Position numbers and translations under genes: made by a program. Below, piece by piece: positions 1 to 64,000 of a stretch of DNA of 64,000 bases; position 1 is the first letter of the stretch; each line of letters starts with the position of its first letter. A model generated the notes under the pieces. It had not been told where the DNA came from. It did no database searches and saw only the letters and a program-made list of their open reading frames with translations. Source of the stretch: Dicyema japonicum (Eukaryota > Animalia > Dicyemida); the NCBI GenBank assembly GCA_011109175.1, contig RDEW01000002.1, positions 686,676 through 750,675 on the forward strand. The letters run 5' to 3'.

Positions 1-620
1 GATCGTCCGAGGTGGACCACATCAAAATAAACTTAAACAGCCTAATAAAATACTATGTGAAAATATTCCATAAAGACCATAAGAAGTCGGATGTATCTCC
101 GAAATATCTCAGTAAACCGAAAAGTAACCGGATACGATTCACTTTACTGAAAACGACGTGAGAAATGCATTGAAAGCCATTAAAACAACCTATTCTAACG
201 GACCGGATAAGATTCCAATGATCCTCTTAAAGAACTTGGGAGAGTATGGAATCGCTGCATTAACAAGGATATTCAACCTCTCCATTAACAAAAATTATAT
301 TCCAGTCTTATGGAAGCTTGCACCTACGTCCAATTTTGAAACCCGGTAAAGTGCAGAAGGACCAAGCATCATACAGACAGGTCGCGTTATTGTGATTGGT
401 GTCGAAAATTCTGGAAAGGCTGGTTCTTGCGAAAATCAAAAATTTTTTCCCGGACTTGTCTTTTCAACATGATTTTAAAAAAGAGAAGTCTACTTCGACC
501 CACTTATCTGCATTGACTAACTTTATATGATATGGTTTCTGGTACAGGCCGGGACACATGAAGACTTCACTTTGCTCAATAGACGTCCACAAATCTTTCG
601 AGAAAATGCCGCGTGGTTCA
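1..620 (+). mobile_element. Decayed non-LTR retrotransposon (LINE) RT fragment
   Basis: ORF 158-349 SNGPDKIPMILLKNLG..LTRIFNLSINKNYIPVLWK (RT N-terminus), then frameshifted SKILERLVL and IDVHKSFEK motifs. Confidence 0.8.
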
Positions 621-2668
621 TCTGTATAGTGGTGTTGTGCATCACATGATGTTAAAAAGAACTACACTTTCACTATCCCTATCCATGAAGGAGGATGGTT
701 TTCCAGGTAAGTATTAATTTTGTGTGGAGACGTCGAATCCAACCCAGGCCCTGAAATCAACCTCGTCCAGATTAATATTAACGAAATACGAAACAAGGTG
801 TTGGAAGTCCGCCATTTACTCAATAGTAATGAAATTGACATTGCTCTAGTCCAAGAGACAAAGCTACAAGCAAACATGCGAACCCCAACCTTTCCCGGGT
901 ACTCCGTTATCCGTAAAGACAGAAAGATTAAGTTTGGTGGAGGACTAATGANTATCAGTCTAGAATCAAAATGTGACGGACATCACTTATTGATTCTCTA
1001 TCGCCAAATACATCCGAGACGCTGATATAAAGGAAAATTAAATATTTGAGACATGGAAATGAAGGCTCTGAGAAAGCTTTCCACGGACAAAGATGTAGGA
1101 ACATCGACCCAAATATTTTAATGAAGCACTATGTCGCAATCAGCCATAAAAATTTCTCGAGGGAACACAGAGTCTACAAGAAGAAGTTGTATTCATCATA
1201 TGATTCGATTGTCTTTACTCCGCAAGAAGTTCGAAACGCAATCATGGATGCCAAAAACTCCTGTTACCGATATGCTGACAATGTCTCGATGATGGAATTG
1301 GTGAAAAAGCAACTGAATTCCTATCATACGTTTATACTATCTGTGAAAATAATATGATACCTTCTATATTGAAGAAATCCATAATTCTCAAATCGGAAGC
1401 CAAACAAATTTGCAATTGATCCTTCTTATCGTCCAATTGAAATATTATGTGCGATGTCCCGAATTTTAGAAAAATTAATCTTGACGAATCAAAGAAATTT
1501 GTACCAAATCGAGTATTCCAACATGGATTCCGTGAAAATCATTATACTACGACTCACCTAACGAAATTAACTCAATATAAATCTGACGGATTCTCCTATC
1601 CGAAACCACATAAAAAAACCATAATGGCTTCAATAGACTTGAAGAAATCATTTGACTCCGTGTCCCGGCTTATAGAGAAAATTTCTGACACTCTTATAAA
1701 TCCAAACATAAAAAGATGGCTGTCGAACTTTTTTAAATCGAAGAAGAGGACAAGTAATGTCTGACAACAGAAAATCTAAATCCCGTTTATTGCCGAATGG
1801 TGTCTCTCAAGGTTCACCTCTCTTTCCCCTACTCTTCAACCTGTACACCAATGACCTTCCCACCAATGACGATCCCGATACATTGATGCTCTCATACGCA
1901 GATGACATTGTTCTTGCGACGATAGACTATAACTATGAGAAGGCAGGCATAAAACTTCAAAGTTATACTGGTATGTTGGAACATTGGATCATCAAATCGA
2001 CTGGAAGTTTCTACAAGAAAGTCGTTTATAACAATTTTCTCTACATATAAAAGATCATTATGCTCTCCTAAATTCAAATTGTTTGGATGTGAAATTCCTA
2101 TGAATAAGTCTCCAAGAATACTAGGATTAAAGTTGGATACTCTCCTGACATTCGGCCAACAAGTCAATGACGTTACTACAAAAATCAGGAGGAGGACCAA
2201 CATATTGAAAATTTTGTCCCGATCACCAATCAAGCTCAACACCTTCTTACTACAGAAAATTTACAGACAATACATACTGCCAGTAATCGAATACACATGT
2301 CCTTCCTGGAGCTCGATGATTTCTGAATCGTCGTCTCAAAAATTAGAAGCCGCACAAGTTGATGCCTTGAAAATAATAAATAAGAAAACTGTGGATAACG
2401 TATTGAATGTTAAAGAACACCTAAGGTGGAAAGTGAAGTCATTTCTACAGTGGACAATGAAAACCGGCTGTCCGCTTTCACTTTCTATATCTGAGTATTT
2501 ATAAAATGCGGGAAATCTATGGATAATGAGACCGGCTCCGTTTCTACCAATTCTGTTGGATCTTCGAGGACCCCGAACGAGAGCCAGATTTCGGAAATCC
2601 AGGATCACTTTGTTAGTAGTTAACTTTAAAATTTTTCTAATCCGATGATCTTGGTGTAAAAAAAAAAG
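620..2668 (+). mobile_element. Decayed APE-RT LINE with N-terminal 2A-like motif
   Basis: CGDVESNPGP (723-752), then APE start (IALVQETKL, GYSVIRKDR..GGGL) and RT motifs IDLKKSFDSV, GVSQGSPLFPLLFNLY, YADDIV, LGLKLD; ends in an A-run at ~2658-2668. Many stops and frameshifts; single N at 952. Confidence 0.85.
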
Positions 2669-2679
2669 CTTTCGACTCT

Positions 2680-3420
2680 GTGTCAAAGAGGATTTTTACT
2701 TCGAAAATTTATTTGGAAAAAACAAAGATCCCTGGAAAGCTCAAACTCTGGCTAGCTACCTTCTTTAGTTGTCGGAAGGGACGCGTCTGCATTGGCCAGT
2801 CACCATCTATTTTACGGCTTCTCCCTAATGGGGATCCCCAAGATCCCCTTTGTCTCCAGTTTTATTCAACCTATTCATGGTGGTTCACCCACTCCAGACT
2901 CCGAAAATGATATTATTCTAACTTATGCCGACGACAATGTCATTGCGTCACGCGATCAGGACATCAAATTGCCATTTCGAAATTGCAAGAAAACCTGGAC
3001 CGTCTTGACGAATAGCTATCAAAGAATCGCCGAACTGCCAGCACTGAAAAGTCTGTCACAGCCCTATTTACTTCAGACAAGAGACTGGGAAGACGGACGG
3101 TCGAACTGAAAGCAAACAATGAAGCTATTACTTTCAGAAAATTCCAAAGGATCCTTGGGATGACTTTTGAAATGCATATGTCATTTTCTCCCTATGTTGA
3201 AAATGTTATTACGAAATGCAAAAAGTAAACTAATTTTCTAAAAAGCCTCACAGGCTTATAGACGATCGAAAAACATTCTGTTTTGAGCACCGAATATAAA
3301 CAATTCATTGAACCATGCATCTATAATGCATGTGGTATATGGGGCCCACTCATCTCTTGGACGAATGTCTTTAAGATCGAGGCTAGCCTGAAAAGAGCCT
3401 CCAAAATGACGGAACGATGC
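2680..3420 (+). mobile_element. LINE RT C-terminal fragment
   Basis: LTYADDNVIASRD, PRILGMTF-like segment and YACGIWG segment in broken frames. Confidence 0.75.
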
Positions 3421-3674
3421 AAAAAATAGTTATTAATAAAATCTTTAACTTTTTATATTTAACCAAAGAGATAAAAGACTTTGTTAATATTATTTGTCGA
3501 ATCCGCATCATTTTTTATTCATAAATGGAAAATTTTAAATTTTAAATTAAATTACCGTTACATTTGCATTTCTGCATATTAAATTTTATGAAATTATCAT
3601 AATCGGTCATGCATGTAAGACCTTGAGCCGTCATACATGTACAGTACCGGTCAATGAAAATTGCTTATCAATAT

Positions 3675-4520
3675 TTTTATTTTAATTACCCCGGGAACAC
3701 CGAGAAAGAAAGACAATTGAGGCAAACAGTTATGTGATCCCAGTCCCCGCAATCAATTGTGCTATTCGACGTCTGTGATCTTACATTGTCCCCACTACTT
3801 TCCGGAAGCCTTCTCTCGGTCTTGGAGAGGAATCCGATCGGGAAATCTCTTATCCAATCGGTTTTCTCTTTCCATGGTAATGATCAGGCGAAGCGGGTTT
3901 CCATCTTCCCCACAGACGCGAAGAAATTCGGAACCACGACTACGGGTATTAGCTTCAATGAGTAATGGGTCGACTATTGATCCATTACGTGGGCAAAGCA
4001 TACTGATGGTTTTCTGGTGTATTGAGTTGACTCTGTGGACCATAGTCTCCGATAGCGCGAATCTTCATGCAACAGAGGCATACTCAACGGCTGGCGCGAT
4101 TGTTTGTTGGTAGATGGTAGAAACAGAAGAGTCCATATTCCTCGGGGTCCTCCGGATAAAGGCGCTTAAAACGTTAATTTTCTGAAGGCCTCTGGTAATC
4201 ATGTCTTTTGCGTTGGAGTTAAAATTGAGTTGACTGTTGTAGTTGACTCCAAGGACATTGAAGGACCTTGTCACTGGAATCCGAGTATGAACAATAAAGA
4301 TACTCGGTTCATTCTTAGAACCACGGTCCGAAGTGAAAATGGTACAAATAGACTTGGTTGCAGAAATCGTAAGTCGATTCCCAATAATCCAATCGTAGAG
4401 AATGTTCAATTTTGCCTGAGTTTTAAAGGATGCGACTTGCGTCGAACGGTTCCGTATTGCAATGACTACATCGTCTGCGTAAGATAATGACAGAGAATCT
4501 TCNAATGTCAATTTACTTCC
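3675..4520 (-). mobile_element. 5'-truncated LINE (RT C-terminus plus 3' tail)
   Basis: ORF 4065-4523 LSYADDVVIA..FNVLGVNY..EYASVA; 3' tail CTCGGTGTTCCCGGGGTAATTAAAA; clearly homologous to 41000-41520. Confidence 0.85.
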
Positions 4521-4529
4521 CACTGTTGG

Positions 4530-4915
4530 ATCCTCTGCATTCTGTTACGAGTTATGATTTGGGGGTGTATATCATATTACGGTGTCAGCAATATTGTTTT
4601 TGTAGATCAAAACATGAATAGTGCATGTTATATTAATTTATTAGCTAATAATCTGCAACAATCTGCAGAAAAAATGGGCCTAAAATCAATTAATTTTCAG
4701 CAAGACAACTCTCTATAGCTGGGTGGCATAATGGTTAAATCACGGGTTCGATTCTCGATGCTGTTCGCCTGGTGAATAGTTCCACACATGTCGCATGGTC
4801 AAAGAATTTTTTGAAAAAGAAAAATCTCAAATTCTCGATTGGCCGTCACAATCACCAGATCTCAACCTCATAGAGCATGCACGGGCCTTCATGAAGAATC
4901 AATTATCTGGCCTAT
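4530..4915 (+). mobile_element. Tc1/mariner transposase fragment
   Basis: VMIWGCISYYG..FQQDN..DWPSQSPDLNLIEH, interrupted by a family C SINE. A Tc1-like end (TA-CAGTACCGGTCAA) at 3640-3654 may belong to it. Confidence 0.85.
4718..4795 (+). mobile_element. tRNA-derived SINE family C, truncated copy
   Basis: A box TGGCATAATGG and B box GGTTCGATTC; matches 23820-24030 (minus strand). Confidence 0.7.
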
Positions 4916-5799
4916 AGTTATCTGGATTTGAACTAGCTTTTCCCTTCTTCGGCATGCGGGCTTCGGACACTGTTCTTCAAATAGATACTAATTCGTTATG
5001 CGGCCTTACCGGTTTTATGAATGAGTCGTATAATAGGATTCTCATTTTCGTGTGATATCTCTTTGATTAAACCATAGATTCTTCAGTTTATATAGTGCAG
5101 CATTGGCTAGAGTTTTTCTGTGTAAAATATCTTTGCTATCTCCTATAAGTGAACCGAGTTTTTTTACTTGTCTTCTCTTCTATAACATTACTCATCCTTC
5201 TTATCTCTGTGAGTTCTGTTTACTCTCTGTTCACAGTAAGAAACCATTTCTCTAGTACATCTGACCTGAATATTACTCGAACGTGTTTTGTCTGATTCAT
5301 CCTTCAACTTTGAAATCACTTTATGATTTCCTTTCAATAGTAATTGACACGTTTTATAAGTTATAATAAAATGCCCATTTCTCTTATTTAGTTTGTGAGT
5401 CAAAAATATCAAAATGATAGTTATTAATAAAATCTTAAACTTTTTGCTTTTATCTAAAAAGATCAAATACGTTAACCTTCTTTGTCGAATCCCCATCATT
5501 TTCAAATTTGATTTCTTTATTTCTTTCGCAAATAAAAACTATTTATTGACCTAATTACCTTTTTAGAATGATCTATGGTTAACCATTTCAGAATGACAAT
5601 ATTAATTGTTAAATATTAGAATAATTATAATCAATTTATATTAGTTAATATCAGAAGATAAGTTTTTGTCGCTGGGTGCTTTACTGACAGATTACAAAGT
5701 GGACTTCACGATTCTAAGAAACAAAGTTAATTAAATCAATACCTGATTCTCGAGACGTGTTTGTTTCTGTGAATAATTTGTTTGTTTTGGCATGAAACA

Positions 5800-8316
5800 T
5801 TGGACTAAATGAATTTACTTTCCAACAAGATTTGGTTCCTTGTCATCGATCAGTGTTGACAACTACGTTTTTTTTAATAACATCCCATTTCTTGACAGAC
5901 CGCCGCAATCTCCAAACATTCTCTTCCCCATACAGACTCTTCGTATGCCTGGATGGTATACCTCAACTGGAATCTCGAGATGTTGTTTGTTCCCCTGTAT
6001 TCTATTGCTTTCTGGAGATATTGAACAAAACCCTGGACCAAAACCCCTTATTATCATGCACCGCATTGCTAACGGTATAAAAACAAAGATTCTATCATCA
6101 AAGCACAAGATTGACATTTGCCATATACAGGAGTTAAATTTTCTACAAAGAGTACAACCCCACTATTTCCTGGATACATCTCTATCAGAATAAACCGTAT
6201 TGGACGTGGTGGCGACTTACTTATCATTATTAAAAAAGGTTTATCCTTCCACGATGTAAGCGCAAGTGGATGATTTAATTCTACACGACAGGACCGCGGA
6301 ACAAATTTATGTTATCTTAATGGGTCAGAACATCTAATTCTAATTAACATTTACATTCCACTGCCAGGATCTAGTCCTAATAACTATGTTCCGAAGATGG
6401 ATCGTCTCTTACGATTTTCATAGTGATCATATTCCGATTATACTAAAACTGAGCCGATTCAATAACTCATGTAGAATTTAAGCAAACTTCAGATCTACAA
6501 AAAACACTGACTGGTCAAATTTCAAGCTCTTAATTAACCTAATACATTTTGATCCCAGCTCATTTTGCTCCATCGACAAAGCAGTGGACCATCTAAACCA
6601 TGTAATCCTTCGAGCTGAAAAGTTGTTTGCCCTACGTGCAGTTTACAAATCCTACAAGACTACTCTGGACTCGGAAACTCGTCTCCTCATCAGCAATGAA
6701 ACTCCCTGAAGATGAATCATCAACAAACCTCTTCTGATTTGGAAAATATATAATGTTTAAATCAGAAAAAAACAAAACTCATCAGATAAAAGAAAGATAG
6801 GGCGTAGAACCGCCTATTACCATCTATTGGACATAAAATCTACGAGTTTTTTATGGAAAACTATTTGTCGAATCAAGCTAAACTTATCAGGTGTATCAGA
6901 ATTCTTTTCTGCTCCAAATAGTGAAAAAGTTAACAACCTAGTGAATTATTACGCATCTATAAGTCACAAGGACTTTTCGAAAACTCATTCTTGTCACCTT
7001 CGGAATTTAATGCCTAAACCAACTTCGTGGATCGATTTATTTACGCATGCCGATGTCACACATGCTATAAGATCGATGAAGAGATCTTCTACGAGTGTTC
7101 CTGACGATATTACGGGAATTTTTCTAAAACACCTTGGTAATATTTCAATCAATTCGATTACGTCAATTTTTAATTTGTCTTCTAACAAGAACGTCATCCC
7201 ATGCAAATGGAAGAACTCACTTATAATGCCCCTCTTAAAACAAGGAAAACCGAAAACCTTACATTTTTCATACCGTCCAATTTCATTGACGTGCGCATTA
7301 TCGCGCCTAATGGAGAAACTCGTACTCTGGGAAGTTAAACTCCATTTGCTCAACTGCCACTTTCAACATGGTTTCAAATGTGAGCGTTCAACTACGACAC
7401 AGTACAGATAGGCCACGCAAGATCGGAGTCCTATCTTCTATCAAGTGGCGTCTCTCAAGAATCGCCCCCTCTCCGGCGCTATTCAATTTATTCCTAAACG
7501 ATTTACTGGAGGACCAGATTCAATGCTTTTTACATATGCTGACGACTTAATTATTGCTAGTAGAAGCAAATAAGTGGATATGCAAAATCAGAGCTTCAGT
7601 CACAAATTGATGATCTGGGAGCCTGGTTGAATTTGGATCGTCTATCCATATCCAGGGATAAATCAACGTTTACTATCTTCATCACAGACAGAAAAGAAAA
7701 ATATACACTGTATTTGAGCATATATGGAGACTCTACCTCTACAAATACATAAAACTATTCTGGGAGTGACATTCGACCTTTGATGACATTTTATCAACAT
7801 GTGAAGAACGTTTTGACAAAGGGTCTCAGGAAACTGAATATAATGAAATTGTTCTTAAAGTCCAAGCTGTCACGGGAATGCGCTGTCGTTTTGTACAATC
7901 AACTTTTAAAACCGAAGGCTTATGGAGATTCAATATCCAATTTGTACAAGATCAATTCTCTAACTGCCAAATTGGTTCGTCTAACAAATTACCAGTCGAT
8001 CTTTCCCCTCAATGCTTGACCACGCCTCAATCGAAAACAAAGGCTCCGGTATCATCGGTCTGTGTGGTCACGAAACAAGTCGTTTCTTCCATTCAAGACT
8101 AGAAGTCGTAAATACACGTAAATTGGAAAAAAACCCACCCCTCTTCAAATTTTAATGGAAGGTGATCGTCGTCGATACAGGAAAGCCGTGGGTACTCTGG
8201 AGGATCACAAGAAAAACCTCTCGATCCTTTTGAGGTGTACCGGGATCACTTATTTAGTTGGTTTACTCCTTCTTTCTTGGTGTTCCCTTCTCGGGGTTAT
8301 TAAATAAATAAATAAA
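5800..8316 (+). mobile_element. Near full-length decayed single-ORF APE-RT LINE with 2A-like motif
   Basis: LLLSGDIEQNPGP (6002-6040), APE (DICHIQE, GRGG), RT (SYRPISLTCALSRLMEKLV, FQHGF, YADDL); 3' end CTTGGTGTTCCCTTCTCGGGGTTAT(TAAA)n; internal deletions; no ORF1 seen. Confidence 0.85.
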
Positions 8317-8329
8317 GGTTGTAACTGCA

Positions 8330-11300
8330 AAACCGGTTTTTTTTCTATCAACACTGTAATTTCAAAAAATGGTTCCTGAAAATAAACACCGACTCCCTGA
8401 AAAATGTTCCGGTATGGATCGAGGACGAGGAATTACTTGATTACATAAAGGATTTGGCTCCGACAGCGATGAGTGTTTTTTGAATGTTCCGTGATGGTAA
8501 GAAACTCCCTGTGACGAAAGTCACAATTACGTCCAGGGCTGAAGAGACCTCCCTAATCAGGAATGGACTGTTCATTGCTCGAGACCTAATCAACTGTGAA
8601 TGGATGAAGAGGCCCCCTCCTATCTGCTACAATTGTGAACGAATTGGCCATATCGCCGCGCATTGCAAGGAGAAGAAGAGGTGCCTCAAGTGTGGAGGGG
8701 AACACGACCTTGTTGTGTGTGAATTTTCTCCAGACGTGAAGACAAATTGTATTAATTGTGGAGGACCAGGGCATAATGCCCTATACAGAGGATGTCTTGC
8801 TATGAAGGAGGCATCCAAGAAAATGATCCCCATAAAGACAGAGTCAAAAAAAGCAGTCAAGCCAACACAAAAGGTGAAGAGGACCAGTATATCACATATT
8901 CAGGATGGGCCAGTGGAGCGGAGTGCTACACGGGAACTTAAGCAGAGGAAGGCAGAAGTTTCCGTGAGGTATCTCGAAAGTTAAGTGAAATAATCGCACG
9001 TCTAAACAAGCTATGTACACTGCTGATTGTGGATTTACGGAATTTCGTGGACCTGGCTGTGGAGAGCCCAGACCACCATCAAAAATTATGAAAAAGCACT
9101 TAAAAATAGCGCTACTGAATGACCGCTCCTTGGTGAAAAGGCATGATGAACTAGCGCTACTTGCAAAGAATGCCAAGGTTGATGTCTTGGTAGTGAACGA
9201 GACAAAAATTAAACACGGAAGATATTATAGTATGAAAAGATATGATTCGGTGGACATTCAGTGGAAGGATGGAGCAATGGCTGGGAGGGGGACTTTGATC
9301 TTTTTCCTTAAAGAATTGCAAACACGAAACGATTCTATTTTATTGACCGCAGATTCGGAATTCGTGTCCGTCGATGTACAATGTGGAGGGACATGGATAA
9401 GTGTGGGAGGATTATACTCTAAGGACTTGATCCCAGTCTTCTGAGAAAATTGTTGAGTTCTTCGAAAGAAAATGATGAGAAATTAATAGGAGACTTGAAT
9501 GCTAATAATTCGAGTTACGGATGTTGTGAAAACAACGAGGATAGGCTATTCTTAGCAGATCTGGATAACAAAATTGGAGTTGAAGTCTTGACGTCTGAGG
9601 AACCTAACTATTTCTCACACTAGGCGGTGATATGATGGGATTGATTCTAGTGTCTTCACAACTTATAGATCATGTGGACAAACCGAGAATACTTTGGGAT
9701 ATAGGAAGCGATCATATCACACAGGAGGTAATTATAAACCTGGAACCGAATGTTATTGAAGATATTTTCATAAAATATGATACCTCATCGATAGACTGGG
9801 AACATAATCGTGTGCTTTTGTCGAAGACCTTGCGAATGAGAAGTAATTCTTTCTCTTCACCTGAGGAGTTGGACGTTTGTAACTGGGAACTGTCTAATAT
9901 TATGCAGATGTATCTGCGATTGTATGGAAAGAAGGTTTATTCCAAGAGTGCTTCGAACAAGAAGCAGTCTTCCCCTTCCGTGATACGGGATCTTATTCGC
10001 CAGAGGAATAGTTTAAATGCTAAACTTAGACGCTGTATGAATTTGTGGGACAGGAAAACTCTTAAAAGNTAGCGCTACTTGCAAAGAATGCCAAGGTTGA
10101 TGTCTTGGTAGTGAACGAGACAAAAATTAAACACGAAAGATATTATAGTATACAAGGATATGACTCGGTTGACATTTCGTGGAAGCATGGAGCAGTGGTT
10201 GGGACAGGGATTTCGATCTTTTTCCTTAAAGAATTGCAAACACGAAACGATTCTATTTTATTGGCCGCCTATTCGGAATTTGTGTCCGTCGATGTACAAT
10301 GTGGAGGGACATGGATAAGCGTCGGAGGATTATACTCTTAGGACTTGGCCCGATCTTCTGAGAAAATTGTTGAGTTCTTTGAAAAAACCCGATGTCGATT
10401 TTGGTAGGAGACTTGAATGCTAACAATACGAGTTACGGATGTTGTAAAAACAACGGGGATAGGCTACTCCTAACAGATCTGGTTAGCGAAATTGGAGTTG
10501 AAGTCTCGACGTCTGAGGAACCTAACTATTTCTCACACTATGACGGTGATATGCTGGTAATGATTCTTGTGTCTTCACAACTTATAAATCATGTGGACAA
10601 ACCGAGAATACTTTGGGATATAGGAAGCGATCATATCTTACAGGAGGTATTTATAAACCTGGAGTCGAATATTATTGAAGATATTTTCATAAAATATGAT
10701 ACTTCATCGATAGACTGGGAACATTATCGTTGTTATTTGTCGAAGACCTTGCGAATGAGGACTAATTCTTTCTCTACACCTGAGGAGTTGGACGTTTGTA
10801 ACTGGGAACTGTCTAATATTATGCAGATGTATCTGCGATTGTATGGAAAGAAGGTTTATTCCAAGAGTGCTTCGAACAAGAAGCAGTCTTCCCCTTCCGT
10901 GATACGGGATCTTATTCGCCAGAGGAATAGTTTAAATGCTAAACTTAGACGCTGTATGAATTTGTGGGACAGGAAAACTCTTAAAAGCTAAATTTCTGTG
11001 ATTCAAAAATTACTGGAAAGAGCATGGAAAGTCGTTGCGGAGGATAAACTAAAAAATGCAGCCTCAAAAGTTAACTAAAAAACCTTTGTTTCTGGAAAAT
11101 GTACAGAAGGCTTACTAATGGAAATTTAAAGGCAAAGAGTATTGTGCTGGCCGATCATGAGGGAAGGAAAATTCCTTTGGAAAGAGTCCCTTCGGTGTTC
11201 AGGAAGCAGCTTGAGGATATACAGGGAGTTAATCCGCTTAGTATTGTACCTGAAATTTTTCAGAGGAGATATTTAATTTTATGGATTACTCTATGGGCGA

Positions 11301-12990
11301 GCTGAAAAGTCTGGGAAAAGATATCACTTTGGCTGAAGTCAGAACTGCTATACGCGAGTGCAAGAACAAGGCTCCTGTATTTGACAGCATTCCCATCATT
11401 ATGTTTAGAGAAGGGCCCGAAGAACTACTATCTGTTCTACAAAAGATGTATAACTCGAGTTTTAAGCTCGGATATGTTCCTCTGCTATGGAAGCATTCTA
11501 TTGTGAAGATGATCCTCAAACCTGGAAAATCGTGGAAGGATTTTCTTAGTTATAGACCAAGAAGCTTTATATGTTCTACATCAAAGATTATGGAACGGAT
11601 TGTATTCAAGAGATTGAATCGGCATATGGAAGAAAGTAACTTTGTACGACTATACCAATGGGGTTTTTGGCCAGGAAGATCGTGCGGAAATTGTATATTC
11701 TCACTAAATTATGAAAATGGCACGAAGCCTTATTTTGTCAACTTGTACGATCAAAGATGTCTAAAAAAATGTTCCTAGGGTTGAAAGACTATTTGTCTGG
11801 GAGGATATCTTATGTGGTAGCTGATGGAAGATATTCTGATGGTATATCGTTTAAATGAGGAGTACCGCAAAGATCTATTTTAAGACACCCTGTTATTCAA
11901 CGTATTTATGGAAGATTTTCCGTCTCCACTAGACGTCAGGACCAANCCTTATTTTGTCAACTTGTACGATCAAAGATGTCTAAAAAAATGTTCCTAGGGT
12001 TGAAAGACTATTTGTCTGGGAGGATATCTTATGTGGTAGCTGATGGAAGATATTCTGATGGTATATCGTTTAAATGAGGAGTACCGCAGGGATCTATTTT
12101 AAGACCCCTGTTATTCAACGTATTTATGGAAGATTTTCCGTCTCCACTAGACGTCAGGACCAAGCTGATAAAATACGCTGATGACATTTAATCTTGGATT
12201 CGTCTTTGAATACATACCTTTCAGAGCGGAGATTAGGAGTTTTTGTTAACAAAGTCCAGGAATGGTGAGATCGGAGAGCCCTGAGACTCTCCACGGAAAA
12301 GTCCAGTTATTTACAAATAAACAGGCTGGGTTGGCATCACGAAGAGTCTTACACTCTTCGCAAACCGAGAGTTTTTGTTAACAAAGTCCAGGAATGGTGA
12401 GATCGGAGAGCCCTGAGACTCTCCACGGAAAAGTCCAGTTATTTACGAATAAACAGGCTGGGTTGGCATCACGAAGAGTCTTACACTCTTCGCAAACCGA
12501 GAGTTTCGTCCCTGAAATACCTTGGAATTGTATTTGATGGGAGAGGATCATATCTGAAAGACATCGAAGAGCGAAGAAAGAAGGCTGTGCAAGCACTGTT
12601 CTGCACTAGAAGACATAAGTTGGATGGTGAAACCATGTTCTTTGTTTTTCGGAATGTGATTTTTCCAAGACATATTTACGGAAGCGAGGGATGGTTTTAC
12701 AGACCCTCGAGGGAGAGGATCCTCGCTCGACTTGAGAAAACAAGGCGAGCGGCGATCAAACTATATTTTGGAAAAAAATTATATGATGTTTCTACTGAGG
12801 AAGAGAATAATCTTGTGAGGCCGGTCAGGCAAGATGTAGAAATTAGAATCAGTAACTTCCAAGATTAGTAGAAGGGTGTTAGGCAAGGAAACAAAAGGAC
12901 CGGGATGAACAGTCCAGGCCATCTGGCGGACTGAATATCTATTCCGTAGCTTGATGTTAGATTGTTGATAATAATAAACACTGAGTAAAA
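8330..12990 (+). mobile_element. Decayed two-ORF LINE (gag-like ORF1, APE-RT ORF2; I/Jockey-like)
   Basis: ORF1 with three CCHC knuckles (CYNCERIGHIAAHC, CLKCGGEH..C, CINCGGPGH..C); APE (VVNETK, VGDLNA, GSDH); RT (SYRP, GVPQGSIL, KYADD); three internal tandem duplications. Confidence 0.9.
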
Positions 12991-13019
12991 AAAGTCTACT
13001 TCATTCAGCCGCCGCTCAA

Positions 13020-13590
13020 ATAGGACATCCGATGAAACGTAGAGAAAACATAAGAATGTGGAAGATGTAACCGGACAGAAAATCCTTGCTTTTGGTGCTT
13101 TTGGAAAGCTAATAAAAATTTGACTCTAGGGTAAAAATCTCAGTGGAAAAGTAAAGCTAAAGATATACAAATGCTTTGTCGTGTCCAACCTAACTTTTAA
13201 TTGCGTGACATATGGCTTGTAAAAAAAGGCTATGGAAAGAATTGACAGCTTTCACCGCATCATGTTTCGGAAGTCACTCAATATACGATACAATATGAAT
13301 ATATATAACCCAAATTATATAAATTATGTAACACAGAACCAATTTCGATGGAAATAAGACGATTGAGAGTGGCGGTAACATTTTGAGGATGAACTTTGAA
13401 GTACCAGCAAATCGTGTGATGGAAGAATATTTATTGGAACAAGATAGATTATTCCGAGAAAGACCAAAGACAACTCTATCATCTTTGATAATTGAGGACT
13501 TGAAAGGCGTAGGCGGAAGCTAAAAACGGATAGATATGAGATTCGTCCGGCTCTCCGACTGAGACATCGGATAAGGGAGTCTTGTATCAT
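13020..13590 (+). mobile_element. RTE-clade LINE 3' fragment
   Basis: KVKLKIYKCFVVSNLTFNCVTY..ERIDSFHRIMFRKSL, resembling 52998-53940. Confidence 0.7.
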
Positions 13591-13869
13591 TTTCCTGTAG
13601 GCAAAACAACGATTGGACCATCCCGCTTACGTTATCATTGTTTTCTCTATTGGATTCATTGTGAGTAGATCCGAAGAATATGTTCCACTATGATCATTAG
13701 AAAGAAGAGTACTCATCACCAAAAAAATATAATATCAATAAAAAAATAACATACATGTTACTAGCACATTTAACACATTGATTAAATCAAAAATCTTTAT
13801 GCGTCTAAGTGCACAATCTTGACGCAGTTTTAACATTTTTCTTTTAATATTGATCAACCCACATTGCAG

Positions 13870-14143
13870 GCTAAATCATGAGAATCAATAAAAAAATGTT
13901 ATTTATATATCAGATTATTTAGTGGAACAAAACGCATCAAATGCGACTATGAGGATGAAGATAACATTCAATAATTATATGGAAGCTATATTGTACTTGA
14001 CTAGAAAGGCTGTGGATGTTCCTGAGGTACTGGTATTTATGTGTTCCCTCTGGGACAAGCCATATAACAGAGATTTATTTGATCATGATAAACTGGAGTT
14101 ACTAAATGACATGAACCATTCAATTAACCAGTTGTGTCGGTAA
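13870..14143 (+). pseudogene. Degenerate fragment of an EHD-family gene (middle region)
   Basis: KCDYEDEDNIQ*LYGSY plus, after a frameshift, KAVDVPEVLVFMCSLWDKPYNRDLF resemble EHD KADQ..RVYGAL..TPEV.RVYIGSFW..NRKLF; contains a stop and a frameshift. Confidence 0.6.
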
Positions 14144-14264
14144 TCTCCCCAACATTAAGAAGGCATGATAACGAACGACCCTTTTGACAATCTTCACCTA
14201 ATTTGAGTTAATTAAGTTACGCGGGCCTTACTACCTTGTAAGAGTCCAGTGACTATTAAGTTAT

Positions 14265-14620
14265 TGTTAACTCCATGCTTGCGATCTTTGGTAAGCCCAG
14301 CACAAACAGTCATACATAATTAATCCAAGGAAGGAACCCAAGGAAGAACATCTGCTTGTGTCGACAAAATCCATCTCTTCCATTTTCATCACACGTCCTT
14401 CCGTTGCGGATATCACTTTCATTCTTCTATTGATTAAGAGGATGCACCTCAAGGGTGTCTCAATATTTCCTCGACATCTCCACAGGAAAAAGTAGGATTC
14501 GACATCATCCGCGCGCTTATAGTTGCGGGATAGGGAATTTGTGACACTTTTCTAGAACTTCAAGTGAGCGATGCCACCACGTAGGCGAGTCAAACGGCAT
14601 TATCGTATTAGAAATCACGC
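14265..14620 (-). repeat. Interspersed repeat family D (SINE-like or LINE 3' UTR)
   Basis: AAGCCCAGCACAAACAGTCATA..CATCTGCTTGTGTCGAC shared with 49790-50010 and, in reverse complement, with 28284-28510. Confidence 0.75.
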
Positions 14621-14849
14621 TCAATATTAATCGAATATATATTTAATAATAGAATAATATTCAAAAAATTTAAATAACAATAAAGTGTATAATCTCAATA
14701 GGATAAAAATATATTCATTACTGTGGTTTTTATTATTAGTGTGGTCATCAAACTCAAATGATTAATTCAGTAAGACGTGTAACGGTAATGATATACATTA
14801 TTGGCAGAAAAAGTCATCACTTGATGCGATTGAAGCGCAGAAGCAAGAA

Positions 14850-16650
14850 ATGTCGACCACTGCAGATAAAATATCGGAAATCCTCCAGAAATTGTCCCAA
14901 CCATATGACAAGATAATTCGACCTCTTGAAGGAACGACTGGTTTCAATATGTACTGCATGAGTCCTCAAAGTCCAAACCACCTTGAAATGAAGCCTATGT
15001 GCTTATTCCTGGGTTCATACTCAGCTGGGAAGACGACAGCCATTGCCTATTTATTACAGGATGACTCTCCTGAACTGAGAACAGGCCCTGAGCCCACAAC
15101 AGACGCATTTCACGTTCTGAAATACGGAGAGAAGAAACTGTCAAGTGATGGAGTGATTCTAATGAATGACCCTTCGTTAGGATTTCAGAACTTTTGTCCT
15201 CAAAATAAGAATTTGAGTCGCCATTTTCGTTTGACTCGGCTTCCTAATCTCGTCTTAAAGGGGATGGACATAATAGACACTCCAGGATTTCTAAGTGGAG
15301 AGAATATGTCAGAGGCTCGAGGTTACAGCCTTCCTAATGTGGTCTATGAGCTAGGAAAGATGGCCACGAGGCTATATTTTTTAATGGACANNNNNNNNNN
15401 NNNNNNNNNNNNNNNNNNNNNNNNNNNNNNNNNNNNNNNNNNNNNNNNNNNNNNNNNNNNNNNNNNNNNNNNNNNNNNNNNNNNNNNNNNNNNNNNNNNN
15501 NNNNNNNNNNNNNNNNNNNNNNNNNNNNNNNNNNNNNNNNNNNNNNNNNNNNNNNNNNNNNNNNNNNNNNNNNNNNNNNNNNNNNNNNNNNNNNNNNNNN
15601 NNNNNNNNNNNNNNNNNNNNNNNNNNNNNNNNNNNNNNNNNNNNNNNNNNNNNNNNNNNNNNNNNNNNNNNNNNNNNNNNNNNNNNNNNNNNNNNNNNNN
15701 NNNNNNNNNNNNNNNNNNNNNNNNNNNNNNNNNNNNNNNNNNNNNNNNNNNNNNNNNNNNNNNNNNNNNNNNNNNNNNNNNNNNNNNNNNNNNNNNNNNN
15801 NNNNNNNNNNNNNNNNNNNNNNNNNNNNNNNNNNNNNNNNNNNNNNNNNNNNNNNNNNNNNNNNNNNNNNNNNNNNNNNNNNNNNNNNNNNNNNNNNNNN
15901 NNNNNNNNNNNNNNNNNNNNNNNNNNNNNNNNNNNNNNNNNNNNNNNNNNNNNNNNNNNNNNNNNNNNNNNNNNNNNNNNNNNNNNNNNNNNNNNNNNNN
16001 NNNNNNNNNNNNNNNNNNNNNNNNNNNNNNNNNNNNNNNNNNNNNNNNNNNNNNNNNNNNNNNNNNNNNNNNNNNNNNNNNNNNNNNNNNNNNNNNNNNN
16101 NNNNNNNNNNNNNNNNNNNNNNNNNNNNNNNNNNNNNNNNNNNNNNNNTGATGTGGAAATAGATCGAATGTAATTTCCTTTAAGCAAATCTAACTTTGAA
16201 ACATTCCAAACTATAATGAAATAACCAAATTATGTAGGCAGCATCCTTTCGTTACCCTAATGACTTCCAAATATAAATACAAACTGCACATAAACCGAAG
16301 TTTTAAAGCTTGAAGAGAAGTTGGTTGAATTGATGAAGGTATTAGATTCTAAAGGTATTTTTTGAAAAAATCAATTTTTTCAAGTGGTTTATGAAGCCCT
16401 AAATTTATCAAGGAGGCATTGTTTGCATTTAATGAAATGAAAATTCTATAGATGCAGAAAATTTTAAACAAAAAGTGAAAAAAAGACCTGTAAGCAAAAA
16501 AGATATTGTAGTTAGATTATCTGCAAGAGACGGAACTCTTACCCAATATTGGAAATGAACAACAAGTATCTCTAATTTCTTCAATAAGAAAGTAAAAGAA
16601 AGTATTTTTATTATAAGCAACATGCGTGAAATCATAATAGTTATAATTTC
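14850..16650 (+). CDS. EHD: EH domain-containing (EHD/RME-1) dynamin-like ATPase; middle lost in N gap; 3' exons uncertain
   Basis: KPMCLFLGSYSAGKTT (P-loop), RTGPEPTTD, IIDTPGFLSGE, ARGY match EHD family motifs; after the gap PNYNEITKLCRQHPF and LTQYWK-like segments are weakly consistent with the EHD C-terminus. Confidence 0.85.
15391..16148. other. Assembly gap (758 N)
   Basis: Run of N; the long ORFs 14850-16151 and 15381-16187 are artefacts of it. Confidence 1.
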
Positions 16651-16922
16651 ACTTGTGCAACATCAGAAACAATCCTCCGAATCAATTTTTTCCGACCTTC
16701 TCGATCGTAAAAGAGATTCCTCAAATCGTTCAGGTCGTCTCCACTTCTTAGACGTTTGTTCACAAGCTTTAGATCTCTGTCAATGTTTCTAGTCTACGAA
16801 AACACGGTCCCTGTCTCATGAAGTAATCCTCCATTGCTATGATTGCTGGAGCACGCAAGTCCATACGCAAGATATGTCCAAATAGCCTCCAGCGCAAATC
16901 AACAATCACGAGACTCAGTGGA

Positions 16923-17240
16923 CCGTGGCGCCATGTGGTGGTGCGTGGCTAATTGGTTGAAGTTCTCTGTGTTTGTCTGTTTTGTCCTCTCTCTTCGTAT
17001 TAGGATGGCGTCATGTGATCCATCTGTCAAGGTGGAGCCCAGTGCCTGGCTGGCACAAAAAAGAATCATTTGCTCTCGCCCACTCCAGTGGAGAAGTTTC
17101 CACAACTGCAAGTATAGACGTCTTTTACCCTTTATGTTGATTCCGGATGGACTCTGTTTCTGTAGAAGTGGAAACTGGATATACTTAATTAGTTGTTTAC
17201 TTTAACTTCTTTCTCGGTGTATCCGGGGTTAATAAATTAT
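16923..17240 (+). mobile_element. SINE family A copy 1
   Basis: ~315-nt repeat from CGTGGCGCCATGTGG to CTCGGTGTATCCGGGGTTAATAAA; five clear copies in the window. Confidence 0.85.
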
Positions 17241-17289
17241 TGATTTTATTTTTTTCAAATTAGTCACAAATTCTAAGGAACCAAAAATG

Positions 17290-17665
17290 GCCATTTTCGA
17301 TAATCGAGTGTATATGGTATTATTGAATTTACGGTACTTTTCTCATATGGCGTCATTGGATCCACCTTACTCAACAGACGGCCAATGGATGTCCGACATT
17401 CAAAAGGATATACTCATTCCATCACGAGAGAATTTAGCCCCTGAAGACGAGTTATGGAATCGACCTCAGCTACCTGGCAAACGTATTCCAGATCACTCTG
17501 CTTGGTTGAGGGTTTTGCTGGAACTCGTCAGGATGAAATGAAAAAATTCCAAAGACCACGTTAACACCAAACTAACTAATCAACAGGACCTTTCCACGCT
17601 TCAAAAGAGAAAAAGAATTAGTTAGTTTTGATTTATCCTTGATCTTTGGAATAATTTAAATAATC
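17290..17665 (+). mobile_element. SINE-like family B copy 1
   Basis: Core GGCGTCATTGGATCCACCTTACT and end AATTAGTTAGTTT..GAATAATTTAA; similar to 36500-36820. Confidence 0.7.
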
Positions 17666-17689
17666 GATTTAATGGATTAAGATGGCAGT

Positions 17690-17935
17690 CCCCCGCTAGT
17701 TTCGGGTTTTCCTTTGACTGTTGGGATCACTTTGTTAGATGTTCCTTCTGATGGCGTCATTGGATCCACCTTACTGAGGAGACGCTCAATGGCTGGCCGG
17801 CTTCAAGGGGATCCAATTATTCTTTCCCCAGGGGACATTGTCGTTACCTGGTGACAAGTTCTGGAACGAGTCAGGATCAAGGAGTTAGTTAGTTTGGTTA
17901 CCTTTAGCATAGTCTTTAGAATAATTTTAATTTAA
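17690..17935 (+). mobile_element. SINE-like family B copy 2
   Basis: Same core at 17753 and same 3' end AGGAGTTAGTTAGTTTGGTT..GAATAATTTTAA. Confidence 0.7.
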
Positions 17936-18025
17936 TTGTTGCTGATAATTTTTCAACTTTGATGTTTTGTGTTATATTGTAATGTGCTTATTTTGACGAT
18001 TTCTTTTGCATTCAGATTATCCCTT

Positions 18026-18345
18026 TTATTTATTAACCCCGGATACACCGAGAAAAAAGTTAAAGTAAACAACTAATTAAGTGTATCCAGTTTCCACTTC
18101 TACAGAAACAGAGTCCATCCGGAATCAACATAAAAGATAAGACGTCCATTACATGCAGTTGTGGAAACCCCTCCAGTGGAGTAGGGAAGAGCAAATGATC
18201 TTTTTTCGTGCCGGCCTGGCACTGGGCGTCACCTAGACAGATGGATCACATGACGCCACTCTAGTAGGAAGAGAGAGGAGAAACAGACAAGCAAGCAGAA
18301 AACTTAAACCAATTAACCACGCAGCACCACATGGCGCCACGCGGC
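18026..18345 (-). mobile_element. SINE family A copy 2 (inverted relative to copy 1)
   Basis: Reverse complement aligns along the whole of 16923-17240. Confidence 0.85.
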
Positions 18346-18639
18346 AAATACTGCTCTTTGGTTAGGCTTATACTTAGATGTACTAGAACTCGACTTGATT
18401 TTCTACAAACAAATTAGTAATATTCACTTGAGTTAAATTTTACAAATTGTTAAATTTAATAAACTGCAGCGAACGATAATCAATTCAAATTGTAGTGAAA
18501 CCTCATGCCGAAGCTGTGATGCTTATTTTCATATCCATTTGGTCGTTTGTACTTACATTAATTTATATTATTCCATTCTCACAATTGTTTTTATCTTTAG
18601 GCCCTTTGATCTCTTAGACCAATTCTCTTAATGTGACAT

Positions 18640-18960
18640 AACAGTCGACGTCTGGAGTGAAATGTTTGGAACCGAGCTACATTCGAGTTGAAATCTACAC
18701 GGGACTTTGTTAACCACATCATCGGTCCCCGCAGGACAGTTTGGGACCACCGTGGAATAACTAACTAGGGAAAGGACCTACAAAGGGAGAACTAACTGGA
18801 GATGGGCGTACTGGCCTTGTAACTACAACATTCTGGAGATGAAAATTGGATGTATAACAGTCTAGACCAGAATATGGATGGCTAACAAGTAAAGGGGGTA
18901 CCGGGATAAACAGTCCAGGCCAACTGGCAGACTTGGTAGTACCTATTTCGTAACATGTTG
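18640..18960 (+). mobile_element. 3' end fragment of the 8330-12990 LINE family
   Basis: ACCGGGATAAACAGTCCAGGCCAACTGGCAGACT matches ACCGGGATGAACAGTCCAGGCCATCTGGCGGACT at ~12899. Confidence 0.55.
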
Positions 18961-19099
18961 TTTAATTAATTTTTAATTTTTATTCTTAACATATCTGACT
19001 TATTGAGACACGTGCTAAGACTTTAGCTACAACTTTTGTCAATTCTATGATTTTTTTGTAACTTAAACTGATACTTTTTGTGTTTTCACATAGACTTTA

Positions 19100-20270
19100 A
19101 TAATATTATGACAATCTGGAGTCGGTTGTAAGAGGCAAACGTGTCGTTGCAGGTGACTTCCCAGACAAGAGGTTTCCTGGCTTCAAAAAGGAAGATTATC
19201 ATCCCATCTGGTCGTTTCCAGTCCGCCTGTAAAGACCGACTTGTTCGAGCATGGAGGGGTGTCCGGTGGCGTCCAAAGTTTGCCTAACGACTTCATTCAA
19301 GGCCAAGTGTTTGGGAAATTCCTGCACTCTTCCTGCTGAAGAGAGGGTATTGGCAAAACAGTCGATCTAGTCTCCGCATCGGCACGGATGTGAAACACAG
19401 ACTTTTAATCCCAGTCGTAATGAGATCTCAATATGGACGCATTCATCATCCAGGAAGGTTCCTAAAACTCCATTGGGAATGGCTTTAAGCCATGTACCGC
19501 TCTCGGAAGACGTCCCCTGACAACAAAGGCACGGCGATGTTGTCTAAATGACACAAGCAAATTTTAAAAAGAATTCCAGCATATAGAATCGTCCAGGCCC
19601 GCTGAAAGAACTCAGAAGGCAGAAAAAGCTGATAAGTACGCTCCAGGCCTCACGAGCATGGCCGGCGTCCTGGTCAATAGAAAATTCAGGGAGGGAGTGT
19701 AAAATCCTCTTGAATTGCGAATTCCAATCCCTCCGAGTCTAACTAGTAGCGTGGATTCTTCCATGAGTAATCCTCAAACCGGACGTTGAAGATACGCTCT
19801 ACTGTTGTACGGAAAATCCTGTTAATCTGTGCGAGTTAGTCACACAGTCCTTATGACATATGCAAGTCTCCGTACGTTGAGGTTGTTTTTCAGAAAAAAT
19901 ATGACGTATGCATTTCAAGTAGACACAGGCGATCCAGAGTCTCTCCGAGTAATATTCGTTTTTCAAGCATATCTTTCCCATTGCATTTATGGTGATTGGG
20001 GATCCGAATAATATAAGGTCTTCATCGGGTGTGGAAATATTTCCAGGAAGTAAATCCCCGAAGGATGATAAAGCTTTTGAATACTTCTCTTCTGAAAGTT
20101 CGCAATTGTAGATTTCGCATTTAGTGTAATTTAAATCCATTCCAGCTTCTGACAGAGCTGGAATTATCACCTCCAAATCCTGTAAAACGATATCTGGGAG
20201 TCATCCGAGGACCGCATCATCCAGATACCATAAGTCGAGTTTCTTGTATCCCAACTTTAACCCACTCTGA
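19100..20270 (-). mobile_element. CRE-like RLE-type retrotransposon, decayed 3' half
   Basis: WYLDDAVLG..MDLNYTKCE (RT); SGTWLKAIP..LRLGLKV..HPCRCG (Zn motif); broken GKRPDGM.IFPF (RLE). Confidence 0.8.
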
Positions 20271-23200
20271 GGATACCTCGGTGTCCTTGTATTGAGGTCG
20301 AATACAGAAACTTGTTGGAAAACCGTATTCTTGCCAGACTTTTAATTAAGCAATAATCCTAGTAAAACACAAAAGTAGCTTCCTCTCAAAAATATCAGCA
20401 TTTATAAGTTCAATCAGCTTTGTTAGATCTTAATCTGATAGGATAACTGATTGAGAGTCCCATCGCCATAATCACTGGGAATAGCATTTATGCACTTAAA
20501 AAAGAAATATACAATAGTATTCTCCCCGAATAACGAAAAGAAGATGCAGGACTTTGCATTATCGTATAAGCAGTCTGAGCAATGATGAAAAATAGGAAAC
20601 CTGCAAGATATCGACAACTTTTCCACTTTTTGAAAACCTTGAAGAAACTTGCATATAAAAAGATCTAATTGGCAGTAAATAGGAAAATCGATACTTTATT
20701 GGATTATTCTCGACCGCCTACCAATTATCCCAAGCACTACTATCCTCCTCGAAAATGAAAAACTTAAAATCATCAAAGGATGTCGGAAAATACAAATCAC
20801 AGCGTTGTCTGCTCCAGTGTGCACGAAAAGCACTTCCGAGTCACAAGAGCGGAATCTTCAATCTGTATAACTACAATTCAAACGTTAGTATTCAGAGATA
20901 TCTTTTTTAGAATATATTTGATTTCTCCCTGATTTTCCTTCGAAATTTTAATTTCTGTTCAGAATAAAGTCATCATCAAAGCTTAAAAGAAAGCCGCGTT
21001 ATTTTTGCTGTCGGTTCAAAAATGGATAATTACGACTGGAAGACCAACTTGATATAACATTTTTTTTCCAGAATCAGATGAATTCTAAGCACGTGGAAAA
21101 ATCATGGATATCGTTATGCTTCTGAACTCCAAAAACACAGGAAGACTCTTTTCTGTAAAATCAGCAAATATAGTCACATGTTCGGGGTATGACAGAAATT
21201 AGGTAGTAGCGAACCAATAAAGTACTCAGAATCACATTTATAGATCTACAACTGAGTTAGTACTACATTTTCGGCATACTCGTAAGCGGTCTTGCTTTCC
21301 ATGACCACCTGGAATAGACTGTCCTCGAAATATTTTAGGTTCGATAAACTACTTTTTAAAGATATTGTTGTCTGTGAGGTCGTTACAAAGAGTACACAAA
21401 GGTACTAAATTGTCGTAATTGTCCCTCATTTTGATCAAGTCATTGTCCTTGTTAATCTACACGTGACATTGTAGTGCCAACTAGCATGTCTTTACATTAT
21501 CTTGGACAAACCTTAAAGTAAATACGTCGTAATTGTTCCGTTTTTGTGCAAATAATGGACACCTGTACGTAACACTGATTTACCTATCTTCTCGAGGATG
21601 GTAGGACTGAAGGAAGTTATGCCAAAATTCCATTTCCACGTCTACATTCTCACACAAAAAATCCTAGTAAGACATAATTGCGCTTGATAACGGGCATTAG
21701 CCGTTAATAGATATGTGCCTCTCCAATCTTAAAATATTTCAGGAATCGCTTACCTAACATGGATGGCATTTAGTGATCTGATCGTGAAAATCCCGCCATT
21801 TATCTTTAAGAAGTTTCTCTGAATAAAAGCCTCCTCACCAATGGTTTAGAATAAAAAAAAGTCTCAGAGTTGATAAGATATTATGTGTACAATTACAAGG
21901 AATACTTTAATAAAGAAATTTTCGGCAGATTCAATTCTAGTATCAAAGGAATTAAAAAATTTGAGCAACAACGTGTAAATAATATCATTATTTTAATTCA
22001 GAACTCATAATTTAAAGTTATTTGTGTAGGAAATGCTACAGTAAGGATGTAATTACCTTAAAATCTCAAAATTATCAAAATGTAAAATTACGACAATGAA
22101 ACTACTGGTCCTACTTATTCGTGTCGTGAAAGGTAATTTCCCAGATTAGTTTCTTAGATCAGGAAACATGGCGTTGATGTTGCTGATCTAGAAATAAGTC
22201 GGGTTACAACAAGATAAAGTCGGAGTTGATCTTTATCGAAAAACGGACTTTGGGGATGAGAAATTCATTTGAAATGATTCAGTCAAAGACTGGGGACCGA
22301 TGATGGTATATTAACGTCATAAACAGTAACTGAGATCACAGATACTACCAAGTGGTAATAATGTGCACGTGTATTATTAACACCAGGTAAATGATCAAGA
22401 ATAGAGGAACCTCATATGCACGAAGAGTTCGATTGTTTATTCAATAAATGAGCGAACCAAACCTCATGTTTTGTCAACCCTGTCCATTCTATCCCCCTCT
22501 GCTTCTAATGAGGATAACTACTTTATCGGAATTGACTTTACTAAGCACAAGAGCATCCAATCGACCCAACCCTCTCTATCGTGAATAAGTGATCAAATAT
22601 CAGAAATACAATCAGTATAGAAATATATTTTAATTTTAAATGTCTACGCTAATGTTAGTTTGATTAAATAAAGGTAGAGAAGAGTTTTTCGATCCCCTCA
22701 CTCATGTAGAGGTAGAAAGTACGTCCTTGTGCATGAAACTAGAAATCATTATCCACATTATTAATTATAAATAAATACCTGCATTTATGCTATATATTAG
22801 CTCTATTACCCATGGAAGCTCATTTACCAAAGTTATTGCTCCTGTAATGTGATATAATACATCAACATCTCTTATATGCTGCCATGACATTGGAAAATTC
22901 TTTAATAGTATCGACACTGCATGAGAAATATATACCTTAATACACTAATTTTTTACTTATACTTTAATACCGAAATATACACACTTGTCTTTTATGTTTT
23001 CGGAAACTCATATCACCATGATCTCTAATTATTTTACAAACGTGTTCTGCTGACATCTTCCATTTCTGTATTTTCAACTAACAAACTTTTACGTTTGTCA
23101 TATTTCTTTGACTGTATTTATTGCCATTTGCGAGCTACAATAATTATTATTATATGCATTTCTACTCGAACACTTCTTCACTTTGCTTAAAACTCTGTAT

Positions 23201-23819
23201 ATTTCTATTATTTGGATTGCTCATACAACAACACTATTAGAATGAGTATTTTAATGTTTAATTTTAATTTTTTTAATTTTAATAATTTTTAAAATTATTG
23301 ATTAATATTTTTTATTACTTTTGTGTCACAGTTTGATACTGAGTCTGAAGTGTCTGGATAATATGAAAGTGTGTTTTTTGTCAACAAAACCCCAATGACT
23401 TTCATAATCGCGAGTGGTCCTAGAGATCGCTATATTGCTGATCTCATAGATCTCAAGAGATTCTCGTCTACAAACGATCAATTTTTTCCTATTAATTGCA
23501 TCGGTGGCCTCACAAACATCGTGAGGCTTTCAATGTCGAGCGAATTCCCATTGGCAGAGATTGGGTAGGCATTTAACCGAAAGCCATTATCCTCTATCAT
23601 GCGGTATGAAAGCAAGTGAACGGTGTTGGTTAGGTCTTTGATCAGCTCCAGAGAGTGTGAAGTGATTGCTATTTCGTCCCAAAACTTTTTATACAAATAA
23701 CTCCACCTTCAATGTTTTTACAGCCTTTTCAAGAGAGCTATAATATTTACAGCTCCGCATAGGCAAGACACAAACTTTATTTAAGTTAAGAACAGTTAAT
23801 TTTAACTAATCGTAGAACC

Positions 23820-24030
23820 AAGGAATGATCTTCACTTCCTTTTCTTGTGTGTGGGTCCTTTCTAGACTATCCAGTTCCGCAGTGAATATCCACTAATGAA
23901 GGCGTCACTCGTCAAGCCCTTTTAGCATCGTAGATGCGTGGAACCTTCCACCAGGTGAACAGCAACGAGAATCGAACCCGTAACCTAAGCCACTTTAGCC
24001 CGACACTTAAAAACTATGCCACCCATGCCA
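23820..24030 (-). mobile_element. tRNA-derived SINE family C, longest copy
   Basis: Reverse complement GGGTGGCATAGTTTTTAAG..GGGTTCGATTCTC (A and B boxes), followed by a body shared with 28545-28770. Confidence 0.75.
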
Positions 24031-24381
24031 CCTGCAATGTATAAGTGGAAATGATCTCATCAAATTGTGTGGGATCAATGAGGTTATCCAGAGCTCATAA
24101 TTAATCCCGATCTTCCCACACAGATGGGATGTAAAACTACATCTGAATACTTTTCTCGATTTCTCGTCATGCTTATTTTTTGAAGGATGAATGTGGTTTG
24201 ATAAATTTGAGGGATTATGACCAAATTGTATACGAAAGAGACCACAAATTCGTTTCCTTGACTACCTGGGAATCAAATCTGAGCAAACATATAAGAGGTA
24301 TATGTGTACTCTTATGTGCATTACTAGAATACAGGCAAAATTTCACTGTCTCTTTTTATGGTTTATGGAATTCATGTTTGC

Positions 24382-25000
24382 AGATAAATCCGTTATTTCC
24401 GATAAATCGTTATTGAGATCAGTCAATGCGTTAAGTGGAGATCATGTGTCTTTCGAATGTAAGATAGCGAAAGTAAAGCCTGAGCCTAAGATAGACTAGT
24501 TCATGAACTTTAAGAAATTGGTTCAAGTCGGTATAATCCAGGAGACAAGTCTGAAATCCCATTTGTCTCTTCCAACGGAGATTTCTTTAACATTACAAAC
24601 GCGAATGTGTCGAGGAATGTGAAATGAATGGCCTCGAACGCCTTTGGGGAGCATGCGAAAACTGTCTACCTTGAAATCACAAGTTAACTTGTTTAAAACA
24701 GTTGTTGGAAATCCAGAAATTTATGTCAATGATGGGAATGTGTTAATCTCAAAGTCATCTTTCTGAAGTCAAATCAAAGGGAAAATTAGACTCTCTGAAA
24801 AGTCTCAATATAACGTGGATTTACAATGGAAAACTAAATCAAGAAAATTTCATGTTCCAAGTCACTCAAAATGGGGACGACTTCATTTGGATTTAAGTAA
24901 CAAGGACTATCAAAAAATGGACGGAGTGGTGGATACTCTCAAATGTGTCGTGTCAGACTGTTATGCCACTGGGGAAAAAGTGATTACATGAAGAACGAGA
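24382..25000 (+). pseudogene. Immunoglobulin (I-set-like) domain gene remnant
   Basis: GDHVSFECK..PEPKID*F and VK*MASNAFGEHAKTVYLEI; 19-nt phase-1 intron 24683-24701; next domain begins IVGNPEI..NITWIYNG; stops and a frameshift. Confidence 0.6.
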
Positions 25001-27099
25001 TCTGAGTCTGTAGGTATTTGGTTGACTCCATCAGACCAGAGGAAGATGTCTCTATGGAAGATCATGTAGTTACCTGCTCATAATTTTCATAATATCGATC
25101 ATAGCTGCTTATGTTTACAGCACACTGATTAATGGAAGCAACATTTCATTTATGAATGAGGATTCCCGTGTTTATTATGTTTTTCTTAAAGGCGGAGATC
25201 AATCTGTCAAAGTACCTAGAATCTACTTTTGATTATCCTCATTCAACAGTTAACTCGTTATACTCCTTGGATACATCCGCGGGGGAAGATCCTTGTTAGA
25301 ATGTGATTGTTAATTTGAGAGAGCTTTCAAAGCACTGTTATTTTGTTAGGAATTAATGTTAGGGTATCATTAATTATAAAATAGCTCAGTGTATGTTATC
25401 AACTTTAGTTAAGAGGTTCAAACTGGACCAATTAAGTTTAAGGGTTCACAAGTTGTCGGAAATAGTCTTAGAAGAGTCCCTCTTGAAATGGGATTCTTTC
25501 CTTTCTCATATGAAAAAATGGATCTCATCCTCGAGGCAAAGAATGGACGTTGTATCTAACATAGCGGCAAAAACTTCATCTCATTTCCTACTAAAGATTC
25601 CTTTACTGGATTTGGTTGGCTTTGAAGCGACGTCAAGTCACAGCGAGTCAATGAACATACTTTGTCGTTAAGACAAAGCTAGGTGAAATAAAAATCTAAT
25701 ATTCGCCTTTTATAGAAAACTTTATCCTCCCAGTCATTGAATACGGTTGATGTTGTTTTGAGCCTACAAAACACTAGAAATGGCCGTCCCTTTTCTTATT
25801 TTTCTATCTCGCCGTAATCTTTTCAAGGTGAGAATATTTCCCAGTATATCATCGACGGTGGAAAAAACTTTAACGTTGAATTGTATGTTAGAACACGTGT
25901 CATCACTGAAGGACTCCGGTATTCTCTGGGGTGTCACAAGTCACGTGATTTTTTTAATTCATTAGGTTCTTAACATGCTAAGTAAGTTTCGACATTATCA
26001 CATTTGCAGAGACTCCACTTTCCTATTGGGAGAGATGGTAAACTGGCTCGACCACAACAACTACATAACAGAAAATGGGATATCTATGTACCAAGAGACT
26101 AAACAAGAAATAACCGTTGGGTTGGTGAAGAACCTGGCTGTAATAGTTTACATTTTTTGTGGATCCCGGCCCTATCCAATTTAGAGTTCATGGAGGAGTG
26201 GGAATAAGGTAATTGAAAAGTTTTTGCTTTCACCAACTTAAATAAATTGTCTAATTACTTGAAAGTAATAGCTTCTCGACATATTCTAGGATTCCCCACC
26301 AGAAAAGTCCAAGACGGACAACGAACTATAGTATTCTTCACATCAAATTTAGGTAGCTCAACATAATTGTGCAACAAACCAATAGTACGGTTGAGAGCAC
26401 TCTCCTCGGATCCTTCAATATATTCACAATTATCGCATGAAACGGTGACATTGGCCAGCAAGTTAGAAAATGAGGCAAAAAAGAGTTAGAAAAATGATTA
26501 TCAAATATTATTAGATTATCAATATTATTAGAGAGCAGTCTTAGCTTAACTAACACTTTTAGGAAAAATACAACGGGATATTTCGCAGGCAAGTCAATTA
26601 GATATGAACTTTATAACAGGAATGCGGCATTTTATGCACTTTCTGTGCCAGTATGCAAATGCTTGATGAAATCATCCTCACTGTAGCAAAACAGACTGGT
26701 GCATTACTACAAGAAGTGAGTGAGAACCATAAACCTGAAAAGATCCGTCGCCTTGAATATCCGCTGGCCAATAAATTAGCTTCTTCAAAATCGGGTTTAT
26801 TCTATTAGCTGATCTGTTCACGTTAAGAATGAGTGCAATTCACTCCTAGTCAGTTACCCATTCTCAGTGACAAACTGAGAGACGCTTATCTCAGTAAGCA
26901 TGGAATTCCACAGTCACTGAACAATTGTATGGAAGTTAAAACCACTATTAGGGAGTTCTTCCAACTCAACAAGAAAGTCGTAGTCATAATCCTAGCAATT
27001 ACAAATAATAAAATATTTTTTTATAATTTGCACGTGAGTGGGAATTCTTTATTTTCCTAACCATATTTCACTTAGAATTCAATCATGTAAGCCAGAGCT

Positions 27100-27436
27100 T
27101 TTCAAAAAATAATTTCTCGCGGCACACTAATCGTAATAAATAATCCGCAGCACACATTAAAAAATAAAAAAATTAAATTTTTAAGATGTGTAAAACTAAG
27201 TACAAAAATTGGTAAAAAATTAATAAATAATGGTTAACCAATGTAAATGTCATTTAATGTATAATAAAAAAATAATTATTTTAATTTTAGTAATTATTTT
27301 AATTCGTTTATCTTTTTAAATTAATTAGGTCAAAAATGTATATAAAATTATTCAAATTTGTATTTGGCAGGCGGCACACTAGAAATTGTCTTGCGGCACA
27401 CTTAGTGTGCCACGGCACACCGTTTGACAACCTCTG
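27100..27436. mobile_element. hAT-type transposon end
   Basis: End GTTTGACAACCTCTG (reverse complement CAGAGGTTGTCAAAC) with clustered CGGCACAC subterminal repeats and palindrome GGCACACTTAGTGTGCC; no partner end found. Confidence 0.6.
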
Positions 27437-27439
27437 ATG

Positions 27440-27990
27440 TAAGCACAGTCACTGCCCAATCCTCACCAACTCTACGAGGTCACCTTTATTTAAATTAATC
27501 TTAATTTTTCTGTTGGAAGCTCGCCAAGCCATGAATGTCCATGCTAACCAAATCTCCGACCTGCATTGGGATCGGCGAGCCAGCCACTTCGACATTAAAC
27601 TTTGACCCTAAACCTGTGTACATAACGGAATACGTAGTTGATGTGTTACGTGAAGGTTTCCATGGGGTCAGAGCAGTCAAGTACCAGTAACGGACTGTCC
27701 CGTTGTTGTAACAGCTTAGAAAGACGACGAAGGTATTATCCACAGCCAATCCACAGACACAGTCGGTATGACCTAAACTGTTGGATAAGCCAACCTTAAA
27801 ATGTGCAAATCTAAAAATCATTTTGTCACATTTTCATGATTTTTTAGTTTAGATAGCCACCGCCCAGACTGCCTGTTTGTGCCCAGCAAATGTGAATTCC
27901 AGAAAGACAAGTAACATCATTCAAGTGACTTTGAATGGAGAAAATTGGCTCTTGGGAAATCAGCTTGAAGACACGGTATAGAGAAATTTT
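27440..27990 (-). pseudogene. Striatin-like WD40 gene remnant
   Basis: EPIFSIQSHLNDV, FTFAGHKQAVWAVAI*, GHTDCVCGLAV..LSCYNNGTVRYW, PIPMQVGDLVSMD..LASF parallel successive striatin WD repeats; frameshift and stops. Confidence 0.55.
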
Positions 27991-28283
27991 GTAAGATATT
28001 CATCAGTGGGTTGAATGAAGAAGATGGCAGATATGTATTTTGGGTGAACACAAGTGGAGTATATTTCGTCGTATTTTTTGTCTTTAAGAAAAAATCTTTT
28101 GGCGGTAAAGTCGCGAGAACTTGATGGAAAGAAACTGAAGAGTCGTCTCCAAGTTGTGTGATTTGATTGATTGAAAAATTTTGTTCATCACATATCACAG
28201 GTTTTACAATTATTTATTTTTAGTTAACTATTCTTTACTTAAATAAAGTGTATAGTGTATATTGCATTATAAAAACTCTTCCA

Positions 28284-28510
28284 GCGAAGAATGAAGCGAT
28301 GTCCGCGGCGGTAGGATGTTGATAAAAATGGAAGAGGGTGGACCTACTTGTCAACTTCTCTTCTGAAGCGGAACTCTGTATTTTACTATTGGAAGATTGA
28401 TTTGGTCGGCACAAGCAGATGTTCTCCTTGGGTTTCTTCTTGGATTAATTAGTTATGACTGTTTGTGTTGGGCTTACCAAAGATTGTAAGCCTCGGGGTA
28501 ATAATAATAG
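28284..28510 (+). repeat. Interspersed repeat family D
   Basis: Ends AAGCCTCGGGGTAATAATAA; homologous to 14265-14440 and 49790-50010. Confidence 0.75.
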
Positions 28511-28544
28511 ACGAATCCGATATATTTGTCTGTATTTTTCATTA

Positions 28545-28770
28545 TAATTAAAGGTGAAGTGATACGAGTGCCGGGAAAAGGCCTGATGACCAATAGTTAG
28601 AATCTCGCTGCTGTATATTCCGGCTGAAGATTCCACGCATCTACGATGTTTTGGTTTGATGAGTGACGCCTTCATCAGTGAACATCTCACTGCTGAACCG
28701 GAGAATCGGTTCGTCTATAAAAGGATTCACACCAAACAAAAAGAATTGAAGATCATTCATTGTATCTCCC
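28545..28770 (+). mobile_element. SINE family C, degenerate copy
   Basis: TTCCACGCATCTACGATG..TGATGAGTGACGCCTTCATCAGTG..GAAGATCATTC shared with 23820-24030. Confidence 0.65.
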
Positions 28771-30494
28771 TCATCGATTAGTAATGATAACTGTTCTTTA
28801 CTTAAAATAAAGTGTCTGTCTCGCCTGGGAGGAGTATAGTTAATATGCATCTTTGGTAAAGTGCAATATTTTAATTAAAGGTGAGTGTTTGAACGTATAT
28901 TGGAAACACGATGAGTGGGTTTTAATGAGTCAAAATATATTAAATAACAACACAATCAAGGAATTGACTTTCAAGCGACAGTCACGAAGACTCTATGAAG
29001 ATTCTTTATTTCGCAGTTGAGCCCAACGCTCTTGTGAGCCCTAATGTCATTCCCTAAAAAGAAATTTTTGCTAGAATTCGGTAGCTACATATACATGAAA
29101 GCAAAATTTTCTATGGCTGTATATAGTTTTCTAACATCATCGTCTTTAAAATATCCTTTTTAACATCAGTTGTCAAGATTTAAATCTGAATCAAGAAGTT
29201 TAAAATCATTATTTATTTTAGAAATTTTGGGAATAACGATAAATACATGGACTTTACTATTCCGTCGAATGGAGTATGGAAATAATACGAAACGGTAGGG
29301 CTTGCTAGTTTACTGTAGAGAGGGGTGGTGCCAACATCTATAAGTAGCAAGGTTTACCCTGATGTCCGTCTGAAGAAAGGATTTTGTTGGTCGATTGTAG
29401 AGGTGACCGTGTAGTATTTTATTATCATCGAATCATCGGATTGTTCTCAAAACAAAATCATGCAGATTGTTCCAAACGATTGATGACATTCAGAACTTAT
29501 GCGTCCAATGTGGTTGGAATAGGAAAGCTCAACTTTGTAAAAATTATGTTTATTATTATTAAAAGCACTTTCACAGAACCAAAGAACGTTATACTAACTA
29601 AGGTCCCGTTTGTGCCACACGTTTCAAAGTTTTTTTCACTAGGCGTCTCCATCGGCCTCTGCTGTGTGCATCTGTTCGTAGATCTTTTAGATCTTCCGCA
29701 AATTTAAGTTTCTTCCAATTCCATTAAGATCCTTGTTCTCCAATTTAAAAAATCCTTTAATTTATTTTTAGAACCTATGTTCGAGACTGTGAAAAACCAT
29801 TTTAAGAACCAGTAAAACATCAGAGATAAATATTTGTGAATTTTCCTTCTAGCGTCTCGGCTGAAAGGTCTTTGTATCTAATAACTCAGAAAAGCAACAA
29901 AACTAGATTTGAATATTTTGAAAGAATAGTGAACACATATCGACAGCTTGACAAATAAATAGGAACCGTCGCACTAAAAGCAGAGATATTTTAAATACTG
30001 AGTTCCACACATACTTGATATACACATCGTGTTCTGAGTATCTAGTACAATTTAGATTTCCTTTCATTAGAATTCTGGGATTAAATTAACAAGAACCGTT
30101 CCTCTCCCATCTAAAGATTTGCACTTGAATTTGTATATATTGTTTAATATTGCTTGAGTTTTCGAACTACCACCGCCGTGCATGTCTAATGCCTGAAGCC
30201 TTTCCTGAAAGTGGGGTTTGGTTCAACGTTATTATAAGCGGATTATTTCAGAAATATCGATTCGAGTAATATCTCACTACGACTGGGACTGAAGATTTTT
30301 GTGACACTTCATAGATGAGGTTAGTGGATTGACAATTTCGGACTTGTATGAGTATCCCATTTACAAATACCATTTGAATTTGAATATCACTCCATTATTT
30401 AACATAAGTCCTACTCACCAATGAAGAATAAGCAATTTTATATTTATGAAAGGTTTTAGAATCAATGCATGAGATAGTCCATCAAAAATATTTT

Positions 30495-30770
30495 ACTATT
30501 TATTTTCCCAGGATCACCGGGCTAAAAAGAGAGTCGTCAACTACTAAGTGATCCTAGTTTTGAGTGAGACGTATCCTTTCCAAACATCATGCCCATACGT
30601 ATCCGCCATTGTTGGAACCAATCTAGTGGAATAGAAAGAGCATGATCCTTTTTTGTATGCTGGCCAGGGAATATGGTACACATGAACAGACAGATCACAT
30701 GACTCCAGCTCAAGAAATTTTTTCCTGAAAACATAGATTTTTTATCCATCAAATAAATTAAAGAAAAATA
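30495..30770 (-). mobile_element. Divergent family A-related SINE
   Basis: Reverse complement GGAGTCATGTGATCTGTCTG..AAAAAAGGATCATGCTC and 3' end CCCGGTGATCCTGGGAAAATAAATA. Confidence 0.5.
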
Positions 30771-31714
30771 ACAATAAATAATATTTTTATTTTAAAATCA
30801 CGTGTAGTTTTAATGGACGTAGATATTTGAAAGACGATGAAATAGTCATAAATTATCATTCTTTGATTCCAGAATTTTTCGAAGTATTCCCTTATTTTTA
30901 TGGATGGGAGTTTATTACTGGTCTTCTAGGACTTTGGATTTTACTAAAATATCTAAGGGATCTGGGGTATTGTGTTTCTGTGTTATGAAGGGGTTTAGAA
31001 TATATCGCTAATGTATGTTTAGGGAGATAAGTGTATGATGATTGATGTTTATGGAGTTACTTGGACCTTGAATTCTAACGAATTTGTGAGGTTTGTGCAG
31101 AATAATCACAGGGAAAGGATCACGTAAATAGTGAATTTAGATGATCACAATTGTATCATGAAGATTTATTATTGCTCAACATGCATTGACTGTTTGGGTA
31201 TTATATGGATGAGATGACATCATGGAGGATTTTTCAATCAAGATAGAATTGGGAGCTTAAGTGAATGGCTGAATTACATTTATTCTTTGCCTGGAACATG
31301 ATAATGACGATTGAGGAAAACTGAATACGGAGGAACAACCTTGATGATTTAGGAGACATGCAGGAGAAACTAATAGAAAAGATACTATAATGTACAAGAG
31401 TAGCTCAAATATGCATACGAAGCGTTTTTAATTAACAAAATGTGTTATACATAACTCCTTGAAAAACTGCATTTTGTTATGGCGGTTCAGCGAAACAAAG
31501 GTTACATCTTTTTTACCACGAGTAGAATGTTTCCATTACTTCCACTCGAGTAGGACTCGCATATTGTTTTAACGATAATGCAGTTATGCGAATTAATCAC
31601 GGGAATGAGTCCAATACATTAATACTGCTCTTTTTTATCTGTTATCTGCTTATCAACAATTACTAGACACCTGTGCACGCTCCGCGTTAAGACATTAAAG
31701 CGAACATTATATGA

Positions 31715-32010
31715 TTGCGTGGCTAATTGGTTGAAGTTTTGTTTGTCTGAACGTCCTCTCTCTTCCTATTAGAGTGGCGTCATGTGATCCGACTGTCAAG
31801 GTGGAGCCCAGTGCCAAGGCGGCACGAAAAAGGATCATTTGCTCTCCCCCACTCTACTGGATGGGTTTCCAAAACTGCAAGTAATGGACGTCTTTTCCTT
31901 TTGTTGATTCCGGAATGACTCTGTTTTTGTAGAAGTGGAAACTAAATACACTTAATTAGTTCTTTACTTTAGCTTCTTTCACGGTGTATCCAAGGTTAAT
32001 TAAATAAATT
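31715..32010 (+). mobile_element. SINE family A copy 3 (5'-truncated)
   Basis: Aligns to 16935-17240. Confidence 0.85.
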
Positions 32011-32139
32011 ACATGAGTACGAGATTTATATATTTTTAGTCAAAGTTATGCAATAAATTTGAACATCTTGTGGAGTTTCGATTAGTGTTACGTTTGATTT
32101 AAGAGTTTGAATAAATCATCGTATTCAACAGCTAATGAA

Positions 32140-32750
32140 ACTCGCTACTTAGTACGAGTCGGCCTTCCTTAAACGTCCAGCAGCTATTGCTGGACGCTTT
32201 CACAAGTCTTCGAAGTTTACCGAAATTCCCTGACAGGAGTAGCTTCTTATAGAATCAATAATAATTGTTCGATGGTTGAAGCCTAGAGTCCGAATCATCT
32301 CTAAGAAGGAAGTGTCCAGAGCATATTTGTACTAGGGTCCTCCTTGTTTCTCTGACTAGATCAGTCTTAAGTCATCCACCAATTTTGGAGGGCCACACAG
32401 CAGATCTTTCGAAACCTGTCTTCGGATGGCTTTGATAGAGGATGTCTACGTATTGTCTTTGACTTGGTTTTATGGAGCTTCATTTTGGAAGGGCTCGCGT
32501 ATTTCAAGGTGATCCTGATGTATTGACTGTGGATTGTTCTGAGGGTTTCTTTCTCCTGGCCAAAGATGGATTCGACCACTGGATGGAGGGCGTTCGTAAA
32601 ATTCATTAAGGAAGGATTTTATAGTGAAAATCTCAAAGCTAGTTCGATCTCCTAATTGATTTTGAACGGCTTTCTCACAATTTAGAATAACATTTTGTGC
32701 GATATCTAGTTTCATTTGATTTTAAAGGAGATTGAGAATTTATCGATTCC
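32140..32750 (-). mobile_element. LINE ORF2 C-terminal fragment
   Basis: LVRETRRTLVQICSGH (T/LAQLRSGH-type motif); homologous to 45190-45520. Confidence 0.6.
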
Positions 32751-34897
32751 GAAAGGCTTGAGAAAAGGTAGTGATCTATTTTGGAGTTAAGTCTTTCTAA
32801 TTTTATTACGATTTCAACATTATGTCACTTTTGGGAGCGATGGGAGTCTTCAATAGAACCTTCCCGAATTCGCCTCTCCATGAAATTAGCTACAGGCTGA
32901 AAGCGAAAATGTCAATTTTTTCCAATCCCAGGTGGTTTTTATTACTTATATCGGTTCGAAGAACTCTTCTTCGATGTCTTTCCCGTTAATATCGAGTAAA
33001 CGTCTTCTCGGCGATTATTAGTGAATAAATACTAGTTTGATTGAATTTATAGTTCAAAAATATAATTTCCCACGAATTCCTAATGAGTACAAATTGATAT
33101 TGAAATAAGATGGAGTTCGTTAAACCAATTACTAGCAGGACAATTCACTTCGCTCAGAGTGGTTTCTACTGTGGATGGCATACGCTAGGGAGTTTTCTTT
33201 GCTCAAACCAACAATCAAACATTTGTTAACCCAAATACACCATAAGTTAATATTTAAAAACTATTAAATGTATCCGGTTCTTACGGTGTTAGAAGCAGTG
33301 AAGCTTTTCAAAATCACACACAAGTTTATCCAGACCCAACGGAAAGAACAAATTTAGTTCTTCAATTGTGTGGGATCTTCTCCAAACGAGTGGGGAAGTG
33401 TGAATAATTCCTATAGGTATTTAGTGCGAATATCCCTTCACTGGACTCTCAATTATCTTAATATTTTACATTTTTTGTAACTTTCGATCAGTTCTGAATA
33501 GCTGCGACGATTGCCACAAGAAATTAAAAACTGAAAATTTATCCCAAATCTGGACTATGATGAATCGAGAACGATTTTTGTATCTAACTGGTATAAAGGT
33601 CGTTAACAAAGTCGTTCGAGTCACCATTAGCTTTGAGTTCGGTTTCTACACTGTTACCAACATGGTCGAAAAATTCCTTTCTTCTCGATACCTTTATCGA
33701 ATCTAGAGAAGTCAGTGGATCCACCTATCTCCTTGCCCATTTCACTGGATGATTTCATACATTAACTAATATATGAACGTAATCGCTAGACATAACTGGG
33801 TATTACTTAATTAGATATTACTTATATCCAGGGAAATGGCCAAGAGTACAGTTTTTGTTATGTGGGATATAATAAAATGGAATGAAAAGATTACGTATTC
33901 ATAAAAACACATAAACATGCTGAGTGACTTGATTTGAAAAAGTTAGTTTTATAATCAAAGCATATTAAGATTTTAGGAAGATTGAAATCACGATATAAAA
34001 ACGTTAATAAGACGAATTTTCGAATATTTATTTTTGAAATAATCACAATTAGACTGTGAGCAAAGAAGAGAGATGTCAATATAAATTTTTAGAGAATTTC
34101 AATATAAATCATAAGAGGGACCCGCTTTCCTCAATCACGAGATTGTTGTTTAGCCTTCTCGTGGAAATGCACAAGGAGCTGCATGTTTCTGAAGATTCCG
34201 CATGTTCTACGTGGGAATGAGCAAGAAAGCCTTCGCTGTCATTACTGACTGGCATTGACAATTATACCTCTCTCCTTGCACAACAACTCTCTCGACTCAT
34301 AGTTTACCCTAAGCCCTTGTATCATCAAAGTCTAATTGAATTGATCTCTAACCTAATTTATTCACAAGATCTCTTATTAGGATCCCAAAACGGCTAGTAT
34401 TTCTGCCGTAGATTGTTTATCGACTTTTATTGAAAGGGCTGTCTCTTTCGACAACCTTGAAGACTGGATATGCCTAAGCTGTCTCCATGAAAACTTATCA
34501 TACCTCACAGAACTGGAAAAAGAAGTCACTCACATCGACCGTAAAAAATATCTTAACTTTTCTTCCAAGGACACAAATAATTATCGAAGGTACCAGCCGA
34601 TTACGACGCTAAAACTGTGAGTAGGTAGAATCCTCTCGGATATGAGGATTGTCTCAGATCAGAACTGTAACCTAGTTAGTCTCTATTCAAGAAATGTCGA
34701 CTCTGTTACTCACCAATATAATCGGGAGCGGAGTAAGACACTTTACGCTTCAGAGATAGCAGAAAGAGAGAATTTAAAAAGTCAAACTAAAAAATCTCCA
34801 TAAGATAATTTTGTTATAAAGCGGGCCACACTAACAAATTTAAAAAAAACACGGTAATCTAATTGAAATGTATTTAATAATTTGCAAGCCTAAAACT

Positions 34898-36380
34898 CTA
34901 ACACAAAAAATAAGAATTAGAATCGTTTATCACCAAAAATGTCATCAATTTTATCAAATAATTGGTCGACAAGTTCAGTCTGTTCGTCAGATCGACATGA
35001 TGACACAGTTTATCAAATATAAGATCCAAATCACCATTCCCCGCCAATAATTCCTTGTCTTCTGAAACTCCCATCGTTGGTTGTCTTTCCCGATTTCTCA
35101 GTTCCACTGACATAACGTCTAACTCACTAGTATGATCACTCGTAGCGTCCACTAAATAACCAAAAAATCCACACCAATTGGTTCATATCTCTGGTCGTTC
35201 ATGCTGGAGACATTCAATCTTTCAATTATATTATCCAATGAGTCTAATCTGTCTTCTTCTTCCCGGTCGACAACTCCCAACAGGTTGATAGTTTGTTTAT
35301 AGAAATGAGTACCGAAAATCTTAAGTTCCTTGTTTCCAATCTACATATAACTTCAACCCACCTTGTCGGATAAGTCCACCAGTCTTTTACTATGATAAAG
35401 CAACTGAAAGTAGTCTTCCCGGAAATTCAAGCATATGATTAGCCCAGCAGTTACATGTGCCAGTTCCTTTTCCTTTTTCGATATTTTTGATGAGTCGATA
35501 AACATTTTATAGAATTTTATAGCGTCTATATTTAGGCCCATTTGCCTAAATGAATCCCCATTCAAGCGATAAACCCTCCCCAAAATGTGGGGATTTTCCA
35601 TAGTAAGTACATTGATTCCTTTTACAGAATCAATGGCTTTACTAGGCATCCCCAAATTTTGGAGACAAATCCCGATGTCGATAGCAGCATTTGCCATCTC
35701 CACCTTATCCTCCAAAAATTGAGCCTCTTTGAGTCTCTTCAATAATCAAATAGACTAACCAGTGTTTGGAAGTGGTATGCCTTGTTGTAATCACCCCTTA
35801 AATAGTAGCATATCCCCATCAAATTAGAAGCTCGCCCCTTCTCAAGAACACCGAAAGGACTGTTGTAGTACTTACTAAAACTCAGATATAGATATACGAG
35901 AAATAGTCAATGGCACAATCAACGTGTTTCAATCTATTTTTCTTAGACTTTGAATTTTTTGCCAGTTTGTAGTGAATATAACCCAGCATATAGAATGAAC
36001 GACCCTGCACTTAACTGAGGACTATACTTTGCATTCAAATTCTTTCGAGGCAATCTTTAGGTATTGTTCGGCAACCGAATACTCCTGCATTTTCATAGGG
36101 ACTGTTCCAATGTTAAGACAGACATGTGCCTCTCCTTTACTATCTCTCTTTTTTCTATTATTAAAACATTTCCTGACTTTGTTTCGACGTGTTCTCTGTT
36201 AAAATATACTAACGCCTCATCACAATTTCCCATCAAAAGTTTGACCTCCCCCAACTGTCTGTAAACGTAGACTGCCATCTTTGGATCCACACTGTCCCTG
36301 ATTACGATCAATTTGTCAAACGCCTCTAGTTTGTTATTCTGAATGAGAGTTTGTGCTTCCAAAATAGCATGCATTGTCAT
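34898..36380 (-). CDS. GPSM1/2: Pins/LGN/AGS3 (GPSM1/2)-like TPR + GoLoco protein, 7-exon model, 449 aa
   Basis: Six introns (36148-36167, 36005-36027, 35875-35897, 35737-35759, 35341-35361, 35152-35174) give a 1350-nt open frame. TPRs VYRQLG, GEAHVCLNIG, GRSFYMLG, GRASNLMGICYYLRGDY..RLKEAQFLED; GoLoco IIERLNVSSMNDQR. Last exon boundary is less certain. Confidence 0.8.
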
Positions 36381-36499
36381 TGAACAATTATTATGATATA
36401 ATTATATTTGGCTCTATTTATTTTAATATTTAATTTATTATAAATAATTTTATTTATAAAATGCAGGAAAAAAATCCAGAATTAAGATTTTGATATTTT

Positions 36500-36820
36500 G
36501 ATATTGGCCGCATGTGCCATTGGTTGGCTACCTAATTGAATGATTTCTCTTCCTTCCCTCTGGTAGCGTCATTGAATCCACCTTACTCAGGAGATGCTCA
36601 ATGTCTGGCCTTCATTAAAAAGGATACATCTATCATTCCACCGGAGAGACAATTTCGCTCCCTAGCAACGAGTTCTGGAATCGACTTCAACTCCTCGGAC
36701 AATGCTCTCTTGATCATTGTGCTTGGGTGAGGATTCTGTTGGAACGCATCAGGATAAAGGAATTAGTTAGTTTGGTTTTACCCTTAGTCTTTTGAATAAT
36801 TTAAAATTTAATTTAAGATC
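36500..36820 (+). mobile_element. SINE-like family B copy 3
   Basis: Core AGCGTCATTGAATCCACCTTACTCAGGAGATGCTCAATG and family 3' end; lies just upstream of the GPSM start. Confidence 0.7.
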
Positions 36821-37059
36821 AACTGAGACTTTTAATAACATACCTGTCATCAAAGCTCTTCTTCCAGAGATTGGAAAAGCAATTTGTCAAACTTGAGATT
36901 TTCAGGATTGCAATCGTTCGCGGAAATACCATCTGTTTCTTAAGAGTCAGTGTGTAATTTGGTTTTTATAATAAAAATTTTGAACGAAAAAAAACTAATT
37001 AAGGATTACTAAGGTTTGGAGTAGCTAGAGGGTTGATAAATTGATCTTAAACTATGACT

Positions 37060-38230
37060 AGATTTATTACAGAGGAGTTCCCCATGGACGGCACTTTCTT
37101 CAAGTCAAAAAATGCAAAGTCTGTTGAAGGAGGTCGGGATCACGAAAAATCATTCGTGTGACTATTACACTATGATAATTACAGTTCAAAAAAGATCAAT
37201 TCATTAGTCAGTGGTTTCTTCAAGAAACGAAAATTATCTAATTTTTATGACGTAATTGTATGATTTTGTCACGTTATTGTTTTAATTATCTATTTTGTAC
37301 ATCTATTCTTTTCTTCTATTCAATTCTATTCTATTATATCCTATTCTATCAACTACATAATTTTTTATTATTAATAATAATCCAAAAATCGAAAATGTCC
37401 AAAAACGTGAGACGGAATTTCTGTTTTACACTGTCACTACCGTAGATTTGAACTTCAATGAAAAGCGACAGTCAACGCCTCTAATGCAGAGTTACCAATT
37501 AATGGACATAATTTCTGACGGTAATTTCTTTTATTCTCTCATGTTTGCTGCCAGAGCGTATAAATTGCTAATTATCAAGTAAAAACTTATTGTCTGATAT
37601 TACATCTCTTCATTCAGAGGAAATTCGCTCTTTTTTAAATATTACTTGACTAAGATCATTCAGTTTTATTTATATTATTGGTAATTCATTTAAAATTTTA
37701 TTGTGTAATACAATTTCATTGTGTATCCTTTTTGAATTGTATGTGGTATAAATTTTTATTTTAAACAATTGTGTGGTATTTATTCTTATTTTTTACTTCC
37801 AGGCAAGTCACTGAAAGAGGATTTGTTACAAAAACATCAGAAAATAGATGGTTTATCCGAAAATATGTATTTGCTTGAATTCTACAAAATCAAAATAATG
37901 CTATGAGCATGGATGGGATCTCGAAAATTAAACAATCTGTTTATCTGTTTAACTATAAAAGATATCACTTATGATTTTGGAAAAGCACATGAGGTTAAAA
38001 ACACTCACTTTCAAAGATTATTTAGAAGAAACGACTAGAAAATTTGACAAATTCAACAATTTTGATGAAAGGCCTTACATATCCAACAAATCCAATGATT
38101 TGGTGAAAATATTACAGATTTTCACAAACTATAAATGTTCAATGAAATGTCGATGACCCGTAACATCGAAAAAACATGCAACACAAAGCAACCTTATCTG
38201 AACATGGCTTGCGGGTATTAGTATTTTAGA
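37060..38230 (+). mobile_element. Possible Mutator-like transposase remnant
   Basis: FPMDGTFFK and a broken NNA..AW-like motif only; highly degenerate. Confidence 0.25.
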
Positions 38231-38289
38231 TCCTTTAATCTCTTCTAAGAGCATAACGGAGCAGTCTATTTTGAGGGTTGTGTGTAATT

Positions 38290-38930
38290 ATTAGGGCGGA
38301 AATACTAGGACATTTTTTAGGACATTTTAAAAAAATGTAAAATTAGGACATCCCAAGACAAAAATAAGACAATTTTATTATTTTTCAAATTATTTAGTAT
38401 TTTCGACTTTAATTGTAAGCAAAATATCGCAAATTTTTATCTGGACTTTAGATTATTCTAAAAAATATTAATCTAAGAAATCATTTTACGACAACTTATA
38501 TTTAAATTTCTATCTTTAGGCATTTGATTTTTTTCAAACAGAAGAATGATTGTTCCACTGCCATTGAAGCAGCTGGACATTTTAGAAGGTTGTAATATGC
38601 CATCGGATTTATTGATTTGTTAGTAATTTTAGGAACATCCATTAAATCATTCTTCTTATACCTTTCAATAAAATAATTTTCAATATCCCCCTTTACAGAA
38701 ATAGAACTGATATTTCAAAATCTGCATAACTTTCTTAGATTGAATACCGTGAGTTTTACAATTTTTCCAAATTATATTTTAGCCATTATATTTAGTATTT
38801 TCAGAGTTCATGAAACAAAATTTCATTAATAAATCTCCTTTAGGTGTTTTGTAAATATGTATTAGTTTTTGGAAATTGTTTTTGAAATTCGTTCCTTATT
38901 TTTGCTTCTGAGTTATAATAGTTTTAATTA
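38290..38930 (-). mobile_element. hAT transposon remnant (dimerization domain and end)
   Basis: Minus-strand PAASMAVEQSFFCLKKIK; repeated TAGGACAT subterminal motifs at 38305-38350. Confidence 0.6.
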
Positions 38931-38939
38931 TTGAGAAAA

Positions 38940-39230
38940 TACAAACCTGGTCTCCATAACATTCAACGGTGCCGCCAAACCGGCATTTGTGAGCAATCTT
39001 CAGTCCAAGTCCGGTCGAGATGCCGATGGGGACAGTGTCGTCGTCAAGGTGGTCTCGACACTACCAACGGGGAGTGCATTGATCCAAGAGCCACTATATT
39101 CCATATTCCAGTGAATAGACAGGCATGTCTGTGTTGCCTCTCATATTTATCTTCGCAGATAGTCCTGTATGGTCTTTCTGCTCAAGCATCATCTCTTTCA
39201 AATGCTCCATATCTGTGATTTCAGATGATT
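38940..39230 (-). mobile_element. CRE-like retrotransposon fragment
   Basis: GSWINALPVG..LDDDTVPIGISTGLGLKIAHKCRFGGTVE, homologous to the Zn region of 19100-20270. Confidence 0.65.
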
Positions 39231-39324
39231 CTGTTTGGATTTTGTGCAAATAATAATAGTTATTAATTTTTTCAAAATTCAATTTAACTTTCACAATGGT
39301 CCTAGTTGGTCAAAAATTATTTAC

Positions 39325-39380
39325 CTTCCCTCCGATGGCGTCATCGGATCCACTTTACTGAACAGACGCCCAATGCAATA
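39325..39380 (+). repeat. Family B core only (copy 4)
   Basis: GATGGCGTCATCGGATCCACTTTACTGAACAGACGCCCAATG. Confidence 0.65.
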
Positions 39381-39954
39381 CTACTCCAAAGAAAAGAAAA
39401 TATTGTACATTCTGCGTATAGATGTGAATCACGTATTCTTTTGAAATACTTTTCTATTTGCTTTTTTTAAAAACACTCGCAGCAGAAAGTATGAGGCCAT
39501 GCAAATTGGAAACATCTTCATTAGTGCATAATGAGCTACGAGTAGCACTCTCCTCAATGAAACCGAGATTTCAAAACATTGTGTCAAGAATGATAAAAAT
39601 TATCTCACTAACTTTTTGTGTTAAAAATTGTTTCTGCAGAAAATAATATTTGTATTATATCATGGAGACACAAGATTGTATTTTTTTATAACGGAGGCTT
39701 GCAAAAAAAAAGTTTGGAAACCTCTGATCTAGATGTTGAACTTATTACGATTCTGATTGTTTAAAATTTTTCTCCATTTGTCCCCCTATACTGTCACTCC
39801 TAATAAGTTGGTGGAGGAGGTTTTTGAGTTCAATGAATCTCTTAATCAAATGAGAAGAGTTAGTCCTATACGTGGACTTTGGGGTAGATTGATATCTAGT
39901 TTACAATTTCTTTGGCAACAATTTGGATTTAAATTAACTTAATTATAATAGTGG

Positions 39955-40110
39955 TTCCCTGCGTCTGTGAAGTTTGAATTCTTGAGTCGTCTGGGGAATC
40001 TGACTTCTGCACGATCATGAGATCCTCGTGAGCGCAGTTGGTTATTTGACCGAATCTCGTTTGCCATCCTGAGAGGGAGTAGCCATTCAGCCAGGGTGAC
40101 TACTGTATGA
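39955..40110 (+). mobile_element. CRE-like 3' terminal fragment
   Basis: EFLSRLG..DPRERSWLFDRISFAILRGS. Confidence 0.65.
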
Positions 40111-40249
40111 CAATATGTTCCCTTGTTTGTAATTAATAAATATTAACAATATGGAAAAAAATATAGATATAGTCAAGTAAATCGAGATGCAGTTGATATA
40201 TTAAACTTTTTTAGGGACCAAAATATATATGTTTGTCCGATATTTTCAC

Positions 40250-40420
40250 CTACTGAAATATTAAATTATGAAATTGTGGAAAGTTCTTTTAATACCGAAA
40301 GATTTCTAATTTTTATTGAAAATTGTATGACTAAAATTTTGAAACAATCCAAATAATAGATAATGTCAGATTTCATCATTCAAAATTGATTAAACATTAT
40401 TATAGTTTTTTACATTAAAA
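40250..40420 (+). mobile_element. IS630/Tc1 DDE_3 transposase fragment
   Basis: YEIVESSFNTERFLIFIEN..DNVRFHHS. Confidence 0.55.
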
Positions 40421-40999
40421 TGGTAGTCCATCGTTTTTATTTTTATTTAAAAAAAATTCTATTTATTTATGGTTTCTTTATATTTACTTATTATTATAAC
40501 TTTCCATTAATTTATGATAACAATTCATTTACTTTGGGAAACCCTGTAAGAAATAATAGAATTGTACAATTTATTGCGAAATGGATAGCAACAACATAAA
40601 TAACCGCAATTTAACTGTATGCTAGAATCGTTGATTTTTAGTTTACAGAAATATCTGAGAATATCAATATAGAAAATATTTATATGATTACAAATATTTC
40701 ATATGAGGACCACCAGGATAATACTATTCAATCAGTAAATGTTATCGAATCTGTTAACAGCGAAAGTGATTCTATAGAAATTATGGACATTAGTCCAAAT
40801 CGCTCAAATTCTGTAACTCTATGAGATATTATAGATAATCCTAAACCTGTAGAGGCGGGGATCAATGCTTCTGAAAAATGCGATAATTTGGAATTTGCTG
40901 ACGAATTAGACTCTTTCCACGTATCTAGTGATGTGGAAATCACTGATACACATGACAGTACATCTGAAAGTTTCCAATAGATAATAAAGATTTATTTGT

Positions 41000-41520
41000 T
41001 GCAAATATTTATTATATACATTTGTCCGACATACGACCGATCCTGAAACCTGGCTTGCCAAAGGATTTCCCCAAACAATCGCGCCTGCCGTTGAGTATGC
41101 ATCCGTTGCATGGAGATTTTCGCAATCGGACTCTATGGTCCAAAGAATCAACTCAATACACCAGAAAACAATCAGTATGCTTTGCCCACGTAATGGATCA
41201 ACAGTCGACCCACTACTCATGGAAGCTAAGATCCGTAGTCGTGGCTCCGGATTTCTTCGCGTCTGTGAGGAAGATGGAAATCCGCTTCGCCTGATACTTT
41301 CCACGGCAAGAGAAAACAGATTGGATAAGAAATTCCCCTCCCCGATCGGATTCTTCTGCAAGACCAAGAGAAGGCTCTTCCGGAAAGTAGTGGGGACGAT
41401 GGAGATCACAGACGCCGAATGGCACAATTGATTGCGAGGACTGGGATCACTAACTGTTTGACTCTCTTGTCTTTCTTTCTCGGTTTCCGGGGTTATTAAA
41501 ATAAAATAAATAAATAAAAT
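41000..41520 (+). mobile_element. 5'-truncated LINE 3' end
   Basis: Homologous to 3675-4130; ends CTCGGTTTCCGGGGTTATTAAAATAAAATAAATAAATAAAA. Confidence 0.85.
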
Positions 41521-42959
41521 TTCCCCAGTCTCTTGCAGACCCATATGCCTCATATTGGTGGAGTGACGGGGGTATTATCCGTTCGACATCGTAAAAGGTG
41601 TATAATCTTCTCAAATAAGGAGTTGATTTGGCCAACTTATCCAATTATATTCGAAAGTTCGAGTTTTTTGAAGTCTTCTGAGTCTATCGAAAAGAGGTTA
41701 TATTTACTTTGAGAAGAAAAAGCATGTGATAGTGAAACTGAGCTACGTCATCAAATCTATTGTTTAAGTATTATTATATAACAATAACAATTTATTGCGT
41801 AACAAGACAATCAAAAATGATCCAGCTTATAGTATAGAATGGCTGTTTCCGCTGACAACAATTTTTGTTTTGGCTTCCATTTCAGTAAACAGGTTATTAG
41901 ATTTTTCCTGTTTTACACATTCTGGTGAATAAACAATAAATAAAACATGGATTCGCATAGGACCTGAGCAACAAATTAGGGAATAGTTATATAAAAAAGC
42001 TATTCTATAAATTCAGTACATTCTAATTCAAATTTTATAATTCAAAACAATTCGAGATGTTTTAAATTCTCATTAAAATCTCAAAATTGATATTATTTAT
42101 TATCGATGCCGCCCCTTTTTGTGATAATTACATCTGGAGGTAGTTTAATCTCATCAAACACAGGTCTGCGTTTTATGATTTCGATAGAGAAATTTTCATT
42201 TTTCATATTAAGTCGTAGCTGTGGGATATTTTGACATTATTTTCAATAAACAAAATAGAAGTTACTTAGAAGGAGCATTCTATTATATCGAAAATCTCGA
42301 TGCAATAAGAGACATAGTAAACAATTTTTGGGATTATTGTTGCAAATGTATTGTTACGTAATAAATTGTTTTAATATTTAACAAAAATGTCAGAATCTTA
42401 AGATCATAGCTATTGGGTCAAGTGTGTCTGACAGGAAAAATGCAATAATAAATATTGCAAAATCCTGGGGCTTTCACATGGGCACTACAAGAATATATTT
42501 GTCTCGAACATGGTGTCAATAATGAGTTTAACTAGTGAATTCCTTGATTAAGTGATGAAAAAAAATATTGATTAAAAAGATCCACTGCTGCACAACTGAC
42601 TCAAAAAGAGGGTCCAGACACAATCCGTGGCAAGAACATAAGATTGAGTTGGCCATGGTACGGCAGCTAGCGAAGGACGACCGGTCGTATGGATTGACCA
42701 ATTCGACAGGAGACTTGAAACCTATTCCTCCGAACCTTATCGGTAGCTTTCCTTGGATTCATGCCAGTGCAGTCGAATCAGATATTAAGGATTTCTTCAG
42801 TCTTATGAATGATGAGATCCTCCAAAATTTGAAAAATTCAGACTCATGGAAAGAATTCTATTTCAAACGTACGGTCACGCCTGAAAGGAACTGAATGTAT
42901 TGGAAATATATAGCTTCACAAGTAATTTGCATTCTCTGAGATTACAAGAAGCAAAAAAG

Positions 42960-43560
42960 CGTTTTTAATGAATGGCGGCCTCACATTTACGAGGGACACC
43001 AACGCCCAGTTGTGTTTGAGACATCTCCTCACTCAGTCGGTTACATGCAAGTATCACTGAAATCTTTGATGCAGAACGTTTTAACATATTCTCCTCGGCA
43101 ATTAAACGAATGCCACCGTCCGGTTTGTCAAATGCGGGGAAAAGAGCATTGAATAAGTGGTTTCTCGCGAAAGGCCATATAGTAGGCGATTCAAACACGT
43201 GTCCGTACAATGGATGTTATGCAATCGATGACATTGGGGACCGGTTTATTAAAATAAGACCACCAGAGAAAAACAGTAAATTTCTGCCAATGGCGTCAAA
43301 TTGAAAGGCCGCGGGTATGATCGTTCTACACTATCACAAAGTTGAGACGGAATAGGGGCCAATAGTGTTATTTGAATCAGCTAATCTGAGGATGGCACAG
43401 ATATCCCCTTCGATGAGTTTTCGTTCTATTCTTCTCTGGAAATAATTTTAAGTGAAATTTTCCTCCCTCCAAATTATCAACTGTCTATCTTAATCACAGC
43501 TAGTTAAAAGCAGACCATCATTGGATGTGACCACGAAACCTTAAAAAACAGGTCCTTGAT
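42960..43560 (-). mobile_element. CRE-like RT N-terminal fragment
   Basis: KPDGGIRLIA..KRSASK..QLGVGVPRKCEAAIH. Confidence 0.75.
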
Positions 43561-43646
43561 GACTATTTTTCAATATTTTAAGTTAACGTTTTCAAAACTG
43601 CGCTCAAAGGCGACTCTTTTCTTTCCATGTTAAATATTTTAATTGA

Positions 43647-43885
43647 GCTGCCACGTGGCGCCATGTGGTGCTGCTTGGCTAATTGATTGAAGTTTTCTTT
43701 TTGTTTGTCTGTTCCTCCTCTCTCTTTTTATTAAAGTGGCGTCATGTGATCCACCTGTCTAGGTGGCGCCCAGTGCCTGGCTGGTGCTCTCCCCCACTCC
43801 ACTGGAGGGGAAATGGAAACTGGATACACTCAGTTTTTTTACTTTAATTTCTTTCTCGGTGTATCCGGGTCAATAAATAAATTAA
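43647..43885 (+). mobile_element. SINE family A copy 4 (internal deletions)
   Basis: Same head, core and tail as the other copies; lacks ACGAAAAGGATCATT and part of the body. Confidence 0.85.
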
Positions 43886-43951
43886 TTAAAAATAATATAA
43901 TTTATTTTTAAACTTATCAATAAAATTTCCCGTTAAAATATTTTTGTTCAT

Positions 43952-44726
43952 ATGGTTGTAGAAAGTGACGATTTAGTTGACCTGACAAATGACTTGGAAT
44001 CTCTCTTTTTAGTAATTTAGTTTAATTTTAACAGGACTACAATTGTCAAATGGACATTAAAGCTAGCTTAACGGAGGAAAATAATAAATTAAATGATGAT
44101 TTATCAAAGTTGTCTCATTTAAACAGATCACTTCATAATCGTTTAATCTTATTGAATTTTTTTTAGAACTTGATTCTTTATGTAAATTAAATGATGAAAA
44201 AATAGCCTCTTTGAATGTTTTTCAAGGTCTTGCTTAAATTTTGATTTTTTGTAGAAAAATATGACAACTTAAATAACAGATGTAGCAATTTAAACAAAGA
44301 AAATGAAATTATCTTACAGAAATATATTAATTCAGGAAATCTCCACAATTCTGATTTACTTTTGGCAAAAAACAACCTGAAACAAATTCGTTTGCTGAAA
44401 TGTTTAAATAATATAGATGAGAAAAAAATACAACTCATGAAAAATAAAAATCAAATGGAGTCACAGTTACTTGTGATGAAAGAATCTGTATTTAATCTTT
44501 AACTTGTTAATAGTATAAAACTCAATTTCATGATTATGAAGAAAAAATAAAGATACACCAGCAACAAATTATTGATCAGGAAACTTTTCAGAGAAGGATT
44601 AACCAACTCGAAGAAAATAATGATACAACTATCAAAGATTTACAAAAAAAATTAAAAAACTTGAGGTTAAGCGAAAACGTGTTAAAACAACTCGTTAGTT
44701 TCTATAGAACTGTTTTTAGTTTATAG
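43952..44726 (+). CDS. Uncharacterised coiled-coil protein, 5-exon model, 223 aa
   Basis: Introns 44012-44034, 44141-44166, 44227-44254, 44488-44513 (23/26/28/26 nt, GT-AG) give an open 672-nt ATG-TAG frame rich in E/K/N/Q/L with heptad-like pattern. Confidence 0.65.
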
Positions 44727-45189
44727 TGAATAAATTTTTGTTGTCATAAAATATAAGTTAGGTAATGTCTAACTCGTGAACATTCTGGGTTCCCTCAAAA
44801 CTTGGATGAACTTAATCTGAAATGGCATCCCTTTAAATGCAGATGATTAGCTAAACTAAGTCTTGTAATACCCGGAGATTTGTCACTAGAAAATGTGATG
44901 GGTGTTTTAGTCGCTAAATTTTCGCCCAACACCCCTTAATCTAAGATAATATTTTTTTCGCGTAGACGAAAATTAAGCTTGTCATTTCTCAAAATAGTCA
45001 ATATGCTTTTTGACTAGACAGATCTGAGATTTAAGGACTTTTTAGTAAAATTCTACATTATAATTCTTCCTTGTGTTATTAATAGAGGTAAGTGACTAGT
45101 CTAGCAATTTAAAAGACACATTAATTTTTTTATCCCTTTGGCCTTAATAGTAGCAATTTTAAGACTATGGTTTAACTCTGAAGGGTTTG

Positions 45190-45520
45190 CTTACGACCGT
45201 TATTAACCACAACCTCGTTTCCTTGTAAAAGGCCGGCCGTCCCTAGCCGTTTAGACGCAAGTGCCAGATACTTCCACAAGTCTCTGATGTTCACAGGAAA
45301 TCCCGGGAAGAGTAAGCTCCTTGTAGAATCAATGATAATAGGTCCGGAGGATGAAGTCGAGAGCCAGATTCGTCTCTAAAGAGGAAGTATCTAGAACATA
45401 ATTGTGTCAAGATCTTCTTGTTTCTCTATCTAGGGTAGTATCAGAGTCATCCACAATGAGAGAAGGCCATCCAACAGATCGTTCTAAACCAGTATCCGGA
45501 TGGCTTTGGTAGAAGGGATT
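45190..45520 (-). mobile_element. LINE C-terminal fragment (same family as 32140-32750)
   Basis: Nucleotide similarity, e.g. TAGAATCAAT.ATAAT, GAGGAAGT.TC.AGA.CATA, GTCATCCAC, CGGATGGCTTTG. Confidence 0.55.
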
Positions 45521-45849
45521 ATTTTAATTTCGAGAACATCTATTTTTCTTAAATATGGTGTAGGATTTGTAGATAATAATAATTTTATAGTAAAATTCAA
45601 CTATCACACTTGTACATTTTATTACTAACAATTTATCAGTCACGTGTCATTATATTTTGAAAGTTTTTCCTACATTCATACATAAAGCGAGCGATTCAAA
45701 ATAGCTCTCCAAAGGTCGTCAAAAGGAAACTCACACGTCTACGGTGTGGATATAGTCCAACTCTGGGTTCGAGATCTTTTACCTTGCCTCCGATGGCTGG
45801 AATCGGCTTGGAAACTGAACAACTCATAAACAACTTGCCCATCTAAGCA

Positions 45850-47030
45850 TCCAATGCATTTCCGTCAGCTGTGAAAGCCAAGATATTGAAAATAAATGAG
45901 TATACTATCTTATCCGACAGAGTATTGTTTCCTTCTCTCGCTGTGGTGACTTCCTCTGTCATCGGATCCTTGATGTTGGAATTTCTGGATCGACAAATAA
46001 ACAAAATTTTGACAGGAAAACTCTTTTTTTATGAAAGGGCTGAAAATATCTGTTTTGGAACGTCACACGTGTCGATGGTATCTATCCTTCTAACTTAGAG
46101 TTAACAACACTTACCTATGATAATGAGGACCAGAACTCTTAAAAAAAAAAGATACCCCTGTTACAGTTAATCTTAAAGTCCGAATCAGTCAAAACCTCGG
46201 AGATTCTTGAATCAAACATGCTATTCTTACGTGCAACCGGATGATCGATAACAAAACAGGTGACGGTTGATTGAACACATTTTGACGTTCACGAGTGTTG
46301 CTGCCACCAGCAACTTGACAAAGCAAGGGTAGGTGACCTTCTGTGTGAGGGAAGAAGACGCTGGATTTTAGTAGTCAATTGATATTTTCATTTCTTGATG
46401 AGGAAACACATATCTTCAAGCGGAAGAAACTTATTCGATTATCGGTGATTTGATGATAAAAACTACTGATGCATGTCACATGAGAGAGAGGGCTTATCTG
46501 CGCAATAGCTTTCAAAAATTTTCACTTTTGGAATTCTCTGGACCTGACTTCCTTACCGTTACGAGTAAACGTCTGTCACATGTGACCTCGAAACAGAGTT
46601 GAAGGCATTTTGCTTGCCGATTTCTAATGGATGAGGTCTCTATTGCTCAGCTTGTATGGAACTAGATATTCGAAAGTAACTATTTTGTCTTTCTCCTTTG
46701 TCAGGTACTTAATTCATTTCAAAATTTTTACGGATGGCTAATCAGAGTACTATTCCAAAGCTATTCCAAAGTCGAAAAATGGTCCTGGACCTATCAAAGA
46801 CGTCTTTGATCACCAAAAAATCAAGGTACAGCCAAATAGTCAAGGAACTCATCATCGATCCAAGTAACTTCAGACATTAAGGTTCGACTCTGCTTTAAAG
46901 TTTTTTTTTTCTCATCAGTCACACATTCCTCTAGTATAATTCGAAGAAAATCATAATTGTGCTCCTCTTGTTTTCAGATGTGTTAATAATCCTATTTAGA
47001 TTCCAAACTGCCATCATTTATTGATAAAGA
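45850..47030 (-). mobile_element. Decayed LINE APE-to-RT fragment
   Basis: AVWNLNRIINT (APE start), EGHLPLLCQV (APE end), DPMTEEV (RT linker). Confidence 0.5.
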
Positions 47031-47959
47031 GGTTCAAATCCTTTTATCTTTATCCCCATATATTCCATCTTGCTTATATTTGATATGAGAATGTTGTCCT
47101 TATTTCGTAGTCAAGTACATGGTGGTGAGAAGGTCGCCTTAAAGATGTTGAAAAGAGTGGGAATTACGACTAAGCCCAATGGAGCCCCCTTTTCGTTTAG
47201 GTTCATATCCATAACTTACATTTTACAGCTAAAGACAACTTCAATTTTCTAATTTTGAACGATATTTAGGTTCTTGTCGAGTTCTAACTTGACAGAGGAA
47301 TTCGAATGCAGACATTAATGCATTTAATGCTTTTTATTCCGGACTTTTGATGGTCCTTACCATGCATTAAGGATCTAATCGCATTCCAGTCGATTCCGTT
47401 GAAACGTCTGCCACTTCCTCAAATATACCATTATAGCACACCTATCAATGTTGTTATGGATTACCTTAATCCATATAACGCTTTAGTTAGCCAGGTGGTT
47501 AACTGGACGGAAAGTTAATATGGTATGAGGCTCTATACACTTAATGTCTTTATCTCCCATTGTAGATATACTTTTTAGTAACCCCTTTTAATGGACTTTG
47601 CAGACATCAGAAACATTAGATTGAATAATGTTATTGACATCAGATACGAGAACCTTTAAGCGGTTTCGCGGAAATACAAAACCGTGAATGGATGAATCTA
47701 TATTAAGAAAATTGGTGATTGATTCCTATTGTGCACCACAAGCCTATGCCATTAGTCTTGATCTATAAATCTTTAATTTTAAATTTGCCTGTGGTATTCC
47801 TTGTGTCACCACAACTGAGAAACCAAGAACCACGTGGGACGTCAAAAGCGATTATTCTCACAGAACTTATTATAAAATTGAAACCGGATATTGTCAAAGA
47901 TAATTTCTTGAAATACAATATATCTTACATGGACTGGGATCATTATCTCTATCGAAGAT

Positions 47960-48350
47960 CTCACAGACACATGGCCTCTGTCGAAGTCGTTACGCGAGCT
48001 TTGGATGCTGCAAAAACCCGTTATGCTCGAACAGTATGTCTTTGCAGACGTGACTGGAAACAACGACTTTAAGGTATGACCATCTTTCCCTTTGAAGCGG
48101 GCAACCTATTTGTTGGACGTCACCTGCACCTCATATCTATATTAAAGTTTTTCAGGAGCCTTTTCTGGTCATGTTTTTTGTTCCTCTAGCTGTTGACTGA
48201 CTGGTTTCATTGCGTCTGCGATGCTGGAAATCTAGAGTCGTCTAGAGAATCGGATTTCTGCACGAATATGAGATCCTCGTGAGCGATGCAGGTTATTTAT
48301 CAAATCTCGTTCTTCATCCTGAGGCGAAATAGCAACGCAGTCAGATTATT
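47960..48350 (+). mobile_element. CRE-like RLE fragment
   Basis: ALDAAKT..GMTIFPFEAG and, downstream, DPRER. Confidence 0.6.
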
Positions 48351-48949
48351 AATTTTCGAATGCTATCGAGTTGGTACTAGTGATGTTTCAGGATACAACA
48401 CGTGTCATCCTCAATTATTTGCTACATCCTAATTTAAAAAGCTCAAACTTAACACTCCAGGTATCCAATAATGAATGGATAATACGAAAAATGATTATGA
48501 AACCCAAAATTTTATTTATTTATTTTATTAATTCCGAAATTACGAGAAAGTGGATAAAAGTTATCGTCTAATAAAGTGATCCCGTGTCCATACCACTCCT
48601 TTTCCTACGGTTAGTTTTGGAGTCCTGGATTAATCTCCACAGCGGGGAAAGTTTCTTCTCATATCTCGGGCAGGCGTCCATATATGAAACCCAAAATAGA
48701 AACAATGAGGAAAAAAATTGTCAGAGGAATTAAAAATAGATATTGTATGTTATGTCAATGCTCTTCTCTCGATCCTAAACAAACTCATTGTAGTCGAGTT
48801 GTCTCTTGATCACGTTGCATCAGACCTCCTCTATTATTTTTTTCTGAGTAGGATCTCCAAAGGTGTCAGAATTCTGTTCTTCATGTTGATAATATACTTG
48901 TTTGTCACTACAAGAGCCCTCTTTATGTAGCCGCATTTTCTGAGCATTA

Positions 48950-49620
48950 GTCATAGAGATCTAAGATCACCAATGTTTTGATCTCTTGATGATAAAACAA
49001 TGTTGTCTGCATAAACCAATAGAAGATCGTTTTCTCCACTCTGTATCAGAATCTCAGCCATGAATAAGTTGTTGGAATCGAATTGTGGTTGATAGACTTT
49101 AATAAGTTTAGCAATTAGATTACTATCCAGATTATTCAGGAGTATACTTGGAATTCCATTGTGACTAGGTAGATGTGTTAAACAAATTTGAAACAAAATC
49201 TCCTTCACTTCTTTTTAAGAAATGTAAGATGACGATGGATCCCTTTTTGATTTTATAATAAGTGGATGTACGTCCATCTTTTTATAGTTTTTATGTGAGA
49301 TGTTGCATATTATTTTTTCGAGGCATTTAGGTCCTTTGGCTGTAGTTGTCGTCTTCAGTGACTTTTTATCTGCCCTCGATACGTTACGAATTATTTTCCA
49401 GACTTGGCTGTCAACGGATTGCGGTTTAGAGTTGAAATAACACGTGTCCGTTTTGTTATTTGTATTTTGAATTGTTGTGACAAAATAAAATCCAAAACTA
49501 CGCATATCCGATGTCTCCATCTACACGGAAGATAAAGACATTGATGCTATGTACATCATACAAACCATTTTATCAACTAACAACTTCGTACCTGGTTTTT
49601 TAGATTTCAGTCTATAATTT
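48950..49620 (-). mobile_element. LINE RT fragments
   Basis: LLVYADNIVLSSRD; NISHKNY resembles AISHKNF of the 620-2668 element. Confidence 0.55.
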
Positions 49621-49789
49621 GGATTTTAACACTTTTTCATTACTATCAGAAACATCACGTGAGTATAATGCCTCCTATGTATTGAAATATATGAAATTGA
49701 GATCCAAAAATTTTAAACGTGGTAGAATAAACAAACTGAGACTACGATAAAGACATAGGCATTATTAGAGGTGTCAAACACTCAATTAT

Positions 49790-50010
49790 TATTATCATTA
49801 ACCCCAGGCTTACCATTGTAAGCCCAGCACAAACAGTCATAACTAACTAATCCAAAGAAAGAACCAAAGGAAGAGCATCTGCTTGTGTCGACCAAATCCA
49901 TCTTCCAATAATTCATTACAGGCTTCCGCTTCAGAAGAGAGGTGGGGAAGTATGTCCGCACTCTTCCATTTTTGTCCCAGGTCCAACCGTCGCGGACATC
50001 ACTTCATTCT
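49790..50010 (-). repeat. Interspersed repeat family D
   Basis: Matches 14295-14430; 3' end AAGCCTGGGGTTAATGATAATAAT. Confidence 0.75.
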
Positions 50011-50099
50011 TTAGTGGAATAGTTTTTATAATGCAATCTTCATTAGAGGATATGGTCAACAAAAAATATAGTTAGATTTATTAATTAAAGTCAAATTTT

Positions 50100-50700
50100 G
50101 ACTAAGTGGATTCATGCTTTGCCACGACTATATGTGGAGGCATAACGAGGTAGTAAGGAGTCTTCATCATCTACTATGAAATAAGTACGTTATTCGCCAC
50201 ACCAGAAAGTTGCGGACTCATAAGGTGCAATCTGTAGTTGAGAACACCAAGGTCCAAGTCATGGTAAACAGTGTTATCCGTATCTCGGTGCAAGTCAAGC
50301 ACAATACACCGGACATTGTAATATACGATAAGGAGTCTGGTTTATTTGATTTCATAGCAGTTTTCATTACGTCTCAAGACCGTTTGCAGACTGTGGAGGT
50401 GGAGAAAAAAAGGAAGTATGACTAGCTTGCAAACGAGATGGGGCAGATGCTTGTTGCAAGGTCCTCGTTATTCCTATAGTAATGACATGGGAAGGAATTG
50501 CAACAAAGTACCACAAGGGTTATCTGAAGCAGTTGGGGGTAGATAGGAAGCTCCAGGACTATCTACAGTCCACTGTATTAAAGCGGACCTTAGAGAGCCT
50601 GACACTGGAGTATAGAAGGCAGAGCCCTGAGATGCCATATGGGCAGAGGGTTCAATTGGACAAGGCGCTCTAGGAGTTATTTCAGCAATCAGAATACCCT
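50100..50700 (+). mobile_element. R4/Dong-like RLE endonuclease C-terminal fragment
   Basis: RHNEVVR..HNTPDIVIYDK..TSQDRLQTVEVEKKRKYD*LANE..IPIVMTWEG. Confidence 0.75.
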
Positions 50701-51566
50701 GCCTGAGGAAACTGGCAAACAGGCAGGCGAGGAAGGTTGTTGATTATTAAATATTAACTTTTTATTGTTGGTCAAATAAAATGGGTTTAATATTTTTAAA
50801 ATTGTTTTACAATATGGCGAACCTTTAAATACATTTGTATATTATTTGGCATGCGTCTGCAAAGTGTTCGTGGTTAGTTGTTTTTTATATTCTTTGTAGT
50901 TTCTGTTGTATTGTCATAATTTTCTTCAATATTAGCTAATTGGATTCATCAAATAGTGTTGAAGGCTGTTATCAAAATGTCTAATATATATTTACATTTC
51001 GGTAACCGATAAATATGGATTATTCTTCACTATTTGTTTTGTCTCCATTTATGTTCTCTTGGCTATATTTTTTTCCAGGCTATTTTTATTCCACATTGTT
51101 ATTTCGTCTGCATCGTGTCAAGATTATTTTTAGGAATATTATCCAAGGATTTTACGTAATCAGTGATCTGTTTTATTCATTATTCCACAACAATTCTTAT
51201 CAGAAAAGTCCTTCGGATAAAAGTGAGCTAATTGTCTTTTTGGTGGAAACTTTCACTAGTCGCTTATATAAATGTGAACACATGACCTCGAATTCAACAT
51301 CTTCTAAATGATCACAAAATTCAATAGTTTATTATTATTATTAAATTTTAGTCAAGTGTATCCAACACAGAAATAAATTGTTAGATTCCTATTTGCAAAC
51401 TTTCAAAAGAAATTTCATCTAATTCGAATGTTCATTTCACGTTTGTATAAAATATAAAAAATATCTCGTTTTTCAAATTCCTTGAGACATTGATCATTAC
51501 AAGGAAATTATGTTTCGGGAGATTTATTTTCATGGATGGAACTCCTTCAGTTATTAAAATAATTTA

Positions 51567-52805
51567 CAGTCCGACCTCGATTTGGAACGGACCTCGGCTG
51601 GAACACCTCAGTTTTTGGAACAGTTTGTCGAATCTCTGCCAAAAATACTGAAAACTTCGATATGGAACTGAATTTATTACTATTTTTTATTTCTATTCAT
51701 TAAAAAATTAATTATTTTTAAATAAAAAAACTCTATACTTAATCGTATCAGTCTTAGTTATGAGAAAAAAGTTTCAATTGCTCGACTACTGAAAAATCAT
51801 TCAGACATAGTACTTGCTCGAAAATATGAATCGAAAATTGGCACAATAGGTCGAAAAAAACGATTATGCCGTACATAAGCCGTGGGAACATTATATCAAA
51901 TTTTCGAACTCAAACAAAAACTGACGATTTTTTTAAACTTTGGATAGTAAAGTTCTCGACACTTTTCAACAATTACGACTTCAAACTATTTAAATTTTTG
52001 ACCCTCTTATTAAAAAAATTGGTAATTTCGCTTTTTTTACATCTTAAGGTATGCTAATTGCATCTAAATTGAACTTTACAAGCTTTAAAGCATCGAATAG
52101 ATAGCTAATGAATTTAAAAAAAACACATGAACTCACTTCAAAATCCTTATGGGCAAGAAAAAACTCATGCAATCGTAATGGAATTCAATCATTTTTAAAT
52201 GTTTTCCATAAAAAAATTGTTGAATATGGAAAAAATAATATTTTCAACATTGATGAAACTTGTCTTTTTATTTAAAAAAGACCCCAAAAATCATTCGTAC
52301 AAAAAAATAAAAATTCGTCAGGGTCTAAAATAAATAAGGAAAAAATTTCTTTGCTCTTATGTTGTAGTTATTCAAGAAACTAATTTGATCCTTTATTTAA
52401 TTAAACATCAATATGTTTCAGAAATTTTAACCCAGAGGATTATGGTGCTATGTACTCGTCATCCAGAAATGCTTGAATGACTAGAGATACTTTTAATCAA
52501 TGGTTATTTTTGATAAATAAATGTATAATGGTATGCAAAATAAAAAGACGACAGTCAAAGAAGTAGTAAAAAAATTAATGAATTGGAAGAATCAGTTCTA
52601 GACATTGCTACAAGGTTTTTAAAAATTTTAACAGCTTCAGACAAAATTTATTCAGTAGTTTGAAGAATAACTAAGGATATAAAAATTTTAAGACTTTCTT
52701 GCATTGATTAAATTAATATTGATGTTAATTTTTTTGACAGAATTTCGGTTTTTGGAACAACCTCAGTTTTTAAAACACATTGTGTTCCAAATCGAGGTCC
52801 GACTG
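51567..52805 (+). mobile_element. pogo/Tigger-like DNA transposon with both TIRs and TA target duplication
   Basis: 22-bp TIRs CAGTCCGACCTCGATTTGGAAC and GTTCCAAATCGAGGTCCGACTG (1 mismatch), TA on both flanks; NIDETCLF, KEKISLLLCC, A*MTRDTF motifs in decayed frames. Confidence 0.9.
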
Positions 52806-52820
52806 TATTACTTAAAAAAA

Positions 52821-52860
52821 CTGTCTCCTGTGTAAGGTGGATCCGATAACGCCACTGAAA
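52821..52860 (-). repeat. Family B core fragment (copy 5)
   Basis: Reverse complement GTGGCGTTATCGGATCCACCTTACACAGGAGAC. Confidence 0.6.
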
Positions 52861-52997
52861 GGAAAGAGAGAAATCTAAAATCAAGTAGCCGAATCAGAAT
52901 ATTGAGAACAAGAATTTATTTTCTCCATTAACTCACTCAGGTAAGACTTTAAATAATTTCACCCCTTATTATTATAGGCACGTACGCGATGCCAAGA

Positions 52998-53940
52998 TCA
53001 TGACAAAGCATGTGCAACACGAAAAATTAACAATCTAATTAACGTCGCCCATCTTTTTCGATCCGTTGCCATGTTCCGTAGCACATCTAGATCGTCCCCA
53101 TCTTTAAGGCACTTTTCAATCCTCTTGAGATCTTCATCTAGAATAACCGGCATTGTGTCCTCGGCCGGCCGCGGAAACGAGAAGCTTCTAAAACAAAATA
53201 CTCCTCCATTGCTATGTTGGCAGGGGTCCCCATATTGGCATGTGTCCAAAGAGCCTCCATCTTGAATCAGTAATCTCACATGATATTTGCTTAGTTCCTG
53301 TTCTCTTGGATAAGATTTCGGACGGCATTTTGAAAAAGCTTCGGAAGAAAGGAGTGCTCGGAGATGATTTCTGTGAAAAGAATTCAACTTTTCGAGTTCC
53401 TGCCCTGTACATGCCCATGTACCGGCATTATATAATAGGATTGCCTCTCTAGGCATTGTATAGTCTCATTCGAGTTTTAGGATCAAGCCCTTTGTGCAGA
53501 AGCCAGGTCTTCTTCATTTTGTTGAAAGCAACATTAGTTAGTGTCTTCCTTCGTGTTATATCTTCGGTGTCACCGAGAAGGGATCCTAGTTTTTTTGATC
53601 TACGCCAGTTCTCCTCGGTCCTTTCCTTACTTCTTTTTAGCTCCGTAATTTCAGTTTTGTTTGTGTTTACTTTTAATAACCATTCAGCCATTTTATCTCG
53701 AATTTTCTCCAAAAGTGCAATTAACTCTTTGTTATTCGAAATAAAGTTAACGTCATCCGCATATGCTATTATGTTCGTTCCTTCTCCGATATGAAGCTTC
53801 AAGTCTCGTGGAGCTGCCTCCAGATAAATAATAAGCAAAATCAGGGATAATGGATTTCCTTGAGGGGTACCAATTGTAGTTTCAAATGTCTTCGATAAAG
53901 CTTACCCAGCCCTGACCATCCTAATCGTTGAGCCCTTTGC
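52998..53940 (-). mobile_element. RTE-clade LINE, RT C-terminal half
   Basis: GVPQGNPLSLILLII, AYADDV, KLGSLL, TRMRLYNA, LLYNAGTW, LNSFHRNHLR. Confidence 0.85.
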
Positions 53941-54099
53941 GTTCACTATTCTTTAATAGTGAACACCAAAATATTTAAATAAATGATATTATACATTTTT
54001 AAAAGTAATATTCATTTTATAGTTAATACATCAATGACAATTACTAATTTTTGTTATTGTGAATTGCATTAATATGGCATGTTCACCATAGAGAGAGTT

Positions 54100-54760
54100 G
54101 ACTATATATGCAAGTTTCTTCGTTCCACTGGTAATTTTTCTTTTGATTATTAGCAGAATAGGGTTATGATCACTTCGGGTGTCGTAGATGACGGACTAAT
54201 TAATTGTTGTTGAAAGCTGTGGTGAACAGAGTGTGATATCTGGGAGGTTGAAATGTCAGAGTTCCATTGAGGTGTTCCTGTGTTTGATGGGTCATTGATG
54301 ATTGTCAGATTGCCAGACTTCGACAGCAGCAAATTTCCTCTTGTATCTGCAAACTGATTTAACAGCCAGAGAGAGTATTTGGCATTCAAATCGCCGAATA
54401 TCACAACTTCGTTCCAACTCCCTAGTGCTGATAAGTCCGGCATAGTGTAATGTTTCGGACATGAGCATGGGTATACATGTTTACAAAATATAGTCTTCCG
54501 TTTGTTGTGCCAACAGATATTCCGATTATTTCCATGGTTTCATCACTTCCCAATAGTCTCTTCACTTCGATTGTATGTTCGTTATACTTTAGGTGTTTTC
54601 TGATTAATGCAAGTAGTCCTCCTCCACGTTTCTTAGTGCGATCGTCAGGGACGCACGATGTCAGCTTTTAGTTTAACAATCAGAGTTCTAAGTTCAATAA
54701 TTTTGCCTTTAATTCAGATCACGTTTAGTTGTATAACAGAGATCCGATCTTTTGACTTGT
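54100..54760 (-). mobile_element. LINE APE endonuclease fragment
   Basis: ISVIQLNV, VIFGDLNAKYSLW, broken SDHNPI. Confidence 0.7.
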
Positions 54761-54999
54761 GTAGATCACGAATCCGAGAAGCTGATACCAGACCAATAAT
54801 CCGTCGACCAGGGGCGACATGCACCACCGGTGTAAGAGAGCTAGTGACTCTTTTTCGAGATGCTTTAAGAGCATTCTGAGAGCCTCTATAATCGTTGTAT
54901 CCGGTGAACCACATGACTCCACGCTAAACAAATAAATTATATATACATTAGGGAACACAAAAAATGATTTTCCATTAATTTGGATATAATTTAAAAAAT

Positions 55000-55420
55000 T
55001 CCCAGCACAGCTTGAACCAGTGGGTCTTGATCGAGGAGATGGGAAGAGACCTGACGGGATGACCCTTTTCCCCTTCACGTCTGGAAGAGCTTTGGTCTGG
55101 GACGCAACTTGCATAGACACGTTCTCAAGCACGAACATTTTTAAATCGGTTCAGACACCTGGAGCAGCTGCTTCGACTGCGGAAAACCTAAAAATCAAGA
55201 AATATTCTTGCCTCGGGGATCGCTACCGATTTACTCCTGTTGCGACCGAATCATCGGGAGCCGTTGGTCCAATGACGGCTGAATTCTTGCAAGAACTCGG
55301 AGGTTTGCTTGCCAGAGAGAAAAGGGATCAACGAGAAGGGTTATGGCTAAGACAAAAGATAGGAATAGCCCTACTCTGAGGGAACTCGTTCGCAATCCAC
55401 GCAGCAGGCTTCCTCAACTG
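55000..55420 (+). mobile_element. CRE-like RLE 3' fragment
   Basis: LEPVGLDRGDGKRPDGMTLFPF..LVWDATCIDTF..KYSCL..PVATESSG..QKIGIALL*GNS. Confidence 0.85.
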
Positions 55421-55574
55421 ACATTTGTTTAATTGTTAAAAAAAATTTTTGATTTAAAAAATTAAATAATAAATTTTTTAATTAGAATTTTCCTCCCCGG
55501 TGGGCAAAATAAGAAAAGTTTATTTTCAATTCTATCCTTGCAAACCAAGTAATCATTTTTTATCTACCATAGCT

Positions 55575-56817
55575 ATGAATCAGATACTAAATGAACAGGA
55601 CTGCATTATTAAACTCAAAAAATGTTATGTCACCTATGACTTTACAAAAAACACCATGATGACGGAAAAGGAAAATAAAAGACATCTTCTCGAGGAACTC
55701 ATCGATTTTTGCGCTCAAAATAAGTCCTCTCCCATTGGGATTGACTTCATCTCAGCCTCTCTGACTATGATTCAGTCAAACATATTTCGAACTCTTCCAA
55801 AATACGAGTACTTTAACGGAATCGACATTGATCTTCCTGAGACTGCGAACGAACCAATGTGGTATCACCTGGAGGTAGTTTTGTACCTTCTAAAGCAGCT
55901 CGTTTACGAATACTTCCTTAATTTCCTGGATCTTTCCATACCCGAGACAGCCCTTAAAGCCAAGCCCTTCAAATGTCTTGCTAGGAGTGTCGTTTTGATG
56001 TTGGGTTCCAATGATTCGATGGAACGGAGCTACTTGGAGTTCATTCTGCACAAGATCTTCTCGAAGATCATCTCTCTGAGGACTTCCCTGTTTAAATACA
56101 TGTCGAACATGATTCTCTGGTAAAATTTAGTCGAACCAGGTTCCTGTACGACGGAGAAAACTTCAACGGGGTGCCGGAGCTCCTGACAGTCTTCCAGTCC
56201 ATAATTGAGGGGTTTAATGTCCCATTGAAACAGAAAAATGTCGAGTTACTGAAGAATATTATATTGCCGCTTCACAAAAGTAGGTGTTTGTACGCCTTTC
56301 ACGCTCGGGTTAAACTTGGTGTCATTGAAGCTGTCGCTGTGTACCTGTGAGTATGTGAGGAAGGACCCTGGCTTGTTTGAAGTAATTTTGAAGTATTTGA
56401 TAAAGATTTACCCCAGGAGGTGTTCTAGAAAAGGAGTTTGAAGGGGTTTTGGTAATTTAGGTTTTGATTATTGACGAAATTGCCCGCCTATTTCAAATTG
56501 TGAACGTGAGTCTTGTCGGCTTTGATTTGTGTCATAAGTTTGTTGAGTTTTTGGTACCTTTTTATGGGGATCTTTGCCATCAGGTTTTTGTGGAATTATT
56601 TGAGATTGCTGAGATGGTTCTTACTTTTCCACGTCATGAATGGATGCTAAATTTAATTCTTCGGTACCCTGATCTATTTCTTGATTCCTTGCTCCCTGTT
56701 CTTTATGAGTCTGCCCATAATCACTGGTCTCTTACTATTTGTTTGATGAGCTTCGATGTAATGAATTTTCTACATGGAATTTTTCCTGATATTTTCATGA
56801 AAAACCTGGCAAGTTGA
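55575..56817 (+). CDS. PPP2R5: PP2A regulatory subunit B' (B56), 6-exon model, 376 aa
   Basis: Introns 55875-55898, 56120-56139, 56309-56330, 56436-56460, 56584-56604 give an open 1131-nt frame with B56 motifs KLKKC..YDF, NIFRTLP, WYHLELVYEYF, ERSYL..ILHKI, NGVPELL, LPLHK, HQIAE, HWS. Confidence 0.9.
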
Positions 56818-57639
56818 TTTTTGGTTAAATTTAAGAATTATGAGTAGTTTATGATATTGTTTGTGCTTTCTAATAAATTTATTCATTTTGTTTTTGTGAT
56901 TCAAATCCGGTCAAAAAGGGATTGAGTTCACATTAGCTTGATTCAAAGAAAGTGGAAAAGATGTCCCCAATCAGCATCTCTACGGATATTTCAAGTGGAG
57001 ACCAACTCAGGTTGGTCTGAAAAAATGAAAAATCCTTTCCTATCGTCAACGTAACATTTTTGGAAACGATTTTTTCTTTTTTTACCCCCGCTTTCTTTGA
57101 GGGATTTAAGAATTTTCTCAGTCGAGGGATACCGTTTTTTGAAAGTAGTAGAGATACATGGAATGTCATTATTGTATGGAATATGAAAGGGGACTAATTC
57201 AAGGCAACAAAAGAAAATATCAATCGTCGATTAACTCTTTGGTTTTTATGTCTTTATCCTTAGAAGAGACAAAGACAAGAGTTAAGGTTCATAATAAAGC
57301 TCAAGGACTAGAGGTAGTCATCAGCATCTGACCAAAAGGTACCTTACCGACGAGGGTTACTTTTCTTGAATAGTTTATTTACCTTTAACTATTATAATTG
57401 TGGGATCTGAAACTGGAACAAATAGACCGCATGTTCTGTGAGGAATTAATAGTTAAATTTAATCCAAGACTTATAACGTCAACCAAGCTACGATAGGAAT
57501 ATCCTTGGGGATCCAATAAACATGGTTAATAGTTTCTTTTATTATGTGACTTGGGCCACGGGTACCTATTGGCAACTCGTTACATTAATTTTGAACTGAT
57601 TAACTTGAATTAATTTCATTATTGATTTATTAACTGAGG

Positions 57640-59400
57640 TTGTGACGTGCTTCTCTTGCACAAGATGTCTTCTTCGTGCATTCAATCTTCCCTGTTTCAC
57701 TATTGGATCATTCAATGTGAGAGGACAAACATCATACGTAAAAAGACAACACTTATGTGCGGACCTCCAACGATGTGGAATATTTGTATGCTGTCTCCAG
57801 GAAACTAAAGTCCCCAATGGCCTGGATGAAACAATGAACGGATATCGACTGCTCCTGTTGCCGTCAGACTGTCAACATTATGGGATGAGGTTCGCTATAC
57901 GCGTGGACACAGCTGTGCTGGCTTATAGAGCATGGAGTATCAACGACAGGATTGCCATTTTCCAACTACGCCTCGGAAACAACCGTAATACTATTCTATC
58001 GATTATCAATGTACATCACTGACCACATGGGGGTATCCGCCGACGCAGAAGAATTTGACAATTTATACTCGATCTTATCATCGGCTTACTCCTCCCTATC
58101 CAGCTCCTACATGGTCTTTATAGCGGGAGGCTAAAATTCAAAAGTGGAGAAAAAGTGGGACGAATCAAATTGCTTGGGCAGTCACGCTCAAAGGATCAGA
58201 AATCTGTCCGGGGAGGCCCTTATACATTTCTGCGAATCATTTAGATAATTCTTTTATAACACGGCATTCCGACATGCAGCGCGACATATTACGACAGAGG
58301 AGAGACTCTTGTGAAATCAAGTTCATATATTAAACCAAATCGACTACATCTATGCAGGAAACACATAAGAGGCTACTCACGGTCTCCCGAACGTACAGTG
58401 GCATGATGACCTCGAGTGATCACAGACTACTAGTCGCACGTCTCATTCTAAAGCGACGTTTGGAATTTCTGGAGCACTGGCAGCTCTTACAAGGAGCAGG
58501 ACCTTGGCCGTGGAGGCTCTATGTGCTTCCGACATACCGTAAAAAGTACGACAGAAAATATCGAACCTGTTGGAAAATGTCGACAGAATATGTCACCGGG
58601 CTGCTATGGAAGAATTTCTATCAGAGTCAGACAGGCTGCTGATGGTACTGGAAATCGCCCAAGGAGATTCAAGGGAACTTTTGACAAAGAAATAGAAAAA
58701 CTGTCAAAAAACCAAAGAAACTCCGACTCTTAATCGAGTCGTCAAACTCGACAAGCCAAATTGACTCTCTTAAAAGAGAACGCAACAGAATCAAATACAA
58801 AATAGAGAAGAGTGAGGGAACTAGCCCGACATACACTGGATAACTTGGCAAAAGACGTTGAATGGTACAAACCTCGTGCATGAATGTTTGCTGCGGTTAA
58901 ACAATTATCTCATAATACCAGACCGGAAAGAATCATAATTCTTGATGATACAGGAAAAGTGATAATCAACGGCCAGGAATCAGCAAATAAAATTGCCGCT
59001 TTCTACAAAAAACGACTAAATCTCAATAAACACTTGGAACCGTTCGAAGGAATTCTTAGAGACTTGAATCAAAGCATCATGAATTACGAAGTTGTTTCAG
59101 CCTTGGGTAAGCTCAAGAATGGCAGAGTTCCTGGACCGGACAACGTGAGTGCAGAATTATTGAAATACGCGCCAGACAGGGTGGCTGACTTAATCTGCAC
59201 AGTCCATTTATGCGGGGAATGGCACCTTGGTCCCAATTCAGAAACCTGGAAAGGAGAGAGGCAATCTAAACAGTCTACGCCCGATTACACTAATGAATAA
59301 GGAAAATACTCTCCCTTGTTGTGCTGGATCGTATTTCAGGCCCTGTAAATGAGTTCCTGAACCCAAGTCAAAGTGGATTCAGACCTGGAAGGTCGACGGC
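57640..59400 (+). mobile_element. RTE-clade LINE, APE plus RT N-terminus, 3'-truncated
   Basis: IGSFNVRG, CCLQETK, SSDHRLL, GKLKNGRVPGPDNVSAELLKY, PSQSGFRPGRSTAD. Confidence 0.85.
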
Positions 59401-59419
59401 AGACTAAGATTACTGATGA

Positions 59420-60170
59420 AAATATTTAAAGTAATGTTGTCATCCAAGCCCTTTTATTTTCATAGTACAATAATTTTCAAACTCAAGATTTTTAAACATC
59501 TAATTGTGGCCAATAAAAAAGGTTAATTTTAATGTTCTAGTTCATTAGCACAAAGAGCAATAGAGATCCTCACTTTTGATTGTTTATGCCTATTCTATCT
59601 TTAGATGAAATCGTTGTAGAAAGGAAAGATTGAATAAAAGTCCAGTTTCATCCATATTTAGAAATACATCAGGGTCAACTTCCTTTAACTTAGTCATATT
59701 TTGTCTTCAAATTAATTTCAACTTGTATTAAGCTGTTAGCTTCTTCGTGAATAACTTAGTTTAAGATTAAATCTTCCTTTAATCTGTGTAGCCAGCATAT
59801 CGAAATTCAAAAAAAAGGTTCATTTTTATTTCAAAAATATGGGATAATTCCTTGAGATTCATTTTTGATTTATTTTTTATTTTGGAAATCATTCATTTCT
59901 ATCAAATAAAAATTTCGTGGCACAGTAAGATTTTCTAACCATGTGGCACTGTAAGATTTTTGTTTAAAATGTAAATAAATTTAAATTTAAAATAAAAATT
60001 TAATAAATTAATCAGAAATTTTTAATAAATGTTTTTCGGATTGCAGAATATGAGGATTCGGTTTATTGAGCCTGTTTGTATGGAATCTTTGAAAAATTTT
60101 GCTAAATCATAAAAAAATTCATTATTGAAGTTTTCGGATTATTGAAGTTCTGATTAATAGGAGTTTACTG
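59420..60170 (-). mobile_element. pogo/Tigger-like transposon 5' half
   Basis: End TA-CAGTAAACTCCTATTAATCAGAAC on the minus strand; NMDETGL, RISIALCAN, RAWMT motifs. Confidence 0.8.
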
Positions 60171-60300
60171 TATATAAAAATAAGCAATCAGTAAAATATG
60201 GCTAAAATCGGTGTACGGAAACTTTCGTTTAACAACCCCCTTCAGAGTGCTGACAATATCTGTTCAGTCTTTGGGAAGAATGCAACGTGAAATTCTGAAA

Positions 60301-60570
60301 GGTTAATGTCGAAATCACTAATTGATCCATTACTGACCATCTTAAGTGTCTATCATCGATCTATTACTACATTTTCGACATCATCCATTTGTGTTTATAA
60401 TTGTAACTTTGATGTATTGATACATAATTAAAAACTTCGTAAATATCTATGTGATTTGATTAATGTCAAAATCACCAATTAATCCATTGCCGACCATCCT
60501 AAGTGGCTATCATCTATCTATTAATTACATTTTCGACATCATCCATGCTGCTTATAATTGTGACTTTGAA
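60301..60570. repeat. Two-copy diverged tandem repeat (~158-nt period)
   Basis: TTAATGTC.AAATCAC.AATT.ATCCATT..GACCATC.TAAGTG.CTATCATC..CATTTTCGACATCATCCAT occurs twice. Confidence 0.8.
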
Positions 60571-60584
60571 CTTCGTTTTCGAAA

Positions 60585-61460
60585 TCATCAAGAACGTTAT
60601 GACAAAAAGTCTTAGGAAACTTAATATAATTAAACCTCTTTTTTAAGTCCAGGCCGTCACAGGAATGCGCCCTCGTCGAGTTCAATTAACTCCCAAAACC
60701 GACGATTGAGTATGCTTGTGCCTCATGGGCCTTTTTTTTAATTAACCCCGGGTACACCGAGAAAGAAGTTAAAGTAAACAACTAATTAAGTGCATCCAGT
60801 TTCCACTTCTACAGAAACAGAGTCCATCCGGAATGAGCATAAAAGGTAAGACGTCCATTACATGCAGCTGTGGAAACCCCTCCAGTGGAGTGGGGAAGAG
60901 CAAATGATCCTTTTCGTGCCGGCCTGGCACTGGGCGTCACCTAGACAGGTGGATCACATGACGCCACTCTAATAGGAAGAGAGAGGACAAACAGACAAGC
61001 AAGCAGAAAACTTCAACCATTAACCACGCAGCACACAGCGCCACGCCGCTCGATCTCATGGGCCTATGGAGCTTCGATTTCAAATTCAATTAAGATCAAT
61101 TCCCTAATTGGCAAACTAGCACGTCCAACGAATCTACCCCCGATTTTTTCTCTCCAATGCTTGACCACGCCGCAATCAAAAATAATGGCTCCGGCTTCAT
61201 CGATCTGTGTGGCCAAGAAACAAGTCGTTTTTCCATTCAAGGCTAGTGGCTTCAAATACACGAAATTTGGGAAAAAAACCCACCCCTCTTCAAACTCTAA
61301 TGAAAGATGATCGTCGTCTATTCAGGAAAGCCGTGGGTACTCTGGAGGAACACAGGAAAAACCTCTCGATCCTGTTGAGGCGTACCGGAATCACTTAATT
61401 AGTTGGTTTACTCCTTTTTTCTTGGTGTTCCCTTTTCGGGGTTATTAAATAAATAAAATA
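60585..61460 (+). mobile_element. LINE 3' portion (family of 5800-8316) interrupted by a SINE
   Basis: 60585-60732 matches ~7800-7900; 61055-61460 matches ~7920-8316 including the tail. Confidence 0.85.
60733..61054 (-). mobile_element. SINE family A copy 5, full length with 11-bp TSD
   Basis: CTCATGGGCCT at 60722-60732 and 61055-61065; A-rich tail. Confidence 0.9.
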
Positions 61461-61929
61461 TGGTTCTAGTGGAATTAACACGTGAAGCAATTGAAAAATT
61501 TAATATTTTTAGTGAATCGGTACAAATCGATGATTTCATTGACTGGAGAGAAAAGAGAAAATCAAACGATATGCTAAATGTTTTAGTTTAGGAATCAGTA
61601 AAATTGTCAGAGTTGCGATTCTTTTATTGGGGAAGCTGAATCAAAACTAAAATACATTGAAGTTATATATTTGTTAATTTAAATTAAGCTAACATAATCT
61701 AAATCACTTTGGATGTGATAAATTATATAGTTTATTTTACCAAATTTGGTGCAAGACGTAGTGAAGTGAGTATCTAAAAGTGTTCAATGTTAGGCAAATT
61801 ATTAATTATAACAATTTTAGTCTAAACGAATGTTGCGAAACAGTAATTCTAAAAACCGATACATTCTAGATTTGAAAATTAAGGCGATATTCGACACAAA
61901 ATGAAAATTATTCCTGGGTAATTATTTTG

Positions 61930-62300
61930 CAGCATAATTAACAGATTTTTGTTTTAATTGACGCTTTTTCAAAATTTGGTGTGGTAGAAAGTGCCGTTAG
62001 CGAATCTGCTAATGAGATTTTCCGAATCCTGAATGGAATTTTTTGCATAATTAGATCTCCAATTTTTGCATATGGAACAACTTTGCAAAAAATACAATAT
62101 TTCCCACGTTTCGGGACGACCACGAGCTCATGGATAGTGAGTGACAGATCGAAAGGTTTTTTTTGGTTTAATGTCAATAGATTTAATTATCAATAAAAAT
62201 TGGATCTCATCGATGATTGCATAGAAAGGAAATTTTGGATGCTATATCAATTTGATAAAAGACATGTTCGCGATTATAACTATGCTATCCAAATACAACA
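61930..62300 (+). mobile_element. rve-type integrase remnant (Ginger/KRBA2-like)
   Basis: IDAFSKF..SANEIFRIL..IF and, after a frameshift, LCKKYNISHVSGRPR. Confidence 0.6.
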
Positions 62301-64000
62301 AAACAAAGACCACTTGAAATTTTTTTAATGTGCATCTTTCAAAAAAGTATCAAAAAGGAGATTAGAAGCGCTAGCCGAAAAGCATCATTGCCTCGAAAAA
62401 AATTAGAGGGACAAGAAAAACTAATAACTGCCCTGGAAAATATTGTCAAATCAGGCGTAAAATGAAAAACCTTAGAAGATGGAAATACGACGAAATTGAA
62501 ATAGTGATGAAATTTTACTACGCCACGACGGGGATACAAACTTAGATAACAAAAAATACCTCTTATACGACAAAATTTCATCAAAAATATAAAGTAACGA
62601 ATACCGAAGAGAAGTTATCACAATTATAGATGATGAAGATAAAGAAATTAACACCATACATATATAGGCCGGGTCAAAAAGTTATGATAATTTTTAATTT
62701 TTTGATTTGTGTTTTTTGAAAAAAATGTATCAAGCATACCTCATCATATATCTATTTTAAGTAAGCCAGTCAACTACTAAAATTTCTAATAAGAAAAATA
62801 CTAAATGGTAAATTAATTTATAAAGGAAAGGGAGTTAGCACGGAAACGGCGATCCCGAGCCTATGCATAAGCCGGATACTAAATTAAAAATTTTTAAATA
62901 ACATTTTTTAATAAATTTTAATGCTTAAAATTATTTGGTCAACTATTTTTCGTAAATTTTTAAATAAAATGAAAAAAACGCTACATTCAATCAAAGATTT
63001 TTATGGGATGTTAGTTTGCAGGAAATCACGATTTCCAAAATAATAAAAAAATTAATAATTTCAGATATTTAATGAAGAAATAAGTTCAGAAAGTAATTTT
63101 TATTAAGAATTATTAATATTTTTAAAACATCGCAGCTCTGGACTGTGACAATAGTGATGTACGTACAATAATAATCTACGTGCCATTCTCATTTATTACA
63201 TGGTATGAATCTACGTATAAACCAAGAATTAGATTGTTAAATATTGTACCTATCATTGTTAAAACCGAACCCGTCTTAATTCGTTTAAGGAAATTGAATT
63301 TTCTCCAGGATGTGATTATAACTATTATCCTTATTGGTATGGAAAGTGACGCTAATGTTCGGGAAACACTATAATTTATGTAGAAGGGGATGCTGCTTTG
63401 AAAAAATATTATTTCAATAATTTAGAACAAATTGCTAACGAATTTGAGTCTAATGGAAATTTAGTTTGTAATGTAAACATTTCGTCAACAATAAAATCAC
63501 GTGAAGTAATACTAAACTATGCCAAATATAATTGATCTTCTTCAAAAGTCGTAATTGTGCGAATACTCAATTAATCACGCATATATGTAAAAAATTTTAT
63601 TAATATTAAAAGTCCAATAAATGGAATCTTTTCGTTTTATTTTAAAAATTTCCATTTTTTATAGAATTTTTACATTTATTTATAAGAAACCCTGTAATAA
63701 ATAGAGTAGAATTGCGTAATTTATATCTGTTTTGTGAAATAAATGATACTAGCAGATTGATAGAATTTTAACTGTAATTTGATAAAATCCTTGATTTTTA
63801 GAAAATGCAAAAGAAAAATCACATAATTTGAACAAAGAAATTTGTGTATGATTAATCTGACTATGGCATAAATTCTTCGATGAATGTTAAATTCAGTTTT
63901 TAATAAATTCATGACTTTAGTTTGTTTATTGATGTTTTTAGTTGAATATGTTGTAAAACAGGTCAGCAATAATGCTTAATATAGTTTTTAATAAATCCAT

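Follow-up and report, generated by a model that had tools for sequence, protein, structure and literature searches.

Inside a SINE on the minus strand lies a 61-nt segment whose strands can be laid out in the order of HDV/CPEB3-type ribozymes, and the question it raises is whether the segment cuts itself or whether only its shape has been kept. The initial annotation of the window (the whole stretch of DNA analysed, 64,000 nucleotides) had offered both a variant ribozyme and a ribozyme-derived structural domain. The string that it quoted was found exactly at 60965..60905 of the minus strand, with the helices as drawn:

60960..60965, minus strand: P1 5' strand GGCGTC, pairing with 60938-60933
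60933..60938, minus strand: P1 3' strand GACGCC, pairing with the P1 5' strand
60951..60956, minus strand: P2 5' strand TGATCC, pairing with 60910-60905
60905..60910, minus strand: P2 3' strand GGATCA, pairing with the P2 5' strand
60940..60949, minus strand: P3, (A)CCT/AGG(T), with a 4-nt L3, GTCT (from the fold and the alignment)
60916..60930, minus strand: P4 hairpin, G-TGCC / AGGCC / GGCA-C, with closing pair G60930-C60916
60911..60915, minus strand: J4/2, GAAAA, an N-AAAAA run kept in nearly all variants

Strand order alone is weak evidence, because a descriptor of it often matches by chance. With P1 set to 6, P2 to 6, P3 to 3 and P4 to 4 bp, and with G-U pairs allowed, the HDV-order descriptor fitted 26 places in 128 kb (the window read on both strands) and also 9% of the sequences made by dinucleotide-shuffling the SINE. 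The segment matched it with the top score: the pair strength of its fold is 51, a value reached by none of 3000 shuffles (maximum 45), and the three best descriptor matches in the window were all copies of the same module. The MFE fold of the 61 nt alone holds the P1 and P4 hairpins only (z = -2.2).

The segment belongs to the fifth of five SINE family A copies that had been named in the window, all at places which alignment bore out. These copies, and the parts of copy 5 that the argument needs, are:

16923..17237, plus strand: SINE A copy 1, module start 17007 (alignment)
18028..18345, minus strand: SINE A copy 2, module start 18257 (alignment)
31703..32004, plus strand: SINE A copy 3, module start 31776 (alignment)
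43650..43878, plus strand: SINE A copy 4, module start 43738, with internal deletions; P4-3' and P2-3' gone (alignment)
60732..61054, minus strand: SINE A copy 5, 323 bp (five-copy alignment)
61055..61064, minus strand: 5' copy of the TSD of copy 5, 10 bp, GGCCCATGAG (read from the sequence)
60722..60731, minus strand: 3' copy of the TSD of copy 5, 10 bp, GGCCCATGAG (read from the sequence)
61005..61054, minus strand: head with A-box-like and B-box-like motifs, conserved among A copies
60966..60971, minus strand: leader TAGAGT directly 5' of P1; TAGCG(T/C) in the LINE versions (alignment columns 1-5)
60875..60904, minus strand: about 30 nt 3' of the module, CATTTGCTC..CCCC.., homologous to a LINE 5' region (profile match to the octopus LINE family O2, below)
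60732..60805, minus strand: 3' tail common to other retroposons and a LINE 3' end (alignment)

Copy 5 consists, in order, of a head, a pyrimidine-rich linker, the LINE-5'-derived module, a body, and a LINE-type 3' tail with an A-run end. Its host is another repeat of ~510 bp, and the empty-site joint (60721->61055, where 11 letters fit either side) was found in other copies of the host repeat in public contigs of the same organism. For genome-wide variant and copy data, four runs were found, all contigs and all from one study. About 24,500 contig pieces of one run matched copy 5 at 80% likeness, and the copy number of family A across the genome is in the tens of thousands. Depth along the SINE is uninformative on head-less copies, since the data are contigs only and some changes in the head of copy 5 are private to it. 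Family A has the marks of a SINE, being short and very abundant, with a TSD and with a tail that it has in common with a LINE, whose 3' end lies at 3676-4523(-) and carries RVT_1. Because the 5' module and the 3' tail each match LINEs, we describe the family as a head, a LINE 5' piece, a body and a LINE 3' tail.

The head had been called tRNA-like. A-box-like and B-box-like strings are indeed there, but ARAGORN found no tRNA gene in the SINE A head, and Rfam matches of SINE A to tRNA, 5S and 7SL were absent at E<=10, which leaves the label without a tRNA match behind it. By eye, the head also looked like the sequence 5' of the LINE modules (CCTAATTGAAT); the idea that it too came from a LINE was dropped because local alignments were at the level of shuffles. 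Runs of T4 occur inside the SINE A element.

Relatives of the module in the window were searched with a profile and with a covariance model built on P1, P3 and P4. The matches used below, together with the coding remnants beside one of them, are:

17344-17419, plus strand: SINE B module (profile/covariance model match)
17748-17822, plus strand: SINE B module (profile/covariance model match)
36560..36633, plus strand: module of the sister SINE family B (profile/covariance model match)
39332-39408, plus strand: SINE B module (profile/covariance model match)
52850-52823, minus strand: SINE B module (profile/covariance model match)
54838..54925, minus strand: module variant D, 5' end of a decayed LINE (covariance model match, E 3e-4)
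53449..54443, minus strand: APE and RT remnants of the variant D LINE, 3' of variant D (APE 54443-54150; RT 53838-53449)

Heads are present in all five family B copies. Those at 17344, 17748 and 39332 had been considered as headless elements that begin close to the module, and the sequence upstream of them proved to be decayed or different heads. Module copies at 30711-30636 and 51294-51225 were too decayed for use, and a string at 288-214 matched the module at chance level. Variant D forms its helices from other letters (P1 GGAGTC/GGCTCT, P2 TGGTTC/GAGTCA, P4 ATGC/GCAT). As it precedes APE and RT on the same strand (Pfam Exo_endo_phos_2, E 0.0018; RVT_1, E 3.3e-9), the module heads a LINE within the window itself.

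The same arrangement was observed in Octopus sinensis (GCA_006345805.1), at loci reached when an unrelated LINE piece of the window was searched exhaustively against proteins. Three octopus LINE 5' ends carry the module: O1 (locus L122), O2 (L125, L128, L129, L130) and O3 (L125). A SINE-like octopus family, O4, carries it internally. An invariant GTCATGTGGTTCACC in O1, O2 and O3 contains a start codon, and their ORF (MWFT(V/F)S...) spans the entire fold, comes to a 2A-like GDVEQNPGP ~50 codons on, and continues into APE; the annotated protein P0057 begins at the ATG inside the fold. In four young O2 copies, which are 96-99% identical over 2.9 kb, the likeness begins 8-14 nt 5' of P1, at AT(G)T(3-5)AGCGC, and O1, D, O4 and A have a leader akin to it, TAG(C/A)G(T/C). 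Against 156 kb of octopus DNA, the SINE A profile matched only over the module and ~30 nt (model positions 80-178 in the match to the O2 LINE), so the LINE-derived piece is all that family A shares with this octopus DNA, and the genome of the window is that of a different species. On this comparison of sequences, the module is homologous to LINE 5' ends, namely those of variant D and of the three Octopus sinensis families. Searches further afield returned little. Loci L126 and L127, JGI contigs with related APE ORFs, have no module; a metagenome scan with a 15-base module pattern gave 120 loci, all at chance, and one weak profile match (E 1e-3); a viral-contig scan for the module found nothing; and a literature search by module sequence found unrelated primers only.

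Covariation was found across 20 distinct variants. The alignment was model-guided and has 22 rows, 20 of them distinct. With P2 included as a pseudoknot, 87-88% of cells are paired in the full structure vs 75-76% in shuffles (0/500), and 15-17 of 19-21 pairs have changed on both sides; sliding the 3' partner by 1-3 columns as a control left 36-46% paired. All six P1 pairs have changed on both sides across the variants, with 93.8% of cells paired. The alignment was fitted to the helices of the covariance model, and it was not fitted to P2, because P2 had been left out of that model. For P2, 84.6% of cells are paired vs 76.6% in shuffles (0/500) and 28-53% in slid versions, and there are clean switches at columns 18-117 (AU 9 / GC 6) and 20-115 (CG 11 / UA 4); count-based measures for P2 alone were not above shuffles. 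The P4 stem differs by family (TGCC/GGCA, ATGC/GCAT, ATACAAT/ATTGTAT, GATAC/GTATC, TGCTGA/TCAGCA), and L3 is 4-7 nt in most variants, with a 15-27-nt insert in D and O4. G-U pairs are frequent, which places the fold on the sense RNA strand. Support from covariation is good, not overwhelming, since only about nine families are independent and one row is a false match. As judged from this alignment, the fold is real: its four helices, pseudoknot helix P2 among them, have been maintained by compensatory changes in the variants, and the HDV/CPEB3 helix order that had been proposed for the segment stands.

Within family A, the G-A mismatch in P1 (GGAGCC) of copies 1 and 3 was confirmed, as were the variable L4, the kept P4 stem, and the losses from the module of copy 4. 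Genome-wide, 47% of family A copies have G at 60937, which turns a U-A pair of P1 into U-G; T replaces C at 60916 in 19% of copies, and A replaces G at 60915 in 6%. Both the U at 60916 and the G at 60937 are compatible with pairing.

A working ribozyme asks for more than helix order. In HDV-like ribozymes, P1 has ~7 bp and starts with G-U at the cleavage site, P1.1 has 1-2 pairs that join L3 to the bases next to P1', L3 carries a U...C(C)...G core, an invariant catalytic C stands unpaired at the P4/J4-2 junction, and site-specific self-cleavage leaves a 5'-OH product. The module is like HDV and CPEB3 in the order P1-P2-P3-P1'-P4-P2', in the C-N-A-A-like string after P4, and in its size of 61-68 nt, whereas family A differs from them in several features. 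Its P1 is 6 bp and starts with G-C; P1 opens with G-U in B, D, O1, O3 and O4a, and 7 bp are reached only in O3 (columns 6-70: GC 8, GU 5, AU 2). The doubts first raised about L3 and P1.1 were borne out. L3 is 4 nt (GUCU) in A, vs 7-8 nt in HDV and CPEB3, and 4-6 nt in B, O1 and O2, and O3 alone has an HDV-like form. A, B, D and O1 have CA(G) as J1/4, and O2 has CG(G); the L3 strings GUCU, ACUC and UUUC hold no conserved complement to J1/4, so that P1.1 is not supported in A and fits O3 only (GG with UUCUCGU). The C of CGAA at 60916, which the initial annotation took for the catalytic base, is paired with G60930. Across the alignment this pair (columns 73-107) is G-C in 12 rows, A-U in three rows, all of family B, and otherwise in three more; because it covaries between G-C and A-U, it behaves like the closing pair of P4 and not like an invariant general acid that is left unpaired. 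At the position that then corresponds to C75, A, D and O4 have G, B and O2 have U, and a C is found in O1 and O3 alone. Rfam HDV-type models (HDV, CPEB3, drz-agam and related) gave no match for A, B, D, O1 or O3 at E<=10, a null that weighs little, as these curated models are narrow.

The sequence 5' of P1 bears on the same question. Cleavage at the base of P1 strips everything upstream from the template (PMC3774820). The ~90 nt head 5' of the module is retained in all A and B copies, and the inherited heads and LINE leaders are therefore indirect evidence against cleavage, although they would be compatible with slow or conditional cleavage. Since the supposed cutting base is paired and every copy keeps the part that cleavage would remove, what is conserved in the SINE A segment is probably its shape, and not ribozyme activity. 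Of the two options first offered, a ribozyme-derived structural domain, to which the LINE-5' homology adds weight, fits better than an active variant ribozyme, against which stand the paired C, the G at the C75-equivalent, the short L3 and the inherited heads.

The explanation that we lean towards, at slightly better than even confidence, is a LINE-derived, non-cleaving conserved fold that is used in the SINE by the machinery of its partner LINE. The 61-nt segment is the core of a ~100-nt piece that family A took from a LINE 5' end, and this origin is why the SINE holds an HDV-like knot. In LINEs, the piece forms a nested double pseudoknot of HDV-ribozyme topology a few nt from the element's 5' end. 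With the LINE start codon placed in J1/2, the fold doubles as the opening ~20 codons of the reading frame (MWFT..., followed by 2A and APE in Octopus sinensis), and in the LINE itself it may aid translation start at the AUG inside it. In the SINE, the fold lies ~90 nt behind the head with its helices kept and is probably no efficient self-cleaver, and the RNAs copied into tens of thousands of insertions all carried the head. The sequence comparisons show the fold, its covariation, its LINE origin and the inheritance of sequence 5' of P1; the use made of the shape is inferred. The shape would be kept there because the partner LINE machinery uses it, for example as a 5'-side protein-binding or RNP-assembly element, by analogy with R2. 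The R2 protein binds structured 5' RNA, and by that analogy a structural 5' signal for the partner LINE machinery is the role we infer as most likely. In a stronger version, which we hold doubtful, an HDV-type pseudoknot would have turned into a non-cleaving 5' 'handshake' whose shape is read by a LINE protein or the ribosome, and SINEs would need it together with the 3' tail for efficient mobilisation.

The closest known system is L1TcRz/Pr77 of the trypanosomatid L1Tc/ingi clade and its non-autonomous NARTc, RIME and SIDER (PMC3185411, PMC4035085). In both systems a single-ORF LINE has an HDV-type fold in its first ~77 nt, and its ORF opens with a short leader and a 2A that directly precedes APE; in both the same 5' module recurs on short non-autonomous elements. 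Unlike the module described here, L1TcRz cleaves at +1, and nothing 5' of P1 is inherited; here there is a leader of 8-14 nt in the LINE or a head of ~90 nt in the SINE. The module is also internal in SINEs and not terminal, no catalytic C is conserved across its families, and its start codon lies inside the fold. No sequence similarity of the module to L1Tc was detectable. The lack of ORF1, the short leader and the 2A right before APE make up the architecture of L1Tc, Ingi and the Ingi-1_AC of Aplysia (PMC3708506), which the octopus LINEs match in their order of leader, 2A and APE. HDV-like ribozymes are also described for R2, RTE and other non-LTR retrotransposons (PMC3774820; Ruminski et al. 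2011 via PMC5786205). As in those elements, a nested double pseudoknot stands at a LINE 5' end and the sequences of P4 and P2 vary. In R2 ribozymes the catalytic C is kept along with four more invariant positions of the core, and all upstream sequence is removed from the template by the ribozyme, whereas the module has a paired, covarying C, a short L3, and its upstream sequence kept.

The SINE side also has precedents. SINE bodies from LINE 5' parts include Vingi- and RTE-derived SINE2 families and the Ceph domain's 3' half (Kojima 2018, PMC5786205), and LP-SINEs, found in molluscs, carry a ~70-bp LINE 5' domain (Matetovici 2016, PMC4758252). With these, family A shares the sequence of head, LINE 5' fragment and LINE 3' tail, and a domain of ~70-100 nt common to several SINE families and species; its middle part is homologous to a LINE 5' end (D; O1-O3), which is the pattern that Kojima 2018 put forward for SINE bodies. 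Those papers define domains by sequence only, and family A is set beside them by description. In their argument, headed SINEs should avoid a 5' end that bears a ribozyme, as it would truncate them (PMC5786205, PMC4758252), whereas the fragment captured here is exactly the HDV-shaped fold. Since SINE bodies from LINE 5' ends were already on record, a new SINE superfamily, in the strong sense of the original proposal, is not supported.

Among the alternatives, the one that survives best concerns the ancestry of the module and refines the preferred explanation: the fold would be a true ribozyme in some LINE lineages, of the O3 or O1 type, and would have become non-catalytic in the remaining lineages and the SINEs. 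The idea rests on O3, which looks much more canonical than the rest, with a 7-bp P1 that begins with G-U, an HDV-like L3 (UUCUCGU), a GG right after P1' that could serve P1.1, and a C after P4 that is unpaired. Adjoining the predicted G1 of O3 is a partial module duplicate, such as a template jump would leave at a 5' end that had been cleaved, and in L1Tc/Ingi elements an HDV-like ribozyme at the 5' end goes together with a 2A at the N-terminus (PMC3185411, PMC3708506). O3 was seen once, however, so that its 5' end is not defined; its P3 has only 2 bp, it has no Rfam match, and the young O2 family clearly keeps its leader. We treat a ribozyme of this kind as a tentative possibility.

Selection on the SINE copies themselves can also be questioned. 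The fold may have been selected only in parent LINEs, as a ribozyme or translation element, with the SINEs carrying recent copies that have no function. The genome-wide variant table fits this, as it has three variable sites in the 61-nt module of family A vs 20 in the other 262 nt, so that conservation of the module does not clearly exceed that of the remaining sequence. Half of the module is deleted in copy 4, the CpG of CGAA decays like a neutral CpG, and the P2 version of family A could simply be inherited from its parent LINE. The covariation may likewise have arisen in unseen parent LINEs, in which case no selection in the SINE is needed. Against such a relic, all helices are retained, despite differing sequences, by at least four SINE-type families from two species (A and B here, O4 in octopus), and the main P1 polymorphism is the change from U-A to U-G. 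The reading frame of the LINE is gone from these families. Where the LINEs read ATG TGG TTC (Met-Trp-Phe), the ATG and P2 5' strand of family A read ATG TGA, and the ATG is missing from B and O4; P2 is kept all the same by compensated changes. This hints at selection for shape outside the coding LINE, with unseen parent LINEs as the alternative source of the changes. A purely neutral relic seems to us unlikely.

Self-cleavage in family A itself, with C60916 as general acid and the cut 5' of G60965, is in our view very improbable. The helix order is correct and P1, P2 and P4 are strong; the C-N-AAAA after P4 resembles C75-G76-A77-A78; and P1 starts with G-U in several relatives. A single-pair P1.1 suffices in L1TcRz (PMC3185411), and great sequence variation is tolerated by HDV-like ribozymes (PMC3774820). 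To the paired C, the departures of P1, L3 and J1/4, the missing Rfam match and the inherited 5' sequence described above must be added that 19% of copies have a U in place of the supposed catalytic C. Hardly credible, finally, is a DNA-level element, a conserved internal promoter like Pr77 of L1Tc with incidental RNA pairing: the module does lie within the first ~80 nt of the LINEs, and the same 77 nt of L1Tc are promoter and ribozyme at once (PMC3383444), but this leaves unexplained the compensatory changes in four helices and the G-U pairs, which pair on one strand only, and in the SINE 90 nt of the element precede the module.

HDV-like folds at LINE 5' ends and SINE bodies made from LINE 5' parts are each of a kind already known. 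The conserved central domains of SINE superfamilies are an old puzzle, and one of them now has a defined origin and an RNA fold. A start codon within an HDV-like fold and followed by 2A would join, in molluscs, three devices of the Ingi type: a 5' ribozyme, a cap-independent start, and 2A. The questions about the fold can be tested with short synthetic RNAs. If the 'handshake' reading were true, a cephalopod SINE superfamily would have the module as its functional core domain, and here a ribozyme fold would have been exapted for binding. The family suggests that a ribozyme architecture can persist after losing catalysis, or without needing it, and that SINEs may copy the 5' structural signal of their LINE besides its 3' tail.

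Pol III transcription of "SINE" A, the family that carries the ~61-nt HDV-like fold (the module) internally, is uncertain because the element contains internal T4 runs and gave no tRNA-like match. One run lies ~45 nt from the 5′ end (window 61010-61007, - strand; GAAGTTTTCTG), and another was observed in the body (window ~60845-60842, - strand; CCTTTTATG). The 3′ tail of SINE A was also found on a ~510-bp repeat, whose terminus is (TAAA)n, and on a further family:

Window 7804-8316, + strand: ~510-bp repeat, first copy
Window 60590-60702 and 61061-61453, + strand: ~510-bp repeat, second copy, interrupted by SINE A copy 5
Window 3676-4523, - strand: further tail-sharing family, first copy
Window 41071-41501, + strand: further tail-sharing family, second copy

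Given that a C-terminal RVT_1 remnant lies upstream of the 3676-4523 copy, this sequence is a LINE 3′ end bearing a SINE A-type tail.

Another LINE and two ORFs were identified in the window:

Window 8484-12000, + strand: decayed LINE, with a zf-CCHC ORF1 and pieces of EN and RT
Window 55500-56123, + strand: ORF encoding the B56 domain of PP2A regulatory subunits (Pfam, E 5e-26)
Window 14850-16151, + strand: Dynamin_N-like ORF

The module is absent upstream of this decayed LINE, whose nearest relatives are from Octopus sinensis (31-37% identity). A weakly module-like string without P4 (window 288-214, - strand; GGAGAG...CTCTCC CAA...GGATCATTGG) was rejected, its covariance-model E-value of 2.7 being at chance level. 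The B56 ORF adjoins the LINE headed by the variant D module, which occupies the opposite strand. The Dynamin_N-like ORF enters an assembly gap of 758 Ns (15391-16148), and its 433-aa length is only apparent, an artefact of those Ns.

In octopus, the O4 family is SINE-like, with the module internal:

L129 16920-16821, - strand: O4 copy
L128 16891-16992, + strand: O4 copy
L128 13805-13904, + strand: O4 copy

Loop L3 has grown into a 26-27 nt insert in these modules, and P1 position 6 is U-A, not C-G. P3 covaries within the family, with CCAT/ATGG in one form and CCAAAT/ATTTGG in the other.

The module also stands at Octopus sinensis LINE 5′ ends, where the start codon falls within the HDV-like fold:

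L122 1859-1167, - strand: LINE 5′ end
L125 10001-11134, + strand: LINE 5′ end
L125 3140-2900, - strand: LINE 5′ end
L125 3190-3164, - strand: partial duplicate of the O3 module, GGTTCACCTTCTCGTG

The ORF of the three LINEs runs from MWFT(V/F)S... through a ~50-aa leader and a 2A-like GDVEQNPGP to APE. The partial duplicate sits immediately 5′ of the predicted first base of the O3 module, one of the modules on L125. It resembles the trace of a template jump, with the RNA 5′ end at the predicted cleavage site.
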